Below, piece by piece: positions 1-64,000 of a stretch of 64,000 nt of DNA. Both the position numbers and the translations under genes were made by a program. The stretch lies in assembly GCA_964618105.1 (NCBI GenBank), contig CAZUAJ010000001.1:24896-88895 (forward strand), read 5' to 3'. The first letter of the stretch is position 1, and each line of letters opens with the position of its first letter. The notes under the pieces are model-generated. The model was not told where the DNA came from and ran no database searches. It saw only the letters and a list, made by a program, of their open reading frames with translations. Origin of the DNA: an uncultured Clostridium sp. Lineage in GTDB: Bacteria; Bacillota; Clostridia; TANB77; CAG-508.

Positions 1-2625
1 AAGCTCTTTATCGAGTCTTGACTGTACTATTTCTGGTAGTTCTTCTCCATATAATTCATGTGCTTTATCATAAGCTATATTTTTAATTGTTTCTTCACAA
101 CCTTCAATATGTGGTGGACATTTTTCAGGTGAAATTGGGCTTATTTTTTCACACATATCTGCTATTTTATTTGTGTTTGTTACAACAACCTCGTAAGCTT
201 TTTCTTCTCCCAAATAATCAAATTCTTTTAGCATTTCATCTGTCGTGCGCAAATATAGTGGTGCTTGTTCGTCCGCATCATCATAGCCTTGTCCAGCCAT
301 TAGTATTCTACGGTAAATTTCGTCTTGTGGGTCCATAAAGTGAACATCGCACGTTGCTACAACTGGTTTCTGTAGTTTTTCGCCAAGTGCAACTATTTTA
401 CGGTTAATGTCTTTTAAATCTTCAACTCCTTGTACTGTTTCATTTCTCACCATAAACATATTGTTTCCAAGTGGTTGAATTTCTAAATAATCATAATCTG
501 CTGCAATTTCTTCTATTTCTTCATCTGTTTTACCTGCTATAATTGCTCTATATATTTCACCTTGTTCACAAGCACTACCTAGTATTAAACCTTCTGAATA
601 TTTTTTATAAAGTGATTTTAATATACGTGGTTTTTTGTAAAAATAGTGTAGATGAGAAAAAGATATTAGTTTATATAAATTCTTAAGTCCTACATAATCT
701 TTTGCAAGTATTATTGCATGATATGTTGAAAGTGATTTGTAATCTGCTTTACCACTTAATTTTTCATCAATATCATCTAATGTTTTTACCCCTTTTTCTC
801 TTAGCATATCAAACATTACATTTAATACTTTTACTGTTGTATCAACATCGTCTAATGCTCTGTGGGCCACTTCAACTTTAATTCCTAATTTTTCAGCTAT
901 AATACCTAATTTATATTTTTTGTAATCTGGAAATAAATCTTTTGCCAAACGCAATGTATCTAAATATGTATTTTCTAATTTTAAACCTAGTAATGTGCAA
1001 TTATGTTTTAAAAAGCCAATATCAAAATCTGCATTATGTGCTACAAGTACACTATCACCTACAAATTCTATAAGTTTTGGCATAACTTTTTCAATTGTTG
1101 GTGCATCTTTAACCATATCGTCTGTTATATTTGTAACATCTACAACTCTTTGTGGAATTGGTTTTTCTGGGTTTACAAATGTACTAAACTCATCTATTAC
1201 TTCTCCATTTTTAACCTTCATTATACCAATTTCGGTAATTTTTTCTGTTCTAAATGAAAAACCTGTGGTTTCTAAGTCAAGCACACAATATATTGTGTCA
1301 TCTAATGGCTGATTTTTAGAAAAAGAAACAGATGGTGTTTTATCTGGCGCCAAATATGCTTCAACACCATATATAACTTTTAAATCTGGGTGGTCTTTTT
1401 CTAAATATTTATGAGCTTCTGGAAATGCTTGTACAACACCATGGTCGGTAATAGCAATTGACTTCATGCCCCATTTTACTGCACGTTTTAGTAAATCTTT
1501 TGCAGATGTCATTCCATCCATTTGACTCATTTGAGTATGCATATGTAACTCTACTCTTTTTACTTTTGATTCATCTTTTCGTACTTCTTTTTTTATTCCC
1601 GTTGACTCTATAACTACGTTTGCAATAACACCTAATTCTTTTGCAAATGGATCAAATTGTGCAGTTCCATTTACTTTAACTCCACTAGCTGATTTTAGTC
1701 TTTTTATTACAGCATCATGTTTATCAGCTTCAACAAATGCTTTACAAGTAATTGTACTTGAACCATCATATAAATCAAATGTTACTAAAAATTTACCGGA
1801 TTTTAATTCTCTTGAATCTGTATTTAAAACTTCTCCATCTAAAAGAACCTTTCCACTATCTACTGATAAATCAATTACTTTTGATAATTCTTCTTTTATT
1901 TTCATGCTTCTACCATAAATTAATGGTGAATTTTCTTCTTGTTCAGGTTTATAAGGAATGTCCACACTGGTTGGAATTGGCGTGTCGAATGTTGGAATAG
2001 AATCTGTTTGATTTTGCATTTTCTTTTCTTTTGCTTGCCTTTTTTCTTCTGCTTGCTCCATAGCCTCTTTTTGTGCAAGCATAATCGCTTGTTTTTCAAG
2101 TTCAATTGCATCTGCTTTATATTGTTCTAGCATTTCAGCTGTAATTTCTTCTTGGTATGAAATTGCATAATTTTTATGATATATATCTGATAATTTTGCT
2201 GATAATATTTTGTCAAAATCTCTGGCCTCCAGTACCATTTTGCCTTTCATTGCAAGTTTTACAGTTATTTTATTTTCTTCTATACTAATACCACTATTTT
2301 TAAGCAGTGCTTTTGTTAATGGATGTTTGTATGCCATATATTCTACTATGTCTGACCATTCTGTTTGTATTTTACTATTTACATTTTCATCAATATTATC
2401 TGTTTCAATTTTTATATTAATATCTTTGAAATTAAAGCGTTTTGCTAAATATTTTTCAAAATCTGTTAGGTCTTTTATTAAAATAGAAGATGTTGCTTTT
2501 AATTTTATTTCTAAAATATTTGTTTTTTTGTATATATTTACACATACAACTTTAGCCTCGCTTAATGCGAAGCTATTTGAGTTATAGTCTTTAAATACTT
2601 GTTTTACTGTTTTTTGTTCTTCCAT
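1..2625 (-). CDS. polC: DNA polymerase III PolC-type, N-terminal part; gene continues beyond the window start
   Basis: Manual translation of minus strand: RBS GAGGA + ATG at 2625 (MEEQKTVKQVFKDY...). PHP motif ELHMHTQMSQMDGMTSAKDLL..IAITDH and exonuclease motif VLVAHNADFD read directly. Not in ORF track because the stop lies outside the window. Confidence 0.85.
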   Translation of the reverse strand, partial: MEEQKTVKQVFKDYNSNSFALSEAKVVCVNIYKKTNILEIKLKATSSILIKDLTDFEKYLAKRFNFKDINIKIETDNIDENVNSKIQTEWSDIVEYMAYKHPLTKALLKNSGISIEENKITVKLAMKGKMVLEARDFDKILSAKLSDIYHKNYAISYQEEITAEMLEQYKADAIELEKQAIMLAQKEAMEQAEEKRQAKEKKMQNQTDSIPTFDTPIPTSVDIPYKPEQEENSPLIYGRSMKIKEELSKVIDLSVDSGKVLLDGEVLNTDSRELKSGKFLVTFDLYDGSSTITCKAFVEADKHDAVIKRLKSASGVKVNGTAQFDPFAKELGVIANVVIESTGIKKEVRKDESKVKRVELHMHTQMSQMDGMTSAKDLLKRAVKWGMKSIAITDHGVVQAFPEAHKYLEKDHPDLKVIYGVEAYLAPDKTPSVSFSKNQPLDDTIYCVLDLETTGFSFRTEKITEIGIMKVKNGEVIDEFSTFVNPEKPIPQRVVDVTNITDDMVKDAPTIEKVMPKLIEFVGDSVLVAHNADFDIGFLKHNCTLLGLKLENTYLDTLRLAKDLFPDYKKYKLGIIAEKLGIKVEVAHRALDDVDTTVKVLNVMFDMLREKGVKTLDDIDEKLSGKADYKSLSTYHAIILAKDYVGLKNLYKLISFSHLHYFYKKPRILKSLYKKYSEGLILGSACEQGEIYRAIIAGKTDEEIEEIAADYDYLEIQPLGNNMFMVRNETVQGVEDLKDINRKIVALGEKLQKPVVATCDVHFMDPQDEIYRRILMAGQGYDDADEQAPLYLRTTDEMLKEFDYLGEEKAYEVVVTNTNKIADMCEKISPISPEKCPPHIEGCEETIKNIAYDKAHELYGEELPEIVQSRLDKEL

Positions 2626-2727
2626 TTTTTCCTCTTTTTACTTGATTTTTATAGATACTAATATTTTTTATTCTGTACAGGATAACTATTTTGTATTTTC
2701 AAGTTCGCTTGTGTGGGAACCAGCAAG

Positions 2728-3462
2728 TTAGAAAATTCTACTCACATCATTATACGTAACTAAAATAGAAAGTCCAATTAAAAGAGCAAAACCAGCCATT
2801 TGAATGGAAATCTCAAACTTTTCACTTAAAGGTTTCCTTCTAATTGCCTCTATAATTAAAAGTACAACTTTTCCGCCATCAAGTGGTGGAAATGGCAATA
2901 AATTTGTAAAGCCTAGTGAAATAGAAACTACTGCTAAAATATATATAAATTCTGCAAAGCCTGTAGTTTGTGCTACTATTTCGCCTATTCCAACTGGTCC
3001 AACCATCTGATCAATTGTTACATTGCCTGTAAATAGCATTTTAATGCTATCTATAAGTGAAAATGCAAATTCTACTGTCATAGATAATGCAACTGATACA
3101 TTTCTTTTAATACAAATTACTAAAATAAAATATACCACTAAAGCAAATATAATATTTACTAATCCGCCTGCTACTACAATTGCTATTCTTTTAGGGATAC
3201 TTGCTTTAGTAAAAGAACCTTCATTTTCTGAATGTTCTTCTTCCCCTTCCATGTTTACAAAACCACCTAACGGAATTAACCTTAATGCATATTTAGTTTC
3301 TTTTTCTTGTTTTTGCCATATTGTTGGTCCAAATCCAATAGCAAATTCATTTACTTTTACTTTGCATAGTTTCGCTACTGTAAAATGTCCGCCTTCATGT
3401 ATTAATACAAGAAATCCTAATATAAACACAATTTTTAATATTGTTATAATTACAGAAACCAA
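2728..3462 (-). CDS. rseP: Site-2 zinc metalloprotease RseP/RasP family, short form with no PDZ domain evident
   Basis: HEGGH zinc motif, LDGG motif, multiple TM segments; only about 30 aa where the PDZ domain normally sits. Confidence 0.75.
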   Translation of the reverse strand: MVSVIITILKIVFILGFLVLIHEGGHFTVAKLCKVKVNEFAIGFGPTIWQKQEKETKYALRLIPLGGFVNMEGEEEHSENEGSFTKASIPKRIAIVVAGGLVNIIFALVVYFILVICIKRNVSVALSMTVEFAFSLIDSIKMLFTGNVTIDQMVGPVGIGEIVAQTTGFAEFIYILAVVSISLGFTNLLPFPPLDGGKVVLLIIEAIRRKPLSEKFEISIQMAGFALLIGLSILVTYNDVSRIF

Positions 3463-3488
3463 TAATTTTCTCTCCTTTTTATGACTAA

Positions 3489-4301
3489 TTATAGTAGCAT
3501 GAACAAAAAGTATGCGAATGGTGCAGCAAATATAACACTATCTATTCTATCTAACATTCCACCATGTCCAGGAATTAAATTGCTAAAATCTTTAATACCA
3601 GTATATCTTTTTATACTTGATGCTGCTAAGTCACCAATTTGGCTTAATATGCTTAATATACTTGTTATAATTGCGACACTTAAATAGTTAAATTCTATGC
3701 TAAATACATATTTGCATACAATACTATATAATATTGCTATTATAACTGCTCCTAAAATTCCACCAATACAGCCTTCTATTGTTTTTTTAGGGCTTATTTC
3801 TGTAAAGTGATGTTTGCCAATTGATTTTCCAACAACATAAGCAAATATGTCTGTTCCCCATGCTGCAAAAAATACAAACCATATTAGCAATTTTCCATGT
3901 TCTAAATTTTCATGTATAACAGAAAGATATATTAGGAATATAACTATATAAAATATTCCAAAAAAAGTAACTGCTATATCTATTATATTAACTTTTAAAT
4001 TTTTTATTATAACATACAAAAATAAAATTGCTAAAGTTATTGGTAATAACAGTCCTATTGTTTTTACCGTCCATTCCTTTGGTATTACATGAATTAATGA
4101 AACCATTGCTGCTAATATATATCCCACCCAAGTAATTGGATTTGCCTTTTCACTTGTACGAAATGCTTTGTAAAATTCATGTAAACACATAATGGCTAAT
4201 ATTGCTATTGCTACATCAACTACATATTTATTACCTAAAATTAATATAGCTGCAGCTACTGGAAATAGAACTAGTCCTGATACAACTCTTTTTACGTTCA
4301 T
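3489..4301 (-). CDS. cdsA: Phosphatidate cytidylyltransferase (CDP-diglyceride synthase)
   Basis: Polytopic membrane protein with CdsA-like C-terminal region; conserved position between uppS and rseP. Confidence 0.8.
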   Translation of the reverse strand: MNVKRVVSGLVLFPVAAAILILGNKYVVDVAIAILAIMCLHEFYKAFRTSEKANPITWVGYILAAMVSLIHVIPKEWTVKTIGLLLPITLAILFLYVIIKNLKVNIIDIAVTFFGIFYIVIFLIYLSVIHENLEHGKLLIWFVFFAAWGTDIFAYVVGKSIGKHHFTEISPKKTIEGCIGGILGAVIIAILYSIVCKYVFSIEFNYLSVAIITSILSILSQIGDLAASSIKRYTGIKDFSNLIPGHGGMLDRIDSVIFAAPFAYFLFMLL

Positions 4302-4380
4302 ATTATTTTTTCCTTTCTCGCTTTGCTTGAGAGCATATATAGTTATGAAAGTTTATATTTCTTTCAAACTTATCCTTTTA

Positions 4381-5088
4381 TTATTTACCACCAAATTTAC
4401 GATTTCTATTTTCAAATATTTGTATTGCATCATCTAAATCTTGTTCTGTAAAATCTGGCCAATATTTTTGTACAAAATAAAATTCTGTATAAGCAAGTTG
4501 CCATAAAAGGAAATTGCTCAATCTTTGTTCTCCACTTGTACGAATTAATAAATCTGGTTCTAATTGTCCTGCAGTATAAAGTGAGTTTGAAATTGTTTCT
4601 TCATTAATATCTTCAACATTTATTTTATTTTCTATTACATCTTGAGATATTTTTTGAACTGCTCTTACAATTTCATCTCTTCCACCATAATTAAATGCAA
4701 TATTTAAAACTAAGCCTGTATTATTTTTTGTTTTTTCTAATATTTTGTTTATACTTTTTTGAAGGCCTGAATCTAATTTTGATACATCCCCTAATATATT
4801 TATTTTTATATTATCAAAATCATTACTTGTTAAAAATTCTTCTAAATATTTTTGAAGTAAAATCATTAATGCACCAATTTCGTCCTTAGTTCTTTTCCAA
4901 TTTTCTGTTGAAAAAGCATAAACCGTCAAATATTTTATTCCAAGCTTATTTGCATATTTAGCAATTTTTTTTAGTGTTTCGGCACCTTGTTTATGCCCTA
5001 ATCTGTAATCTAATCCTTGCTCTTTAGCCCATCTACGGTTACCATCCATAATAATGGCAATATGCTTTAGTAATAATTCATTTTCCAT
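4381..5088 (-). CDS. uppS: Undecaprenyl diphosphate synthase
   Basis: MDGNRRWAK motif and cis-prenyltransferase family features. Confidence 0.9.
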   Translation of the reverse strand: MENELLLKHIAIIMDGNRRWAKEQGLDYRLGHKQGAETLKKIAKYANKLGIKYLTVYAFSTENWKRTKDEIGALMILLQKYLEEFLTSNDFDNIKINILGDVSKLDSGLQKSINKILEKTKNNTGLVLNIAFNYGGRDEIVRAVQKISQDVIENKINVEDINEETISNSLYTAGQLEPDLLIRTSGEQRLSNFLLWQLAYTEFYFVQKYWPDFTEQDLDDAIQIFENRNRKFGGK

Positions 5089-5206
5089 ATTATTTTTTCA
5101 TTCCTTTTTATATAATTTCGGTTACAATTTTAAAAATAATCAGTACATTAGAGTACAAAATTATACTTTAGCTTTATATTGTTTTTAGTAAAGCAAATTT
5201 AGAATT

Positions 5207-5755
5207 TTATATATTTATAATTTCTTTTTCTTTTTTATCTAGTAAAGCATCAACTTCTTCAACTTTTTTGTCTGTTAATTTTTGAATTTCATTTTCTTCA
5301 TTTTTTAAGTCATCTTCTGTTATTTCAGATTTTTTTTGCATTGCTTTGGCTTCGTCAATTGCATCTCTTCTTATTGCTCTTATTGCAACTTTAGCATCTT
5401 CAGCTAATTTTCTAATATCTTTTACAAGTTCTTTTCTTCTTTCTTCATTTAATTCTGGAAAGTTTAATCTTATTGATTTTCCATCATTATTTGGATTAAT
5501 TCCAATATCTGATTTTAATATTGCTTTTTCAATTTCTTTTAAAATACTTGCATCCCAAGGTTGAATTAAAATTGTTCTAGCTTCTGGTACAGAAATACCT
5601 GCTACTTGATTTATTGGTGTTGGAACACCATAATAATCAACCGTAATTTTATTTAATATTGCAGGATTTGCTCTACCTGCTCTAATTTCTGATAAATTTT
5701 CTTCAAAAACACTTATTGTTTTATTCATTTTTTCTTCATACATATTATTTAACAT
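5207..5755 (-). CDS. frr: Ribosome recycling factor
   Basis: 182 aa; typical Frr sequence and pyrH-frr adjacency. Confidence 0.9.
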   Translation of the reverse strand: MLNNMYEEKMNKTISVFEENLSEIRAGRANPAILNKITVDYYGVPTPINQVAGISVPEARTILIQPWDASILKEIEKAILKSDIGINPNNDGKSIRLNFPELNEERRKELVKDIRKLAEDAKVAIRAIRRDAIDEAKAMQKKSEITEDDLKNEENEIQKLTDKKVEEVDALLDKKEKEIINI

Positions 5756-5781
5756 AACTTTTTTCTCCCTTTAATTTATTA

Positions 5782-6495
5782 TTATTTATTTCCAACAAAA
5801 GTACCTACCTTTTCCCCTTTAATTGCCTTTAGCATATTTTCAGGTTCATCAAGTGCAAATACTATAAGTGGTATATTATTATCTTTGCATAATGATATTG
5901 CTGTTGAATCCATTACTTTTAAATTTCTATTTAATACATCCATATATGTAATTTCATCAAATTTAACTGCATTTGGATTTATTTTTGGATCATCCGAATA
6001 TACTCCATCAATTGTTTTGCCAACTAATATTGCATTTGCTCCAATTTCTGCTGCTCTTAGAGCTGCAGCTGTATCTGTTGTAAAAAATGGACTTCCAATT
6101 CCACCACTAAATATAACTACTTTACCATTTTCTAAATGTTTCTCAGCTTTTCTTTTCACATATTGTTCTGCAATTGTTCTCATTTCAATTGCTGTTTGGA
6201 GTCTAGCAGGAACGCCCTTTGCTTCTAATGTATCTTGTAATGCCAAACCATTCATACAAGTTGCAAGCATACCCATGTAATCTGATGTTGTTCTGTCCAT
6301 ATTATGTCCATTTTTTCCTCTCCAAAAGTTTCCACCACCAACAACAATTGCAACTTCTACACCTAGTTCAACAAGTTCTTTTATTCTGTCACATACATTG
6401 TTTATTGTTTCAGCATTTACTCCGTGTTTTGTTTCTCCCGCAAGTGCTTCTCCACTAAGTTTTAATAGCACTCTTTTATACTTTAATTCGGCCAA
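5782..6495 (-). CDS. pyrH: UMP kinase
   Basis: KLSGEAL...VVGGGN amino-acid kinase motifs. Confidence 0.9.
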
Positions 6496-6635
6496 ATATT
6501 AACACTCTCCTTAATACTAAATTTATATGCTCTATTCTATCATAGTTTGTTTCCTTTTACATCTTTTTTTAAAAAAATTTTATAAAAAACTGTATTTTTT
6601 GTTAACTATATACCAATAATAATTAAAAAGGTGAT

Positions 6636-7340
6636 ATGATGAATCAAATTTTAGATAAAAAAAACATTTTTAGTTCTAACATATATGTAGAATTTGGTAA
6701 TGATATATTTGAAATTCCCTATGATGAAACAAAAAAAATGTTCAAACTCAAACAATATATAAAGAAAAATAAGTATAAAATTCAATTCATTTTTTCTTTT
6801 TGTATAGCATTATTATTTTTTTTAATTTTATCATTAAATATAATAAAGTCAAACTTTCAAGAAAAAATTTCAAAAAAATTACTTGCCAATTACAAATTAA
6901 CTACACTATATCAAAGTTCTTCTAATAAAAATGTCAATACTGATAATTATTCCCCATTTGTTATAGGTATAATTAAAATTAATAAAATCGACCTAAATTA
7001 TCCTATTTTATCTCAAACTAATGAAGAACTATTAAAAATTTCTGTATGTAAATTTGCAGGACCATTTCCAAATGAAATAGGAAATCTTTGCATTGTTGGT
7101 CACAATTATATTAATAACAACTTTTTTAGTAGACTAAATGAACTTTCAATTGGAGATTCCATAGAAATTTATGACTTAAACGGTAACAAAATGCTATATG
7201 TAATATATCAAAAAAAAGAAGTTGATTCTACTGATTTAAGTTGTACTAGCCAAAATACAGCAAATCAAAAAATTATTACACTTATAACTTGTAGTAATAC
7301 AAATAACTCTAAAAGATTAATTATAAAAGCAAAAAAATAA
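6636..7340 (+). CDS. Sortase, class B-like transpeptidase
   Basis: N-terminal TM, catalytic His in LCIVGHN and catalytic Cys in TLITC motif. Confidence 0.75.
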   Translation: MMNQILDKKNIFSSNIYVEFGNDIFEIPYDETKKMFKLKQYIKKNKYKIQFIFSFCIALLFFLILSLNIIKSNFQEKISKKLLANYKLTTLYQSSSNKNVNTDNYSPFVIGIIKINKIDLNYPILSQTNEELLKISVCKFAGPFPNEIGNLCIVGHNYINNNFFSRLNELSIGDSIEIYDLNGNKMLYVIYQKKEVDSTDLSCTSQNTANQKIITLITCSNTNNSKRLIIKAKK

Positions 7341-7363
7341 GAAGATTTAATCTTCTTATTTTA
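7339..7363. terminator. Bidirectional hairpin between convergent sortase and LPQTG genes
   Basis: AAGAAGATT-TAA-TCTTCTT stem-loop followed by a T run. Confidence 0.6.
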
Positions 7364-7366
7364 ATA

Positions 7367-7729
7367 CTAAATACTTTTATATTTTCTAATTTTAATATAT
7401 GCATATATTGCAGATGCTATACAAACTGTTATAAATACAAAAAGTGTTGTGCTTTCTGCTACACCAGTTTGTGGTAATTTATTTTCTGCTGAAGTGTCTT
7501 TTAAACTATTGTTTTCATTATTTGTATTTGCTTGATTATTAGTTTCTTCATTGTTTGATATTTCATTATTTCCTACATTATTTGTTTCGTTATTTTTCTC
7601 TTTTTCTGTATTTTCATCTATAATAAAATCAGCATCGTCAAAAGCCTTTACTGAAGAAACACTCAATGTAAAAAGCATAAGTACTGCTATAATCATAATA
7701 AATACTATCATTATTTTTTTATTTTTCAT
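7367..7729 (-). CDS. Small LPQTG cell-wall anchored protein, N/E/T-rich low complexity
   Basis: Signal peptide, LPQTG sorting motif then a hydrophobic stretch and KIRKYKSI positive tail; TTGACT-17-TAAAAT promoter upstream. Confidence 0.7.
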   Translation of the reverse strand: MKNKKIMIVFIMIIAVLMLFTLSVSSVKAFDDADFIIDENTEKEKNNETNNVGNNEISNNEETNNQANTNNENNSLKDTSAENKLPQTGVAESTTLFVFITVCIASAIYAYIKIRKYKSI

Positions 7730-7893
7730 ATTTTAAATCTCCTCTTCTTTAGATACATTTCTTATTTATATTATTATCTCTTTGTTTATAAAATAATATT
7801 CATTAACTTACCTATAACATATTTTATACTCATATTTAATATTAGTCAAGTCTTTTTTGCTTTTTTTTGTATTTTTTTGTTTTTTTGCCATTT

Positions 7894-8985
7894 TTAGACA
7901 TTAAATCTAAATAAAACCACATCCCCATCTTGCATTACATATTCTTTACCTTCTGAACGCATTAATCCTTTTTCTTTAACTGCGTTCACAGACCCTTCTC
8001 GTATTAAGTCATTATACGAAACTACTTCTGCACGAATAAATCCTCTTTCAATGTCACTATGAATTTTCCCAGCAGCTTGTGGTGCTTTTGTTCCTTTTTT
8101 TATTGTCCATGCCCTTACTTCTGGTTCACCAGCAGTTAAAAAAGACATTAACCCCAACAAATCATAACTTGCCTTAATTACCATATCTAGCCCTGATTCT
8201 TTAAGTCCCAAAGCTTCTAACATTTCTTTTTGTTCATCATTAGATAAGCTAGCTAATTCTTCTTCAATTTTTACACAAAGTGAAATCACTTCTGCTCCTT
8301 GTTCTTTAGCATATTGTTTTACTGAATTTACACTTTCAGCACTATCAATATTATTCAATTGCTCTTCTGATACATTTGTAACATATAATATTGGTTTCAT
8401 CGTAAGTAAAAAAGCATCTTTTACTATTTCTTTTTCTTCCGCTGAAAAATCCAAAGTTTGAGCCAATTTTCCTTCTTCTAATGCTTTTTTTATTTTTTCA
8501 AAAACATCAAGTTCTTCTTGATATTTCTTTTCTGCTTTTATTTTCTTTTTTGCAGTATCAATTCTTTTTTCAACCGTTTCCAAGTCTGCAAATATAAGCT
8601 CAAGATTTATTGTTTCAATATCACGAATTGGATCTATACTTCCGTCTACATGCACTATATTAGAATTTTCAAAACATCTAACAACTTCAACTATACTGTC
8701 AACTTCACGTATGTGTGATAAAAATTTATTTCCAAGTCCTTCCCCATGACTTGCACCTTTTACTAGTCCCGCAATATCCACAAATTCTATAACAGCAGGC
8801 GTAACTTTTTGCGGATTATAAATTTCTGCTAACCTTGTTAGTCTTTCATCAGGGACTGCAACCACACCAACATTAGGCTCTATAGTACAAAAAGGATAAT
8901 TTGCACATTCTGCTCCTGCTTTTGTTATTGCATTAAATAAAGTACTTTTACCTACATTTGGTAGTCCAACTATTCCCATCTTCAT
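7894..8985 (-). CDS. ychF: Ribosome-binding ATPase YchF
   Basis: GIVGLPNVGKSTLFN P-loop and TGS-type C-terminus. Start moved to MKMGIVG at 8985, with RBS GGAGGAAT upstream. Confidence 0.9.
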   Translation of the reverse strand: MKMGIVGLPNVGKSTLFNAITKAGAECANYPFCTIEPNVGVVAVPDERLTRLAEIYNPQKVTPAVIEFVDIAGLVKGASHGEGLGNKFLSHIREVDSIVEVVRCFENSNIVHVDGSIDPIRDIETINLELIFADLETVEKRIDTAKKKIKAEKKYQEELDVFEKIKKALEEGKLAQTLDFSAEEKEIVKDAFLLTMKPILYVTNVSEEQLNNIDSAESVNSVKQYAKEQGAEVISLCVKIEEELASLSNDEQKEMLEALGLKESGLDMVIKASYDLLGLMSFLTAGEPEVRAWTIKKGTKAPQAAGKIHSDIERGFIRAEVVSYNDLIREGSVNAVKEKGLMRSEGKEYVMQDGDVVLFRFNV

Positions 8986-9061
8986 ATATAATTCCTCCAT
9001 ATCTTTTATAACGCAAACATATTTTAGCATATTTTTCTAAAAATGTATATAAAAAATTACA

Positions 9062-9098
9062 AAAGGAAACATTTTTAATGAATGTTTCCTTTTATTTT
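9062..9098. terminator. Rho-independent terminator, perfect 12-bp stem
   Basis: AAAGGAAACATT-N7-AATGTTTCCTTT then TATTTT. Confidence 0.7.
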
Positions 9099-9331
9099 AC
9101 TAGAGTGAACGTCGTAGTTATCTACAGCTGTTTTCTCTCTTAACGATTGATACAAATATCAATCAAGTTATTTTTACTTTAACATAAAATTTATATTTTT
9201 ACAAGTAGTTTATTAGAAATCACTAACAAATTTTAGAAATGGTTAAGAAATTTAATAATCTATTGTAAAAATAAAGTAGTAATGATAAAATACAATTATA
9301 TTGTAGAAATATAGTAAAAGGGGGTGAAAAA

Positions 9332-10231
9332 ATGGACTATATTGAGAATACTGATACACAATCTGTTGGAAAATTTACAAAGAAATTTATAGCAAACTAT
9401 ATTATTGGTGCAATTCTAATTGGTGTAATTGTTGGCATTATTAGTGAAATTCTGTCAACATTTTTACCTACACAACTACAATCAATTGTTAACTTTTTAC
9501 TAACTATTTTGGGATTTTGGAAGATAAGTTCATCAGCAGTAGAAACTAGTTTGAAAGAAGTAAATATAAATTCAGACAATCTTAATAAGATTTTAAAAAA
9601 TATTTTTATTTTTCTAATTGTTTTATTAGTAATAAATATTTCATTTACATATATATCATTTAAGTTTTCAACTCGTATTTTATCAAGTTTAGCTAATGCT
9701 TTAACTATAAACTTGATTATAAATATAGTTGTAATGATAATACAATATGTAATTATAATGTTGTTCTGTAAGAATAAATTAGAAGAAGTAGTGCTAGGAA
9801 AAGAAACAAATAAAACTTTATATATAGTGCTTTTAGTAATTGCTGTTATAATTTTATGTTCAAGTATAATTTTCAACAACAATAATAATAATTCAACTAA
9901 TAAAGCAGATGGAGAAAATTCATCAATAAGTTCTAAATATACAAATGCTGACTGGAAAAAATATTATTTATCAAGCATTTCTTCAACTGTTGATGAGAAA
10001 ATAGCTACAATTGATGTGCATTTTAGAAATGATACAGAAAAAAACTATAAAGCTGTAAAAGTAATTTGTACTGTTTATAATAAAAAAGACAATTCAATTA
10101 TTGGAGAAAAAGAAATTATTTTTGAAGATGTGGAAACTGGACTTAATTTTGAATATATAAAAGTACCTCTTACAAAGAGTGTTGGAAATAATTTTTCAGT
10201 TGAAACAGAAGCTTATGTACTAGAGAATTAA
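9332..10231 (+). CDS. Hypothetical polytopic membrane protein with poly-N linker and a C-terminal extracytoplasmic domain
   Basis: ORF with RBS GGGGGTG and 4-5 predicted TM helices. Confidence 0.45.
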   Translation: MDYIENTDTQSVGKFTKKFIANYIIGAILIGVIVGIISEILSTFLPTQLQSIVNFLLTILGFWKISSSAVETSLKEVNINSDNLNKILKNIFIFLIVLLVINISFTYISFKFSTRILSSLANALTINLIINIVVMIIQYVIIMLFCKNKLEEVVLGKETNKTLYIVLLVIAVIILCSSIIFNNNNNNSTNKADGENSSISSKYTNADWKKYYLSSISSTVDEKIATIDVHFRNDTEKNYKAVKVICTVYNKKDNSIIGEKEIIFEDVETGLNFEYIKVPLTKSVGNNFSVETEAYVLEN

Positions 10232-10287
10232 ATATTATAAAAATAGCATTGTCATACTAAAAAGTATTGACAATACTATTTTTGTTT

Positions 10288-11328
10288 TTAATATATATTA
10301 TTAGATTTAAGTTCTTCAATAATAAATTTATTTGTATTGATTGTAGCTATAATAGAATTACAACTATTTATAATATTTTCTTCGTCAAATTCACTTTTTA
10401 TATTAAAGTCTAAAAAGTCTTTATCGTGTAATCTAATACAAATTTTATTTTGAAAAATGTTTACTTCTAAATTTATATTCTTTTTAGCTAATTCAACGAA
10501 ACAAGCTAACATCCTATTAGAACAATATTTATTTAATAATTCAGGATTATCAGTTTCTATTTCATAATATTGGTTAAATTCTTCATTAGATGATTGTATT
10601 GCATTTTTCAATTTTAAACTATCTAATTTTCTATTACGTATTTTTATAGATATTGGAATATTAAAAGTAAGTGTATAAATACTTGCTATTCCACAGAATA
10701 ATGTAGTATACCAATAACCATAAGCACCCCCATCTTTAAATTTTGAATGAACTTTTGACATAATTAAATTTGTATTACTGTTTAATTTAATATTATCTGT
10801 TGAAACATACGCTTCATGACTATTTGAAAATCCCATACTTTCATAAAGTTCTTGAGACATGCCATAACTATGATCATATTGGCTATTAGGAATTACATAT
10901 TCAATTATAGGCTTACATATTCTTTCACAAAATATATCATTATATTCTTCCTTATCTTCAGTAGAATTTTTTACCCAATGATTTCTTTGTATGGTTCTTC
11001 TAGGTCTTATTACTACTTGGTATATAAAAAAAATAATAACAATTACCATAGAAAAAGGTATTAAAATCTTAAACATAAACGTTAAAGAAGCTTGTCCTGA
11101 TTTATAATCTGGTGTCATATCACTAATCATAAATTTTATCATTAAGATAATTAAAAGAAAAGTTATTATCTCTATAGCAATTTTTAACAAACTACGTGAA
11201 ACTATAGATTTAGCAACAGAAACATTATTGCTAGTTTTTTCTTCTTTTACTTCTTTTTTCTTTCCTTCTAATAATTGATAATTTTGATTATACAATTTTT
11301 GATATAATTCTCTTATTTTTTCTGACAT
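10288..11328 (-). CDS. Hypothetical membrane protein (2 TM plus large C-terminal domain)
   Basis: Long ORF, two hydrophobic helices near the N-terminus. Confidence 0.45.
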   Translation of the reverse strand: MSEKIRELYQKLYNQNYQLLEGKKKEVKEEKTSNNVSVAKSIVSRSLLKIAIEIITFLLIILMIKFMISDMTPDYKSGQASLTFMFKILIPFSMVIVIIFFIYQVVIRPRRTIQRNHWVKNSTEDKEEYNDIFCERICKPIIEYVIPNSQYDHSYGMSQELYESMGFSNSHEAYVSTDNIKLNSNTNLIMSKVHSKFKDGGAYGYWYTTLFCGIASIYTLTFNIPISIKIRNRKLDSLKLKNAIQSSNEEFNQYYEIETDNPELLNKYCSNRMLACFVELAKKNINLEVNIFQNKICIRLHDKDFLDFNIKSEFDEENIINSCNSIIATINTNKFIIEELKSNNIY

Positions 11329-11518
11329 TTGTTACCTCCAAATTTAAAATGCTTTCTTTTTCTTCTTTTAGTTTGTTAATAATTTTATCTTTAGCAGATA
11401 ATTCACCTTTTAAATTATAAATTTCTTTATCTTTTATTGGTTCGAACAGAAACGTCGTTGGAGCGTTTGTCGTGGTTATTTGCGAAAAAACTCTCCAATA
11501 TTTTCGTTCTTTAATCAA
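11288..11518 (-). CDS. Hypothetical small protein, overlaps and is co-directional with the 346-aa membrane protein
   Basis: ORF only; 41-nt overlap suggests coupling. Confidence 0.25.
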   Translation of the reverse strand: MIKERKYWRVFSQITTTNAPTTFLFEPIKDKEIYNLKGELSAKDKIINKLKEEKESILNLEVTNVRKNKRIISKIV

Positions 11519-11584
11519 CTGTAAATATATTTTATCATAATACTTTTAAAAAGTATACTCCCATATTAAAAAATTTCTTCAAAT

Positions 11585-11653
11585 TTCTAGTTTTTTACAA
11601 TTTTTATGTTATAATATCTTTAGTTCTTGCAAATTGTGCAACAGATTGTTGCA
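11585..11653 (+). promoter_or_regulatory. Extended -10 promoter (TGTTATAAT) plus palindrome TGCAACA-GAT-TGTTGCA upstream of the MazF-like gene
   Basis: Read directly; the palindrome lies between the promoter and the RBS GGAGGAAAC. Confidence 0.4.
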
Positions 11654-11692
11654 TAATCTTAAGAGTAATTAACGATAAGGAGGAAACAAATT

Positions 11693-12388
11693 ATGGCTGG
11701 AAATGATATAGAAATAAAAAATAATACTGTTATTCATAAAGATAACTCATTAAATAGACTAGACTTATCTTTCTTGAAACATATAGAATTAGAAGAATTT
11801 AAAAAGAGTGATTTACTAGCTTATTGGATTAATGACTTTGCAGTTTACCACGATGAAGAAAGAACTTTTAATATTTCAAAATCTGGTGTATTTTCTCGTG
11901 GAGATATTATAAAAGTTAATCTAGGTTTTAATATAGGACATGAATTAGGAGGACTACATTACTGTGTTGTATTAAGTAAGTATGATAATACTAGAAATGG
12001 AACATTAAATGTTATTCCTTTGACTTCAAAGAAAACAAATAAGAAATATGATTCTTCTACTGTAAATCTTGGAAATGAATTATATAGTATTTTACAAGAA
12101 AAACTTGATAAAGAAAAACAAAAATTAAAACAAATTTTAGATGAATTAGATAAAATAGAAGATATTCCTATTAATATTCAAAATATAATAGAAAAAGAGA
12201 AAATATATATTGAAAAAATGGAAGATGAAATTTCTAAAATGAAACAAGATAGTATAGCTTTAATAAATCAAATAACTACAATTAGTAAACAAAGGATTTT
12301 TAAAGATACTTTAAGAAGAAATGTAAAACTATCTAACAATTCACTTGACTTAATAGATGAGCAAATTATAAAATATTTTACAAAATAA
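11693..12388 (+). CDS. PemK/MazF-fold domain protein with N-terminal extension and a C-terminal coiled-coil (about 90 aa) tail
   Basis: RGDIIKVNLGFNIGHELGGLHYCVVLS ... NVIPLTSKK matches the PemK/MazF signature (GD[IV]..[VA].[LF]....G.E.GG.RP.[VL]V[LI]S ... V.P.TS). Confidence 0.5.
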   Translation: MAGNDIEIKNNTVIHKDNSLNRLDLSFLKHIELEEFKKSDLLAYWINDFAVYHDEERTFNISKSGVFSRGDIIKVNLGFNIGHELGGLHYCVVLSKYDNTRNGTLNVIPLTSKKTNKKYDSSTVNLGNELYSILQEKLDKEKQKLKQILDELDKIEDIPINIQNIIEKEKIYIEKMEDEISKMKQDSIALINQITTISKQRIFKDTLRRNVKLSNNSLDLIDEQIIKYFTK

Positions 12389-12394
12389 AAAAGA

Positions 12395-12428
12395 GGAGAG
12401 TTGCTATTGAACTCTCCAAAATCTTTTT
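12395..12428 (+). terminator. Terminator of the MazF-like gene
   Basis: GGAGAGTT-N7-AACTCTCC then AAAATCTTTTT. Confidence 0.55.
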
Positions 12429-12495
12429 GGCTCCCGTCTTACTACATAAGTAGTAGAGAGTTAAGTTAAATATATTTTAACATATAATATTTAAC

Positions 12496-12517
12496 TTGTC
12501 AAATCAATATTTGACAA
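12496..12517. repeat. Perfect palindrome TTGTCAAAT-CAAT-ATTTGACAA next to the recombinase pseudogene
   Basis: Read directly; 9-bp arms. Confidence 0.5.
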
Positions 12518-12582
12518 TATTATTATATTCAATAATATTCGAATGTATACTTTAAACTATAAAAAATTACAATTATGATGAT

Positions 12583-12614
12583 AAAGGCGAAAACTGTTTT
12601 CAGTTTTCGCCTTT
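12583..12614. terminator. Bidirectional terminator, perfect 14-bp stem
   Basis: AAAGGCGAAAACTG-TTTT-CAGTTTTCGCCTTT. Confidence 0.7.
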
Positions 12615-12618
12615 AAAG

Positions 12619-13968
<1,350 letters not shown>

Positions 13969-14020
13969 CCTTTACAGTTGATTTATCAATACTTTCGTCT
14001 GGTGCGACGATTTTACTTAA

Positions 14021-14034
14021 TGGAGCTTCCAGCC
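14021..14034. repeat. att core copy, the displaced 3' end of tRNA-Thr
   Basis: Identical to 45052-45065. Confidence 0.8.
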
Positions 14035-14089
14035 TTTTTAGTTTTTCTGAAGTTGAGCATTTACAAGGCTTTTAGCTATTATATTTATT

Positions 14090-14111
14090 TTTTAATGTGA
14101 TTTTAATGTGA
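14090..14111. repeat. Tandem 11-bp repeat TTTTAATGTGA x2, putative integrase arm-type site
   Basis: Near-identical motif TTTTAATGTAA occurs x3 at 44861-44910 next to int. Confidence 0.4.
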
Positions 14112-14237
14112 TTATATTATTTTTTTGAAATAATATTTGTAAAATAATCTTTTTAATATTATAACTATGACATCTCTAAATTTCAATAGTTTTCTAACTT
14201 TTTATATTAAAAATTTCAAAAAATATTTAAAAAGTTA

Positions 14238-14266
14238 TTGACATACGTATAAATACGTAGTATAAT
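14238..14266 (+). promoter_or_regulatory. Consensus sigma-A promoter TTGACA-17-TATAAT of hicAB; the spacer holds two palindromic TACGTA hexamers
   Basis: TTGACAtacgtataaatacgtagTATAAT read directly. Confidence 0.7.
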
Positions 14267-14290
14267 AATTAACAGAAAGGAGGATAATAA

Positions 14291-14468
14291 ATGCGAAGTA
14301 GACAGCTAATCAAATTGCTAAAGCAAAATGGTTGGCACGAAGTATCTCAAAATGGTTCTCACTTAAAGATGAGAAAACGGTAATCAAATAGAAATAATAC
14401 CGGTACATAATAAAGATATTCCAATCGGAACAGCTGAAGCAATACTTAAAAGGACAGGGCTAAAGTGA
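14291..14468 (+). pseudogene. hicA: HicA toxin gene interrupted by a 1-nt frameshift at the A4 run (14375-14378)
   Basis: Frame 1 reads MRSRQLIKLLKQNGWHEVSQNGSHLKMRKR*. Shifted frame continues ENGNQIEIIPVHNKDIPIGTAEAILKRTGLK*. Together these align with HicA (GSHxxxxHP...VPxHxKDLxxGTLxxILKQAGL). Confidence 0.7.
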
Positions 14469-14607
14469 TTAGCCCTTCCTACAACATATATAATATAATT
14501 TTCAGTTTATTAAGGAGAAGGCTTAATTTTATATTATATTAATTATTGCTGATTCACTGCGCATTATTTTCTTCTTTCTATTTTTTAATAATTTGGAGGG
14601 TTTTAAA

Positions 14608-15000
14608 ATGAAAAAAGGATTAACTGTCTTTCCTGCAATATTTACATTTGATGGTAAATATTATAATGTTGACTTTATAGATTTAAAATGCTGTTCAACT
14701 TTCGGAGACAGTATACAAGATGCCTATTTAATGGCTCAAAATGCTATGGGCTTATATTTAGATAATCTTACTAATTTTCCAAGTCCAACTTTAGATGTTT
14801 CAGGTATTTTATTGGATAAAAATCAATTTGTATCATTTGTAAGTATTGACATGGACGAATATCGAAAAAAATTTAACAATAAATCTATAAAGAAGACTTT
14901 ATCAATACCAGAATGGTTGAATTATTTATCTGAAAAAAACAATATAAACTTTTCTCAAGTTTTGCAAGAAGCATTGAAAGAAAAACTAGGTATTGACTAA
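14608..15000 (+). CDS. hicB: HicB family antitoxin (UPF0150 N-domain plus C-terminal DNA-binding tail)
   Basis: FPAIFTFDGKYYNVDFIDLKCCSTFGDSIQDAYLMAQNAMGLYL matches the HicB N-terminal fold; RBS GGAGGG before ATG 14608. Confidence 0.7.
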   Translation: MKKGLTVFPAIFTFDGKYYNVDFIDLKCCSTFGDSIQDAYLMAQNAMGLYLDNLTNFPSPTLDVSGILLDKNQFVSFVSIDMDEYRKKFNNKSIKKTLSIPEWLNYLSEKNNINFSQVLQEALKEKLGID

Positions 15001-15064
15001 TTATTTATAATGGAATATAATATATATAAGAAATCGCATTTATTATCCCAAAAGGAGAAAAAAT

Positions 15065-15108
15065 AGATTAGCCATATATGAACTTGAAAGTGGCTAGTCT
15101 ATTTTTTA
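15065..15108. terminator. Bidirectional terminator between hicB and the endolysin
   Basis: TAGATTAGCCA...TGGCTAGTCTA then TTTTTTATT. Confidence 0.5.
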
Positions 15109-15125
15109 TTAGCCATATTTAGCTG

Positions 15126-15797
15126 TTATACTTTTTTACAATACTTTAAACAAATCCATCCACTTGGAATTTTACCCCACTCTCCTTTTACTTCTGATAC
15201 ATCACAAACACAATTCCTTACTAATCCATTTGGTTTATAGCCTACTAATTTTTTAATTTGAGCTTGCGCATTTGCCGTTAACTGATTGAACTTCTTCCAA
15301 GAATAATTGGTTCCTGGTCCAGTTCTTACTGTTAATACATCGCAGTCAACTCTATATCTGCCTTTGTTATATTTAGAATTATTGTTGCTTGTTGGTAAGT
15401 CTGCATTTATGTACGCTGTAGGATTTATAAAGTTGTCGTTTTTATCTCTTACCTCAAAATGCAAATGTGCTCCAAAGCTATGACCAGTATTTCCCATATA
15501 GCCTATAACATGTCCCTTTGATACTTTTTGACCTACTTTTACAGTTACACTATTATATTTCATATGCGCATATAGTGTGTAATATCCATTATGTTTTATT
15601 TTTACATAGTTACCATAAGAGCTCCCATATTTATCGTTTGTTTTATAATTATTCCTAACAGACACTACAGTTCCTTCTGAATGTGCTGTGATATAGTCTA
15701 AGGTATAACCAGTGCCAACTAAGTCAATGCCATTATGAACTCCTTTTTTAAATGCTTGTGTAATCACATTTTTTTTATTTTTAAACACTCTACTCAT
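15126..15797 (-). CDS. Endolysin: M23/LytM zinc endopeptidase with C-terminal SH3-like cell-wall-binding domain
   Basis: HNGIDL ... GHVIGYMGNTGHSFGAHLHFEV motifs; start set at MSRVF (RBS GAGGTG). Confidence 0.75.
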   Translation of the reverse strand: MSRVFKNKKNVITQAFKKGVHNGIDLVGTGYTLDYITAHSEGTVVSVRNNYKTNDKYGSSYGNYVKIKHNGYYTLYAHMKYNSVTVKVGQKVSKGHVIGYMGNTGHSFGAHLHFEVRDKNDNFINPTAYINADLPTSNNNSKYNKGRYRVDCDVLTVRTGPGTNYSWKKFNQLTANAQAQIKKLVGYKPNGLVRNCVCDVSEVKGEWGKIPSGWICLKYCKKV

Positions 15798-15891
15798 CTT
15801 CTGACACCTCGATTTCATCTTTTATTTCTTCAAAAATTTCTTCTGTAGGTTCTTCTACAGGTTTCATTATTTCAATTTCTTCATCTTCCAT
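15790..15891 (-). CDS. 33-aa highly acidic peptide (MEDEEIEIMKPVEEPTEEIFEEIKDEIEVSEDE) between holin and endolysin
   Basis: RBS GAGGAG 7 nt before ATG immediately after the holin stop; stop TAG overlaps the endolysin start as ATGAGTAG. Confidence 0.45.
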   Translation of the reverse strand: MEDEEIEIMKPVEEPTEEIFEEIKDEIEVSEDE

Positions 15892-16095
15892 TTATTTCTC
15901 CTCGCTTTCATCAGTTCTTTTGTCTGATTTTCTTGTAAAATAATATGTAAATACTGCTGTAACTAAATTAGTTACCAAAATCAATAAATTTTCTGCTATT
16001 GTAGCACCTAATAAATTGGTGATTACAATTACAAATAACAATAATATCATTGCTACTGTTACAAAGCTTTTTAAATCTTCCCACGCTTGTTTCAT
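15892..16095 (-). CDS. Holin (two TM helices, charged C-terminus)
   Basis: 67 aa, hydrophobic helices x2, RKSDKRTDESEEK tail, position before the endolysin. Confidence 0.65.
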   Translation of the reverse strand: MKQAWEDLKSFVTVAMILLLFVIVITNLLGATIAENLLILVTNLVTAVFTYYFTRKSDKRTDESEEK

Positions 16096-16097
16096 TT

Positions 16098-16310
16098 CTA
16101 ACTTCTCCTTTCTAAATCTTCAATTCTATGATTTGCAACTTTTATTTGTTCTTCTATAACCGGTACTCGCTGTGCAAAATTATTATGTAACCTAACTTCT
16201 CTTGTAAGTTCTTCAATTTTAGTATCAGTAACTGCTTGTTGTGTTGATAGTTTATTTTCTATCTTTTTATTACTAGATAAATTAGAAACAACAACTCCTA
16301 TTAATGACAA
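16098..16310 (-). CDS. Small coiled-coil protein in the XhlA position of the lysis cassette; start uncertain (TTG)
   Basis: Coiled-coil 70 aa just upstream of the holin; a strong RBS+ATG 35 nt upstream is in another frame. Confidence 0.4.
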   Translation of the reverse strand: MSLIGVVVSNLSSNKKIENKLSTQQAVTDTKIEELTREVRLHNNFAQRVPVIEEQIKVANHRIEDLERRS

Positions 16311-16368
16311 TCCGTCCTGTTATTAAAGCTACTATTATTGCTTCCATACACTTCTCCTTTCTTAAAAA

Positions 16369-16662
16369 CTATAATTTTCTGCCGTTTCCCCAAGTTCTAC
16401 CATTTCTAAAAGTTACATATAAATTTCCATTATAATCAACAGCGATTAACGATGCATCATTGGAATTACTAGCTATTAATAACCCTTTTGAATATAGTGG
16501 AATTGTAATATTTCCCATCTCTATGTCTTCGCCAAAACTTATTACTGCAAATCTTATAAACGTATTTAATATATCTTTATTATTATTATCTATATAAAAA
16601 TTAACCGTTTCTGAATAATATTCATTTCCGTCAATATCTCTAAAATTTCCTACTTTTTTCAT
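16369..16662 (-). CDS. Tail-fibre-associated paralog P3 (97 aa)
   Basis: N-terminus MKKVGNFRDIDGNEYY shares a motif with P1 and P2; no SD. Confidence 0.5.
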   Translation of the reverse strand: MKKVGNFRDIDGNEYYSETVNFYIDNNNKDILNTFIRFAVISFGEDIEMGNITIPLYSKGLLIASNSNDASLIAVDYNGNLYVTFRNGRTWGNGRKL

Positions 16663-16680
16663 AATATATAAGCACTTAAA

Positions 16681-17124
16681 CTATGCACTTGATACTAGTA
16701 TCATATCTTTAACGTAATTTTGAAATTCTGTCTCAGTAAATTCTCTCCACAAAAGGCTTCTCATTCTATTATGATTAAGTATTTTCATATACCACTCATC
16801 ATTATAATTAGGACTATAAATAAAAATATAGTTATAACCATCTTCTGCTTTGTAAATATATATATTTTTTTTATATTTACTCAAATCCCACGGTACAATA
16901 GGAGATATTATAATTTTATTATTTCTATCTATATTAACAAATCCAGCTATCGCACTATCGTAATAATCCAAATTACTCATAAACATGGTTAATTGTTGAT
17001 AACCTGGAGTGGAACTCCAAAGTCCTATTAAATAATATTTATTTCTTGAACCCCAAAATTTACGTTGAGTTTCTGGATAATACTTATTACCTGCTTGATC
17101 AACTAAATATCCACTATAATTCAT
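16681..17124 (-). CDS. Tail-fibre-associated paralog P2 (147 aa)
   Basis: N-terminus MNYSGYLVDQAGNKYYP; no SD; 13 nt after the P1 stop. Confidence 0.5.
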   Translation of the reverse strand: MNYSGYLVDQAGNKYYPETQRKFWGSRNKYYLIGLWSSTPGYQQLTMFMSNLDYYDSAIAGFVNIDRNNKIIISPIVPWDLSKYKKNIYIYKAEDGYNYIFIYSPNYNDEWYMKILNHNRMRSLLWREFTETEFQNYVKDMILVSSA

Positions 17125-17138
17125 ATATTTTTTGTTAT

Positions 17139-17591
17139 TTAATTTAGCTTCCTTATTTTGACTTCAAAATTTGTTGGGTTGATATTTGCATCATTCCTAG
17201 TAAAATATAAATATACTCCTTTTTCAGAATTAAATAATGGTACGGTTCTTTCTGTTTCTCCACCTTCACAGACAACCTTAACTCTTGAGTCTCCTTGTGT
17301 TGCCGTGCCATAATAGTTAGCTAAAACGTCTATTCTAGGTCTTACAACTACACTTGAACCATTATATCCACAATTTATTGTTAATATTGCATATAGTGTT
17401 GACCTGTAATTAGAACTTCCTTGTGGATTAAAATTATAAGACATAGCAATTTCATATATGTCACCAATTTTTACTCCATTTATTCGCATATATTCAGTAT
17501 TATCGGAAATTTTACCTATACTATATCCTAATTCTTTAGTCAAAAAATACTTATTGCCATCCTTATCTTCAAAATGCCCTACATAGTTCAT
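17139..17591 (-). CDS. Tail-fibre-associated paralog P1 (150 aa)
   Basis: N-terminus MNYVGHFEDKDGNKYF; ATG overlaps the leader ORF stop (ATGA). Confidence 0.5.
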   Translation of the reverse strand: MNYVGHFEDKDGNKYFLTKELGYSIGKISDNTEYMRINGVKIGDIYEIAMSYNFNPQGSSNYRSTLYAILTINCGYNGSSVVVRPRIDVLANYYGTATQGDSRVKVVCEGGETERTVPLFNSEKGVYLYFTRNDANINPTNFEVKIRKLN

Positions 17592-17743
17592 CCGCTATCA
17601 CGGAGAGTGCTTAATAATTCACTCTCCTTTCTCCTAAGGAAGCTAAGCCAATTAAATAACTTGCCTCCTTCCTTGTTTTGTAAAAACACTTGTGTGTGTG
17701 TGTGTGTGTGTGTGTACGGCCTCAAGGCTTTCAACAGTTTCAT
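17588..17743 (-). CDS. 51-codon leader ORF containing the (CA)12 tract (encodes THTHTHT)
   Basis: RBS AAGGAGGAA 7 nt before ATG right after the tail-fibre stop; terminates TGA overlapping the P1 ATG. Confidence 0.45.
   Translation of the reverse strand: MKLLKALRPYTHTHTHTQVFLQNKEGGKLFNWLSFLRRKESELLSTLRDSG
17602..17627 (-). promoter_or_regulatory. 8-bp hairpin GGAGAGTG-N10-CACTCTCC 10 nt upstream of the P1 start codon
   Basis: Read directly; lies inside the 3' end of the leader ORF. Confidence 0.45.
17691..17715. repeat. Dinucleotide repeat (TG)12.5 on plus strand, (CA)12.5 on the coding minus strand
   Basis: tgtgtgtgtgtgtgtgtgtgtgtgt read directly. Confidence 0.95.
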
Positions 17744-17766
17744 ACACATTCCTCCTTTTTTATTTT

Positions 17767-19239
17767 TTATGACCAACTGTCGGTCACAACAAAAGAGAGA
17801 ACCTTGTTCTTTCCCATATAAATTTGTTCTAAAAATTCACTTTCTAATGCTACTTCCAGTTTATCTTTTTCTGATACTTTTCCTATTGCCATTCCTTTGC
17901 CGGTCGCTCTGAAATCTAATAAAGTAAAGCCTGTTCCTAATGCTAATGACATTATTGTTGGATTTTGATCTGTGAAATAATCATTTACCCAAAACTGAAA
18001 ATCATAAGAATTATCTACACTGAAAATTAAATCAGATAAAACTATATCAGTTTTATCTAGGCTATAACTATTATTATCTACTGTGACATAGGTGTATGAA
18101 CTGCTTAAACTTGTTTTATACCCTATTTTAAAAACATGACTGTTTTTATTATTAACAGAGCTTACATTTGCTTTAAATGTATATTTTACATATGTACCTT
18201 CTTCATTTACAGTTCCATCCTCATTACATCTCATGGCACTTGTGGCTAATATTGTAGGATTAAAATATGGTACACATATATATGTCACTGTTTTAGTTCC
18301 AGTTCTTCCTCTACTATCTGTGACTGTAGCAGTTATCGTTTTAGTTCCAGAACCCTTTAAAACATTAGAAACAAAGTTACTTGAATTATATGTATTGTCG
18401 TCGATGCCTGTTATTTTATAACTTTTTATGGTGGATCCATAAGAACCACTTGCTGTCGTTACAACTTTTAATTTAGATTTATTTTGAACATAGCATCCCC
18501 AACTTGAAGGTACCGTTGAACCGCCTTCACTTATCGTTACTGTGTTTACTGTTGGTTTTATTGTGTTTGGTACTTTTAATTCTACTTCTATACTTTTTGT
18601 TCCAATCAGAGTATTTCCACTGTATGTTTGACAAATTATTGTGCAAGTTCCTTTTTCAGAACTTGGTATTTGACTTGCTAGACTTAAAGGTGTAAACCAA
18701 GTCACAATATCTTCTACTCCACTAGCTATAGTATCACTTGTATTGCCAAAATTATAACTTATTGTATGAGTAAAACTTGAACTAGCTCTATTAGTTGTGA
18801 TTGTTAGGCTACTTCCCATTTCTATACTAGAAGCAGATAGTGTTGGGCTGCTTGCCCTTGCTATTGTTTCTAGTGTTATAGTTTTGCTTATTGTTCCGTT
18901 TGGATAATAGTTGCTCAATTTACCATTCATATACAATTTAATAGCTACAGATTTTGTTCCATCAGCATTATGATTTAAGGTTACTGTTTTAGTGCAAATC
19001 TTTACATAACTATCTGTGTTAAGATTATACTTAGGTGAAAAGCTGTATTTAGTACCGTCAATTGTTAATTCTACAGTTGATGTGCTGTTGTATGGATAAT
19101 ATGAACTATTATTTCTCTTTACATATCCAACAACCGTCAATGTACTCGTATTGTTAGTAATACTTTGTGTGTAGCTATATTCTACTTTTAACGTGAAGCC
19201 CTTACTCGGAGTTCCTATTTCCCCTGTAAATTCCGCCAT
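17767..19239 (-). CDS. Tail fibre or receptor-binding protein (490 aa, Ser/Thr/Asn-rich)
   Basis: Position after Tal, composition typical of fibre proteins. Confidence 0.55.
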   Translation of the reverse strand: MAEFTGEIGTPSKGFTLKVEYSYTQSITNNTSTLTVVGYVKRNNSSYYPYNSTSTVELTIDGTKYSFSPKYNLNTDSYVKICTKTVTLNHNADGTKSVAIKLYMNGKLSNYYPNGTISKTITLETIARASSPTLSASSIEMGSSLTITTNRASSSFTHTISYNFGNTSDTIASGVEDIVTWFTPLSLASQIPSSEKGTCTIICQTYSGNTLIGTKSIEVELKVPNTIKPTVNTVTISEGGSTVPSSWGCYVQNKSKLKVVTTASGSYGSTIKSYKITGIDDNTYNSSNFVSNVLKGSGTKTITATVTDSRGRTGTKTVTYICVPYFNPTILATSAMRCNEDGTVNEEGTYVKYTFKANVSSVNNKNSHVFKIGYKTSLSSSYTYVTVDNNSYSLDKTDIVLSDLIFSVDNSYDFQFWVNDYFTDQNPTIMSLALGTGFTLLDFRATGKGMAIGKVSEKDKLEVALESEFLEQIYMGKNKVLSFVVTDSWS

Positions 19240-19240
19240 A

Positions 19241-21004
19241 TTAGTTCACCACCTTCTTAAATGATAAGTTACCATTTACTCTAGGCATAAAAGCAAAATT
19301 ACCAAGTTTCAAAGAGTTCGTAAATTCCGCATCAGATGCTGTGAATTTATCTCGAATCCAATTCGAAATATTGGTTCCATTATAGTAGATGTTAATTTGA
19401 TCATTTTCTATTTTAAGTTCATATTCGTTTCCAGATTCTCCTAAAACAATATTTCCATTAACAAATCTAATATATTTCAAAAATTCTTGTATTGTTGTAG
19501 AGTTATTATCTGTTGCTTCGATTATTTCATTAAATTTAAAATTAAATTCGGAAGAACTTTCTTCTAATTGGGTTTTTAATGTTCTTTGTTTTGTTTCTAA
19601 GTCACTAACTTTTGTTGTTGTTTCTGATACTGTTTGTTGAATATTACCTAAATTCAAACTTATACTAGTTGTTTTACTTTCTGTTTCACTTATAAAATTA
19701 GATAGCCCTTCAATTCTATCAGTTGTCATTGTTCCTGTAGTTATAAAATCTGCATTTATTTTTCCGTCCATTGTAATAGCTGTTTCAAATGGGCCTTCAT
19801 ATCCATTTGAACTAAAACCTATTCCAGCCAGACCAAATCTCCACACATTTTTTGCATTTTCCTTTGGCAGTTCATCTAAGATTAATATCTCATTTTCATC
19901 AATATACACATAGCCATTTTTATTTAAAGAATTTATTAATTCTGTCTGACCTTTAATTGTTATATCGTGATTTGAAACTTCTTGCCTAATCGTTTCCAAA
20001 GTATCTTTTATATTGTTAAATTTTGTTTTTGCATCTCTCGAGTAATTTCCGAAAGTCAATGATACAATTTTTTCTGAAATTAGATCGTATTCATACTCTA
20101 AAACCTCTGTAAATATATTTACAAAAGGATGAAGAACTTTTATTGTATCTCCTATTTCCAAACTATTGTTAATATTAGAATTAACAGTGTAGCTAACTTG
20201 AGGTGTTGAATTTTGTTCTAAGTATGCTGTAGCTTTTGCTCTTAATTCTTCTAAAAGCTTTTCTTCTGTTTGTTCTTCTGTTTCAAGTTCAGTTTGAAAC
20301 TCTACTATTCTTGTATATGGCACTTCATATTGAATTTTACTTTTAAGATATGGTTCTGGTAATAGAAGTCCATCACGTCCAACAGCTAAAAGCTTAGTGC
20401 ATACGTTTGACCAATCTTCAAAAATCTCAAATCCTTGCATATTTTTTCCGTAAGCAACTGTTTCCCCATTATCATGTCCAACATTTTGTTTAAAACTAAT
20501 ATCCCAATTATCTGCATCAAATACACCGTTCCACTTTTCTTCAAAAATAGTCCATGCTTCAAATAAACTCTTTCGAATAAAATATGATGTATTTGTATTC
20601 TCTACGTTAGAATCCGCAATATTAAAAGGACTCTCTGTATCAGTCCTTTCATTTATATATTTTAATCCATTTAGTCCATTTACATTTGTAGGTCTAACAT
20701 CTAATAGCATGTAGTTTTTTGAATCAAATATAACATGTTCAGCTTTGAACGAAATTTTATTTGTACTGTATTTTATGTCTTCAGAAATTCTAAAAGCTTG
20801 TGGTTTTAATTTTGATTTAGTTTTTACAACACATAGTTTGTCTTTACTAATATATTGTTTAAATTTAATTGGTATTTCTACATCAATATACCAGCCATTC
20901 AATGATTTTTTGTGTGTTTCGTGACAATATAGCGGATTGATAATTATATTTCCAGCAGAACTAAAATCTCGATCTATAGCATCAAATATTTTGATCATAG
21001 CCAT
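19241..21004 (-). CDS. Tail-associated lysin / prophage endopeptidase tail protein (Tal)
   Basis: 587 aa after Dit, siphovirus order. Confidence 0.6.
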   Translation of the reverse strand: MAMIKIFDAIDRDFSSAGNIIINPLYCHETHKKSLNGWYIDVEIPIKFKQYISKDKLCVVKTKSKLKPQAFRISEDIKYSTNKISFKAEHVIFDSKNYMLLDVRPTNVNGLNGLKYINERTDTESPFNIADSNVENTNTSYFIRKSLFEAWTIFEEKWNGVFDADNWDISFKQNVGHDNGETVAYGKNMQGFEIFEDWSNVCTKLLAVGRDGLLLPEPYLKSKIQYEVPYTRIVEFQTELETEEQTEEKLLEELRAKATAYLEQNSTPQVSYTVNSNINNSLEIGDTIKVLHPFVNIFTEVLEYEYDLISEKIVSLTFGNYSRDAKTKFNNIKDTLETIRQEVSNHDITIKGQTELINSLNKNGYVYIDENEILILDELPKENAKNVWRFGLAGIGFSSNGYEGPFETAITMDGKINADFITTGTMTTDRIEGLSNFISETESKTTSISLNLGNIQQTVSETTTKVSDLETKQRTLKTQLEESSSEFNFKFNEIIEATDNNSTTIQEFLKYIRFVNGNIVLGESGNEYELKIENDQINIYYNGTNISNWIRDKFTASDAEFTNSLKLGNFAFMPRVNGNLSFKKVVN

Positions 21005-21675
21005 CTATCCTTTCTCTTGATTTTTATTGTCATGTCACCACTATGCACACTAATGTTGTTATTTCCTGGCGAAAGTTTAGGAAATTCATATCCTATATCC
21101 AAATTTCTATTTCTGTTAAGTCCTTCGTACAATGCATTCATTTCTTCACAATCTATCTCTACGTATGTATCATTTGTATTGAATTTGTATTTAAACCTGA
21201 TACTTCCAATAGTCAAATCAACTGATTCATTCGTACCTTTTTCGAGTCTAATGAGTGGTTTACTTTCTATATTTCCATTATTTGATACGATGTTAGTACA
21301 TACTTCATAAGTATCATTTTTGTTATACTTAAATGGTTGACAGTAAAAGGTAACTGTTCCCTTTCTTAGTCGCAGCAACCTTTCTAAATTTATTTGTTCA
21401 TATACTGCGGCCTTATATACTTTATCGTTTTCATTTTCAAATGTCAGATCTCCTTTTCCACTAAAATACTGTAGAATTTTATTAATATCTGCATCCTTCT
21501 TAATTCCAATTTCTACATTTTTATTGTATGATTTATAGCCAAGTTCTTCTATAATTGTTCCATCTCTACCATCAATAGATGTTTCCTTAATTTTTATAGC
21601 AGAACTTGAAATTGGTGGTTCTGAACATATTATCAGACCACCAATAGTATTACTATTTACACCTTTAAAAATCAT
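20995..21675 (-). CDS. Distal tail protein (Dit, phage tail family)
   Basis: 226 aa directly after TMP. Confidence 0.6.
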   Translation of the reverse strand: MIFKGVNSNTIGGLIICSEPPISSSAIKIKETSIDGRDGTIIEELGYKSYNKNVEIGIKKDADINKILQYFSGKGDLTFENENDKVYKAAVYEQINLERLLRLRKGTVTFYCQPFKYNKNDTYEVCTNIVSNNGNIESKPLIRLEKGTNESVDLTIGSIRFKYKFNTNDTYVEIDCEEMNALYEGLNRNRNLDIGYEFPKLSPGNNNISVHSGDMTIKIKRKDRWL

Positions 21676-21676
21676 T

Positions 21677-23872
21677 TTAATACACCATCTCAGCTATTTT
21701 TGAATCAACAAAATTGCCTACCTCTCTGTCGTTTAATTCTATTTTCATTTCTTTTAATGCAGTTTTAAAAGCTTGTACTAAATTACTGTTTAAAGAATCA
21801 TTTTGTATGTTTTTATTTGACTTTATCTCCATAGAAGCATCGAATTCAGTTGGAATTGAATTTTGCATATCTTCTGAAACACCTTTCATAGTGTCTGTAA
21901 ATCCTTCACCTAATCCTAGTGCTAAATTTTCACCTATTTCATTTTTAAACAATGTTGAAGGAGAATGTATTCCAAAAAAATTCTTAATTTTATCAGTCAA
22001 ACCTTTTAATAATCCCTTACATTGATTCCAAAGCCATGTTCCCAAACCAGACATGCCTTCCCATAATCCTTTTAATAAATTTCTTCCTACATCTTTAATT
22101 GAAGTGATTCCATTTAGTAATCCTTTAACAATTGAACTTATAATTTGAGGAATTTTTGAAAGCAATTGTGGGATTGCTTTAATTAATCCTACTGCTAATT
22201 CTCCAATTAATTTTCCCGCAGCCTTTACAATTCTAGCTATCATATCTGGATTTGTTAATTTTGTAACTAATTTTTCTATAATTATTGGTATTTTTTCTAT
22301 CAATATAGGCAAAGCTTCAATAAGTCCTTCAGCTAATCCAAGTATTAATTCAATTCCTGCATCTATTATAGTATCGATATTATCAATTAAAGTTTCTGCT
22401 AAATTCAATATTGCTTCAATTGCAATTGGAATTAATTTTGGAAGTGTTTGTGATATTCCACTTATTAATTCATTTAATATATCTATTCCCATTTGAAGTA
22501 TTGCTGGTAAATTTGCTATTATCTTAGTTAATAATTCATTTATAATAGTAGAAACTAAAGGTCCAATTTCTGGTACCATTGTTAGTACACCTTCAATTAA
22601 CTTAGATAAAATGTTTTCTCCAGCTTGTAGTATATTAGGCAATTGTTCAATTATTTTTTGTGCCAGTTGTATTACAAGCTCTACTACTCCATCTATAATT
22701 ATCTCAACTCGAGGTAGCAAATTTGCTGCAGCGGTGGTCACACTGTCCACTAAATTATTAATAAGTACATCAAAATTGGCATTATCGTCAGCTATGCCTG
22801 TCAACATGTTTTGCCATGCCGATTTCATAGAATTAACGGATCCTTGGATTGTTGTGGAAGCCTCTTTGGCCGTAGTCCCTGTTATTCCAAGTTCTCCTTG
22901 AATCACATGAATTGCTTGATACACATCATTTAAACTACTTATGTCGTATTTGACACCTGTTATTTTTTGAGCATCTGAAAGAAGTCTTTCCATTTCAGAT
23001 TTTGTTCCACCATAACCAAGTTTCAGATTATCTAGCATGGTGTAATTCTGTTTGGCGAAACCTTGATAAGCATTTTGTATCATCGACATATCAGTTCCCA
23101 TTTTATTCGCATTGTCTGCCATATCTGTTATCGCCATATCTGCAACTGTGGCACTTTTTGCAGTATCATTGTTTAAGCTTTGCAAAAGACTTGCCGAAAA
23201 GCTTGTAACAGTTTCCATATATTCATTCGCCGAGAGCCCCGCTGTTTTATAAGCATTATTAGCATATTTTTCAACTGTAGATGCATTTTTTTTAAATAGT
23301 GTTTCTACACCTCCGATAAGTTGCTCATAATCTGCATAGCTCTCCAATGCCTGTTTTCCAACTTGAATAAATAAGCTTCCAAGTTCTTTTACTACACTTC
23401 CAAGTTTTTTTACACCTGATACAATGGCTTCACTTAATATATTAGCTTTTAATATATCTCCAAATTTTAAGACTCCTCCACCTGCATCATCAAAGCCTTT
23501 TTTCATATCCTTCAATTCTTTTGTGCTTTTATCAGTTTGATTTTCCATCGAAGCTAACTGTGTTTCGGCATTGTTTAATTGTGTTTTAAATGATCTTACT
23601 TTTTCATTGTTAGCTCCATATTCTTTTTCGGCCTTATTTAATGCTTCTCTCAAATTGTTTACTTTTTCTCTTTGTTCTTTAATTGTAATATTAGTATTAT
23701 CGTAAGTAGATTTAGCCTCTTTTACGGTTTTTTCTCCATTTGCAAATTGAACGTTTGTAAGTTTTAATTCGCTAGAAACTTCTTTTAAAGAACTGGTTAT
23801 TTCTTTTAAGGCTTTTCTATACTCACTCTCACCTGATAATTTAACTGAACCTCCAAAGCTACTATTTCCCAT
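21677..23872 (-). CDS. Tape measure protein
   Basis: 731 aa, long coiled-coil N-terminal part, A/G/I/L-rich helical repeats. Confidence 0.8.
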   Translation of the reverse strand: MGNSSFGGSVKLSGESEYRKALKEITSSLKEVSSELKLTNVQFANGEKTVKEAKSTYDNTNITIKEQREKVNNLREALNKAEKEYGANNEKVRSFKTQLNNAETQLASMENQTDKSTKELKDMKKGFDDAGGGVLKFGDILKANILSEAIVSGVKKLGSVVKELGSLFIQVGKQALESYADYEQLIGGVETLFKKNASTVEKYANNAYKTAGLSANEYMETVTSFSASLLQSLNNDTAKSATVADMAITDMADNANKMGTDMSMIQNAYQGFAKQNYTMLDNLKLGYGGTKSEMERLLSDAQKITGVKYDISSLNDVYQAIHVIQGELGITGTTAKEASTTIQGSVNSMKSAWQNMLTGIADDNANFDVLINNLVDSVTTAAANLLPRVEIIIDGVVELVIQLAQKIIEQLPNILQAGENILSKLIEGVLTMVPEIGPLVSTIINELLTKIIANLPAILQMGIDILNELISGISQTLPKLIPIAIEAILNLAETLIDNIDTIIDAGIELILGLAEGLIEALPILIEKIPIIIEKLVTKLTNPDMIARIVKAAGKLIGELAVGLIKAIPQLLSKIPQIISSIVKGLLNGITSIKDVGRNLLKGLWEGMSGLGTWLWNQCKGLLKGLTDKIKNFFGIHSPSTLFKNEIGENLALGLGEGFTDTMKGVSEDMQNSIPTEFDASMEIKSNKNIQNDSLNSNLVQAFKTALKEMKIELNDREVGNFVDSKIAEMVY

Positions 23873-23914
23873 TGTCTCACCTTCTTTATATTAATAAAGA
23901 AAGGCATTGGGTAA

Positions 23915-24064
23915 CTACTTCACAATTTTTGTTTGTGAGTGTTCCTCGCTCTTTTCCTTTTGTATTCTAATTATTTGTTTACATCTATTACACTTAATTT
24001 CTGCATCTATATGATTAGCAAAAATTAATGTTAACCCACATTGCGGGCATTTTATTTTCTCCAT
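23915..24064 (-). CDS. Small CxxC...CxxC zinc-ribbon protein between GT and TMP
   Basis: MEKIKCPQCG...CNRCKQ; RBS AGGAGAAA. Confidence 0.4.
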   Translation of the reverse strand: MEKIKCPQCGLTLIFANHIDAEIKCNRCKQIIRIQKEKSEEHSQTKIVK

Positions 24065-24106
24065 GTTGTTTCTCCTAGTCTGAAAGCCATTCTCCTTCAT
24101 GTGCAA

Positions 24107-24649
24107 TTTTTTCTTCTATTTCGCTATAACTTCTTTTTGTTAATTCAAAGTCATAATTCATTTTATAATGTTTATATAATTTTAATAATTTGTTGAGTGT
24201 CATTCTTCCGACTTCTTTTTCTGAAAACCCTAACAGGCAATGTCCTATAAATAGTAGCCACGAGAAATCAATTTTAAAATCCTCTTCCTCGTGGATTACA
24301 CATTTTTTGGTTTTTCTTCTACTTTAGTCGAATCAACAACTACTTCATTCATAGTTTGTGCGACTTCTTTTAGTCCAAGTTTTGTAATAATTCTTCCTAC
24401 TTGCTTATGAGTAAGAAAATCTTGTTTGTTTTCATTGTTTTCATTTTCTATGTCAATTCCTTCGTTTATCATTTCTCTAATTCCAAAAATTAGAGCTTCT
24501 AAATTTATTTCTTTTTCTTTTGAGTCAGTTAATTTTCCCCATTTTTCATAAGATCCATATTCTTTTTGAATTGCTTCTAGTACATTTAGAGTAAATGCTA
24601 ATGGGTATGTTTTTTCATCTACCGTGAAATGAGATATTTTATCTTGCAT
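24107..24649 (-). CDS. G-T fusion made by programmed -1 frameshift at the A_AAA_AAT heptamer near 24305
   Basis: The -1 frame is open for 64 codons from the slippery site to TAG at 24107; the 0 frame stops at 24296. Confidence 0.5.
24296..24649 (-). CDS. Tail assembly chaperone (gpG-like)
   Basis: 117 aa acidic protein between major tail and TMP. Confidence 0.6.
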   Translation of the reverse strand: MQDKISHFTVDEKTYPLAFTLNVLEAIQKEYGSYEKWGKLTDSKEKEINLEALIFGIREMINEGIDIENENNENKQDFLTHKQVGRIITKLGLKEVAQTMNEVVVDSTKVEEKPKNV

Positions 24650-24686
24650 AATTTTCTCCTTATATTTTTTAAGGAATAGGTTTGCC

Positions 24687-24830
24687 CTATTCCTTATTTT
24701 TTTCTTCTTTTATTTCTTCAAAAAAAGTGGTATTTTTTCTATACATATCTTTATCGATTTCATAGATTTTTCCAACTTTATATAATATTTTTCTATTTTT
24801 TTGGCATTGTGATATACATTTTACTTTCAT
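24687..24830 (-). CDS. 47-aa basic ORF (MKVKCISQCQKNRKILYK...) between the major tail and chaperone genes
   Basis: RBS AGGAGGTG then ATG; ends inside a perfect 10-bp hairpin AAGGAATAGG/CCTATTCCTT (24671-24695). Confidence 0.35.
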   Translation of the reverse strand: MKVKCISQCQKNRKILYKVGKIYEIDKDMYRKNTTFFEEIKEEKNKE

Positions 24831-24844
24831 AAAATTACACCTCC

Positions 24845-25432
24845 TTAGTTAGTAGCAGGAGTTAATAATGTATCTAAATAAGTTTCTGCAGCTACTTCCG
24901 TGTCAAAAGTATCATGTTTTTCCCAGTCACCAACTTCAAGTCCATTTATAGCTTTAGATAATGGAAGTACTGTTGCTTCTATATTTGTTATAGCAAATTC
25001 AACACTTTCTCCTCTCGTTTTTCTGTCCGTTGTAATCTTTGTAAATTTAACTCTTGGGAAAAATTCTACTTTCCATTTTTTCACACCATCTACAATTTTG
25101 GGAACAATATGGCCATAGCCAAATTCTGGTGCAGAATCATTTATATTTGATGTTACTTCTGTACCATCCGATGCAATTTTGTTCCCTAATAGGGTTGCAC
25201 AAGTCTTATCTTTGTCATCAGCAACAACAATATTTAAAGTTCCTTTTTTAAAGCTATTGTCGCTCTCTGCGAGACAGTCATTTGCATACAATTCTGCACT
25301 GTTATACTCTGGTGAAAATTTACTTTCAATAATTTTTTCTAGCAATGGTACATCATCTGTAACTGTTTTGTACTTATTTGTTGTTTGATCAATTTGATTA
25401 AATTTTGCTTGTTTTAAACCTACACTTGCCAT
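24845..25432 (-). CDS. Major tail protein
   Basis: Start moved to MASVGLKQ (25432), abutting the upstream stop at 25434; 195 aa. Confidence 0.6.
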   Translation of the reverse strand: MASVGLKQAKFNQIDQTTNKYKTVTDDVPLLEKIIESKFSPEYNSAELYANDCLAESDNSFKKGTLNIVVADDKDKTCATLLGNKIASDGTEVTSNINDSAPEFGYGHIVPKIVDGVKKWKVEFFPRVKFTKITTDRKTRGESVEFAITNIEATVLPLSKAINGLEVGDWEKHDTFDTEVAAETYLDTLLTPATN

Positions 25433-25433
25433 T

Positions 25434-25775
25434 TTATAAAACCCTCTCTTTCTCGAATGTACTTGTTCTGTGATATAACGAAGTTTCTTCTTCATACATT
25501 TCTTCGCTATCTCCAGTCCATATCCATTCATTTTCTTTCATTATTTTTTTTATTTCTTGCAATATATCTAAATAATTTGAATCGCTATAAATATCTATAT
25601 CAACTTCTACTATACTTGCTAAATTTTGATCATCACCATTTAATGAAGGCCTTTCTGGTAACATAGTCCACGTTACAAAAGTTTTGTTTTTTCCTTTGTA
25701 TCTAAGATGTGCTACATCAATTGATTTTCCGTCTATTTTTAAACTAGACAAGATTCTCTTTACTTCTTTATTCAT
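25434..25775 (-). CDS. Tail completion / head-tail joining protein (hypothetical)
   Basis: Position between the gp10-family gene and the major tail gene. Confidence 0.4.
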   Translation of the reverse strand: MNKEVKRILSSLKIDGKSIDVAHLRYKGKNKTFVTWTMLPERPSLNGDDQNLASIVEVDIDIYSDSNYLDILQEIKKIMKENEWIWTGDSEEMYEEETSLYHRTSTFEKERVL

Positions 25776-25780
25776 ATTTT

Positions 25781-26230
25781 TTACTCCTTCGGCAAATATT
25801 TTTCTTGAATTTTAAGCATTGCATCTTCAATTTCTTTTCTTTTAAAAGATTGTCTAAAAAAAGGCTTTTTTTGTTCTCCAGAGCTAGTTCCATATTCTCT
25901 TGCAAGAGCAATTAGTGGAATTGGTACTCCGTTAGGATATTGTTTGTTTTTTTTATTTCTATCATATCCGTAAAAAGCAATTTTTGAAGATATTTCATCA
26001 TTGCTTGTACGATACACTTTAGTTATTCTCAAGCCCTTCTCTAATGATTTAGTTGACTTAAAAGATTTTTTCATGTTTGACAGTACATTTTTGTAAACTA
26101 TCTTCGCACCAGCCTTTGTCATCTCCTGCATCATTTCTGTTGTATTAACTTCTAACCCTTCAAACTGCTTTATTAGCTCTTGTGGTAATTCTTCTTTAAA
26201 ATTAGCCATTATTTTGTAATCCTTTTGCAC
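25781..26230 (-). CDS. HK97 gp10-family tail component
   Basis: Size and position; family-typical basic C-terminus. Confidence 0.5.
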   Translation of the reverse strand: MQKDYKIMANFKEELPQELIKQFEGLEVNTTEMMQEMTKAGAKIVYKNVLSNMKKSFKSTKSLEKGLRITKVYRTSNDEISSKIAFYGYDRNKKNKQYPNGVPIPLIALAREYGTSSGEQKKPFFRQSFKRKEIEDAMLKIQEKYLPKE

Positions 26231-26556
26231 TGCATTTCAATTTCAATATTTTCCTCATCAACATTGTTTAAGTACTCTATTGTAAAAATCTGTTTTTTGT
26301 ATTCTACATACATTTTTCTGTTTGAATTGTAATAAGAATCTTCTACTTTTTTTGAATATCTTATTGTAAAATTTGTATATGCTTTTTCAAAATCAGTATT
26401 ATTAGTTATTAGAGTGAATCCTTTAGTTGTTTTAACTTTTGCATACGGTTTTAAAACCGTATTTTCTTTTGGTTTTTGGTCAAATCCAGCATCATCCGTA
26501 TTTTTTTCTATTGTAAAAATTCGTATTTTTTTATTATATTCACCAGCATTTATCAT
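26209..26556 (-). CDS. Head closure / head-tail adaptor protein
   Basis: Position and size (115 aa). Confidence 0.5.
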   Translation of the reverse strand: MINAGEYNKKIRIFTIEKNTDDAGFDQKPKENTVLKPYAKVKTTKGFTLITNNTDFEKAYTNFTIRYSKKVEDSYYNSNRKMYVEYKKQIFTIEYLNNVDEENIEIEMQCKRITK

Positions 26557-26867
26557 AAATTGTTCCTCGTATGCATATCCAAAATTGTCTTGACCGTATC
26601 ATTTTTATAATTCTTGTCAATATACATTGCTCTATTGTCGTACATATCTTGGCATAATATATATATAACAATAATAAGATCGTTATAATTATCAAGACTT
26701 TCTAATTGATTTGCATCTTCCTTTTTTCTTTGAATACCAGTATAATTTTCAACATAATTTATAGCAATTTCTAAAAAAGTAGATAAGTCTTCTTTTAAAG
26801 ACTCATCTACTTCTGTTATTCTTAAATAATTTGCAATATTTTCAGCTTTTATTTCACTTACTTTCAT
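26553..26867 (-). CDS. gp6-like head-tail connector
   Basis: 104 aa acidic protein directly after the capsid gene. Confidence 0.5.
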   Translation of the reverse strand: MKVSEIKAENIANYLRITEVDESLKEDLSTFLEIAINYVENYTGIQRKKEDANQLESLDNYNDLIIVIYILCQDMYDNRAMYIDKNYKNDTVKTILDMHTRNNL

Positions 26868-26899
26868 TTAGCTACCTCCTTTTTTGAGGTGTTATTTTA

Positions 26900-28054
26900 T
26901 TAATCTGCAGCACCAGATACTGCTACTGCTATTTTTTGTGTATCTTCAACTTTAGCATCTATCTCGCCCCAAGCTACTACTCCAATTGCATGTTGTGCTG
27001 CATATAACTCATTTAAAATTTGAATTTCTGCTTGTTCAGACTCTTTTACTGCTAAACCTGAGAAATCTCCAAACATAATAACTGGTTTTGAAGCAGTTCC
27101 TAATGCTTTAAGGTTATCAGTACAGTAAACATCATTACCCATTAATTTGTAGTTCCATCTTGCAGTTGAATCTTTTTCTAATAGATAATTACCTTGTCCG
27201 TCTTTAAGCTTTCTTATTGCCTTTCTTGTTTCTTTAGCCATTACCCAAATTGCATCTGTAGCATAAACATCTGGAACTAACTCTTGTATATCTATTAGTT
27301 CATCAGCAGTTACTGATGATTTTTTAGCAAGAGTAACTTTCATGTTAGTAGAGTCATAAGAACCTATAACTCCAGAAACTTTATTATTTGTTCCATTTAA
27401 TAATTCTCCTTCTAAGAATTTAGCTATTTTTTTAGACATTTTATTTATAACATACTCAGTTAATTTAAAGTCTGAATTTTTTAATAAAGATTTTGAGATT
27501 TTTGTTAATGCTCCATATAAAAATCCTGAAAGTTCAATGCTTCCCATTTTAGATGAATGGCTAACTAAATCTGTAAATTCAGTTGCATAAGCTACTGTTA
27601 TAGCATCTGAACTTTCATCTTCTTTTGGAATGCTTATTGTTCCACCAATCGGATATTTAGTTGAAAGTTGATAAATAGGGCATATATTTTCAACTTTCTC
27701 TATAATTTTTTGAACTATAGTTTTAGGGATTACAGCCCCATTGTCGCCTTTAGTTAATTGAGTAGCATCATTTTGTACTTTTCCTGCAACAGCTCTAATA
27801 TAACCTGCAAAGTTCTTGATGTCTTTTTCTTCTTCTGTTAATCCATTATCAACTGGTTCCATTTTTTCTGCTTTTTTTATTGTTGCACTTCTTTCTAAAG
27901 TAGCATCAATATTCTTGATTTCCTTTTCCATTTCATCGAAATCTTTGATTTCTTCTTCATTCATTGCTCTATTCTCTGCTTGAGCTAACTTTAAAATTCC
28001 TTCCATTTTGTCTTGCAATTCATTTCTCTTTTCTTTTAATTCTTTTTCATTCAT
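26900..28054 (-). CDS. HK97-family major capsid protein with N-terminal coiled-coil delta/scaffold domain
   Basis: 384 aa after the ClpP-like protease. Confidence 0.75.
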   Translation of the reverse strand: MNEKELKEKRNELQDKMEGILKLAQAENRAMNEEEIKDFDEMEKEIKNIDATLERSATIKKAEKMEPVDNGLTEEEKDIKNFAGYIRAVAGKVQNDATQLTKGDNGAVIPKTIVQKIIEKVENICPIYQLSTKYPIGGTISIPKEDESSDAITVAYATEFTDLVSHSSKMGSIELSGFLYGALTKISKSLLKNSDFKLTEYVINKMSKKIAKFLEGELLNGTNNKVSGVIGSYDSTNMKVTLAKKSSVTADELIDIQELVPDVYATDAIWVMAKETRKAIRKLKDGQGNYLLEKDSTARWNYKLMGNDVYCTDNLKALGTASKPVIMFGDFSGLAVKESEQAEIQILNELYAAQHAIGVVAWGEIDAKVEDTQKIAVAVSGAAD

Positions 28055-28119
28055 ATTTTTTACCTTCCTTTTTTAAAATTTTTATATAAAATAAAAAACA
28101 ACTAAAGATAGTTGTTTTA

Positions 28120-28848
28120 TTATTTTTTAATATTAAATAACCTTTTCTCAAATTCTGAATAATCGAATTTTGGCTTCTTTATGTCTTTAAAACTTTTAGG
28201 AACATTTTTGTACTGCTTAAATATATCTGATACACATGCAGCAACTTGTTTTTGTTCTTTTATTAAATTTACATCAAAGGTTTGATTTGCTTCTTCAGCT
28301 CCTAGCCAACTTTCAGCATTTATCAACTCTTTAATTTCATCTTCTGTTACTTTTGATTTCTTCATATAAAGTGGTATCATAGTACTATTTTCAATTGTGT
28401 TTAATACATCTATGCATTTTTGAAAATCTACTGCATTTCCATAGCACCAATTAATTGGTTTATGTATCATTATCATAGAATTCTCATACATATTTATGTC
28501 GTCGCCCATCATTAATATAAATGTACCAGCACTTGCGCATAGTCCATCAACAAAAGTATGTATTTTAGTTCCATTATCTTTTAATCTTTGTAACATACTG
28601 CAAATTGTAGTTGCTACAAATACTTCTCCTCCTGGTGTATTCATATAGATATTTAAGTTCAATATGTTTCCTAAACTATCTAATTCTTCCTTAAAGGACT
28701 GTAACCCTATTAAATTCTTGTCTTTTTCGCCAGTCCACCAATCTTTGTCGTCAGTAACTAATTCGCCATAAATATATAAATCTGCACTTGCATTTGGTAT
28801 TATATTTTTTATTTCATAAAACTTTTTAGTTTTCATTCTTATTTTCAC
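28120..28848 (-). CDS. ClpP-family prohead serine protease
   Basis: MNTPGGEV...GLCASAGTFILMMGD ClpP motifs. Confidence 0.8.
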   Translation of the reverse strand: MKIRMKTKKFYEIKNIIPNASADLYIYGELVTDDKDWWTGEKDKNLIGLQSFKEELDSLGNILNLNIYMNTPGGEVFVATTICSMLQRLKDNGTKIHTFVDGLCASAGTFILMMGDDINMYENSMIMIHKPINWCYGNAVDFQKCIDVLNTIENSTMIPLYMKKSKVTEDEIKELINAESWLGAEEANQTFDVNLIKEQKQVAACVSDIFKQYKNVPKSFKDIKKPKFDYSEFEKRLFNIKK

Positions 28849-30028
28849 CTCCTATTTTTTGAAAATTGTTAGTATTTGGTGTATATATACTTTGTGTTTC
28901 TGGATCAAATATTACATCTCCTAAACTCAAATTATATAAATCCAGACCGTCAATTTTATCTAAATTTTCTTTAAATCTCACTTCATTTCTTGACAAGAAA
29001 CCTTTTTCAATTGCAATTTTATATGCTTCATATCTTTCTTTTAAATTTCCTTTTAATAGCTCTGTTAAATCAGGAGCAAAATAATATCTTTCCTTTTCTT
29101 TTTCAAGCAAAAAATCTCTGTCAAGAGCTGTGCAGAAAGCTGTTGCCATTGGTATAATTGTTTTCTTTATGTAAGCATCATAATTATTCTCAATATGAAA
29201 TAGATCTTTAATTTCTTCTGAAAAGGTTTTGGTCTTCTCGTTTAACTGGTTTTCAACAGAAGTATTAGAGGCCTCCTTAAATTCCATTCCATCATTTAAA
29301 ATTACACAGCTAGAATTCCCAGCATAATAATCATTCCATGCTTTTTTTAATTGATTCATTCCCTCTTTGTCTAAGTGTTTCATAGATCTCAAAAAACCTT
29401 TTTTATTCCCACAGGTTTTCATTAAATCATTTTCTAAAATTATCCTTTGATAAGCTGCTTTTAGTGACTCATTTATGCTGTCTACTAGTCCAACTCCAGA
29501 AGCTCCATCTTTTGTGTTTCTCAAAAATTTAATAAACTCGTAAGAATCATAAGCTTTGGAATCAACTAATATTTCGAATCTTTTATGTATTTTGTCTTGA
29601 TTTTTAAGAATTGTTATGTATTTCTCTTCTACATAATTTAGCCCTATGAATTTATTTCTATTTTTCTTGATAAAAGCATAAGCACCTTTTCCTAATAGAT
29701 AATCTTCGCACATAGCTTTTTTAAATTGAAAACCATCTAAAGTGTCTTTAGTGTCATTGTTGATAATTTTTACTCTTGGATCAATTATTTCCTCTGTTTT
29801 CATTTTCCCATCTTCAGACGCTTTCTCATATAGTTTAAAAGGAATTGTTGCAAACGTATCGCATATCAATCCTACACAGCTATTAACAATAGGAATATCT
29901 AAAGCTTTTTCTCTGCTAATACTTTGGTCTTCTATAAGGATTTTTAACAATTCATCAGCAACAGTTATCGCAGTTGCTTCATTTTTTATCTCCTTTTTAA
30001 AAATATTACGTATTTTTATGTTTCTCAC
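28826..30028 (-). CDS. Portal protein (HK97 family)
   Basis: 400 aa between TerL and the protease. Confidence 0.75.
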   Translation of the reverse strand: MRNIKIRNIFKKEIKNEATAITVADELLKILIEDQSISREKALDIPIVNSCVGLICDTFATIPFKLYEKASEDGKMKTEEIIDPRVKIINNDTKDTLDGFQFKKAMCEDYLLGKGAYAFIKKNRNKFIGLNYVEEKYITILKNQDKIHKRFEILVDSKAYDSYEFIKFLRNTKDGASGVGLVDSINESLKAAYQRIILENDLMKTCGNKKGFLRSMKHLDKEGMNQLKKAWNDYYAGNSSCVILNDGMEFKEASNTSVENQLNEKTKTFSEEIKDLFHIENNYDAYIKKTIIPMATAFCTALDRDFLLEKEKERYYFAPDLTELLKGNLKERYEAYKIAIEKGFLSRNEVRFKENLDKIDGLDLYNLSLGDVIFDPETQSIYTPNTNNFQKIGGENKNEN

Positions 30029-30033
30029 CTCTC

Positions 30034-31713
30034 CTAAAAAGTCTGCACAACAAATTCATCTGATAAGGTGGCTTGTTGTAATAAATAAGTAGCTATTATT
30101 GTACTAACTACCATGTCAACTTTTCCATTTGATTTTTTCTTATTAACATATTTGTTAAGATTAGTATCTTCAGTGCATCTCGCATTTTGAAAATTTATTT
30201 CATACAATTTATCTCCATCATAACTAAATTTCTTTTGTAACACACTTTCTTGTAGCCATTTTGTAGGTTGATGTAAAATACTAGAATGTTGTTTTACTTC
30301 TACACATTCAAAACCCGCTGTTTCCAATTTATTTGCTGTTGATATACAATTATATCTGTCATAACCTATTTGAATAATATGAACTCCATATTCTTTTTCT
30401 AGATTCAAAATAAATTTTTCTACAAATTCATAAGATATAATTTGATCACCACAAGCAAAACAACTACCTTCTTCTATAAATCTTCTATAATCTGTCCTTT
30501 CTCTTTTGTTCTTTTCTTCAATTCTGCCTTTAGGTATAAATGCCCAACTTTTGGCACATATAACATCATCTTCAAGTGTTACCATTGATACAGAGGTATT
30601 ATCATTTGACATTGCTAAGTCTAAGCCTAAATACACGTCTTTACCTCTCCAGTCAAATACACCTCTAATATTTTTGCATTGCCTTAATTTGTCTAGTTCA
30701 ATATAGGCTTCTCCGCTATTGCTTGGAACAAAAAAGTTCATATTTTTTGTTAAATATTCTTCTCTTTCACTTGGCTTAGCAAGAGCTTTTTTTCTATTGT
30801 CACGAATTTCTTCGTAATTTTCTTCCACTCGTAGCGGATTCGCCATTTGAAGGCCTATGTCATCCCAAAGATGATCCTCAGTAGAGTAATATAATAATGC
30901 AAATAATCTATTGTCTACTTCTAGTCCTTTATATATTTTTTTTAGATACTCAAGCTCGTCCAACATTATTGATCTATCTTCTGCATAGGCTGTAGTTAAT
31001 TTAAACATCAGTGGATTTTTAACACTTAACTGTCCTGTTTTCATCGTTCCAACGTTTGAATTGTCCTTCATCGCTCCAAATTCATCAGCAATAAAAGCTG
31101 AAGGTTTTATTGAATTGTTTCTATTTGCTTCTGCTGTTCTTGGCTGGTAGAATGAATGTGTTAAGGTACATTCTAGTCTTCCACTCAAAGTTTTAGGTAT
31201 ATTAAAGTATTGTCCAACAGCAGGACTTACTGCTAAAATTTGCGCTATTGCTTTTTTTACTTCTCCAGCTAAATCTCTGTCCAGACATATCGAATAGAAC
31301 TCACTATACTCGCTTTCTGTAAGCATTAGAATTATAAAGATTAAAGCTGCAAGAAATGTTTTAGTGTTTTTTCTTGCTATAAACAAAACAACTTCCCTAT
31401 ATCTGTACTTTTGTGAGTCAGTCTTATATCTCCAGCCAAAAATATTGGCAATAAAAAAAGCCTGGAAATTTTCCAAACCTTCTAATATATTTTTACCTAC
31501 AATATCATTCAAGCCAGTAGCATAATTGAGAAGTTTTAGTATTCCTTCTATTATACCTATTGATTTTGTATCAAAATAATATGGATAACTTTCATTTTTT
31601 TGTTTTTCTAAATCTTGCAAAAACCATTCGCACTGTGTCTTTACTTCAAAAGTTGTTATTTCTTTACCAGAAATACAATCTTCAGCATATTTCATGGCCA
31701 TTTCTAATAGCAT
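30034..31713 (-). CDS. Terminase large subunit
   Basis: 559 aa, ATPase plus nuclease architecture, follows TerS. Confidence 0.8.
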   Translation of the reverse strand: MLLEMAMKYAEDCISGKEITTFEVKTQCEWFLQDLEKQKNESYPYYFDTKSIGIIEGILKLLNYATGLNDIVGKNILEGLENFQAFFIANIFGWRYKTDSQKYRYREVVLFIARKNTKTFLAALIFIILMLTESEYSEFYSICLDRDLAGEVKKAIAQILAVSPAVGQYFNIPKTLSGRLECTLTHSFYQPRTAEANRNNSIKPSAFIADEFGAMKDNSNVGTMKTGQLSVKNPLMFKLTTAYAEDRSIMLDELEYLKKIYKGLEVDNRLFALLYYSTEDHLWDDIGLQMANPLRVEENYEEIRDNRKKALAKPSEREEYLTKNMNFFVPSNSGEAYIELDKLRQCKNIRGVFDWRGKDVYLGLDLAMSNDNTSVSMVTLEDDVICAKSWAFIPKGRIEEKNKRERTDYRRFIEEGSCFACGDQIISYEFVEKFILNLEKEYGVHIIQIGYDRYNCISTANKLETAGFECVEVKQHSSILHQPTKWLQESVLQKKFSYDGDKLYEINFQNARCTEDTNLNKYVNKKKSNGKVDMVVSTIIATYLLQQATLSDEFVVQTF

Positions 31714-32258
31714 TAGACTTCACCTCTTAAAACTTTTAGAAGTGGATTTTCATTATTATCAGCTTTTTTAGGTATGCTTCTTAACTGCGAAGCTATTGTC
31801 ATTATATTTTCTTTCTCTATATCAAACATTAGTCTTCTTTTATTCTGAATTTGTCGGTCTAAATCAATTATGTTTTTCTCCATAGAATTAAGTAATCTGT
31901 AATATTCTCTCGCAGTAAATTCTTCACTTGCTTCATAATCGTCATCTAATTTTTGTAATCCATCATAAAACTTTTCTCGCTTTTCTTCAAATTCATAACA
32001 CTCCGCATACAATAATGCATATCTATTGATTACATTTTCATATAGCGCATCCGATTTATCAATATTTTCTAGTAAAGCTACAATTCTTTTAAATTCTTTG
32101 TATGCAATTTTGTTATTCTTTACCTCTTTTTTTGGTTTTATTTTCTGGTTAGTTTTTAGTGCTTTTTCACCTTCTTCACGGACCTTTAATTCAGCTTTCG
32201 TTCTATGACTTTTACCTTCTGTTGCCAGAACTAAAACTGGTTTTGTCGGTGTTGGCAT
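31713..32258 (-). CDS. Terminase small subunit (P27 family)
   Basis: MPTPTKPVLVLATEGKSHRTKAEL N-terminus typical of the P27 family. Confidence 0.65.
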   Translation of the reverse strand: MPTPTKPVLVLATEGKSHRTKAELKVREEGEKALKTNQKIKPKKEVKNNKIAYKEFKRIVALLENIDKSDALYENVINRYALLYAECYEFEEKREKFYDGLQKLDDDYEASEEFTAREYYRLLNSMEKNIIDLDRQIQNKRRLMFDIEKENIMTIASQLRSIPKKADNNENPLLKVLRGEV

Positions 32259-32345
32259 GACATGTCACTTCCTTTCTTCTGATGTGGGAATTTTTTTCAA
32301 GCGGAGGGGTGCAGGTAGGTGTTCAACATTGTTTTTAAATCTTGC

Positions 32346-32738
32346 TCAATATATAGGGGGGATTGTTTTTTCTTGTTCATCAATTATCTTTTGAACTTCT
32401 TCTCTAGGTATCTCATTATTTTCACCCATCTCGTGATGTATGCTACACAACGTTATTAAGTTGTCGTTGTCTAATCTCTTATTATAATCTTCTGCGATTG
32501 GTATATTGTGATGAACTGATAGTGCTTCTGTGTTGTATTGAGATATAGTATTATACAATTTTCTTTTACAGATTTGACATAAATATAAATCCCTTTTCTT
32601 TATCTCCTCTCTTTTTCTTTGCCAGATTCTGCTCCACCTAAACTTATCTATCTCAGTTATCTCTTTCTCTTTTTTGGTTCTGTGTGGACATACATGATTG
32701 TATGGTACAATTCCACAATATTTACAAGTTTTTAACAT
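32346..32738 (-). CDS. HNH endonuclease (packaging-associated)
   Basis: CxxC...HHNIP...N..NL..LC..HH motif immediately upstream of TerS. Confidence 0.75.
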   Translation of the reverse strand: MLKTCKYCGIVPYNHVCPHRTKKEKEITEIDKFRWSRIWQRKREEIKKRDLYLCQICKRKLYNTISQYNTEALSVHHNIPIAEDYNKRLDNDNLITLCSIHHEMGENNEIPREEVQKIIDEQEKTIPPIY

Positions 32739-32763
32739 TTAATTTTCCTTTGCATATTTAATA

Positions 32764-32789
32764 AAACAGCTAGAATAATCTAGCTGTTT
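32764..32789 (-). terminator. Hairpin separating the early and late regions
   Basis: AAACAGCTAG-N6-CTAGCTGTTT with T run on the minus strand. Confidence 0.5.
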
Positions 32790-32903
32790 CACACACAAAT
32801 AACAATCTAAGTAGTTTTGGGCTTATCCATAAACTAATTATGAATAACTACTTTTTAACTTATTAACATTTTAACACATTGAAACCGTACAAAACGTACA
32901 ATT

Positions 32904-33314
32904 TTAATTTTTTTCAAAAAATCTTTTTAATTTAATCCTAGCTTTTTCTTCAGACTTATAGTTCATTTTGTGCATTATTTGAATCCAGCTGCAATCATCA
33001 AAATATTTGTATCTTATTATTTGCCTTATTTCACTGTCTTCTATATAATTTAATTCGTACTCTATTTGTATAAGAAGCTTTGTTATCTTTTCATGTTTAC
33101 TTTTCAACATCTTTCTGTATCTACTATCTTTAAGTTGTTTTTTATAATCAATTCCTCTTATTATTTTGTGGCACGTAGTGTATGGAAAACTGTCTGAACT
33201 TCCTTTTACACTGTCAGCTATTACACTATTTATATTATTATTTTGTAGCCTTTTTTCAATGTCTTTCACTTCATTTCTCAGTGCAGCTACTTGTTCTAAA
33301 AGTTTCTTATTCAT
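32904..33314 (-). CDS. Putative late-gene transcriptional activator (ArpU/sigma-70 region-4-like)
   Basis: 136 aa, position just upstream of the packaging genes, C-terminal HTH-like RQIIRYKYFDDCSWIQIMHKMNYKSEEKARIKLKR. Confidence 0.4.
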   Translation of the reverse strand: MNKKLLEQVAALRNEVKDIEKRLQNNNINSVIADSVKGSSDSFPYTTCHKIIRGIDYKKQLKDSRYRKMLKSKHEKITKLLIQIEYELNYIEDSEIRQIIRYKYFDDCSWIQIMHKMNYKSEEKARIKLKRFFEKN

Positions 33315-33382
33315 TAGTACCTCCTAATAATTTTTTTAATAATTCTATTTCAATACTTAGTCTTAAATCAACTCTAATTTTT

Positions 33383-33619
33383 CTAGCTCTTGGTATTTTT
33401 ATAAACTCTAGTGCTCTTTGCTCTTGTTCTTTCTGTTTTAATATACTTTTTATCTCTCGTTCTTTTAACACACTTATCAGCTCCTAACATATCTAAAATT
33501 GTGTCTAAATCTTTCGTTGCACAAATACACGTATCGTACTTTATTTCATTTCTTGCGTTTTTTCTTAAATCGACTAAATTCCTTAATCTATTTACCGCTT
33601 CTTGTTGTTCTTTATTCAT
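33383..33619 (-). CDS. Hypothetical phage protein
   Basis: ORF with RBS GGAGGATAG. Confidence 0.3.
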   Translation of the reverse strand: MNKEQQEAVNRLRNLVDLRKNARNEIKYDTCICATKDLDTILDMLGADKCVKRTRDKKYIKTERTRAKSTRVYKNTKS

Positions 33620-34058
33620 TACTATCCTCCAATAATATTCTATCTTCTTTAAATGCTTCGTATAAAGTTTGTCCTTTATCATTTAGTGTATATGGTAAAA
33701 AAATTTCATCTATTGTTACCATCTCCGTTTCTACTAAGGCCATTTGTGCATCTATCCAATCTTTTATATTTCTCCATGCGGTTCTTTCTGCTTGTTCATT
33801 TGTTGCTTTGATAGCACTATTTTTTGTTTTTTGCTTTCTTAAAATTTTTAAAACATTTTCTTGCCTGGCAGGTAGCCTTATTCCAATCATTCCTTGCGAA
33901 GTATGTATTTTAAAACTTATTGCTATAACACTTCCAGTATCTCCATATTCGATTAGAATTGCTCTAGCTTTATGCTTGGCAAGTATTTGTTGTATTTCAT
34001 TGATTGTTTTTTCCGTTTTTATGGCCGTTGTATAATTCTTTATAGCCATTTTTCTCAC
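33612..34058 (-). CDS. Hypothetical phage protein
   Basis: ORF. Confidence 0.35.
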   Translation of the reverse strand: MRKMAIKNYTTAIKTEKTINEIQQILAKHKARAILIEYGDTGSVIAISFKIHTSQGMIGIRLPARQENVLKILRKQKTKNSAIKATNEQAERTAWRNIKDWIDAQMALVETEMVTIDEIFLPYTLNDKGQTLYEAFKEDRILLEDSNE

Positions 34059-34345
34059 TCCTTCTTTACTTTTTTAATTGCATTAGTCCAACATCTAGTG
34101 CATCCTATATTTTCATAATTACAAGTGTATAATTCTTTCTCTTTATTTATTTTTTCTGGTCCGAATATATCTGATGGGCACATATCTATCCCACCATAAG
34201 TAAATATTTGATGACATCCTTCTTCTGTTGCATTTTCTATTATTGTATTCATTATTTCTTTATATGTAATATTTAGTTCTGGTTCTTCTGTAAATATCAC
34301 TTTCTTTTTGCCTGACATGTCATAAACATTACTCATTTTGTTCAT
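34055..34345 (-). CDS. Hypothetical Cys-rich phage protein
   Basis: ORF. Confidence 0.3.
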   Translation of the reverse strand: MNKMSNVYDMSGKKKVIFTEEPELNITYKEIMNTIIENATEEGCHQIFTYGGIDMCPSDIFGPEKINKEKELYTCNYENIGCTRCWTNAIKKVKKE

Positions 34346-34472
34346 AATATAATCGCTTTACATCTTGTGTACTAAACATATCAGGTTCTGGTGGCAAATC
34401 ATGCTCTGGATGATTATCATATTTTTCGTACTTTAATTTTTTAAACATCTCATCAGCTGTTTTCATTATTTA

Positions 34473-34727
34473 TCACTCCTTATAAATTTTAGATGTTCTA
34501 TTTCTTAAGCCATCATATATAACTTTTTTTCCAGCTTTTAAATCTCGCATAACTTCATCTGCTCTATAAACGTTTTCTGGGCATTCTCTACATTCGTCTA
34601 TTAATTCCTCTGTACTTTGGTCTATATATCCATAACAAAAGTATCTAGGCTTACCTTCAAAAACAAATTCTACGCTTGGATTACCTCTGTCTTTTATATC
34701 TGGTCTTAATTTAGCTTTACAACTCAT
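34473..34727 (-). CDS. Hypothetical phage protein
   Basis: ORF. Confidence 0.3.
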   Translation of the reverse strand: MSCKAKLRPDIKDRGNPSVEFVFEGKPRYFCYGYIDQSTEELIDECRECPENVYRADEVMRDLKAGKKVIYDGLRNRTSKIYKE

Positions 34728-34734
34728 ATCTCAT

Positions 34735-34935
34735 CTACTCCTTCACTACCATATCTGCTTTTATTAAATCGTATAATGCGTCTAATTCTTGTATACAAGC
34801 ATTTTCGCTATCTATTATTATTTTTCGAGTCATTGGTTTGACAATTATAAAAGCTAAATTTCCAGAAGTTTCAAGTCTTTTTCTATAATATTCTTTGTAA
34901 TCAGTTATAAATAATTCAAATCCGAAACTTCTCAA
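34735..34935 (-). CDS. Hypothetical phage protein
   Basis: ORF. Confidence 0.25.
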   Translation of the reverse strand: MRSFGFELFITDYKEYYRKRLETSGNLAFIIVKPMTRKIIIDSENACIQELDALYDLIKADMVVKE

Positions 34936-34978
34936 GTTCCTTTAAATTTACATTATCTTTTATTTTTAACATTTCTAT

Positions 34979-35239
34979 CTACTCTCCTTCATATAATAAT
35001 GGTTTTCCATCTTTATCTACTAATAAAGTAAATGTGCCTTGATTATAGCTTCCACGACTTATTACGTATTCTACTTTAGTTTGTGTATCATATACAACTC
35101 TAAAATGAGGACCTTCCGCAATAGTTATAAATCTACTTTCATTTACCGCTAAACTTGTTGGCATTGTTATGTCTTTCAATAACCACCCAATTAATACAAT
35201 ACTTATTACAATTATTAAACTTACTACTATTTTTTTCAT
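34979..35239 (-). CDS. Small secreted or membrane-anchored protein
   Basis: N-terminal signal/TM helix. Confidence 0.35.
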   Translation of the reverse strand: MKKIVVSLIIVISIVLIGWLLKDITMPTSLAVNESRFITIAEGPHFRVVYDTQTKVEYVISRGSYNQGTFTLLVDKDGKPLLYEGE

Positions 35240-35241
35240 TT

Positions 35242-35751
35242 CTATTCTCCCTTTTTTATTAAATTAATTATATTATCTTTACTTATTCGTCCTTTTACAT
35301 TTTTAATTTTAATACATAATTCATTTTCATATTTATTTATAGCTTTTTTTATTTCCTGTTCCTTATATTTTTCAAAGTTTTCTATTTGTTCTTCTAGTAT
35401 ATATTTTTCCTCTTTTAATTTATTAATTCGTTTTAAATTTAATTCTATATCAGCTTGTCTTTTTGCATTTTCATCTTCCCTTTTGCTTTTTTCCCAATCA
35501 AGGTCTTTATCTAATCTATTACATCTACTTTTAAATTCTTGTGATACTATTAATTGAGCTTCATATAATTTTTCGTTTTTGTCTGCCTTCTGTTGCAATT
35601 CTTGTACTTTTTGCTCTAATTCTTTATTTTTCTCTTTTACTTCTTTAATTTCTTCATAACCTTTTATCATATAAGCTCTTATATCAGGTACAGGTATCAT
35701 TTTTATATTATCTAATTCTGTAGCATTTTTTCTTTTAAACAAATTTAACAT
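35242..35751 (-). CDS. Coiled-coil protein
   Basis: Start moved to MLNLFKRKN with RBS AGGAGGAGAATAGAA; K/E-rich heptads. Confidence 0.4.
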   Translation of the reverse strand: MLNLFKRKNATELDNIKMIPVPDIRAYMIKGYEEIKEVKEKNKELEQKVQELQQKADKNEKLYEAQLIVSQEFKSRCNRLDKDLDWEKSKREDENAKRQADIELNLKRINKLKEEKYILEEQIENFEKYKEQEIKKAINKYENELCIKIKNVKGRISKDNIINLIKKGE

Positions 35752-35753
35752 TT

Positions 35754-36092
35754 CTATTCTCCTCCTAATAATTCTGAGTTTTCGTATACCCATACATAAC
35801 CACCACAGGTATTTCTTTTTCCATTTAAACACATAGATATTCCACTTTGATTTAATTTAGTTGTAATAATAGCTTCTCTTTGGGAATTAAATACTTTTAC
35901 TACTTTGTTGTTTTTTAACATATATATATCATCAATATATTTTCCTTGAAATTCTTTTAATGAAAACTCAATTTCTCTTCTATTTTTGCAATGATTGTAA
36001 ATGTTGGTTAATACCCCTTTTTTAGTTATTCTATATTTCCTTGTATTGTTTAAAATATTCTCCTGTGATTTCATATTCTTTATTCCTTTCAA
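35754..36092 (-). CDS. NUMOD1-like DNA-binding protein (homing-endonuclease accessory type); start uncertain
   Basis: FNSQREAIITTKLNQSGISMCLNGKRNTCGGYVWVY resembles the NUMOD1 motif; overlaps the upstream gene by about 60 nt. Confidence 0.35.
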   Translation of the reverse strand: MKGIKNMKSQENILNNTRKYRITKKGVLTNIYNHCKNRREIEFSLKEFQGKYIDDIYMLKNNKVVKVFNSQREAIITTKLNQSGISMCLNGKRNTCGGYVWVYENSELLGGE

Positions 36093-36435
36093 AGTCTATT
36101 ATTTCTTCGTTAAACTTGTCTTTTAAAGCAAATTTACAAAAATCATAAATTACTATATATTTATTATTTATAATCATATTTTCATATATCTCTTTTCCGT
36201 TTTTATCATGTAGTCCAGTGAATTGTCCTATTGAATTTTTATCTACCTGCCCTTGTATCATTCTATATGGCATATCCCAATCAGGTATATAATTGGGGTC
36301 AGCAAATTGTATATAGTATTTATCTTCTTCTTTTTTTCCTAAACAAACTAGTGGTGCTGGTATTCTTAACAATGTTCCATATATCCACACTTGTTCTGGT
36401 ATCATTTTCCCTCTAAACTTAATTTCTCTATTCAT
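36031..36435 (-). CDS. YopX-like phage protein
   Basis: MNREIKFRGK...IYGTLL N-terminus typical of the YopX family. Confidence 0.4.
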   Translation of the reverse strand: MNREIKFRGKMIPEQVWIYGTLLRIPAPLVCLGKKEEDKYYIQFADPNYIPDWDMPYRMIQGQVDKNSIGQFTGLHDKNGKEIYENMIINNKYIVIYDFCKFALKDKFNEEIIDFERNKEYEITGEYFKQYKEI

Positions 36436-36451
36436 CTTTTCCTCCTACTTT

Positions 36452-36483
36452 TTAAAAGCTAGACACATTTTTATGTCTAGCCT
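36452..36483 (-). terminator. Hairpin GCTAGACA...TGTCTAGC with T run on the minus strand
   Basis: Read directly. Confidence 0.5.
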
Positions 36484-36723
36484 TTGCTGTTCTTTATAGT
36501 TTCTTTTTTTGTTTTACAAAGTTTATATATCATATATGGAAATATAAAACTATATATAATTTTATAACTTATATAATCCACTTCAATTACTTCATTTCCG
36601 CTTCTTTGTGTAAATTCGTAAACGTCCACTTTGATATAACATCAAAAATGTTAAAACTATAAAAAAGTATGTTTGTACCAAAATTTTCAACATTTTTATT
36701 TCCTCTCTAGTAAATAAGTAAAT

Positions 36724-37392
36724 TTATTTACTTACTATCTCCAAATTTTTATAATAATTATTTTTAATTTTTCCATCTTTATGTATTACTCTTTCATTTT
36801 CTGCTACTGGTCTTATAAAATAATGAGCAACTAGTCTTGATATTGTGGCCATTGTTGCCTTTCCATTATTCCATAAATTAACCTGGTAACCGAATACATT
36901 GTTTCTAAGAGTTTTTAATTTTTTAGTTGTTTTGTTTTTTATTCTACCGTAATTACTAATTAAGTAATTGAACTTTCCAATTTGTTTCCATTCTTCGTTC
37001 TGATAATCTTCCTCTTTGAAATAATCAAATTTAAAATTCCATTCTTTATAGTTATATAAAGGAAATTTCATAATTGTTTCGATAATATCTACTTCAAATA
37101 TTTCTAATAATTCTCCAAATATTTTTTTATTATTTGCTTCAACTTTTGGAATATATTTATTTAATATAGCCTGATTTGTCTTTTTTTCAAGTTCTGCCCA
37201 TTCGTCTTCAGATATATTCTTATAAATTCCAAATAATCCGCTTCTTTTTAATTCTTCAAGTATTTCTTCTATATTCTTAGTACTCGTATGAAGATCCTTT
37301 GCCATTTGACTCTTACCTATTATTTCAATATATTTTGCCATATAAATTTTGTCAAACTCAGTTATCATTTGTTTTTTCTTCATATCTACCAC
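36724..37392 (-). CDS. HNH homing endonuclease (HNH_3/NUMOD4-type) with N-terminal HTH
   Basis: YLISNYGRIKN...GYQVNLWNNGK...RLVAHYFI...HKDG..NN motif. Confidence 0.6.
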   Translation of the reverse strand: MVDMKKKQMITEFDKIYMAKYIEIIGKSQMAKDLHTSTKNIEEILEELKRSGLFGIYKNISEDEWAELEKKTNQAILNKYIPKVEANNKKIFGELLEIFEVDIIETIMKFPLYNYKEWNFKFDYFKEEDYQNEEWKQIGKFNYLISNYGRIKNKTTKKLKTLRNNVFGYQVNLWNNGKATMATISRLVAHYFIRPVAENERVIHKDGKIKNNYYKNLEIVSK

Positions 37393-37399
37393 TCTTTTA

Positions 37400-37765
37400 T
37401 TAGATTTCTTCTATTTCAACAATTACTTCGCTTACATCTGCATATATAATTTGATTATCTACATCAACTACATATTTGCTATTATCATTTTTTAATACTT
37501 CTGCTTTTACTAATGCATCTTGAATATATTTTATTGCACTATAAACATTGTCCACGTCTCTTTTTTTATTTTCTTCTATCCATGTAATATGTAATATTAC
37601 AGGTCTTGTTATTTTTAAATCGTGTAGCTGATTTTTTATCTCGTCATAAATTCTTGAATCATGTAGTTGTTTGAATTTTGCTGCAATATGCTTGTTAAAC
37701 TTACATTTATTCAAATATTCATTTAAACTGGGTAATCTATAATGTATTGTAAATCTGTATTTCAT
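37400..37765 (-). CDS. rusA: RusA-family Holliday junction resolvase
   Basis: KKRDVDN motif and size 121 aa. Confidence 0.6.
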   Translation of the reverse strand: MKYRFTIHYRLPSLNEYLNKCKFNKHIAAKFKQLHDSRIYDEIKNQLHDLKITRPVILHITWIEENKKRDVDNVYSAIKYIQDALVKAEVLKNDNSKYVVDVDNQIIYADVSEVIVEIEEI

Positions 37766-37893
37766 TGCTAATTGCCTCCTCTTTTTCTACTTGGTTTTTA
37801 GCTATAAAATATCCTGACACGAATCCAATACAAAACAAAATTATTATTATGGCACAAGTTTTCAAATTTTCTTCAGCTTTATAAATTTGCTTA

Positions 37894-38211
37894 TTATAAT
37901 GTTTCGTCCTTAATATTTCTCTCATTTTTTTGTTTTCCTTTCCATCTCTTTTGTTTAGCTTTTTTTATTCCTCGTCGCTGTTCAACTCCATCTAGTATAT
38001 ATAAATGTTTGCAGTATTTACCTGGTCTACCTTTCATTAAACATTGCTTTTCGCTGATATTCTCGCTCGTTAAATAACATTGCTTTAATGTGCAGTACCC
38101 ATAAGCGAAGCTTACTCTTTGGTTATATAGTGCTAGTAAGTGATTCTTTTTACATCTTCTTATTTTTCCGTCAGCACCTATGTAATATTTTCGATCTGCA
38201 TTTAACTTCAT
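37894..38211 (-). CDS. Hypothetical basic protein
   Basis: ORF. Confidence 0.3.
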   Translation of the reverse strand: MKLNADRKYYIGADGKIRRCKKNHLLALYNQRVSFAYGYCTLKQCYLTSENISEKQCLMKGRPGKYCKHLYILDGVEQRRGIKKAKQKRWKGKQKNERNIKDETL

Positions 38212-38217
38212 TTTTGG

Positions 38218-38592
38218 CTAGTCCGTTCTTGGAATATGTGAATAATTTGCATCTTCCATTTCTTTTTGTTTGAACTCTTGTAAAACTGGATTTAAGCATT
38301 TGTTACATAAGGCCAATGTTACTGCTTCTTTAGTTTTTGTTATATTAGTTGGTAATACTACTGTTCCTCCTGAAGGAATCTTATTAGTATCAGCTCCATT
38401 TAATTTTCTATTTGGTATTTGTATTTCAGCTCCACAGTAATCGCAAATATAATAATAATAGTCAATTGTTTTCTTTATTCTTGTTAAATGATTTGGGCTC
38501 TCTTGAGTCTTATATTTAATATTTTTAGCTGGTTTTGATCTAGTTGCATAACTTTCAATTCTATTTACTATTTTTCTATAATTGTTTTGCAC
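38218..38592 (-). CDS. Hypothetical protein with CxxC pairs
   Basis: ORF. Confidence 0.3.
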   Translation of the reverse strand: MQNNYRKIVNRIESYATRSKPAKNIKYKTQESPNHLTRIKKTIDYYYYICDYCGAEIQIPNRKLNGADTNKIPSGGTVVLPTNITKTKEAVTLALCNKCLNPVLQEFKQKEMEDANYSHIPRTD

Positions 38593-39386
38593 TATTTTCC
38601 CTCCTTCAACTCAGTTTGTAGACATCTGATAAAGTAAGATACTAATCGTTCAACTTCAATGCCTTCGTCTCCACTCACGTATTCTTTGGCCTTTAAAAAT
38701 CTCAAGCATAATTGGTTGTATGTAAGTGAATTTAGATATACTTTATATGGGCTAAAATATAATTCTTTTATTGCCCAATAAAATACTTTTGTTTCTATAA
38801 TTTTGTTTTCTGTAAAGAAGTTAAGAATATCAGTATTCTCAACAAGTATTCCTAATCTTTTTAAATGAATTATTATTATTGATTTGTCTTGCAAATTTAT
38901 TTTATCTTTGCCGTTTTCAAAAAAATCCTGCCCATTATTATTTATATAATTAAAAAATAAGTCTAGTGTAGTGTTATAGTGTAGTGATATAATATACCCT
39001 TTTGCCAAGCCGTCTGGTTGCCTGTTTGGTTGCCCTTCTGCTTGACCAAGTGGTTGCCCGTCTGGTTGTCCTTTTTTTGGTTCATAATCTTCATAAAGTT
39101 TGATAATCTGGTACTTTGGTGCTTCATTCTGGTTTCTACCCTTTTTATATATAATATATTTTTGGGTAATCAACTCATTTCTTGCATTTTGCAATTGTTT
39201 TATAGTTAATCTCAATTTGCTCATAATCGTACTATTGGCCACACTAAATTCCCTCATGAATCTTGTCATACTATCTATGTGTAATATAAACTGGTATATT
39301 GCAATAGCATTAGTAGAGAGATTTTGATAATCTAATGTGGAATAGAATGCTTTTAGTTGTTTAATATAGTCCATTTTTCTCTCCAA
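38592..39386 (-). CDS. Phage replisome organiser / DnaD-like replication initiator
   Basis: N-terminal replisome-organiser-like domain, Gln/Pro-rich linker and DnaD-like C-terminus. Confidence 0.5.
   Translation of the reverse strand: MERKMDYIKQLKAFYSTLDYQNLSTNAIAIYQFILHIDSMTRFMREFSVANSTIMSKLRLTIKQLQNARNELITQKYIIYKKGRNQNEAPKYQIIKLYEDYEPKKGQPDGQPLGQAEGQPNRQPDGLAKGYIISLHYNTTLDLFFNYINNNGQDFFENGKDKINLQDKSIIIIHLKRLGILVENTDILNFFTENKIIETKVFYWAIKELYFSPYKVYLNSLTYNQLCLRFLKAKEYVSGDEGIEVERLVSYFIRCLQTELKEGK
39011..39071. repeat. Iteron-like direct repeats (GGTTGCC x3 plus GGTTGTCC) inside the initiator gene; tagtgtagtg x2 at 38963-38986
   Basis: Read directly; encode the GQP repeats of the linker. Confidence 0.5.
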
Positions 39387-39441
39387 TCCGTGTAAAATTT
39401 CGACAAAAAACCTCGCTGTATGTGAAACATCTATTTAACAT

Positions 39442-39795
39442 CTATTTGTTCGAGCAAATTTTTTCAACACATAAAATTAGAAATTCTTTATTTGTAATAT
39501 GTTGTTTTGCAAAAATATTACAATATTTTCCATTTTGTAAAGAATGTCTCATTGACTTTTCTACCCTACTTCTTGTTGAGTCATAATACTCTGCATTATA
39601 CATATATATCTCTTCCATTTTAGTTTTGACTATTACTGTTGATTTGACCCCTCCGTTTTTATTACATTTATTTACGACATAACTAATGGCTCTTAACCAA
39701 TAGCAAAATCCTAGAGATGAATGTTTAAAATTCATCTCGTTTAATAATTCTGTTATTTTTCTCTCTATTTGCTTATTCTTTGCATTTTCTTCCAT
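39442..39795 (-). CDS. Spo0A C-terminal (DNA-binding) domain-only protein
   Basis: LGFCYWLRAISYVV, STRSRVEKSMRHSLQNG and KEFLILCVEKI align with the Spo0A_C segments IKGYHYLREAILMV, TASRVERAIRHAIEVAW and SEFIAMVADKL. Confidence 0.55.
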   Translation of the reverse strand: MEENAKNKQIERKITELLNEMNFKHSSLGFCYWLRAISYVVNKCNKNGGVKSTVIVKTKMEEIYMYNAEYYDSTRSRVEKSMRHSLQNGKYCNIFAKQHITNKEFLILCVEKICSNK

Positions 39796-39812
39796 TGTAA
39801 AATCCTCCTACT

Positions 39813-40640
39813 CTATTTAGTAATATTAATCATTGGAATATTGTCTCCTAAATTTGTTGTAGGTAGTTGACCATTCCATTTTTCAACTAATTTTTCTTGA
39901 ATTTCTAGTTGTTTTAATTTTAAAGTTTTTTCTGTAATTTCTTTATTTTGTAGAGCCATAACTTCCGCTTCTGCTTTTGCATTTTCTACTTTCTTTTGAT
40001 TATCTACCTGAGCTTTTTCAAGTTCGGCTTTGGCTTTCTCTACGTTTTGTTGAGCTGTTGCTTTTTCTTCAATTGCTTTATTGTATTCTTCTGAAAAGTC
40101 AAAATTCTTAATTGACACTTCTGTTACTTTGATTCCATTTGCTTGTAATTTATTTATTAACATTTCTTTTATAAGTTCTGAAACCTTGTTTCTGTTTGTA
40201 ATAATTTCTTCTGCAGTGAATTGTGAAAAAGATGATTTTACACTTTCTTGAATAGCTGGTGCTATAATAATACTTTCATAATCTTTTCCCACCTGTTGAT
40301 ATAAAGTATTAGCCTTTTCTTTCTCTACTGAATAATTTATTGCTGTATAAATAGCTTTTACAACTTGCATATCTTTTGTAGAACTTTCAAAAGCATTTTC
40401 ATTTTCGTAGATTTGTGTTTTACAGTTTATTTTTACAATTTTCTCTATAAATGGTGTTTTTAGGTTTAGCCCCTCTTGAATAACAGTATCTTGTACTTGT
40501 CCAAATTTTGTTTTCACTCCCACAAAGCCTGTAGGCACTGTTGTTATACTTCCAAATATAATAATTAGCATTATTGCTACTATAAATAAAACAGATATTA
40601 ATATTATTTTTGATTTATCATTCATTTTCTTTTCCTCCAA
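39813..40640 (-). CDS. SPFH/band-7 (prohibitin/HflKC-like) membrane protein
   Basis: N-terminal TM then SPFH core and coiled-coil tail. Confidence 0.7.
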   Translation of the reverse strand: MEEKKMNDKSKIILISVLFIVAIMLIIIFGSITTVPTGFVGVKTKFGQVQDTVIQEGLNLKTPFIEKIVKINCKTQIYENENAFESSTKDMQVVKAIYTAINYSVEKEKANTLYQQVGKDYESIIIAPAIQESVKSSFSQFTAEEIITNRNKVSELIKEMLINKLQANGIKVTEVSIKNFDFSEEYNKAIEEKATAQQNVEKAKAELEKAQVDNQKKVENAKAEAEVMALQNKEITEKTLKLKQLEIQEKLVEKWNGQLPTTNLGDNIPMINITK

Positions 40641-40722
40641 TTTAATTATTATTTAATTGACTTTAAATATATATTATGTTAAACTATATAAAGTAAATGC
40701 ATATTTACTAATAGGTTTAGGG

Positions 40723-41052
40723 TTAGTTTGTAGATTGGTAGTCGTGAACTAACTCTTTTATTTTATTTAGAACTATTTTTTCACTGTCTACTGGACAAGC
40801 TACAGTTCTATCTGCCACATCTTTTAGTAGCTTCTGTAATTTAGTGTTTTCTTTAGTTAAAATAGTGTTATTATGTACATCTACTTTTCTTAAATCTTTT
40901 AACTGTTTATTTTCAAAATTTAAGTCTCGTACTTGTTTAGCTAAATTAACATTTCTTGAGTTTAGATTGTCTATTTCGTTTTTTGAGTATTCTCTGTAAA
41001 ACATTAACACTACCAGAATAATCACTATGACTAAAACTAAAAATATTTCCAT
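40723..41052 (-). CDS. Small membrane-anchored coiled-coil protein
   Basis: N-terminal TM plus heptad region. Confidence 0.35.
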   Translation of the reverse strand: MEIFLVLVIVIILVVLMFYREYSKNEIDNLNSRNVNLAKQVRDLNFENKQLKDLRKVDVHNNTILTKENTKLQKLLKDVADRTVACPVDSEKIVLNKIKELVHDYQSTN

Positions 41053-41070
41053 ATTTTCTTCATCTCCTTT

Positions 41071-41277
41071 CTATCCAAAAATCGTTGTTAGTTTCTTATC
41101 CATTTTATTTAAAAACTTCCAAAAGCTTTTATATAAATTAATGTTAAAAACTCTATAAAAAATAAATTGTATTAACAACATTGATATTATCGATCCAAAT
41201 ATTTCTGCTAGAAGCATCATGCCACATAAGGCAACGTCTAAAAAATAACTAATCATTTGCAATTCTCTCCTTTTCAT
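41071..41277 (-). CDS. Small 2-TM membrane protein
   Basis: 68 aa hydrophobic. Confidence 0.3.
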   Translation of the reverse strand: MKRRELQMISYFLDVALCGMMLLAEIFGSIISMLLIQFIFYRVFNINLYKSFWKFLNKMDKKLTTIFG

Positions 41278-41348
41278 TTATTAATTTTTCTAAAAGTTGA
41301 TTCGTTTTTCTTGTCTCTATAAACAATAAGCTTATAGTTGCACCATTG

Positions 41349-41558
41349 TTAGTTCCGCTTCTTATATAAGCCTTGACACCAAAGTCTAACTGCCTCTTTA
41401 TCGGCAATAAAGTCATCTTTTATTTTTGGAAAATCCGCTTCGTTAAAGTATTTTCTTGTTGTGACAGGACTTTTCCCTAATATTCTTGAAAGCAATTCTG
41501 GTGTTATTGTATCAGGTGCATCTTTCCATTTTAATGTTGGTTTTATTTGTCTGGACAT
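41349..41558 (-). CDS. HTH_17 / excisionase-like small DNA-binding protein
   Basis: ITPELLSRILGKSPVTTRKYF resembles Tn916 Xis-type HTH. Confidence 0.4.
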   Translation of the reverse strand: MSRQIKPTLKWKDAPDTITPELLSRILGKSPVTTRKYFNEADFPKIKDDFIADKEAVRLWCQGLYKKRN

Positions 41559-41639
41559 CTCTTTTCTTCTCTCCTATTCTTTCTTCTCCTTTATTTACCT
41601 TTGAATCAAGTTTGCTACTTTTTATGTGTTAGGTTGCGA

Positions 41640-41837
41640 TTATTTTTGTTTAAATAGATATTCAATGTTTAAATTAGGAAAATACTTTTCTTTTATTGCA
41701 AACATTTCACTTCTATTCCATTCTGTTTTTCCTAGAAATTTATTTCTTAAAGTTTCATATACATACCCTAAATCCCTTGAGATATCTTTTATAGTTATAT
41801 CTATTCTTGCCATCTCTACTTTTAAATTTTCATACAT
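41640..41837 (-). CDS. Cro-like XRE-family repressor (65 aa)
   Basis: Start at MYENLK with RBS AGGAGGTG; HTH; divergent from cI. Confidence 0.6.
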   Translation of the reverse strand: MYENLKVEMARIDITIKDISRDLGYVYETLRNKFLGKTEWNRSEMFAIKEKYFPNLNIEYLFKQK

Positions 41838-41856
41838 TTTAGCACCTCCTATTACA

Positions 41857-41998
41857 TTTTTTTGTATTTTAAATTTTATTTCAATACAGTTTTCTGTATT
41901 TGTATCTCGATAATAATACAACTTTTTGTATTTGTCAATACTTTTTTTACAAGTTTTTGTATTTTTTTATTTACAATACAAAAAAAATTTGTTATACT
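41857..41998. promoter_or_regulatory. Genetic switch region: four or more direct copies of TTTGTATTT(G/T), one inverted copy, and the cI promoter TTTACA-17-TATACT
   Basis: Read directly. Confidence 0.55.
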
Positions 41999-42034
41999 AT
42001 TACTGAAATATTTAATAAAAAAGGAAGTGAAACT

Positions 42035-42370
42035 ATGAATTTAGCTGAAAAAATCAATCTACTTATGATGCAAAATGATATAAAAAATCCTAAAGAATTG
42101 TCAGAAAAAATGAATGAAAAAAAATTAAGAATTCCATATACTACATTACTAACTATTATCAATAATGAAGTTCAAGATATAAAATTAGGTACTGCAAGAA
42201 AAATTTGTACATTTTTTAGGATTACACTCGATGAGCTTTTGGATGACAGTATACCTATATTAGATATAACCAAGCCACTAAACACAGATGGTTTAAGTGA
42301 ACAAGATATTAAAGAATTACAAGAATTGATAGAGATAAAAAAGAAATTAAAGAAAAATGAAAGGAAGTAA
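42035..42370 (+). CDS. cI-like XRE-family repressor (111 aa)
   Basis: HTH_XRE in the first 70 aa; RBS AAGGAAGTG. Confidence 0.6.
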   Translation: MNLAEKINLLMMQNDIKNPKELSEKMNEKKLRIPYTTLLTIINNEVQDIKLGTARKICTFFRITLDELLDDSIPILDITKPLNTDGLSEQDIKELQELIEIKKKLKKNERK

Positions 42371-42378
42371 ATAGTATA

Positions 42379-43227
42379 ATGAAAATTAAAAAGGTAATTA
42401 TTGATTTTGTTTTATGTTTCTTTTTTGGTTATTTAGGAATACATAAATTCTATGAAGGAAATAAAAAACTAGGTACTATATATCTATGTACTTTTGGAAT
42501 ATTTGGAATAGGTTGGCTTGTAGATCTTATTATATTATTTTTAGACATATTGAAATATTTTAATAATACAAATGTTAATAATGTTCACTCTAACGTTCCT
42601 ATTAAAGAGACTATTGATATAAATGATATTGAAATTTCTTTTTATGAACCTACTTATTATGAAAGAAAAAAATCTTTATATTCTAAAACTAAAATTAAAA
42701 AATTTGTAGATGACTATGTAGTTTTCGATTTAGAAACAACAGGTCTCAGTCCTGCTAACAATGAAATAATAGAAATAAGTGCGTTAAAATATAAAAATAA
42801 TACATTGATAGATTCATTTAATGAATTAGTAAAACCAGTTACTCCTATTCCTAGTAGAATTACTAAATTAACTGGAATTACAAATGAAGATGTTGCAAAT
42901 TGTGATACTATCAATAAAGTCCTTCCAGATTTTATTGCATTTATAGAAAACTATACTTTAATAGCTCATAACGGAAGTTTTGATCTTGGTTTTATTGAAA
43001 AATATATAAATGAATTAAATATAGATTATAAGGATAATTCTAATATAGATACATTGTATCTTACAAGAAAGTATTTACCTGAGCTAGATAATCATAAGTT
43101 AGAAACTTTAAAAGAATATTTTAAATTAGACAATGCATCACATAGAGCAACTGCTGACTGCGAAACAACTAATGTTATATATCAATATTGTAAAGAAAAA
43201 AAATTAAATAAAATAAGTAAAAAATAA
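42379..43227 (+). CDS. TM2-domain membrane anchor fused to a DnaQ-like DEDDh 3'-5' exonuclease
   Basis: GYLGIHKFYEG..GIFGIGWLVDLIIL matches the TM2 domain; Exo I VVFDLETTGL, Exo II LIAHNGSFDLGFI, Exo III HRATADCETT. Confidence 0.7.
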   Translation: MKIKKVIIDFVLCFFFGYLGIHKFYEGNKKLGTIYLCTFGIFGIGWLVDLIILFLDILKYFNNTNVNNVHSNVPIKETIDINDIEISFYEPTYYERKKSLYSKTKIKKFVDDYVVFDLETTGLSPANNEIIEISALKYKNNTLIDSFNELVKPVTPIPSRITKLTGITNEDVANCDTINKVLPDFIAFIENYTLIAHNGSFDLGFIEKYINELNIDYKDNSNIDTLYLTRKYLPELDNHKLETLKEYFKLDNASHRATADCETTNVIYQYCKEKKLNKISKK

Positions 43228-43380
43228 AAAGGAAATAAGATGTAGTATAAGCTCGCAACCTAACACATTTTATTTCCTTGCAGCAAACACTAAAAGTGAA
43301 TTGCATTCATATTATATATAAATGTATCTTCATTTTCAAGTGTTTGTTAAAAATATTTTAAAAAATGGAGGTATTTTTTT

Positions 43381-44808
43381 ATGAACAAAAAGGGATTTAG
43401 AGCTACTAACGGCGAAGGTTACGTTGGAACAACAATTCAAAAGATAAAAAAGCAATTTGACAACTCTAAAATGTGTAGTATTTGTATGTCTTGTACTAAT
43501 AGATCTATGTGTAATAATCGTATAGATTGGACCAAATGTGAAAAATGCAAGAATTGTAAAGAAGAATGTCTTAAATATTGTGACCGCTTCTATTGTAGAA
43601 AAATGGTACAAGCTCAAATAACTATTGATGGTAAACAAGTTTCTGTTGCTTCAAAAAGAACTCGAAAAGAAAGTATTGAAGAAAAAAAGCGTAAAGAATC
43701 TGATGTGCTTTGTGGCACCTATGTAAAAAAAGACAATAGGACATTATACCATTTTTGTAAAGAAGTGGAAGCAGAAAAAATCGCAGCTAATAAAATTAAG
43801 CAATCTACACAAAATAGAAATAATAATACCTTTGACAAAATAAAAAATGCCGATTTCTTCAGTAAGAGTATACAAAAAACTACTAAAACTGATATAGATA
43901 ATTTTATTAGTCAATATAAATACCTTTCACAGTCCGAATTAGATAAGATTTCAAATATCATTAAAAGCGGTTTCGAAAGAGCCATGGCAAGTGATGTAAT
44001 AACATACAAACAAAATTTTATGAGAAATTATTGTGTTCCCTGCTCCGAAAAACAAGAGAAAGAAGTTGTTGCCTTTGAGCTAGAAGAATTTATAACTTTA
44101 ATAAAATATGTACTCACAACCAATAAATTGATTAAAAGTAGTAAATGTAATTATGATAGTCGCACAATTAGAAATATTATAATTCTTTCATTTTTGTCAC
44201 TTACTCGAATCGGTGAAATGGGAGCACTTGATATAGATAAGCATATTGATTTACAAAAAAAATATATCAGTATTGAAAGAACTCTTACAGAAGATGTTGC
44301 AGGAAAAGTTATAATGGGAACAACAACAAAAACTGGTAATCGCCAGAAAAAGGTTGAAAAAAGAATAATAAACTTCAACATCTTTTCTGAAGAACTTTTT
44401 TTAATGATAATTAGAGATCAAATCGAAAACTCAAGAAATAATATCAATAATATCGAAAATTTGCTTTTCTGTGACAAAAATGGGAACTATATAGTTCCTT
44501 CAGCAATTACTAATATATTTAAACGAATATGTCGTGATGCAGGTGTAAAAGTTAACTTAACAACAGGGTGCTTCATACACATGACACGACATACTGCTAT
44601 ATCTTTTATGATCTCATTAGGGTATGACCTGGTATTTATAACATCTTTTTCTGGTCACAGCAGTATAAAAGAAATTGAACGAACTTATGGCCATATTTTA
44701 AATGATTATAGAAAAAAGAAATTGGAAAATCCGAATTTTCATTACGAAAAAGAAGATATTATTACAAAAGAAATTATAAATTTAGCCCAAAAATGTTATT
44801 TACATTAA
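43381..44808 (+). CDS. int: Tyrosine integrase with long N-terminal Cys-rich region
   Basis: C-terminal RHTAISFMISLGYD...GHSSIKEIERTYGHIL (R..H..R..Y); adjacent to tRNA attL. Confidence 0.8.
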   Translation: MNKKGFRATNGEGYVGTTIQKIKKQFDNSKMCSICMSCTNRSMCNNRIDWTKCEKCKNCKEECLKYCDRFYCRKMVQAQITIDGKQVSVASKRTRKESIEEKKRKESDVLCGTYVKKDNRTLYHFCKEVEAEKIAANKIKQSTQNRNNNTFDKIKNADFFSKSIQKTTKTDIDNFISQYKYLSQSELDKISNIIKSGFERAMASDVITYKQNFMRNYCVPCSEKQEKEVVAFELEEFITLIKYVLTTNKLIKSSKCNYDSRTIRNIIILSFLSLTRIGEMGALDIDKHIDLQKKYISIERTLTEDVAGKVIMGTTTKTGNRQKKVEKRIINFNIFSEELFLMIIRDQIENSRNNINNIENLLFCDKNGNYIVPSAITNIFKRICRDAGVKVNLTTGCFIHMTRHTAISFMISLGYDLVFITSFSGHSSIKEIERTYGHILNDYRKKKLENPNFHYEKEDIITKEIINLAQKCYLH

Positions 44809-44865
44809 AAAAAGTCGTTATAAGTGTTGGCATTACTGCCTTTTATCATTTATAACGACTTTTTA
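44809..44865 (+). terminator. Integrase terminator, 14-bp perfect stem
   Basis: AAAAGTCGTTATAA...TTATAACGACTTTT. Confidence 0.5.
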
Positions 44866-44910
44866 ATGTAATTGTATTTTCTTTTTTAATGTAATTTTAA
44901 TGTAAATTTT
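44861..44910. repeat. Three direct copies of TTTAATGTAA(T), putative Int arm-type sites
   Basis: Related copies TTTTAATGTGA x2 at 14090-14111. Confidence 0.4.
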
Positions 44911-45051
44911 AATAACTTTTAGTAATTTTTAATAGTTTTTACTTATGCTATAAAAAAATAAATAACAGCTATAAATATTGATTTTTCAATATTTTTTAAT
45001 GTTTAGTTACATTTAATAACATTTAGTAATTTTATTAAATATTAAATTTTT

Positions 45052-45127
45052 TGGAGCTTCCAGCCGGAATCGAACCGGCGACCTCAGCCTTACCATGGCT
45101 GCGCTCTACCTACTGAGCTATAGAAGC
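45052..45127 (-). tRNA. tRNA-Thr (anticodon GGT) with encoded CCA
   Basis: Manual cloverleaf: GCTTCTA/TGGAAGC acceptor, D-arm GCTC-AGTAGGTA-GAGC, anticodon loop ATGGTAA, T-arm GCCGG-TTCGATT-CCGGC. Confidence 0.85.
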
Positions 45128-45180
45128 ATATTTAAAAGAACTTTTATAAATTTTAATCTATAAAAATTCTTAAAATTTAT

Positions 45181-45843
45181 TTAAAATTGTTCGTTTGGTA
45201 TTTCTTTAATAGCTTTTTTACGAATTCTTTGAATTGCATTGTCAACAGATTTAATAGGTGTATTTAATTTTTCGGCAATTTTCATATAACTTTCTCCCTG
45301 CATATAAAAATTCAGTACTTGTTTTTCAAAATTACTTAAAGATTTATTAATAGTATTTTCAATTATATGATAATATTCCTTTTGAGTAATAGTTTCCAAA
45401 GGATCTTCTATTAGATTTGTATTAAGAATTTCTATTAAGTCTGCATCATTTTGATTATTTATATCTCTATTGTCATAAGCATTTATATTAAGAGATAAAT
45501 ATGAGTTAAGTGGCATATTTTTTTGTCTATTTGAAGTTTTAATAGCAGTAATTAATTGTCTTTCAATACACATATTTGCAAAATTTTTAAAAGAACTTTG
45601 CCTATCTACTTGGTAACTTTTTATTGCTTTAAATAATCCAATTAGTCCTTCTTGTACAATATCTTCTCTTTCTGCACCTATTATATAGTATTTACTAACT
45701 TTCATATTTACTAAACTTTTGTAACGATTAATAAGATGTTCTAAAGCATATTTATTTCCAGACTTAATAATTTCTATTAAGTCTTCATCACTAATTTCTT
45801 CAAAATTAGTATCAAATGAATAATATGTATTTGCATTGTTCAT
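45181..45843 (-). CDS. sigH: Sporulation sigma factor SigH
   Basis: REDIVQEGLIGLFKAIKSY...SFKNFANMCIERQLITAIKTSNRQKNMPLNSYLSLN closely parallels Bacillus/Clostridium SigH. Confidence 0.8.
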   Translation of the reverse strand: MNNANTYYSFDTNFEEISDEDLIEIIKSGNKYALEHLINRYKSLVNMKVSKYYIIGAEREDIVQEGLIGLFKAIKSYQVDRQSSFKNFANMCIERQLITAIKTSNRQKNMPLNSYLSLNINAYDNRDINNQNDADLIEILNTNLIEDPLETITQKEYYHIIENTINKSLSNFEKQVLNFYMQGESYMKIAEKLNTPIKSVDNAIQRIRKKAIKEIPNEQF

Positions 45844-45887
45844 AACCTTTAAGCTACCTCCTGTGCTGTAATTGCCTTTCTGTCTGT

Positions 45888-45916
45888 ATTATATATACTT
45901 AGCTTTTTTCTGTCAA
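45888..45916 (-). promoter_or_regulatory. Consensus TTGACA-17-TATAAT promoter upstream of sigH
   Basis: Read on the minus strand. Confidence 0.6.
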
Positions 45917-45997
45917 TAGAAAAATTGCAAAAAGTTGATATTTTAACAATGATATTCTAAAACTTTAATATATTTTTCTATTCCTAACCAAAATATA

Positions 45998-46030
45998 ACC
46001 CCCTTGCTTTGAAAGCAAGGGGTTCTTTTC
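45998..46030. terminator. Bidirectional GC-rich hairpin CCCCTTGCTTT-GAA-AGCAAGGGG
   Basis: Read directly. Confidence 0.6.
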
Positions 46031-46063
46031 TCCCAGTTGGAAGATTTGTGTTGGAGTAAAAAC

Positions 46064-46315
46064 TTAAAGTTTTTTTCCCATGAAGTAGACTTCATCTGCT
46101 CCGAGAGCTTTGCGAAGCTTGCAGCCGAGCGCGGTACCAACGGTAGCGGCAGAACCAATATCAAAAGAAATGTGATAAACAAGTTTGCCATCATCTCTAG
46201 TTTCGCAGGAACCAGAGCCCGAGTATTTATACCCTGTGGGCTTAATTACTCTAGCAATTGTAGTTTTCTCTGCTTCGTTGATTCTCCGAATGTTATTTCC
46301 TAAAGAATTTGCCAT
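46064..46315 (-). CDS. Conserved hypothetical protein (83 aa)
   Basis: Start at MANSLGNN with RBS AGGAGG. Confidence 0.4.
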   Translation of the reverse strand: MANSLGNNIRRINEAEKTTIARVIKPTGYKYSGSGSCETRDDGKLVYHISFDIGSAATVGTALGCKLRKALGADEVYFMGKKL

Positions 46316-46373
46316 GGTGTAAAACCTCCTAAAATTTATGATACTTATATTATAACACCTTTTCAAATAAAAG

Positions 46374-46613
46374 TCAAAAACCTGTTTTGTATTCAATATC
46401 TTCCATATATTGAAACAGCTCCTTTATTCGTTTAAGCGTAATTATTGACTGCCTTGGTTGTGGATTTTTTTCATGTTCTGTTAGCAGTTTTTGAGTATAG
46501 CAATTTTCTGAAGTTTTAAATAATAAATATCTATTTCTTACATAGTTAAAATAAATTTGATAACCATCTTCTAAATTTTTATAAAATTTCTCAAATGTAT
46601 AATTTTCATCCAT
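46374..46613 (-). CDS. Hypothetical protein (79 aa)
   Basis: ORF. Confidence 0.35.
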   Translation of the reverse strand: MDENYTFEKFYKNLEDGYQIYFNYVRNRYLLFKTSENCYTQKLLTEHEKNPQPRQSIITLKRIKELFQYMEDIEYKTGF

Positions 46614-46637
46614 ATAACTTTTTCCTTTAAATATTTT

Positions 46638-48662
<2,025 letters not shown>

Positions 48663-49262
48663 TTACATTGAATCTTTAAACAATTCTTTTCCGTTTTTTA
48701 CATATTCCCAACCTGAAAATACGGTAGCTACTACTGATACACTCATAATTAAAGTAACTAATAAGTTAATTACAAACTCATAGCCTGTTAATTTTCCATA
48801 AAAAATAGTACCATAAGAATTAATATCAATAAAAGCTAAAATAACTGCTACCATTTGTGTTACAGTTTTTATTTTTCCCCACATATTTGCAGCAATTACA
48901 TTTCCTTCTTTTTGTACTGCAATTAGTCTATAACCAGAAACAACAAATTCCCTAAATATTACTATAATTGGAATCCATGCAGGTAAATGTCCAAATTCGA
49001 CTAACATAACCATTGCAGCAATTACTACAATTTTATCTGCAATTGGGTCCAAAAATTTTCCGAATGTTGTTATTTGATTTCTTGTTCTTGCAATATGCCC
49101 ATCAAGTTTATCAGTAATTGCAGCTATTATAAATATTAAATCTATTAGTAAATATGTAATTGGTATTTCATGTATTTCTCCTTCAATTCCTAAAAATGGG
49201 ATTATTACCATTATTGGTACTAATATAATTCTTAATATTGTTAATTTGTTTGGTAAATTCAT
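48663..49262 (-). CDS. pgsA: CDP-diacylglycerol--glycerol-3-phosphate 3-phosphatidyltransferase
   Basis: DKLDGHIAR...G...DPIADK CDP-alcohol phosphatidyltransferase motif. Confidence 0.8.
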   Translation of the reverse strand: MNLPNKLTILRIILVPIMVIIPFLGIEGEIHEIPITYLLIDLIFIIAAITDKLDGHIARTRNQITTFGKFLDPIADKIVVIAAMVMLVEFGHLPAWIPIIVIFREFVVSGYRLIAVQKEGNVIAANMWGKIKTVTQMVAVILAFIDINSYGTIFYGKLTGYEFVINLLVTLIMSVSVVATVFSGWEYVKNGKELFKDSM

Positions 49263-49432
49263 CTTATCCTCCTCTTACAAAATAACATTTATTTTCTTGA
49301 TGCACGGTTCAATGTTGTATAAGTCAATATCTTCGTTTTTTCCTATGCAATAAAAAATGTACTAATTTACTTAGTACATTATATATTTTTATTTCAAAAA
49401 AATAAATAGAAAAATTAAATTTTATATAAATT

Positions 49433-50314
49433 TTACGCTCTTGGATGTGCTTTTTTGTATATGTCTTTTAGACCTGAATTTTGAAATTGCATATATACTT
49501 GTGTTGAAGATATATCTGAATGTCCAAGCATTGTTTGAATTGCTTTTAAATCTGCTCCATTTTGTAGTAAATGTGTTGCAAATGAATGTCTTAATACGTG
49601 TGGTGTTATGTCTTTTGTTATATGTGCTTGATCTTTATAATATTTTACAATTTTCCAAAATCCTTGTCTTGTTAGTCTTTTTCCATTAACATTAACAAAC
49701 AAAGATCTTTCCTTATCGTTTTTTATTAATATTGGTCTAGCTTCTTCCATATATTCTTTTAATGCTCTTAAAGATAATGTTCCAAGTGGAATATTTCTTT
49801 GTTTTGAACCAGATTGACAAATTACATATCCTTCTTCAAGATTTATATTCTCTATGTTTAAATTTATTATTTCTGTTACTTTCATACCGGTAGCATAGGC
49901 AAATTCCAACATTGCTTTATCTCTTGTACCTTTTAAGTCAACAGATTTTGGTTGTTCTAATAATAATTCCACTTCTTGTGCTGTAAGAACACTAGGAGTT
50001 CTTTTTTCTATTTTAGGTGATTGTACATCTTCTGTTGGATCAAATTTTATTTTTTTATTTCTAATTAAAAATTGATAAAAAGATCTTATTGATGCTAAAT
50101 TTCTAGATATTGTAGAAGCTTTTTTTCCTATTTGTTTTAAATAATTTAGATAGGTTTTTATATCTTCTTTTGATACTTTTACATAATTTATTTTGCTTTC
50201 TTCAATATAGCTTTGGTATTGTAAAATATCTCTTTTGTATGATTGTAAAGTGTTCTCTGACATTTTTTTTTCATTTTGTAAAAATTCTAAAAAAAGTTTA
50301 ATTTGTTTTTCCAT
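49433..50314 (-). CDS. Tyrosine recombinase XerC/XerD family
   Basis: RHSFATHLLQNGADLKAIQTMLGHSDISSTQVY. Confidence 0.8.
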   Translation of the reverse strand: MEKQIKLFLEFLQNEKKMSENTLQSYKRDILQYQSYIEESKINYVKVSKEDIKTYLNYLKQIGKKASTISRNLASIRSFYQFLIRNKKIKFDPTEDVQSPKIEKRTPSVLTAQEVELLLEQPKSVDLKGTRDKAMLEFAYATGMKVTEIINLNIENINLEEGYVICQSGSKQRNIPLGTLSLRALKEYMEEARPILIKNDKERSLFVNVNGKRLTRQGFWKIVKYYKDQAHITKDITPHVLRHSFATHLLQNGADLKAIQTMLGHSDISSTQVYMQFQNSGLKDIYKKAHPRA

Positions 50315-50432
50315 TTTTAGCTCCCCTATCTTGTATTTTTTAATATTTTAGAATATATCATATTGATTTACATAAGTTATATCAAAATAATTACAAAATG
50401 TAAATAGCTTTATTCAATTTTTTGATATTATT

Positions 50433-51089
50433 TTAAAAATATGATATACACATTAACAATAAATTTGTTGATAAATATGTTTCTATAATTGATGAAATTA
50501 TAAGTAATAATAGTAAAATAAACGAAAATAAAGTATGCCTTATAATTTCTATTTTTATGTTTTCTCTCCTTTTGTCTTTTAATATTGATTTATATAGTTT
50601 TATGCCACTTACAGCAAGTGCAATAACAGATGGAATAAATATTAAATTTTGTAATATTACACTTGTAGCTAAAAAAAGTGTGCCTTTTCCTGTTCCTAGT
50701 ATGCTTACAATTACAGATGTAGTATATCCAAAACAAAATCCCCTAAAAGCTACTATTCCTATAACTATTGGTATTCCAACAACAGTAGAACCCATAAACC
50801 ACATAATTAAAACTAATATAGAATTGTTTTTTAACGACTTGTTTAAAAGGTTAGAACTATTTATATTTTTATTTTCTTTTAATGATGTTATAAAATTTTC
50901 TAAATAATTTTGTATATCTTTTATTTGATTTTCTCCTAGGTTGTTTACAAATATTACACCTAGTATAATTCCTATAAGCATAATAATCGAAACTATTATA
51001 TATGCCTTAAGGTTTTCTCTTATATGATTTTTTATTATTTGGGCAAATTTTGATGTTTTCTTGTGTGTTTTTTTCATTTTAAACCTCAT
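50433..51089 (-). CDS. spoIIM: Stage II sporulation protein M-like membrane protein
   Basis: Five TM helices, about 210 aa, next to xerD. Confidence 0.5.
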   Translation of the reverse strand: MRFKMKKTHKKTSKFAQIIKNHIRENLKAYIIVSIIMLIGIILGVIFVNNLGENQIKDIQNYLENFITSLKENKNINSSNLLNKSLKNNSILVLIMWFMGSTVVGIPIVIGIVAFRGFCFGYTTSVIVSILGTGKGTLFLATSVILQNLIFIPSVIALAVSGIKLYKSILKDKRRENIKIEIIRHTLFSFILLLLLIISSIIETYLSTNLLLMCISYF

Positions 51090-51150
51090 TTCATTGTAAG
51101 TATTTATACATAATGTCTATTCAATAAAATGAAATTTAGAACTAATTAAA

Positions 51151-52344
51151 TTATCCTACAGTTAGTTTGCCATATACACCGCCACCGCCAGATTGAATAC
51201 TTGCCTTTCCTTCTCTTGCATTTACTATCGTTTTTGCCACTTTTTCCCCAACAACAGCTTCAATATCATCTTCTGATAATTTGTGTAAAATATTCATTTC
51301 TGTTTCAAAAGTATCTAACAGTTTATCTATTGTTTTGTTGCCCAACCCTGGTATAAATGTAAGTGGTACTTGATATATGTATGGTGGTCTATTTGCAGGA
51401 CTTATGCTTTTTTGTTTATCTCTAATATCCACTATTCTGTCTTCTACCCCCATTGTAATATTTGTGCTATGACAAATTGGACATTCAAATATTGGTGGAT
51501 TACCTTCTATTGGTTTGTCGCAAGTTTCACAATATGTTCTGTGATACTTACCAAGTTTTGGATCTAATCCATAATTACATACTATTTTTCTGCCATCTTC
51601 GTTTTTTAAAGCCTTTAATAATTCTTTAAATGAAATATCTTCTACTAATATTTTATTATATTCTCTTGCAATTTTAGGTAAAGAATGTGCATCTGAGTTT
51701 GTTATGAACGTACGTGTTTCTAGCTCTGATATTTGGTCTGCAAGCTCTGTGTCTGCACTTAACCCTAATTCTATTGCAAATATTTTGCTAAATTTTTCTT
51801 TAAAAATTCTTTCTAAACGGCTTGTACAATTTCCATAAAAACTCTTATGTGGTGTAAAAGCATGTGCTGGTATTAGTACTCCATTAAATTTTTCTACAAT
51901 ATCAACCAATTCATAAGCTGATATACATGCTCTTTGCGAACTTAAAGTTATGTTTTTTATGTATTTACTCATTTCTTTCGAAAAGCTTTTTATATCTATT
52001 AAACTTGGAAAATAACATAAATTGTGTGCACTGCCTGTTTTTCCATTATCATTTATTTCTGATGTTTCTATTTCACTTCCCAAAATTATACACACTTTAT
52101 CTTTATATATTATTCCACCATCTTCTATTTCATAAGCTTCACCAGTTTTCAAAAATTCTTCTATATCTTCTATAACATAAGGTGATGCACAATCAATAAT
52201 TCCAACTATTTGTATTCCTTTTCTTTCAGCACATTCTTTTGCTATATTAGCAAAGTTTAAGCTTCTAGCTGCTGTTATTTTTATTGGTTTACCTTTTTCA
52301 CTTCTTCCTATATGTACATGTAAGTCTGCAAACATTTCTTGCAT
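51151..52344 (-). CDS. PHP-domain protein (TIGR00375 / endonuclease Q-like) with C-terminal zinc ribbon
   Basis: ADLHVHIG N-terminus, CxxC...CxxC, poly-G tail. Confidence 0.5.
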   Translation of the reverse strand: MQEMFADLHVHIGRSEKGKPIKITAARSLNFANIAKECAERKGIQIVGIIDCASPYVIEDIEEFLKTGEAYEIEDGGIIYKDKVCIILGSEIETSEINDNGKTGSAHNLCYFPSLIDIKSFSKEMSKYIKNITLSSQRACISAYELVDIVEKFNGVLIPAHAFTPHKSFYGNCTSRLERIFKEKFSKIFAIELGLSADTELADQISELETRTFITNSDAHSLPKIAREYNKILVEDISFKELLKALKNEDGRKIVCNYGLDPKLGKYHRTYCETCDKPIEGNPPIFECPICHSTNITMGVEDRIVDIRDKQKSISPANRPPYIYQVPLTFIPGLGNKTIDKLLDTFETEMNILHKLSEDDIEAVVGEKVAKTIVNAREGKASIQSGGGGVYGKLTVG

Positions 52345-52459
52345 CTCAAATCCCTTTCCTTTCTTGTTAATTATTTATTAATCAACAGCGAATTCACAAC
52401 CCTAAAAAAAGATTGGTATATATAGCCAATCTTTTTAGCTTTTATCTTTTGTATAAAAA

Positions 52460-52693
52460 TTATTCTCCTATTTCACGATTCATTTCTTTACGAATATCAT
52501 CACCAGTTACTATTGTTCTGTTGTTTCCTTTTGAATTAGTAATTGTTTCTTTTTGTATTGCGTGCTCTCTAATAGCATCTTTGGTAATTCTATCTATAAT
52601 TACCATTGCCTTTATAGCATCAACATTATTAGCCACCATATCATCATTTATTCTGTCTGCAGCGTCTTGAATAGCTGGTTTCAACTGTTTCAT
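52460..52693 (-). CDS. Hypothetical small protein
   Basis: ORF. Confidence 0.3.
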   Translation of the reverse strand: MKQLKPAIQDAADRINDDMVANNVDAIKAMVIIDRITKDAIREHAIQKETITNSKGNNRTIVTGDDIRKEMNREIGE

Positions 52694-53229
52694 ACTAGTA
52701 CCTCCTGCATTTCATTTACAAAATTTTTAAATTGTTTCAAATATCTATTATTTTTATCTTTTAAATTTCTGTATTCAAGTAGCACTAATGCTTCATCAAC
52801 TTTAAAGGCTATTCTTTCTGGTCTATCCAAAAGCATGCCGCCAAAATTGTCAACCAATTCTAACACATCACTTTCTTTTTCTCTTGGTAAACTACCACTG
52901 TATCTATTAACTTCTTCACATATCTTGCAAAATCTATTTGAAAATCCTAATTCGGCCAAATACTCTGCACCATCTTTAGCATAAGCTTTTATTTGTTCCA
53001 AATCACGTGGAGAATTACTTTTTTTGCAATTGCACAATAAGCATGCTGTCAAAACAAGGTTTTTATCTAAATCAATATCTGTGTTTTCTAAAAATATTTT
53101 TGCCAAATATGTTTTAAATACAACAGATTTATCAAAGAATATCCCTGTTTTCAGCTGTAAATAATGCATTATTTCCATTTTCTTTATCCAATCTTTTTCA
53201 GATAAAATATAATCTGCAAAAGTTTCCAT
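52690..53229 (-). CDS. Hypothetical protein
   Basis: Start moved to METFADY with RBS AGAAGGGGAG. Confidence 0.35.
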   Translation of the reverse strand: METFADYILSEKDWIKKMEIMHYLQLKTGIFFDKSVVFKTYLAKIFLENTDIDLDKNLVLTACLLCNCKKSNSPRDLEQIKAYAKDGAEYLAELGFSNRFCKICEEVNRYSGSLPREKESDVLELVDNFGGMLLDRPERIAFKVDEALVLLEYRNLKDKNNRYLKQFKNFVNEMQEVLV

Positions 53230-53377
53230 GTAACTTGCTCCCCTTCTGGAATTTTCTTGAGTAAATAAATTAAGTATTTTTCTATTTAGATTATATGTTA
53301 ATTTGTTTCTTATTTCAATATTGTTATAGAATTGTAATAAAAATGTAAAGAAAATGTAATAAAGCAATAATCTATAA

Positions 53378-53956
53378 CTATTGCTTTATTTTACCTAATA
53401 ATTTCTCAATTTGTATTTCAAGTGAAGTATTATTAATAATCACATAATCACATTCTTTTATATAAAATTCATTTGATTGTTGTGCATTAAGTCTTGCAAG
53501 TGCATGTTCTTTTTCAATTCCATCTCTTTTTATAATTCTTTGTATTTGTATTTCTTTATTCTCAGAAACAACAGCAATAGTATAATCACATAAATTTTTC
53601 ATTTTTGCTTCTATAAGGAGTGGTGCATCTATAGCAATTATTTTATTATTACTTTCAATTATCTGCTCTTTTATTTCTTTTTTTATATATTTAAAAGTAA
53701 TTTTATTCAACTTGTTCCTTTTTTCTTCTTCAGCATAAATAATATTAGCTAATTTTTTTCTATCTAATTCTCCATTATCCAACAAAATTTCATTTCCAAA
53801 CTTTTTCACAATTTCGTTTAAATACTTTGTTCCTTTTTTTGATAAATTTCTTGCTATTTTGTCAGCATTAATAGTTTTTGAATTATATTTTTTTTCTAAT
53901 ATTTCACATACTGTACTTTTTCCAGCTCCCGAGCTTCCTGTAATTCCTATAATCAT
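53378..53956 (-). CDS. coaE: Dephospho-CoA kinase
   Basis: MIIGITGSSGAGKST P-loop. Confidence 0.85.
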   Translation of the reverse strand: MIIGITGSSGAGKSTVCEILEKKYNSKTINADKIARNLSKKGTKYLNEIVKKFGNEILLDNGELDRKKLANIIYAEEEKRNKLNKITFKYIKKEIKEQIIESNNKIIAIDAPLLIEAKMKNLCDYTIAVVSENKEIQIQRIIKRDGIEKEHALARLNAQQSNEFYIKECDYVIINNTSLEIQIEKLLGKIKQ

Positions 53957-53961
53957 TCACT

Positions 53962-55209
53962 TTACCCCTTTAAATCTGATACAGTTACAATTTTTTTAGT
54001 ATAATCTAAGTTTGCTATTGAGTCTTTTTCATATCCAATAGTATATACATTTGTTGCAAAAATATCAGTTTCTAGCATTTCTTTTAATTGTCTATTTTTG
54101 TTATTTTCTATAAAATCTTTAACAGAAGTAACTAAATTTATTTTTGGATTTCTTACATTTATTTCTGAAATTAATTTTTTGCCTTTTTCACTATAACCTA
54201 ATATTCTTGTATATGGTATTATTTTTTTTGCTGTTTCCATTTTCTTTTTGTTTATATCAAGCAATGTATACATTAATATTCTTTGAATTCTAGTTTGCGT
54301 ATATCTTTTAGATTTAATCATATTTACTAAATCTATTATATTATTGCAAGAATTAGCCGCATTTTTTATAACATTCTCTAACCCTTCTGATACATCTGGA
54401 ATTTTTTTTATTTCTTCTACTGACATTTTTCTTAGAATATATATAATTTCCTTTTGAAATTTTGATAAATCTAATACATAATGTCCTTTACTTAATTCTT
54501 CTGTTAGTAAATTATATGATGTTCTAGGAATAACCTTAGTAATATCTCCAAATTGTTTGCATGCAATCATTTTACGTATTGCAGTTGCACTTGCAAAGTC
54601 ATCTACAATAAATTCATCATTATATAAAACTTTTTCTCTTCTTATTCCAATAGGTCTTAATGGACTTTTTAGCTTTTTTATTGCTTTTAAGTATTCTATT
54701 GCTAGTATATTGTTTGAACCATTTAAAACATTTGCATATCGTTTTATATCATTTAGGTACATCATTAAAGCATTTTCTCTTGCTTTTGGAAATGATACTC
54801 CTTTGCTTAATTCATGGTTTAGCATTGTAACATATTCTCTTGGTTCTTGATATAAAACATTTGCAATGTTATTTAATGTTGCTAAATCTTTTGCTTCTAT
54901 TCCAAAAGAAAGTGTATCAACAATTCCAAGTGAATCTAATATTTTTATGGCACCTTCCGCAAAATTTTCCGCACTAGATGTTGCATATATAGTTGGTAAT
55001 TCTATTATCAAATCCGCCCCTTGAGCAATTGCCATTTTAGTTTTAGTCCATTTATCTATAATAGAAGTGTTACCTCTTTGTACAAAATTCCCTGAAATTA
55101 CACAAATTACATATTCAGCATCTGTTTGTTCTACAGATTCTTTTATATGATACAAGTGTCCATTATGAAATGGATTATATTCTGCAATAATTCCAAGTAC
55201 TCTGCTCAT
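53962..55209 (-). CDS. tmcAL: tRNA(Met) cytidine acetate ligase (UPF0348 nucleotidyltransferase)
   Basis: GIIAEYNPFHNGHLYHI HxGH motif. Confidence 0.75.
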   Translation of the reverse strand: MSRVLGIIAEYNPFHNGHLYHIKESVEQTDAEYVICVISGNFVQRGNTSIIDKWTKTKMAIAQGADLIIELPTIYATSSAENFAEGAIKILDSLGIVDTLSFGIEAKDLATLNNIANVLYQEPREYVTMLNHELSKGVSFPKARENALMMYLNDIKRYANVLNGSNNILAIEYLKAIKKLKSPLRPIGIRREKVLYNDEFIVDDFASATAIRKMIACKQFGDITKVIPRTSYNLLTEELSKGHYVLDLSKFQKEIIYILRKMSVEEIKKIPDVSEGLENVIKNAANSCNNIIDLVNMIKSKRYTQTRIQRILMYTLLDINKKKMETAKKIIPYTRILGYSEKGKKLISEINVRNPKINLVTSVKDFIENNKNRQLKEMLETDIFATNVYTIGYEKDSIANLDYTKKIVTVSDLKG

Positions 55210-55309
55210 TTTTTACACCTCTTTTTCTATTTTATTGTTGACTATCTCTAACTTATGATATAATATCATAAAAAGTAATAATTTACAATGTATAAAGGAG
55301 AATTTATTG

Positions 55310-55744
55310 ATGGACGAAGTTACAATTTATACAGATGGTGCTTGTAGTGGAAATCCTGGTCCTGGTGGATGGGGTTCAATTTTAATGATTGGCAAAAATA
55401 AAAAGGAAATTTCAGGCGGCAAAAAGGATACAACAAATAATGTAATGGAATTAACTGCTGTAATTGAAGCTTTAAAGCTTTTAAAAAGGCCTTGTAAAGT
55501 TAATTTATATAGTGATAGTGCTTATGTTGTAAATGCTTTTCTGCAAAATTGGATTTTTGGTTGGATTAAAAATGGTTGGAAAAATTCTAACAAAGAAGAA
55601 GTTAAAAATAAAGAACTTTGGCAAGAATTAATTAGCCTAACAAAAATTCATACTGTTACTTTCCATAAGGTAAAAGGGCACGCTGATAATCCTTATAATA
55701 ATCGCTGTGATGAGCTTGCACGTAATGCAATCAAAAAATTATAA
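55310..55744 (+). CDS. rnhA: Ribonuclease HI
   Basis: [17 protein letters not shown]; ATG 55310 with RBS AAGGAG. Confidence 0.85.
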
Positions 55745-55813
55745 TTTTTTGATTGTAGCTGAACAATATAATACGTTGTTTATATCCATAAACAACGTAT
55801 TTCTTTTGCATTT

Positions 55814-56602
55814 TTAATTATATTTTTTAAATTTTGCTTTAACTTCTTCTGCTTTTTGAGATAAATCTTCTTTTATCTCTTCTGCTTTATTTTCTAAATC
55901 CTCTTTAATTTCTTGCGTTTTTTGTTTTATTTGTTCTCTTCGTTCTTTTAATATGGCTCTAAATTCAGGAAAGGCATTTATTAATCTTCTGTTTAAAATA
56001 GATTTGCCTTTTAAGAATTCTCTTACTTTTTTTGATATTTCATCTGTACTGTCTTTTGGATTTTCTTTATCAAATTTCTTAGTAGCTTTTCTAACGTTAG
56101 ATATTACATTAAATGAAATCGTTATGTCTGTAGCAAATATTAAAGCTAAAATTATAGCTATAATATTTAATGTTATATCAGGTATTTTTTCTATAGTTGC
56201 AAATACAAATGGATTTAGTACATAAATTAAAAGTAATCCTAATAGTCCAAAAGGAATTATTGTTTCTAAACACACTCTTCCATTTATATTGAATTTATTT
56301 TTACTATAATCCCACCAACGTGCATTAAATATTTTTTCCATTAAATAGCTTGTTAAATATTCTAAAATACCGCAAATTAATATTGCTGTACTAAATAATG
56401 CTACTGGATGATTTGATAAATTTGATAATGTTAATGTTATTAAAAGTCCACCACAGCCATATATTGGACAGTATGTTCCTATTAAAAAACCTCTATTTGA
56501 GAATTTGTGTTTTTGCACTAATTGCAATGTTACTTCTATGGTCCATCCTAACATTGCTAAAATTATAAAATATAAAAAATAAGTACTTATACTGTATTGC
56601 AT
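55814..56602 (-). CDS. Polytopic membrane protein with K/E-rich C-terminal tail
   Basis: Start at MQYSIS with RBS AAGGAGAAA. Confidence 0.4.
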   Translation of the reverse strand: MQYSISTYFLYFIILAMLGWTIEVTLQLVQKHKFSNRGFLIGTYCPIYGCGGLLITLTLSNLSNHPVALFSTAILICGILEYLTSYLMEKIFNARWWDYSKNKFNINGRVCLETIIPFGLLGLLLIYVLNPFVFATIEKIPDITLNIIAIILALIFATDITISFNVISNVRKATKKFDKENPKDSTDEISKKVREFLKGKSILNRRLINAFPEFRAILKERREQIKQKTQEIKEDLENKAEEIKEDLSQKAEEVKAKFKKYN

Positions 56603-56633
56603 ACTTTTTTCTCCTTTTCTCAAGTTGTCAATG

Positions 56634-58589
56634 TCATAACATTTTTTCAAGTTCTTTTATTTTATCACGTACATCTGCCGCCTTTTCAAATTCCATTTCT
56701 GCAGCATATTTAAGCATTTCATCTGTTAATTTATTTATTATACTTTGTAGGTCTTCTTCCTTATCTAATTTGTATTCTTCCTGAATATCTGCAACATAAC
56801 TTGCTTTAATTGTATCTCTAATTGATTTTTGTATTGTTTGTGGTGTTATTCCATGTTCTTTATTATAATTTATTTGTATTGCACGTCTTCTATTTGTTTC
56901 ACTTATTGCTTTTTCCATACTTTCTGTTAATTCATCAGCATACATTATAACTTTTCCATCTGTATTTCTTGCAGCACGCCCTATAGTTTGTATTAATGAA
57001 CGCTCAGAACGTAAAAAGCCTTCTTTGTCTGCATCTAATATTGCTACTAATGAAACTTCTGGTATATCTAAACCTTCTCTTAAAAGGTTTATTCCAACAA
57101 GTACATCAAATTCGCCAAGTCTTAGGTCACGTATAATTTCCATTCTTTCTAATGCTTTAATATCTGAGTGCATATATTTTACTTTTATATCTAAACTTGC
57201 CAAATATGCTGTTAGGTCTTCTGCCATTTTTTTTGTTAATGTAGTTACTAATACTCTTTCATGTTTTTCAACTCTTTCGTGTATTTGTTCAATTAAATCA
57301 TCTATTTGATTTGTAACTGGCTTAACATCTATTTTAGGATCTAACAAACCTGTTGGTCTAATAATTTGCTCAACAATATTTTCTTTTGAATGTTCTTTTT
57401 CGTATTCTGCTGGGGTGGCACTAACAAATACAACTTGATTTATTCTTTGTTCAAATTCTTCAAATTTTAGTGGTCTATTGTCAAATGCTGATGGTAACCT
57501 AAAACCATAATTTACAAGTGATTCTTTTCTTGCTCTATCTCCATTATACATTGCTCTAACTTGTGGCACTGTAGCATGTGATTCGTCTATTAGTAACAAA
57601 AAGTCTTTTGGAAAATAATCAAATAAAGTATATGGACTACTTCCTGGCTCCCTACCACTTATATGTCTTGAATAATTTTCTATTCCTTGGCAAAAACCAG
57701 TTTCGCGCATCATTTCAATATCAAAATTCGTTCTTTCTTCTATTCTTTGTGCTTCTATTAGCTTATTATTTTCTTTAAAATATTTTACTCTTTCTTCTAA
57801 TTCTTCTTGAATTGTTACTATAGCTTTTTCCATTTTTTCTGCTGTTGTTGCATAGTGTGAGTTTGGGAATATCATAATATGTTGTCTTGTACTAAGTGCT
57901 TTTCCTGTTAATGGGTTTATTTCTGATATTTTTTCAACTTCATCTCCCCAAAATTCAACTCTTATAGCTGTTTCACTTTGGTCTGATGGATAAATTTCTA
58001 CAATATCTCCTTTTGCTCTAAATGTTCCTCTTTTAAATTCAAGCTCACTTCTAGTGTATTGCATATTTATAAGCTTTTTTAGAACTATATTTCTTTCAAT
58101 TTTCATACCAGGTCTTAAAGAAACCGTTAAATTTTCGTAATCTATTGGATCTCCTAACCCATAAATACATGAAACTGATGCAACTATTATTGTATCTCTT
58201 GTTTCAAATAATGATGCTGTTGCAGAATGACGCAATTTATCTATTTCATCATTTATAGATGCGTCTTTTTCAATATACGTATCTGATTGTGGTATATATG
58301 CTTCTGGTTGATAATAGTCGTAATATGAAACAAAATACTCAACATTATTATTTGGAAAAAACTCTTTAAATTCGGAATATAGTTGTCCTGCTAGAGTTTT
58401 ATTATGTGCCAAAATAAGTGTTGGCTTTTGTACTTTTTGTATTATATTGGCCATTGTAAAAGTTTTACCAGAGCCTGTAACACCAAGTAAAGTTTGAAAT
58501 TTCTTACCTTCATTTATTCCTTTTACTAAATAGTCTATTGCCTGTGGCTGGTCGCCTGTTGGCTTAAATTCTGATACTAATTCAAACAT
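56634..58589 (-). CDS. uvrB: Excinuclease ABC subunit B
   Basis: [10 protein letters not shown] Walker A, helicase motifs, UVR C-terminal domain; start at MFELV. Confidence 0.9.
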
Positions 58590-58623
58590 ATTTTTCTCCT
58601 CAATATGTACCACTATTTACTGC

Positions 58624-59508
58624 CTAGTGGTGATGATGGTGTGAATGGTTTTCATTTTTTACATTACATTTTTTATTTTCACATTTTTCGTTTTCTTCTT
58701 CTAGTTCAATGGTTGTATGTTCAATTCCATGTTCTGCTAGTTTCTCTTTCACGTTGTGTTTTATTTCTTTAAAGTCGCCTTTTGCAATCAAGTGCATAGT
58801 TGCATAATTAGTATAACCATCAACACTACGAATATGAATATGGTGTACATCTTTAACACCGTTTATTTTTAATAAATGCTCTTTTATTTCTATTATATTA
58901 ATGCCTTTAGGAGTTTTTTCTAAGAACAAATCTACAATATCTTTTAATGTTTTTAGTGCATTTACTAATATAAATATTGCTACTGCAATAGAAAGAATTG
59001 GATCTATCAATTTAATATCTGTAAATCTCATTATAATTGCACCAATAAGTACAACTGCCCAACCTAAAACATCTTCTAACATATGCAAATTTACTGACTT
59101 TTGATTTAATGAATCTCCTTCTCTTGTAAAATATGCTGCTACAAAGTTAATGCTTACTCCTAGTATAGCAAATATAATCATACCATTATAGTTTATTTCT
59201 ACTGGATTAATTATTCTTTGAACTGCATTATAAATAACTAATACTGAGCCAAGCATTAATATAAATGTTGTTATTAAGCTGCCTAGTACAGAATATCTTA
59301 TATAACCATAAGTATATTTATCATCTGGTTTTTGTTTACTTTTCTTTTCTAAAAAGTAAGATACTCCTATGCTCATTGCATCACCCATATCATGAATAGA
59401 GTCTGAAATTATAGCTACACTATTAGTTATAGTACCACCTATAAATTCTAATATTGAAAATAGTAAATTCAATAAAAATGCAATTAATATATTTTTTTCT
59501 GTTTTCAT
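58624..59508 (-). CDS. Cation diffusion facilitator (CzcD-like) with His-rich tail
   Basis: 6 TM plus C-terminal domain, ends HSHHHHH. Confidence 0.8.
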   Translation of the reverse strand: MKTEKNILIAFLLNLLFSILEFIGGTITNSVAIISDSIHDMGDAMSIGVSYFLEKKSKQKPDDKYTYGYIRYSVLGSLITTFILMLGSVLVIYNAVQRIINPVEINYNGMIIFAILGVSINFVAAYFTREGDSLNQKSVNLHMLEDVLGWAVVLIGAIIMRFTDIKLIDPILSIAVAIFILVNALKTLKDIVDLFLEKTPKGINIIEIKEHLLKINGVKDVHHIHIRSVDGYTNYATMHLIAKGDFKEIKHNVKEKLAEHGIEHTTIELEEENEKCENKKCNVKNENHSHHHHH

Positions 59509-59626
59509 TTTTTCACCTCTTTGACCATTATATACCTATAAAAATATTTTGTAAATGTCTTTTTTTCTAAAAAAGGGGAATTTTATCAAGTACAATTTTG
59601 TAATATTTAATGAAATTAGCATATTC

Positions 59627-59676
59627 TTAAAAGCATAAAAAGCAGACTATTAAGCTACCATTCGCTTATAGTCTAC
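59627..59676 (-). terminator. Terminator downstream of the symporter gene
   Basis: GTAGACTAT...ATAGTCTGC then TTTTTATGCTTTT on the minus strand. Confidence 0.45.
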
Positions 59677-59708
59677 CTATTACTTACTACTCAAAAATTA
59701 TTATATCC

Positions 59709-60953
59709 TTATAAACCTTCAACCTTTCCATCAACTGCCCTTGTAACTAACATTGAGGCTGCTGTATCTCCAACTGAATTTAAAACTGTTGCAGGAGCAT
59801 CTATAATTGTTGCAATAATTGTTAATATTGGTAAGCTTGCAACTGGAAAACCCATCATTGATATTATAAACATTTCAGATATAGTTCCACCACCAATTGG
59901 CACTGCTGTTATTAATAAATTAGCAACTAAAGCTATTCCTAGCATACCAAAAATTTGACCTGCTGAACTCATTTCCATTCCAAATAAGCATACTAAAAAC
60001 ATTATTTTAAACATTGAGCCTATAATTGTTCCATCTTTATGGAATGATGTTCCTAATGGAATTGTTGTTTCTGCAATATCGTTTGGTACCCCTATTTGTT
60101 TGGCAGCTTTTATATTTGCCGGTATAGATGCTGCACTAGAACAAGTAGCAAGTGCTGTAAGTATTGCTGGTATTACATTTTTCCAAAATGCTTTTACTCC
60201 TTTTTTACCACCAGCTATGTATGCATATAATGTATAAAATACAGCAAAAAATATAATACATACTATGGTATAAAGTATAAATGTTTTTAAGTAGCCCATT
60301 GCTATTGTTCCACCAAAATTTCCTACCATTGATGCCATATAACATCCCAGTCCAATTGGTGCATAGTACATTATAATTTTTAAAACATTTTCAATAATTT
60401 CATTTGCAGAATATAATAATTCTTTTACTTTTTCTCCTTTTTCTTTTGACATTCTAACACCAATACCAAATATAATAGCTGCTACTAATAATGCAGTTAT
60501 GTTATTTTTTGATAAAAGTTCTGGTAAATCATTTACAGTAAGAAGTTTTACTGTTCGCTGTAATATGCTTAATTCTTCTGTTTCACTTTCGCTATCTTCT
60601 AACGCACTTTTTATTGCTGTTCCATCTTTTACATTAACTAAATTAGTTTTAAATGTTGTTACAAATCCTACTAATACTGAAATTAATGACATTATTACAA
60701 AAACTATTATAGTAAAAACTAAAATTTTTCCCATTCTTTTTGGATTTTCCATTTTTGTGATTGCTGTTGTAATATTAAGAAAAATAAGTGGAACTATTAT
60801 AACTAATAACATATTTAAAAATATGTCACCAAATGGACTAAGCACACTCGCTTTTTCTTTGAAAATAAGTCCAACAATACTACCTAAAATTATTGCAAAT
60901 ATTAAAATAATAGTTGATTTGTAATTTGATAATAATTTTTTAATAAAAAACAC
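59709..60953 (-). CDS. Dicarboxylate/amino acid:cation symporter (DAACS family)
   Basis: 414 aa, family-typical re-entrant loop regions. Confidence 0.75.
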   Translation of the reverse strand: MFFIKKLLSNYKSTIILIFAIILGSIVGLIFKEKASVLSPFGDIFLNMLLVIIVPLIFLNITTAITKMENPKRMGKILVFTIIVFVIMSLISVLVGFVTTFKTNLVNVKDGTAIKSALEDSESETEELSILQRTVKLLTVNDLPELLSKNNITALLVAAIIFGIGVRMSKEKGEKVKELLYSANEIIENVLKIIMYYAPIGLGCYMASMVGNFGGTIAMGYLKTFILYTIVCIIFFAVFYTLYAYIAGGKKGVKAFWKNVIPAILTALATCSSAASIPANIKAAKQIGVPNDIAETTIPLGTSFHKDGTIIGSMFKIMFLVCLFGMEMSSAGQIFGMLGIALVANLLITAVPIGGGTISEMFIISMMGFPVASLPILTIIATIIDAPATVLNSVGDTAASMLVTRAVDGKVEGL

Positions 60954-61133
60954 CTCCTATATATAAGCATTATATTCGTGTTTTTTAAAAATATTAGAGT
61001 ATTTTTATTAAAATCATTGAATTTTACTGTATTTTTTTATATAATAGTGGGCATAAATATGTAAGGGTTTCAATTACTGGAAAAATTTACTTTTTCAAGC
61101 AATTTATACCTAAAAGAAAGGATTGTGATAATT

Positions 61134-62528
61134 ATGGAAAACAAAGTATTAGTAAAGGAATTATATAGAAATACAAATAATTACACAAATCAAACTGTTA
61201 CAGTTTCTGGTTGGGTAAAAACTATTCGTGATTCAAAAAGCTTTGGTTTTATAGAATTAAATGATGGAAGCTTTTTTAAGAATGTTCAAGTTGTATTTGA
61301 TACCTGTTTAAATAATTTTGATGAAGTTAAAAAATTAAGTATTAGTTCTTCTATTGTAGTTACAGGAGAAGTTATAAAAACCGAAAATGCTAAACAACCA
61401 TTTGAAATAAAAGCAACTAATGTAGAAATTTTAAATGTGGCTGATTTAGACTATCCACTTCAAAAGAAAAAACATTCTTTTGAATATTTAAGAACTGTAT
61501 CTCATTTAAGACCTAGAACAAATACTTTTAATGCAGTTTTTAGAGTACGTAGTGTGCTTTCTTTTGCAATTCATAAATTTTTCCAAGAAAGAGGTTTTGT
61601 TTATGTACATACACCTATTATTACAGGAAGCGACTGTGAAGGTGCTGGCGAAATGTTTAGAGTAACTACATTAGATATGGAAAATTTACCAAAAACAGAA
61701 GATGGTAATATTGATTATACTCAAGACTTTTTTGGTAAAGAATCTCATTTAACAGTAAGTGGTCAATTAGATGTTGAAACCTATGCACATGCATTCAGAA
61801 ACGTTTATACATTTGGTCCTACATTTAGAGCTGAAAATTCAAATACTGTAAAACATGCTGCTGAATTTTGGATGATTGAACCTGAAATTTGTTTTGCTGA
61901 TTTACAAGATGATATGGATTTAGCTGAAGATATGATTAAATATATTATTTCTTATGTTTTAGAAAATGCTCCTGAAGAAATGGCATTTTTTAACCAATTT
62001 ATTGACACAGGATTACTTGATAGATTACACAATGTATTAAATTCAGACTTTGGCAGAATTAGCTATACAGATGCTATAAAAGAATTAGAAAAAAATAACG
62101 ATAAATTTGAATACCCAGTTAGTTGGGGTGTTGATATTCAAACAGAACATGAAAGATATTTAAGTGAAAAAATATTTGGTAAACCTGTATTTGTTACAGA
62201 TTACCCAAAAGATATTAAAGCTTTTTATATGAAATTAAATCCAGATGGCAAAACTGTTGCTGCTACTGACCTTTTAGTTCCTGGTATTGGCGAAATTATT
62301 GGTGGTAGTCAAAGAGAAGATAATTTTGAAAAATTAAGTACTCGTATTAATGAACTTGGTTTAAATGAAGATGATTATTGGTGGTACTTAGATTTAAGAA
62401 GATATGGTGGTTGCCCACACGCTGGTTTTGGTTTAGGCTTTGAAAGAATGATGATGTACTTAACTGGTATGCAAAATATTCGTGATGTACTTCCATTTCC
62501 TAGAACACCAAAAAATTGTGAGTTTTAA
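61134..62528 (+). CDS. asnS: Asparagine--tRNA ligase
   Basis: Class II aaRS motifs ([14 protein letters not shown]) with N-terminal OB fold. Confidence 0.85.
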
Positions 62529-62532
62529 AAAC

Positions 62533-63327
62533 TCACAATTTTTTTATTTTTTCTCTTACATATTCATAAATCATTATACTTGCTGCAACTGATGCATTTA
62601 AACTTTCAGTTTTTCCTAACATTGGTATTATAACTTTTTGGTCTGCTAATTCTTGTATTTCTTTTGATACCCCATTTGCTTCATTTCCTATTACTATTAC
62701 TTTTTTATTAAATTTTATGTCATATACACTTTTATTTGTATCAAGTGATGTTACTACAATTTCAAATTTATGTTTTTTTACCATTTGTAATGTTTTGGCT
62801 AAATTTTCACTGGTTATTATATTCATTCTAAATATCGCACCCATTGTAGATCGTACTACTTTTTGGTTGTAAGGATCTGCACAGTCTGCTGATAATATTA
62901 TTTGTTTTAAATTTGCACTATCTGCTGTTCTTAAAATTGTACCTAAGTTTCCTGGATCTTGTATTCCATCTAATGCAAGTATTATATCTTCTTTATAATC
63001 TATTTCATCTATACTATTGCTTTTTTCTACTACAGCTAAAATTCCTTGTGGATTTACAACATCTGTTATAGAAAGAAATATTTTTTTAGTAACATATATG
63101 CAGTTATATTTTGCTATTTCATAAAGTAGTGATTGTTCCATACTTTCAGTGTATTCGCAGTCTTCGCATATAACTATTGTTTTAATTTTAGCATTTTCTT
63201 CTATTGCTTCTTTTACAAGTTTTATGCCTTCAACTATATATTCGTTTGTTTCATCTCTAAATTTTTTATCTTTTAATTTTTTTATATATTTAATTTGTTC
63301 ATTATCCTTACTTGAAATTATATGCAT
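62533..63327 (-). CDS. SpoU/TrmH-family RNA 2'-O-methyltransferase (RlmB-like)
   Basis: SpoU methylase domain in the C-terminal half. Confidence 0.7.
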   Translation of the reverse strand: MHIISSKDNEQIKYIKKLKDKKFRDETNEYIVEGIKLVKEAIEENAKIKTIVICEDCEYTESMEQSLLYEIAKYNCIYVTKKIFLSITDVVNPQGILAVVEKSNSIDEIDYKEDIILALDGIQDPGNLGTILRTADSANLKQIILSADCADPYNQKVVRSTMGAIFRMNIITSENLAKTLQMVKKHKFEIVVTSLDTNKSVYDIKFNKKVIVIGNEANGVSKEIQELADQKVIIPMLGKTESLNASVAASIMIYEYVREKIKKL

Positions 63328-63408
63328 AATAAAATTTTCCTTTCTACACTTTTCTATGTTTTTTATTTTTTTATCAATATTTAAGGAAATTATTATAATA
63401 GATATATA

Positions 63409-64000
63409 CTAAATACCAATAACCGTATTTAGAAAATCTTTTACATTATTTATTAATTCCGCTTCTTTCTTAATTCTTAAAGTAACATATGGCTCTATAG
63501 CATTTGAAAACTTAATAAGCATTGGATACTTTGTAATTAAAGTAGTTACCATTTCAGGTTTAATACTTTCTTTTACAAAATAGAACACAACCCCATTTGC
63601 CCTTTGAGAAATTTTAAATACATTTGCACTTCTTGCCAATTGTTTTATACGTGCAACCTCTATTAAATTTTTAAGCTCTTTTGGTAATTTACCATATCTG
63701 TCAATAATCTCATCAATAACATTTTGTAGTTGCTCTTCTGTTCTACATAATGCAATATTTTGGTAAATTTCAATTTTTTGACTACTGTTTTCAATAAACT
63801 CATCAGGAATATAGCTAGATATAGATAAATCAATTTGTACATCTTGTTCTTGTACAACTTCTATTCCTTGTGCTTCTCTAATAACCTCATCTAGTAACCT
63901 ACAATATGTATCATACCCTACTTGTTCCATATGTCCATGTTGCATTTCACCAAGCATACTTCCTGCTCCACGAATCTCTAAATCTCTCATAGCTATTTTA
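63409..64000 (-). CDS. mfd: Transcription-repair coupling factor, C-terminal end; gene start lies beyond the window end
   Basis: DLEIRGAGSMLGEMQHGH helicase motif VI plus the C-terminal D7 region. Confidence 0.8.
   Translation of the reverse strand, partial: KIAMRDLEIRGAGSMLGEMQHGHMEQVGYDTYCRLLDEVIREAQGIEVVQEQDVQIDLSISSYIPDEFIENSSQKIEIYQNIALCRTEEQLQNVIDEIIDRYGKLPKELKNLIEVARIKQLARSANVFKISQRANGVVFYFVKESIKPEMVTTLITKYPMLIKFSNAIEPYVTLRIKKEAELINNVKDFLNTVIGI

Follow-up and report, generated by a model that had tools for sequence, protein, structure and literature searches.

The closest described relatives of the phage protein treated here belong to two cellular systems, both of which use paired proteins to corral FtsH-type AAA proteases. 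The eukaryotic prohibitins PHB1 and PHB2, the products of a gene pair, form a cage in the mitochondrial inner membrane, and HflK and HflC of E. coli, the products of adjacent host genes, accompany FtsH in the Hfl system of phage lambda. The prohibitin and HflK/C domains are located on the side of the membrane away from the cytoplasm or matrix. In SPFH–NfeD operons (QmcA–YbbJ and stomatin–NfeD), the gene of a small membrane protein adjoins the SPFH gene. Among phages, SPFH proteins are encoded by Kayvirus (MbpS), Faecalibacterium phage FP_Toutatis (gp21) and the Fusobacterium phages Fnu1 and phiFN37, and in Kayvirus the MbpV–MbpS gene pair is translationally coupled and lies in the lysis region. 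In the literature on SPFH, prohibitin or band 7 proteins of phages we found genome-annotation mentions only and no functional study.

The window, the 64,000-nt stretch of DNA that was analysed, comes from a low-GC, Clostridia-type gut genome and contains a prophage whose early lytic operon includes an SPFH gene (Table 1). An earlier note on this DNA had described a phage-borne SPFH protein in an early operon, and the Band_7 and PHROG_200 matches together with the prophage gene set bear this out. The prophage is intact and has genes for an integrase, a repressor and the Cro-like regulator as well as for terminase, portal, major head protein and tape measure. A megablast search with positions 36000–44900 returned no near-identical phage in GenBank.

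Table 1. Features of the early operon around the SPFH gene (positions in the window)
Feature	Position	Strand	Basis or remark
PR-like early promoter candidate	41910..41938	-	TTGACA-17-TATTAT, 11/12 matches (consensus scan); 5' of cro-like gene
Cro-like small regulator, 65 aa	41640..41837	-	ATG behind AGGAGG (sequence reading)
69-aa early protein	41349..41558	-	ORF; earlier labelled HTH_17
p61, hydrophobic protein with basic C-terminal tail	41071..41256	-	start from ribosome-binding site
p109, bitopic membrane protein	40723..41052	-	AF2 model
97-nt AT-rich spacer, p109 to SPFH	40626..40722	-	alignment A2, identity profile
SPFH/Band_7 protein, prohibitin family, 270 aa	39813..40625	-	Pfam, PHROG, PDB, AF2, Foldseek, alignment A1
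Receiver-less Spo0A C-terminal (DNA-binding) domain protein, 117 aa	39442..39795	-	Pfam Spo0A_C 1.5e-7
DnaD-like replication initiator or helicase loader; replication block begins	38592..39386	-	PHROG matches

Every gene from the cro-like gene through the DnaD-like initiator is co-directional. The promoter-like site 5' of the cro-like gene was the top scorer of the consensus scan across 38400–42500, and the same scan found no terminator-like site on the coding strand of the operon. The spacer between p109 and SPFH carries no promoter or terminator consensus on the coding strand, and its RNA fold is not significant (z = 0.91). Co-transcription from the cro-like gene to the initiator is therefore plausible, and the position of SPFH on the cro strand behind a PR-like site, with no terminator-like site, supports early expression on the lytic side. 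Across the whole window, Rfam families were absent apart from tRNA-Thr. The cro-like gene has no Pfam match, and its longer ORF matches PHROG_4583 ('transcriptional repressor') at 2.9e-5. For the 69-aa protein the HTH_17 label given previously could not be recovered, as Pfam was empty even at E<=10; PHROG and NCBIfam gave no match either, and the protein is 97–100% conserved in two related loci (L008 and L098) and 50% in another (L016). The DnaD-like protein matches a replication initiation protein family (PHROG_19658, 7.7e-11) and a DnaD-like loader family (PHROG_186, 4.7e-9).

The three ORFs noticed at first, for SPFH, p61 and p109, are real, all on the minus strand and at the coordinates then given, while two of their sizes had to be revised on the basis of ribosome-binding sites, public gene calls and homologue lengths. 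SPFH starts at ATG 40625 and has 270 aa instead of 275, with TTG 40640 falling inside its GGAGG ribosome-binding site, and p61 starts at ATG 41256 and has 61 aa instead of 68. Both corrected genes correspond exactly to public gene calls (P0241 and P0259, respectively).

The SPFH protein is prohibitin-like, and prohibitins are its nearest characterised relatives by sequence. Its residues 34–208 match positions 2–173 of the 176 in the Pfam Band_7 profile (PF01145) at 7.4e-32, with 111.2 bits against a gathering cut-off of 23.6, and residues 7–274 match positions 76–360 of the 379 in PHROG_200 at 5.3e-52. Against PDB sequences, PHB2 (4.7e-23) and PHB1 (4e-20) aligned over residues 33–251 with 21–25% identity, followed by weaker matches to QmcA (2e-7), HflC (7e-7) and stomatin (7e-5). 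Thus, of the former designation 'prohibitin/HflKC-type', the prohibitin half holds and the HflKC half is imprecise, with scores far below the equivalog cut-offs for HflK (TIGR01933, 5e-12, 45.8 bits against 159.4) and HflC (TIGR01932, 36.4 bits against 134.4).

Prohibitins were also the closest match in fold. The AF2 monomer has a TM anchor at residues 3–25, an alpha/beta SPFH domain at 33–177 and a single long helix at 179–252, with pLDDT <50 at residues 27–63 and 254–270. In Foldseek the PHB1/2 cage complexes were the best matches of this model (1e-13), followed by FtsH–HflK/C complexes (about 1e-9), and the probability was 1.00 against PHB, HflK/C, erlin and stomatin structures; QmcA was a weak match in fold as in sequence. 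PHB1/PHB2 and the window protein have the N-terminal anchor, the SPFH domain and the one long helix in common, and HflK/HflC share with it the fold and the N-terminal TM helix. Unlike the PHB1/PHB2 and HflK/HflC pairs, the phage protein is encoded by one gene, in a bacterial virus, between p109 and Spo0A_C. Its C-terminal tail also differs from that of PHB1/PHB2, carrying a conserved and family-specific KWNGQLPTTxLGDNIP; the 63 invariant columns of alignment A1 include the KWNGxLP motif of this tail. The dN/dS of 0.06–0.27 against homologues indicates a real, constrained gene.

The orientation of the protein in the membrane may be read from charges around helix 3–25. The N-terminal flanks are dense in K/R, with 7–11 K/R in the long N-extensions of homologues, and this bias suggests that the SPFH domain lies outside the cytoplasm; the C-terminal flank also has 2–3 K/R, so that the bias is not decisive. 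The PHROG_200 family is labelled 'lipoprotein', a label that does not fit the window protein since its N-terminus (MNDKSKIILISVLFIVAIMLIIIFGSITTVPTG) has no lipobox cysteine, nor any Cys in its first 30 residues.

Phage proteins of this kind constitute a large family. Relatives of the window SPFH occur in 422 of 50,697 GenBank phage records, where they are annotated as 'prohibitin family protein' or, for some, as lipoprotein, and in 63 IMG/VR contigs, the closest of which has SPFH at 98% identity; many members come from gut viral contigs. The Kayvirus MbpS, FP_Toutatis gp21 and Fnu1/phiFN37 proteins are 27–39% identical to it over 88–99% of the length. In a neighbour-joining tree, the window protein and all loci in phage context formed a single clade, sister to chromosomal orthologues.

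The existence of these chromosomal orthologues raises the question of whether the gene is just a passenger, a host housekeeping prohibitin-like gene captured recently and without phage-specific role. The orthologues, of gut Bacilli and Mollicutes-like MAGs, are 38–45% identical to the window protein and, as judged by reading sequences, stand beside gpmA-like, aspS/asnS-like and mnmA-like housekeeping genes, which speaks for such a capture. The phage copies, however, make up a large and deep clade of their own, with 50–98% internal identity, are under purifying selection and keep a characteristic early-operon place across many unrelated immunity regions. We therefore regard recent capture as very improbable.

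In temperate phages, SPFH genes of the phage clade usually have recombination genes on one side and the replication initiator on the other, and the gut-Firmicutes members form a phage clade of their own that is embedded at this site in early operons. Among 64 distinct variants, a replication initiator was found within 1 kb 3' of SPFH in 19, and Erf, NinB or other genes of the recombination block within 2.5 kb 5' in 15. In other phages the gene follows the preceding early gene by 2–35 nt. In phiFN37 it is directly 3' of primase/helicase, and both there and in FP_Toutatis it lies in an early or DNA-metabolism region, as in the window, where the Spo0A_C gene alone separates it from the DnaD-like initiator.

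This recurrent location might instead reflect a function in the cytoplasm that is tied to replication, with SPFH as a membrane platform that recruits replisome or recombination proteins of the phage to a microdomain. This would explain the conserved position and the initiator and recombination genes that flank it in the variants counted above, as well as the order in phiFN37 and the window. The gene order of early regions, however, owes as much to timing as to function, the loci compared revealed no recurrent gene for a physical partner, and the nearest relatives, prohibitin and HflK/C, are oriented towards the non-cytoplasmic or non-matrix side, which would keep the SPFH domain apart from DNA enzymes. 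A platform of this kind is in our opinion unlikely.

The earlier note had treated p61, p109 and SPFH as a set to be sought in other prophages, and we asked of the same set whether its products might work together in the membrane as an HflKC-like complex to which accessory subunits are added. The genes are adjacent and co-directional, and the p61–p109–SPFH order is retained in about 10 related contigs. Moreover, some SPFH proteins work with a small membrane partner, QmcA–YbbJ being an SPFH–NfeD complex among the structure matches, and Kayvirus also has, just 5' of SPFH and coupled to it, a helical protein of similar size with an N-terminal TM (MbpV, 102 aa). Against these points, tblastn searches of 93, then 104 and then 169 SPFH-bearing or related loci, with p61, p109 and Spo0A_C as queries, located both small genes beside SPFH in just 4 of 64 distinct SPFH variants, all of one lineage. 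The set is thus not conserved as a unit, a result that the earlier note had itself named among those that would refute its proposal. Homologues of p109 are present in early operons without SPFH, SPFH homologues at 86%, 70% and 57–59% identity have other neighbours, those at 86% being without p61 and p109, and some phages have an additional 55-aa gene that separates p61 from p109.

Divergence within the lineage leads to the same view. Identity to the window is 73–82% for p61, 74–78% for p109 and 97% for SPFH, and dS is 2.5, 0.75 and 0.21, respectively; these discordant profiles indicate different histories for the three genes. The spacer is about 96% conserved in sister phages (alignment A2) and moves with the SPFH block in the identity profile. 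A general pairing of SPFH with small TM proteins was also rejected for lack of enrichment: in a hydrophobicity screen, TM proteins made up 11 of 123 (8.9%) of the genes within two positions on either side of phage SPFH, against a background of 41 of 526 (7.8%). No recurrent partner gene emerged among the loci compared, and the commonest 5' neighbour families (c3, c7 and c19) have no assignable Pfam domain. Homology of p109 to MbpV was rejected (pairwise BLASTP E 0.086), and the Kayvirus pair lies in the lysis region whereas the window gene belongs to an early operon. With Pfam, neither p61 nor p109 gave a match above threshold, NfeD included, even at E<=10, and the pairing with SPFH is not conserved as in SPFH–NfeD operons. 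Hence, a co-functioning module is highly unlikely. p61 and p109 are unrelated mosaic early genes that abut SPFH and are not its partners; the three-gene arrangement is an accident of phage mosaicism, and the window SPFH is an ordinary further member of a widespread phage family.

The two small proteins can be described in their own right. p61 had been called a 2-TM protein, and its hydrophobic character stands: a continuous hydrophobic stretch covers residues 1–41, interrupted by D7 and E18, which could form two short TM helices or one long helix. The gene has dN/dS 0.08–0.22 and gave just 11 clusters in a search of 5.8 billion proteins, restricted to the phage lineage of the window. For p109, the description as a TM plus coiled-coil protein of 109 aa agrees with the AF2 model (helix 2–84, then helix 88–108, pLDDT 78), in which the N-terminal TM and a long helix are followed by a short one at the C-terminus. 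It has 172 close homologues of 108–112 aa, and a profile search of 1.84 billion representatives gave 53 representative clusters, only of small anonymous proteins. Many of the profile matches are 85–91 aa long and align from position 19–26 on, past the TM stretch; p109 is the membrane-anchored version of a family of small helical early proteins of phages. Matches to EzrA and Rz-like spanins were sub-threshold and reflect TM plus coiled-coil composition; the best match among PDB sequences, at E 0.013, was an unrelated membrane protein, and GenBank phages gave no match.

Since phage SPFH moves without fixed partners, the protein should be considered by itself, with a host client, for example FtsH, in view. 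Our preferred reading, to which we give a probability of about 0.4, is that of a membrane scaffold which is expressed early, stands alone, forms a cage and acts on host FtsH or another host membrane protein. The cro-side operon would supply SPFH early in the lytic cycle, and the protein would be anchored by its one N-terminal TM helix, most likely with the N-terminus inside and the SPFH domain facing outwards, as in prohibitin and HflK/C. The domain and the 70-residue helix would oligomerise into a ring or cage and so enclose part of the cytoplasmic membrane of the host. The client would most likely be host FtsH, or otherwise another host membrane protein, and its access to substrates would be altered during recombination and replication of phage DNA, with p61 and p109 dispensable. 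FtsH is the leading candidate by homology, because both PHB1/2 and HflK/C corral FtsH-type AAA proteases; HflK/HflC would also provide the FtsH-modulation mechanism proposed in the earlier note.

The topology and timing assumed for the scaffold are also what another role would need. An outward-facing SPFH lattice assembled early may act in superinfection exclusion, or stabilise the membrane so that it does not depolarise or lyse too soon, and blocking the entry of secondary-phage DNA would resemble the early exclusion proteins of other phages. The lipoprotein labels of PHROG_200 and of some GenBank relatives suggest that the family may be exported, and the SPFH gene of a Vi01-like phage adjoins an annotated superinfection exclusion gene. 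The occurrence of the family in large Staphylococcus phages, one of them a Kayvirus, as well as in temperate phages fits a general role in the infection cycle. However, no PADLOC-DB v2 defence or exclusion model matched SPFH, p61 or p109 at E<=0.01, and as far as we found, the literature holds no exclusion phenotype for any phage SPFH. In addition, prophage exclusion genes usually reside in the repressor-adjacent, lysogen-expressed slot, which in the window is occupied by a TM2–DEDDh exonuclease, and SPFH stands outside it in the lytic early operon. The earlier idea of a defence or exclusion island thus finds no backing here, and we consider the exclusion or protection role itself unlikely, if somewhat less so than the replication platform.

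A role of the SPFH scaffold that is specific to the lysis–lysogeny choice is weakened by the phage distribution. Of the 422 GenBank phage records in which relatives occur, 226, more than half, are Staphylococcus phages, and examples among the matches listed are 127–156 kb, one being classified as Kayvirus. Kayviruses are virulent phages and make no lysogeny decision. Moreover, different phage clades may use the SPFH fold differently, since the Kayvirus gene is located in the lysis region.

For gut Clostridia, the scaffold reading may be extended in a speculative way. The phage prohibitin clade might be a viral HflK/C, whose early cage captures host FtsH and re-tunes the turnover of regulatory and membrane proteins, and which in the lineage of the window, together with the adjacent receiver-less Spo0A, promotes or prevents sporulation of the host and biases lysis–lysogeny; we think it improbable that this whole chain applies. 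A truncated phage spo0A of such kind has already been described (bioRxiv 10.1101/2023.01.19.524802). In the window this gene begins 17 nt 3' of SPFH, and its product scores 31.8 bits against the Pfam cut-off of 25 and matches NCBIfam spore_0_A partially, below the cut-off.

The SPFH gene of this prophage encodes a constrained prohibitin-family protein that belongs to a phage-specific clade, and it lies in a lytic early operon beside recombination and replication genes, without a fixed partner gene. Its product matches Pfam Band_7 (7.4e-32) and PHROG_200 (5.3e-52), and its scores against NCBIfam HflK (45.8 bits, equivalog cut-off 159.4) and HflC (36.4, cut-off 134.4) both fall far short. Among solved structures the best sequence matches were prohibitin-2 (4.7e-23) and prohibitin-1 (4e-20), and the structures of HflC, QmcA and stomatin matched much more weakly. 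An AF2 model from a 26-sequence alignment (mean pLDDT 71) has a TM helix at residues 3-25, an SPFH alpha/beta domain at 33-177, a single unbroken helix at 179-252 and a low-confidence tail; Foldseek placed human PHB1/2 cages first (~1e-13), then FtsH-HflK/C complexes, erlin and stomatin. In the family alignment 63 columns are invariant, and a C-terminal KWNGxLP motif is among them. With no cysteine near its N-terminus, our protein does not fit the PHROG label 'lipoprotein'. The short, K-rich N-flank, together with 7-11 K/R in the long N-extensions of homologues, favours a predicted N-in, C-out orientation, like that of prohibitin and HflK/C.

Many phage genomes already carry annotated SPFH genes, and this protein is an ordinary further member of a known, functionally uncharacterised phage family. 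In the lysis region of Kayvirus, MbpS adjoins the 102-aa TM protein MbpV and was speculated to aid Tgl secretion (PMC7150955); this was the only functional discussion of phage SPFH proteins found in the literature, other papers only listing the gene. MbpV and p109, the TM and long-helix protein encoded upstream of our SPFH gene, have a common architecture but no significant similarity.

A word-indexed search gave 1963 relatives at E<=1e-10. Relatives occur on 63 IMG/VR contigs and in 422 phage records of GenBank, where the usual annotation is 'prohibitin family protein' or 'membrane protein'. More than half of these records (226) are from Staphylococcus phages, and 79 are from Streptomyces phages; the Staphylococcus examples listed are large phages of 127-156 kb, of which one is classified as Kayvirus, a group of virulent phages. 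For the family taken as a whole, a role limited to the choice between lysis and lysogeny is therefore unlikely. From GTDB representative genomes, 80 loci were kept (93 confirmed), nearly all in MAGs or uncultured isolates and mostly from gut Clostridia and Bacilli.

Clustering of neighbours at 93 loci, with annotation of recurrent clusters, separated two regimes, told apart by neighbour gene length and hallmark counts. Loci with at least 50% identity to our SPFH protein are surrounded by small co-directional phage genes: those upstream encode an Erf-like annealing protein, NinB/Orf and the Cys-rich phrog_7566 protein, and those downstream encode DnaD-like or replication-initiation proteins, DnaG-type primase and DnaB-type helicase. 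Of the loci at <=45% identity, most belong to conserved chromosomal syntenies, whose flanks, by reading of the cluster sequences, look like gpmA, aspS/asnS and mnmA homologues. A passenger gene taken from a host is a very improbable explanation: in an NJ tree our sequence groups with all phage-context sequences in a single clade that is sister to the chromosomal sequences, and every close homologue with an inspected contig lies in a phage early region, 3' of a repressor/cro pair.

Position counts were based on 64 distinct SPFH variants, each at >=50% identity. Fifteen of them have recombination genes within 2.5 kb upstream, and 19 have a replication initiator within 1 kb downstream. This neighbourhood would suit a platform for membrane-associated replication, which we nevertheless consider rather improbable. 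The SPFH gene is similarly placed in isolated phages: in Fusobacterium phage phiFN37 it soon follows primase/helicase, with two small genes intervening, and in Faecalibacterium phage FP_Toutatis it is among early genes ~4 kb ahead of the replication initiator. The commonest gene directly upstream of phage-clade SPFH genes is phrog_7566 (13/64 variants; gaps 13-110 nt; loci L009, L016, L018-L020, L022, L083, L109-L113, L120-L131, L138, L143). It encodes a Cys-rich protein of ~95-150 aa in which no Pfam domain was found, often follows a NinB/Orf gene, and is absent from the window.

The earlier note had proposed that SPFH, p109 and p61, a small hydrophobic protein, work as one membrane unit. By tblastn over all SPFH loci, p61 and p109 (with Spo0A_C) adjoin SPFH in only 4/64 distinct variants, all in a lineage with SPFH identity >=97%; wholly different neighbours surround SPFH homologues of 86%, 70% and 57-59% identity. 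The p109 family (172 close clusters) has members a few genes past cro in early operons without any SPFH gene, and the p61 family is tiny (11 clusters). Between sister phages of the lineage, SPFH is 97% and the DnaD-like gene 98-99% identical, against 73-82% for p61, 74-78% for p109 and 69-72% for Spo0A_C. A 100-nt identity profile breaks inside p109 (~40850-40950), dS relative to the compared locus L099 is 0.21 for SPFH, 0.75 for p109 and 2.5 for p61, and in some phages an additional 55-aa gene separates p61 from p109. Moreover, TM-containing ORFs showed no enrichment among the two nearest genes on each side of phage SPFH genes (11/123 vs 41/526). Distribution, discordant divergence and lack of TM enrichment thus indicate a mosaic juxtaposition and not a functional unit. 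The note had named lack of conservation as a unit as a refuting outcome; the module is not real, and as an account of the SPFH protein it is very improbable.

Proteins with a TM-SPFH-long-helix architecture form membrane-anchored rings or cages, and PHB1/2 and HflK/C, the two closest characterised relatives of our protein, enclose FtsH-type AAA proteases. Our preferred reading, with a probability of roughly 0.4, is a stand-alone early scaffold: the protein, made early and alone, would build a membrane-anchored cage that would act on a membrane protein of the host, the leading candidate being FtsH. Early superinfection exclusion or membrane protection, to which an early membrane protein could also contribute, appears unlikely; PADLOC models gave no match for SPFH, p61 or p109.

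All three early ORFs are present as claimed, and two of their sizes had to be corrected: with starts reset from ribosome-binding sites, SPFH has 270 aa, not 275, and the small hydrophobic protein 61, not 68. The starts are ATG 40625 (SPFH; TTG 40640 falls within the GGAGG site), ATG 41256 (p61) and ATG 41837 (cro-like gene). Both products are identical in extent to public gene calls P0241 and P0259, and homologue lengths of 265-279 aa are consistent with the revised SPFH start. The 69-aa gene that the note labelled 'HTH_17' has no Pfam match even at E<=10. A TTGACA-17-TATTAT site precedes cro, no terminator-like site was found on the coding strand from 42500 to 38400, and co-transcription of SPFH with cro is plausible from these signals. 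Purifying selection acts on SPFH, p61 and p109 alike (dN/dS 0.06-0.27). The AT-rich spacer that precedes SPFH has ~96% identity to its counterparts in sister phages, one 11-nt indel being the main difference; promoter or terminator consensus and significant fold were sought in it and not found. Its conservation may reflect recent ancestry common with the SPFH block. The spacer has a small palindrome, GTAAAT-ATGC-ATTTAC.

Features of the prophage and its border
Feature	Position	Strand	Size
Serine recombinase/invertase-like	12875-13612	-	245 aa
DnaD-like initiator	38592-39386	-	
Spo0A_C	39442-39795	-	117 aa
SPFH	39813-40625	-	270 aa
Spacer	40626-40722	-	97 nt
p109	40723-41052	-	
p61	41071-41256	-	61 aa
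cro-like	41640-41837	-	
TTGACA-17-TATTAT	41938-41910		
TM2-DEDDh exonuclease	42379-43227	+	282 aa
Tyrosine integrase	43381-44808	+	
tRNA-Thr(GGT)	45052-45127	-	
ORF, host side of tRNA-Thr	45181-45843	-	220 aa

In the AF2 model of p109 (pLDDT 78), helix 2-84 comprises the TM and then a charged stretch, followed by a second helix (88-108). The soluble part is 87% conserved in the family and the TM is variable. Searching 1.84 billion representatives with a profile gave only 53 clusters, many of 85-91 aa and aligning from ~position 19-26 on, past the TM, so p109 is a small helical early protein in membrane-tethered form. The flanks of the TM (ME- before, -YREYSK after) suggest a cytoplasmic C-terminal domain. 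No relatives were found in PDB or among GenBank phages. Matches to EzrA and Rz-type spanins were sub-threshold and architectural only, and the label 'cell division protein' given by one source likewise reflects architecture. p61 consists of a hydrophobic peptide (residues 1-41) and a basic tail. Seventeen nt 3' of SPFH lies a receiver-less Spo0A C-terminal DNA-binding-domain gene (PF08769, 1.5e-7, above cut-off); its divergence between flanking genes 97-99% identical points to a locally swapped or fast-evolving allele. Truncated spo0A homologues in gut phages have been described (bioRxiv 10.1101/2023.01.19.524802).

On its minus strand the window (G+C ~25-32%) holds a complete prophage of siphovirus type, with genes for terminase large subunit, portal, head protease, major head protein, tape measure and tail proteins; the CI-like HTH repressor and TM2-DEDDh exonuclease are on the plus strand. 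Megablast with 36000-44900 found no near-identical phage in GenBank, and a 37.8-kb IMG/VR viral contig carries the same early genes (SPFH identity 98%). The tRNA-Thr(GGT) gene, the sole Rfam or ARAGORN match in the window, adjoins the integrase end and is probably the attachment site. The ORF on its host side, read from its sequence, looks like a SigH-type sigma factor. Close to the far prophage end, and additional to the tyrosine integrase, is a serine recombinase/invertase-like protein (PHROG_95 integrase 1.2e-60; DNA invertase 5.6e-25). The exonuclease fuses a TM2 membrane domain (PF05154, 1.2e-15) to DEDDh/RNase_T (PF00929, 1.6e-33) and matches the PADLOC cas-associated DEDDh model (1.2e-39) and defence candidates PDC-S48 (5e-23). 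It occupies a lysogen-expressed slot between the repressor and integrase genes, on the same strand as both; in sister prophages this slot holds a coiled-coil protein, ImmA/M78, or DUF3800 with a Zn-ribbon, and it appears to be a variable site for moron or defence genes.

Follow-up and report, generated by a model that had tools for sequence, protein, structure and literature searches.

In E. coli, the membrane-bound nuclease SNIPE (PD-lambda-1) cleaves the DNA of phages while it is being injected; deletion of the transmembrane segment renders SNIPE toxic (Saxton et al, Nature 2026; PMC13190303). [quoted passage not shown] Other mobile elements carry DNases that block transformation, among them IdeA and SxnA of Vibrio ICEs and, from prophages of Campylobacter, Dns and the CJIE2/4 nucleases (PMC12378983).

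Here we describe a gene that places a predicted membrane anchor and a DEDDh exonuclease in this slot of a prophage, contained in a 64,000-nucleotide stretch of DNA (hereafter, the window). A previous sequence-only reading of the window had noted that such slots often carry superinfection-exclusion or defense morons, in agreement with the Sie literature cited above. It had also stated that it knew of no characterized TM2-exonuclease exclusion system. Our literature search returned no paper tying TM2 to an exonuclease or to phage exclusion. SNIPE now provides a mechanistic precedent (PMC13190303).

A membrane anchor fused to a DEDDh exonuclease

The gene and its parts are located as follows.

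42379–43227, plus strand: TM2-DEDDh exonuclease gene, an open reading frame with an ATG start encoding 282 residues (Pfam TM2 and RNase_T)
42388–42531, plus strand: TM2 domain, a two-helix membrane hairpin, residues 4–51 (PF05154, E = 1.2e-15)
42568–42699, plus strand: flexible linker, residues 64–107 (pLDDT below 50 at residues 65–76 and 84–89)
42718–43170, plus strand: DEDDh (DnaQ/PolC-type) 3'-5' exonuclease domain, residues 114–264 (PF00929, E = 1.6e-33)
42727–42735, plus strand: Exo I motif, D117-x-E119
42982–42984, plus strand: Exo II motif, H197-N198...D202
43141–43158, plus strand: Exo III motif, H255-x4-D260

According to Pfam and the AF2 model, the protein begins with a TM2 hairpin, which a disordered linker connects to a DnaQ/PolC-type 3'-5' exonuclease. 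The presence of both Pfam domains in a single 282-residue open reading frame confirms the identity originally proposed for the gene, a predicted membrane anchor fused to a DEDDh exonuclease. Its start methionine is common to the homologs in a family alignment of 28 sequences (43–81% identity), and 32 of the 120 top homolog clusters contain both domains. Mean pairwise identity within the family is highest in the exonuclease (62%), followed by TM2 (49%) and the linker (15%). The AF2 model has a pLDDT of 86.8, exceeding 95 in the exonuclease domain.

The N-terminal assignment to TM2, which had been made from the sequence alone, scores 57.9 bits against PF05154 (gathering cutoff 27.9) and covers profile positions 3–51 of 51. 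AF2 places helices at residues 3–25, 29–38 (short) and 45–63 of this region, with pLDDT values of 81–90, and hydropathy peaks at residues 3–21 and 40–58. The domain thus comprises two helices and a short loop bearing the G..G.H(K/R/H)FY.G motif, and 11 of its residues are invariant across the 28 aligned sequences (C13, G17, G20, H22, F24, G32, Y35, G40, G45, W46 and D49). We predict with confidence from these profiles and the model that it anchors the protein in the membrane. The linker that follows varies from 19 to 73 residues within the family, and in 13 of the 28 relatives a CxxC...CxxC zinc ribbon after TM2 replaces or extends it.

Membrane orientation was assessed from charge distribution. 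The TM2 loop (2.6 K/R and 0.4 D/E) is no less basic than its flanks, leaving the positive-inside rule ambiguous for TM2 itself. In eukaryotic TM2D proteins the loop is thought to be cytosolic, a topology that, if shared, would place the exonuclease outside the cell. The relatives point the other way. Those in which the exonuclease precedes TM2 have no signal peptide; one relative (P0043) combines a basic N-terminal tail, an acidic loop (TEDL) and a basic flank after the transmembrane segment; and the single-pass anchors found in other relatives have uncharged N-termini and post-transmembrane flanks rich in K/R. The zinc ribbon after TM2 in 13 of the 28 relatives points to the same side. From the reversed-order and alternatively anchored relatives we infer that the exonuclease probably faces the cytoplasm.

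The C-terminal domain had been read as carrying all three DEDDh motifs, and it does: PF00929 matches residues 114–264 with 117 bits (gathering cutoff 24), and D117, E119, D202, H255 and D260 are invariant in the 28 relatives and align to the motifs of PolC and DnaQ. The domain also exceeds the cutoff of the DnaQ subfamily-domain model TIGR00573 (94.3 versus 71.5). Its PDB sequence matches include the PolC exonuclease 2p1j (2.5e-26) and DnaQ 8h18 (9e-21). Foldseek likewise returned DnaQ, PolC-exo, DinG-exo and Pol III epsilon as top matches to the model, with RNases ranking below these DNA exonucleases; superposition on 8h18 gave a TM-score to the target of 0.87 and an rmsd of 1.8 Å over 165 columns, showing an RNase H-like α/β fold. 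At the level of NCBIfam equivalogs, all scores fell under their cutoffs (dnaQ_proteo, 86.8 versus 222.7; PolC, 164 versus 873; PRK06807, 203 versus 335), and the host prophage contains no polymerase gene. On these two grounds we rejected an identity as the Pol III epsilon or PolC proofreading subunit. PADLOC matched the domain to the Cas-associated DEDDh model PDLC01247 (1e-39) and the single-gene defense candidate PDC-S48 (5e-23); both matches are confined to the generic exonuclease domain, and PDC-S48 is covered only over its N-terminal 166 of 411 positions.

The lysogeny operon and its prophage

The surrounding features are listed in genomic order.

14021–14034, unstranded: second att core copy TGGAGCTTCCAGCC at the distal prophage end (direct repeat)
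41640–41840, minus strand: Cro-like regulator, divergent from the repressor (phrog_4583, transcriptional repressor)
41910–41998, unstranded: divergent promoter-like sites (consensus scan)
42035–42370, plus strand: repressor-like HTH protein of 111 residues, first gene of the rightward lysogeny operon (HTH_26, E = 1.5e-6)
43228–43380, unstranded: structured spacer with a minus-strand promoter-like site and a hairpin with a T-run (RNA fold z −6.46)
43381–44808, plus strand: tyrosine integrase of 475 residues (PF00589, E = 9e-16; phrog_1 integrase, E = 1e-36)
45052–45127, minus strand: tRNA-Thr(GGT) (ARAGORN; Rfam tRNA, 69 bits)

The exonuclease ATG at 42379 lies exactly 8 nt after the repressor stop codon (42368–42370), as reported at the outset, and no terminator-like site separates the two genes. 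The upstream gene had been called a cI-like repressor. Its product is indeed a repressor-like HTH protein, 46% identical to the repressor of the related module L184, but at 111 residues it has no S24 peptidase domain. The integrase follows the exonuclease on the same strand, 153 nt downstream, again matching the initial description. No antitoxin or sensor partner gene is present in the window operon, and the sole Rfam match is the tRNA, with none in the operon.

Upstream, the Cro-like regulator probably starts at an internal ATG (MYENLKVEMARID...), and homologous open reading frames occupy the same position in L104 and L106. Promoter-like sites precede the repressor on the plus strand (TTTACA-17-TATACT with TG) and cro on the minus strand (TTGACA-17-TATTAT). 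As the scan found 30 sites versus 27.9 expected from shuffles, that is, no enrichment, these are pattern matches that fit the gene layout.

The operon belongs to a complete siphovirus-type prophage of ~31 kb, inserted in tRNA-Thr and spanning about 14035–45065. The att core is the 3' end of tRNA-Thr(GGT) (45052–45065), and terminase, portal, capsid, tape measure, tail and lysin genes lie between the two att copies. Replication genes are limited to those for DnaD-like loader and initiator proteins. We also considered whether this prophage is of the HNH/cos type, whose 3'-overhang ends would suit the exonuclease ideally; the idea was dropped, as ~4.5 kb separate the HNH gene (36724–37392) from the terminase genes.

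The spacer between exonuclease and integrase is a separate observation. It is 83% identical to its counterparts in L001 and L184 although the flanking genes diverge, is present in nine further loci, and its hairpin carries compensatory changes in 6 of 19 pairs. A minus-strand RNA of ~85–90 nt is predicted at 43215–43305.

One exonuclease core on many anchors in the same slot

An anchored exonuclease lies after the repressor, before the recombinase and on the repressor strand in 11 independent lysogeny modules: the window and ten others (L001, L003, L007, L009, L010, L095, L097, L099, L104 and L106). Their repressor cassettes are of the HTH_26, HTH_3/19, S24 or HTH + ImmA type, and their recombinases of the tyrosine or serine type. 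The exonuclease start overlaps or abuts the upstream gene in five to six loci (L001, L097, L099, L003, L010 and L106). The gene behaves as an accessory moron: of the modules with the most closely related integrases, L185 has nothing in this slot, and L184 has a soluble, 27%-identical exonuclease with a BRCT-like C-terminus.

The anchors are far more diverse than the nuclease. A homolog search gave 4,435 matches below 1e-30. Among the best 150 representatives at 50% identity, 41 combine TM2 with the exonuclease, 57 have another hydrophobic segment and 48 have none. Clustering of the trimmed anchor segments gave at least 28 dissimilar clusters, a lower bound because low-complexity linkers cause over-merging. 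The exonuclease precedes TM2 in five representatives; the flanking sequence of one reversed-order protein (P0174, L102) was too short to be informative. Since the same exonuclease occurs on many unrelated anchors, and sometimes on none, the design does not depend on TM2 as such. The unit of interest, judged from this comparison, is the putatively tethered DEDDh exonuclease in the lysogeny slot rather than the TM2 fusion specifically. Tethering in turn is not obligatory for the function of the slot, whatever that may be, given that about one-third of the close relatives are anchorless and that a soluble exonuclease with a BRCT-like tail occupies the same position.

As to origin, the core is 55–60% identical to an anchorless 180-residue exonuclease found in a housekeeping context. 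By its context, this relative is a host housekeeping gene, and the core a derivative of such a housekeeping exonuclease.

No full-length fusion turned up in searches covering 50,697 deposited phage genomes and 72,556 plasmids, which leaves no cultured system to hand. In IMG/VR, an alignment-seeded search retrieved relatives, and single-sequence searches almost nothing. A genome-contig search seeded on the exonuclease motifs returned 80 best loci that were all anchorless or unmatched at the N-terminus, and is therefore uninformative on the taxonomic spread of the fusion. What is new here is the conservation of the slot across 11 modules, the presence of one core on TM2, unrelated anchors and reversed TM2, the variable content of the slot, the anchorless relative as a host housekeeping gene, and the probable cytoplasmic placement of the nuclease suggested by reversed-order and alternatively anchored relatives.

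Proposed function and alternatives

We propose, with a probability of roughly 45%, that the gene product is made in the lysogen, is tethered to the membrane and degrades incoming DNA from its free 3' ends, in analogy to SNIPE but with no relation to it. In favor of this reading are the domain architecture with its intact catalytic residues, the conserved operon position, the accessory behavior, the convergent tethering to diverse anchors, the orientation signals in the relatives, the housekeeping origin of the core, the SNIPE and Sie precedents and the PADLOC matches. As a moron, the gene would be co-transcribed with the repressor in the lysogen. The TM2 hairpin would anchor the product in the cytoplasmic membrane, and the flexible tether, 19–73 residues long in the family, would hold the DnaQ/PolC-type exonuclease on the cytoplasmic face. 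There, linear DNA coming through the membrane would expose a free 3' end to the enzyme, the targets being mainly superinfecting phage genomes and possibly transforming ssDNA; the attack would destroy the ends required for circularization or recombination and open the DNA to further degradation; exclusion of the invader would be the presumed outcome. Discrimination between self and non-self would be intrinsic, because an exonuclease requires a free end and the circular chromosome has none. The tether would give the enzyme first access at the entry site while keeping it off replication forks and off the concatemers of its own prophage after induction. DnaQ-type exonucleases are usually distributive and favor ssDNA or frayed 3' ends, a habit that makes their power to stop a 30–50-kb dsDNA genome questionable.

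The alternative that survives best, although we consider it unlikely, retains this anatomy and changes the target: the tethered enzyme would degrade transforming ssDNA leaving ComEC, so that alleles lacking the prophage could not recombine with the chromosome and delete it. Transforming DNA enters Gram-positive cells 3' end first, and 3'-5' polarity would suit this leading end. The transformation-blocking DNases of mobile elements introduced above offer precedents, even if those known are secreted or periplasmic endonucleases of another fold (PMC12378983), and the underlying conflict over chromosomal curing is established (PMC4774983, PMC12637031). One prophage (L007) adjoins comEC/comEA, which is an anecdote only. 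The likely hosts, uncultured gut Clostridia, are not known to be naturally competent, and SNIPE, the closest mechanistic analogue, left plasmid transformation unaffected (PMC13190303).

Also unlikely, and ranked next, is an accessory role in lysogeny maintenance or DNA metabolism, in which the enzyme would trim 3' ssDNA in the lysogen, for example damping RecA-ssDNA signaling and spontaneous induction or aiding repair, or would act as a proofreading subunit. Deposited phages of Clostridium and Clostridioides have exonuclease-domain homologs that carry the annotation DNA polymerase or Pol III epsilon, PHROG 192 is named "DNA polymerase exonuclease subunit", the core derives from a housekeeping exonuclease, and the BRCT-like tail of the soluble variant that fills this slot in L184 hints that it is directed to DNA or the replisome. 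Yet every NCBIfam equivalog lies under its cutoff, and the prophage encodes DnaD-like loader and initiator proteins but no polymerase. A replisome or repair factor would be ill served by a membrane tether, quite the reverse of its needs, and placement in the repressor operon, outside the replication module, speaks against a role in lytic replication.

We regard as improbable an abortive-infection or toxin effector that kills the lysogen once invading ends are sensed, either through membrane damage by TM2 oligomers or through destruction of host DNA by a released exonuclease. Transmembrane effectors are common among Abi-type systems, the exonuclease is followed by PemK-like toxin genes in L003 and L099, and L097 and L099 have Abi_2, AbiEii and Mrr genes nearby; the window operon itself is devoid of a partner antitoxin or sensor. 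The invariant TM2 residues, including the membrane-embedded D49 and W46, hint at something beyond passive anchoring, but the replacement of TM2 by many unrelated anchors favors simple tethering, and strictly conserved catalytic residues suit an enzyme rather than a sensor.

Least probable of all is a nuclease that faces outward onto extracellular DNA (biofilm matrix or transforming DNA) or that weakens the immune signaling of the host by hydrolyzing RNA or nucleotide second messengers: net positive charge is highest in the TM1-TM2 loop, weakly favoring loop-in, termini-out, and the DEDDh superfamily includes RNase T, Orn and ERI1, which appear here as lower-ranked structural matches, whereas the reversed-order proteins without signal peptide would place the exonuclease and both TM2 ends in the cytoplasm, the charges of the other anchors fit N-out/C-in, zinc ribbons flank the exonuclease, DNA exonucleases are the best sequence and structure matches, and diffusible signals could be hydrolyzed without a tether.

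Returning to exclusion at DNA entry, a broader claim is possible but doubtful: tethered DEDDh exonucleases may form a widespread, repeatedly invented class of prophage immunity in Bacillota, with the free 3' end at the inner membrane face as sole cue and the anchor or tail (TM2, another transmembrane segment, zinc ribbon or BRCT-like) setting the site and the entry route, phage injection or ComEC uptake. If true, this would provide an end-sensing counterpart of SNIPE that dispenses with recognition of sequence, modification or a partner protein. Should the proposed mechanism itself hold, nucleases acting at the entry site would have arisen in a second family of separate evolutionary origin. 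The principle known from SNIPE in E. coli would then apply to Gram-positive gut bacteria and to exonucleases as well as endonucleases, under a simpler rule for self and non-self, a free DNA end at the membrane. One nuclease core on dozens of unrelated anchors, in both domain orders and in the repressor–integrase slot, argues strongly for function. Phage therapy and the engineering of gut Clostridia would also be affected, since morons of this kind could prevent the delivery of phages or DNA. The analysis also corrects the common misannotation of these phage genes as "DNA polymerase III epsilon".

Comparison with known systems

Like SNIPE, the TM2-exonuclease is the product of a single gene with a predicted N-terminal membrane anchor and a presumably cytoplasmic nuclease. 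In both, the anchors vary widely among homologs and the nuclease is the best-conserved part, and the location of DNA entry is the proposed cue for telling foreign from self. The two are not homologous. SNIPE consists of one transmembrane segment, DUF4041, which binds DNA and the tape measure protein, and a GIY-YIG endonuclease; the protein described here, which joins its DEDDh exonuclease to a TM2 hairpin through a disordered linker, gave no Pfam or PADLOC match to DUF4041 or GIY-YIG. It is also prophage-borne, lies in a repressor operon and belongs to Gram-positive-type hosts, and, if end-dependent as predicted, it would require no auto-inhibition.

With Sie2009, Ltp and SieF7/2AB the gene shares the repressor–integrase slot of the lysogeny module, predicted membrane association, presumed expression in the lysogen and accessory status (PMC3952083, PMC7693887). 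The Sie proteins have no enzymatic activity; they are small membrane proteins or lipoproteins and prevent injection of DNA, for instance by binding the tape measure protein. The TM2-exonuclease contains a full nuclease domain and resembles none of them in sequence.

DnaQ, PolC and DinG share its fold and all five catalytic residues at 26–36% identity, with TM-scores of 0.87 to S. thermophilus DnaQ (8h18) and 0.79 to the T. maritima PolC exonuclease (2p1j). Those proteins are soluble replisome or repair modules; the TM2-exonuclease is predicted to be membrane-tethered and has no polymerase, helicase or clamp-binding parts.

The strong domain-level HMM matches to PDLC01247 (Cas2-DEDDh) and PDC-S48 show that DEDDh exonucleases are recruited into defense contexts. 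Neither has a membrane anchor, and, unlike PDLC01247, the TM2-exonuclease has no Cas2 fusion and no cas gene in its operon, its neighbors being the repressor and the integrase.

Finally, IdeA/SxnA of Vibrio ICEs and Dns of Campylobacter CJIE1 are, as proposed here, nucleases of integrated elements that destroy incoming DNA at the envelope (PMC12378983). They differ in being secreted or periplasmic, non-specific endonucleases of another fold from Gram-negative bacteria, whereas the present enzyme is a predicted exonuclease that probably faces the cytoplasm.

Domain architecture and fold

42379-43227, plus strand: TM2-exonuclease open reading frame, ATG start, 282 aa

The sequence-only reading placed a TM2 domain at the N-terminus of this protein and DEDDh exonuclease motifs in its C-terminal part, and Pfam profiles bore out both, assigning TM2 to aa 4–51 (57.9 bits, cutoff 27.9) and RNase_T/DEDDh exonuclease to aa 114–264 (117 bits, cutoff 24). 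By sequence, the top solved-structure match was the T. maritima PolC exonuclease domain (2p1j, E 2.5e-26); the further best structure-database matches were S. thermophilus DnaQ (8h18), PolC, the DinG N-terminal exonuclease, Cas2-DEDDh and E. coli epsilon. Across an alignment of 28 TM2-exonuclease proteins, 43–81% identical to the window protein, the exonuclease residues D117, E119, H197, N198, D202, H255 and D260 are invariant, as is the TM2 signature C13 G17 G20 H22 F24 G32 Y35 G40 G45 W46 D49. The AlphaFold2 model built on this alignment has a mean pLDDT of 86.8 (TM2 hairpin 81–90, exonuclease >95), with aa 65–89 disordered. Foldseek analysis against the PDB returned exclusively DEDDh DNA exonucleases as top matches (8h18, TM-score to target 0.87, rmsd 1.8 Å), with RNase T, ERI1 and TREX ranked lower. 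By profiles, motifs and fold alike, the protein genuinely belongs to both the TM2 and the DEDDh families.

Conservation differs by region, at 62% in the exonuclease, 49% in TM2 and 15% in the linker, whose length varies across the family between 19 and 73 aa. Such a variable linker between conserved modules is the signature of a flexible tether joining two constrained units. The alignment and model show that an intact DnaQ-type active site sits on this tether behind a membrane hairpin.

Interchangeable anchors and origin

In 13 of the 28 aligned members, a zinc ribbon (CxxC-x11-13-CxxC) directly follows TM2. The closest relatives lacking TM2 have exonucleases 55–72% identical behind different hydrophobic N-termini: KKWYEQT followed by ~29 hydrophobic residues (P0011, P0035 and P0037), KKRNIWFHIIVGY... 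with a weak DUF4234 match (P0027, P0034 and P0071), or a two-helix hairpin with a TEDL loop (P0043). An exhaustive profile search over 1.84 billion representatives yielded 63,044 matches, 4,435 of them below 1e-30; the best 150 of the 63,044 comprised 41 TM2-exonucleases, 57 exonucleases with another hydrophobic segment, 48 anchorless proteins and 4 multi-TM2 proteins. A crude test that over-merges divides the anchors into no fewer than 28 clusters dissimilar from one another. These comparisons show an interchangeable anchor and a tether that evolved repeatedly and convergently. Five representatives (P0167, P0174, P0220, P0242 and P0249) have the reversed order, with the exonuclease first and TM2 at the extreme C-terminus. 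Seven TM2-exonucleases of 390–436 aa (P0124, P0150, P0160, P0172, P0193, P0208 and P0241) possess an extra, uncharacterised region of ~120–150 aa C-terminal to the exonuclease.

The gene for the anchorless homolog P0085 (180 aa, 59% identical) is flanked by a GTPase gene and the rimP-nusA genes and lies 3' of an mraZ-PBP cluster, a host housekeeping setting. Given this setting, the prophage gene looks like a captured host exonuclease, to which the tether was apparently added later.

Membrane topology

Mean K+R/D+E counts in TM2 proteins (N-tail, 2.2/1.0; loop, 2.6/0.4; post-TM2 flank, 2.5/1.6) leave the positive-inside rule without a decision for TM2 itself. In the reversed-order proteins, the exonuclease stands at the very start and an N-terminal hydrophobic segment is absent; such an exonuclease cannot be exported, which would place both ends of the TM2 hairpin in the cytoplasm. 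In P0043 the N-tail is +4, the TEDL loop acidic and the post-TM flank basic. Single-pass anchors have an uncharged hydrophobic start followed by a K/R-rich segment, sharing the N-out/C-in charge pattern experimentally shown for SNIPE, the membrane-bound anti-phage nuclease of E. coli. Zinc ribbons, finally, flank the exonuclease domain. Judged from sequence, these four independent observations favour a cytoplasmic exonuclease domain.

Host prophage and lysogeny operon

14021-14034 and 45052-45065: 14-nt repeat TGGAGCTTCCAGCC, identical to the 3' end of tRNA-Thr(GGT)
41640-41840, minus strand: cro-like gene, facing the rightward operon
42035-42370, plus strand: HTH repressor gene, first in the rightward operon, followed by the TM2-exonuclease and tyrosine integrase genes
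43381-44808, plus strand: tyrosine integrase gene, last of the rightward operon
45052-45127, minus strand: tRNA-Thr(GGT)

The siphovirus-type prophage around the TM2-exonuclease gene is complete, with terminase, portal, major head, tape measure, tail protein and peptidase-type lysin genes on the minus strand. The two copies of TGGAGCTTCCAGCC delimit ~31 kb, beyond which lie host genes (sigma factor, ligA). GC content is 25–31%, and source names on integrase homologs include Intestinibacter sp. and Clostridia bacterium; together these indicate a low-GC member of the Bacillota as host, probably a gut bacterium resembling Clostridium. ORF coordinates confirmed the 8-nt gap between the repressor stop and the exonuclease ATG, as well as the integrase downstream on the same strand, both of which had been read from the sequence. 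The interval from cro to the repressor gene contains divergent promoter-like sites, and no terminator-like site was found in the repressor-exonuclease interval, in both cases by pattern scans whose matches were not enriched over shuffles.

The far prophage end, adjoining attL, has a second moron locus: a HicB-like antitoxin-family protein (14593-15000, plus strand; phrog_497, E 6.5e-29) whose gene runs on the strand opposite to those for lysis and structure. A 117-aa early-region protein (39442-39795, minus strand) matches the DNA-binding C-terminal domain of Spo0A (PF08769, E 1.5e-7), which recurs in the early regions of the related prophages L001, L095 and L184, and this recurrence suggests possible phage interference with the host sporulation regulon. 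The early gene at 39813-40640 (minus strand) encodes a 275-aa SPFH/Band-7 membrane protein (PF01145, E 7e-32; phrog_200). SPFH proteins are uncommon cargo for phages.

A conserved slot with accessory content

PF05154 and PF00929 occur together in 32 of the 120 top homolog clusters, several with an added zinc ribbon. The full-length fusion was absent from 50,697 deposited phage genomes and 72,556 plasmids; exonuclease-only homologs in these collections bear the annotation 'DNA polymerase / Pol III epsilon' and likewise occupy moron-like positions, for example adjoining attR in C. tetani phage phiCT9441A.

We checked the genomic context of the TM2-exonucleases P0004, P0019, P0032, P0009 and P0025 (49–77% identical) and of the IMG/VR prophage contigs L104 and L106. 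At all TM2-exonuclease loci checked, the gene lies on the repressor strand, 3' of the repressor and 5' of the recombinase, and points away from cro and the early genes. Repressor types comprise HTH_26, HTH_3/19, S24 LexA-like and HTH paired with a metalloprotease of ImmA type; L104 has a large serine recombinase, and the other loci have tyrosine integrases from various families. The exonuclease start codon overlaps or abuts the preceding gene in L001, L003, L010 and L106. Three relatives with non-TM2 anchors have the same slot (L095, L097 with a serine recombinase, and L099). The survey of other prophages that the sequence-only reading had called for found the exonuclease between repressor and recombinase in every anchored locus checked, that is, in 11 independent modules including the window.

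Among the closest integrase relatives, L185 (integrase 61% identical) has an empty slot, the repressor gene being followed directly by the integrase gene. In L184, the closest related lysogeny module (integrase 69%, repressor 46% identical), the slot holds a different, soluble DEDDh exonuclease (3919-4845, 308 aa, 27% identity) with a BRCT-like C-terminus. The empty slot and the substituted exonuclease mark the TM2-exonuclease gene as accessory, and L184 suggests that what is selected for in this slot is exonuclease activity, to which different targeting modules can be joined. These loci show tight coupling of the exonuclease gene to the repressor gene together with moron-like presence and absence. 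Convergent anchoring, reversed-order fusions and the strictly conserved slot are the most informative new facts.

In the unrelated prophages L003 (6911-7567) and L099 (2541-3083), an unusually long PemK-like toxin-domain protein (180–218 aa) is encoded directly after the anchored exonuclease and before int, its gene overlapping the exonuclease gene in L003; a functional partner and a neighbouring defence gene are both possible readings.

A structured spacer upstream of int

43228-43380, non-coding: exonuclease-integrase spacer, 153 nt, directly upstream of int
43229-43279, minus strand: hairpin, then T-run; 6 of 19 pairs compensatory in 7 loci, pairing kept
43339-43311, minus strand: promoter-like TTGAAA-17-TATAAT, invariant, with an inverted repeat on its flanks

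The spacer has an unusually stable fold (z -6.46) and no Rfam match. Identity across the window, L001 (6849-7016) and L184 (4844-5000) is 83%, with long invariant blocks, and the spacer is more conserved than the flanking genes (L001 integrase, 19%; L184 exonuclease, 27%). In 9 further loci, the integrase start codon marks the end of the spacer or of its integrase-proximal two-thirds; loci with the element include L107, L186-L188, L199, L095 and the empty-slot L185. The element goes with the integrase gene, not with the exonuclease. Its sequence suggests a putative minus-strand small RNA of ~85–90 nt, or a terminator plus an int operator.

Proposed function

We read the protein, with a probability of roughly 0.45, as a lysogen-made, membrane-tethered exonuclease that would attack the 3' ends of entering DNA. 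Made in the lysogen and positioned on the cytoplasmic face, it would degrade free 3' ends of DNA crossing the membrane, and its end-dependence would spare the circular chromosome. Being tethered, the enzyme would stay clear of forks and of concatemers of its own prophage, and at the entry pore it would be the first to reach the DNA. This entry-site model has two precedents in its favour. SNIPE, a TM + DUF4041 + GIY-YIG protein, cleaves phage DNA during injection, becomes toxic on TM deletion and has very diverse anchors among its homologs (PMC13190303); in Gram-positive temperate phages, membrane-associated superinfection exclusion (Sie) genes lie between integrase and repressor and are transcribed during lysogeny (PMC3952083, PMC7693887). 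No publication dealing with a TM2-exonuclease, or with any tethered DEDDh in phage exclusion, turned up in the literature searches. Architecture, conserved slot and convergent anchors strengthen the anatomy and genomic logic of the earlier interpretation; its functional part, exclusion or defence, stays a proposal.

An anti-transformation or anti-curing device would suit the enzyme's polarity, and mobile-element nucleases that block transformation are on record (PMC12378983), but those are secreted endonucleases, and we consider this role unlikely. Existing annotations and the soluble slot variant with its BRCT-like tail hint at lysogeny maintenance, repair or proofreading; yet the protein fails the equivalog cutoffs, no polymerase is encoded by the prophage and such work sits poorly with a membrane tether, leaving this role improbable. 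The interchangeability of the anchors makes an abortive-infection or toxin effector very unlikely. The topology arguments and the DNA exonucleases among the structural neighbours speak against an extracellular or RNA/oligonucleotide nuclease, which we regard as most improbable of all.

Comparison with known systems

A Cas-associated DEDDh protein was ruled out by the lack of cas genes, and identity with Pol III epsilon or PolC by scores below the equivalog cutoffs. The window protein has neither DUF4041 nor GIY-YIG and is not a SNIPE member, although its mode of action may be similar. The genomic niche that the TM2-exonuclease occupies is that of the Sie genes.
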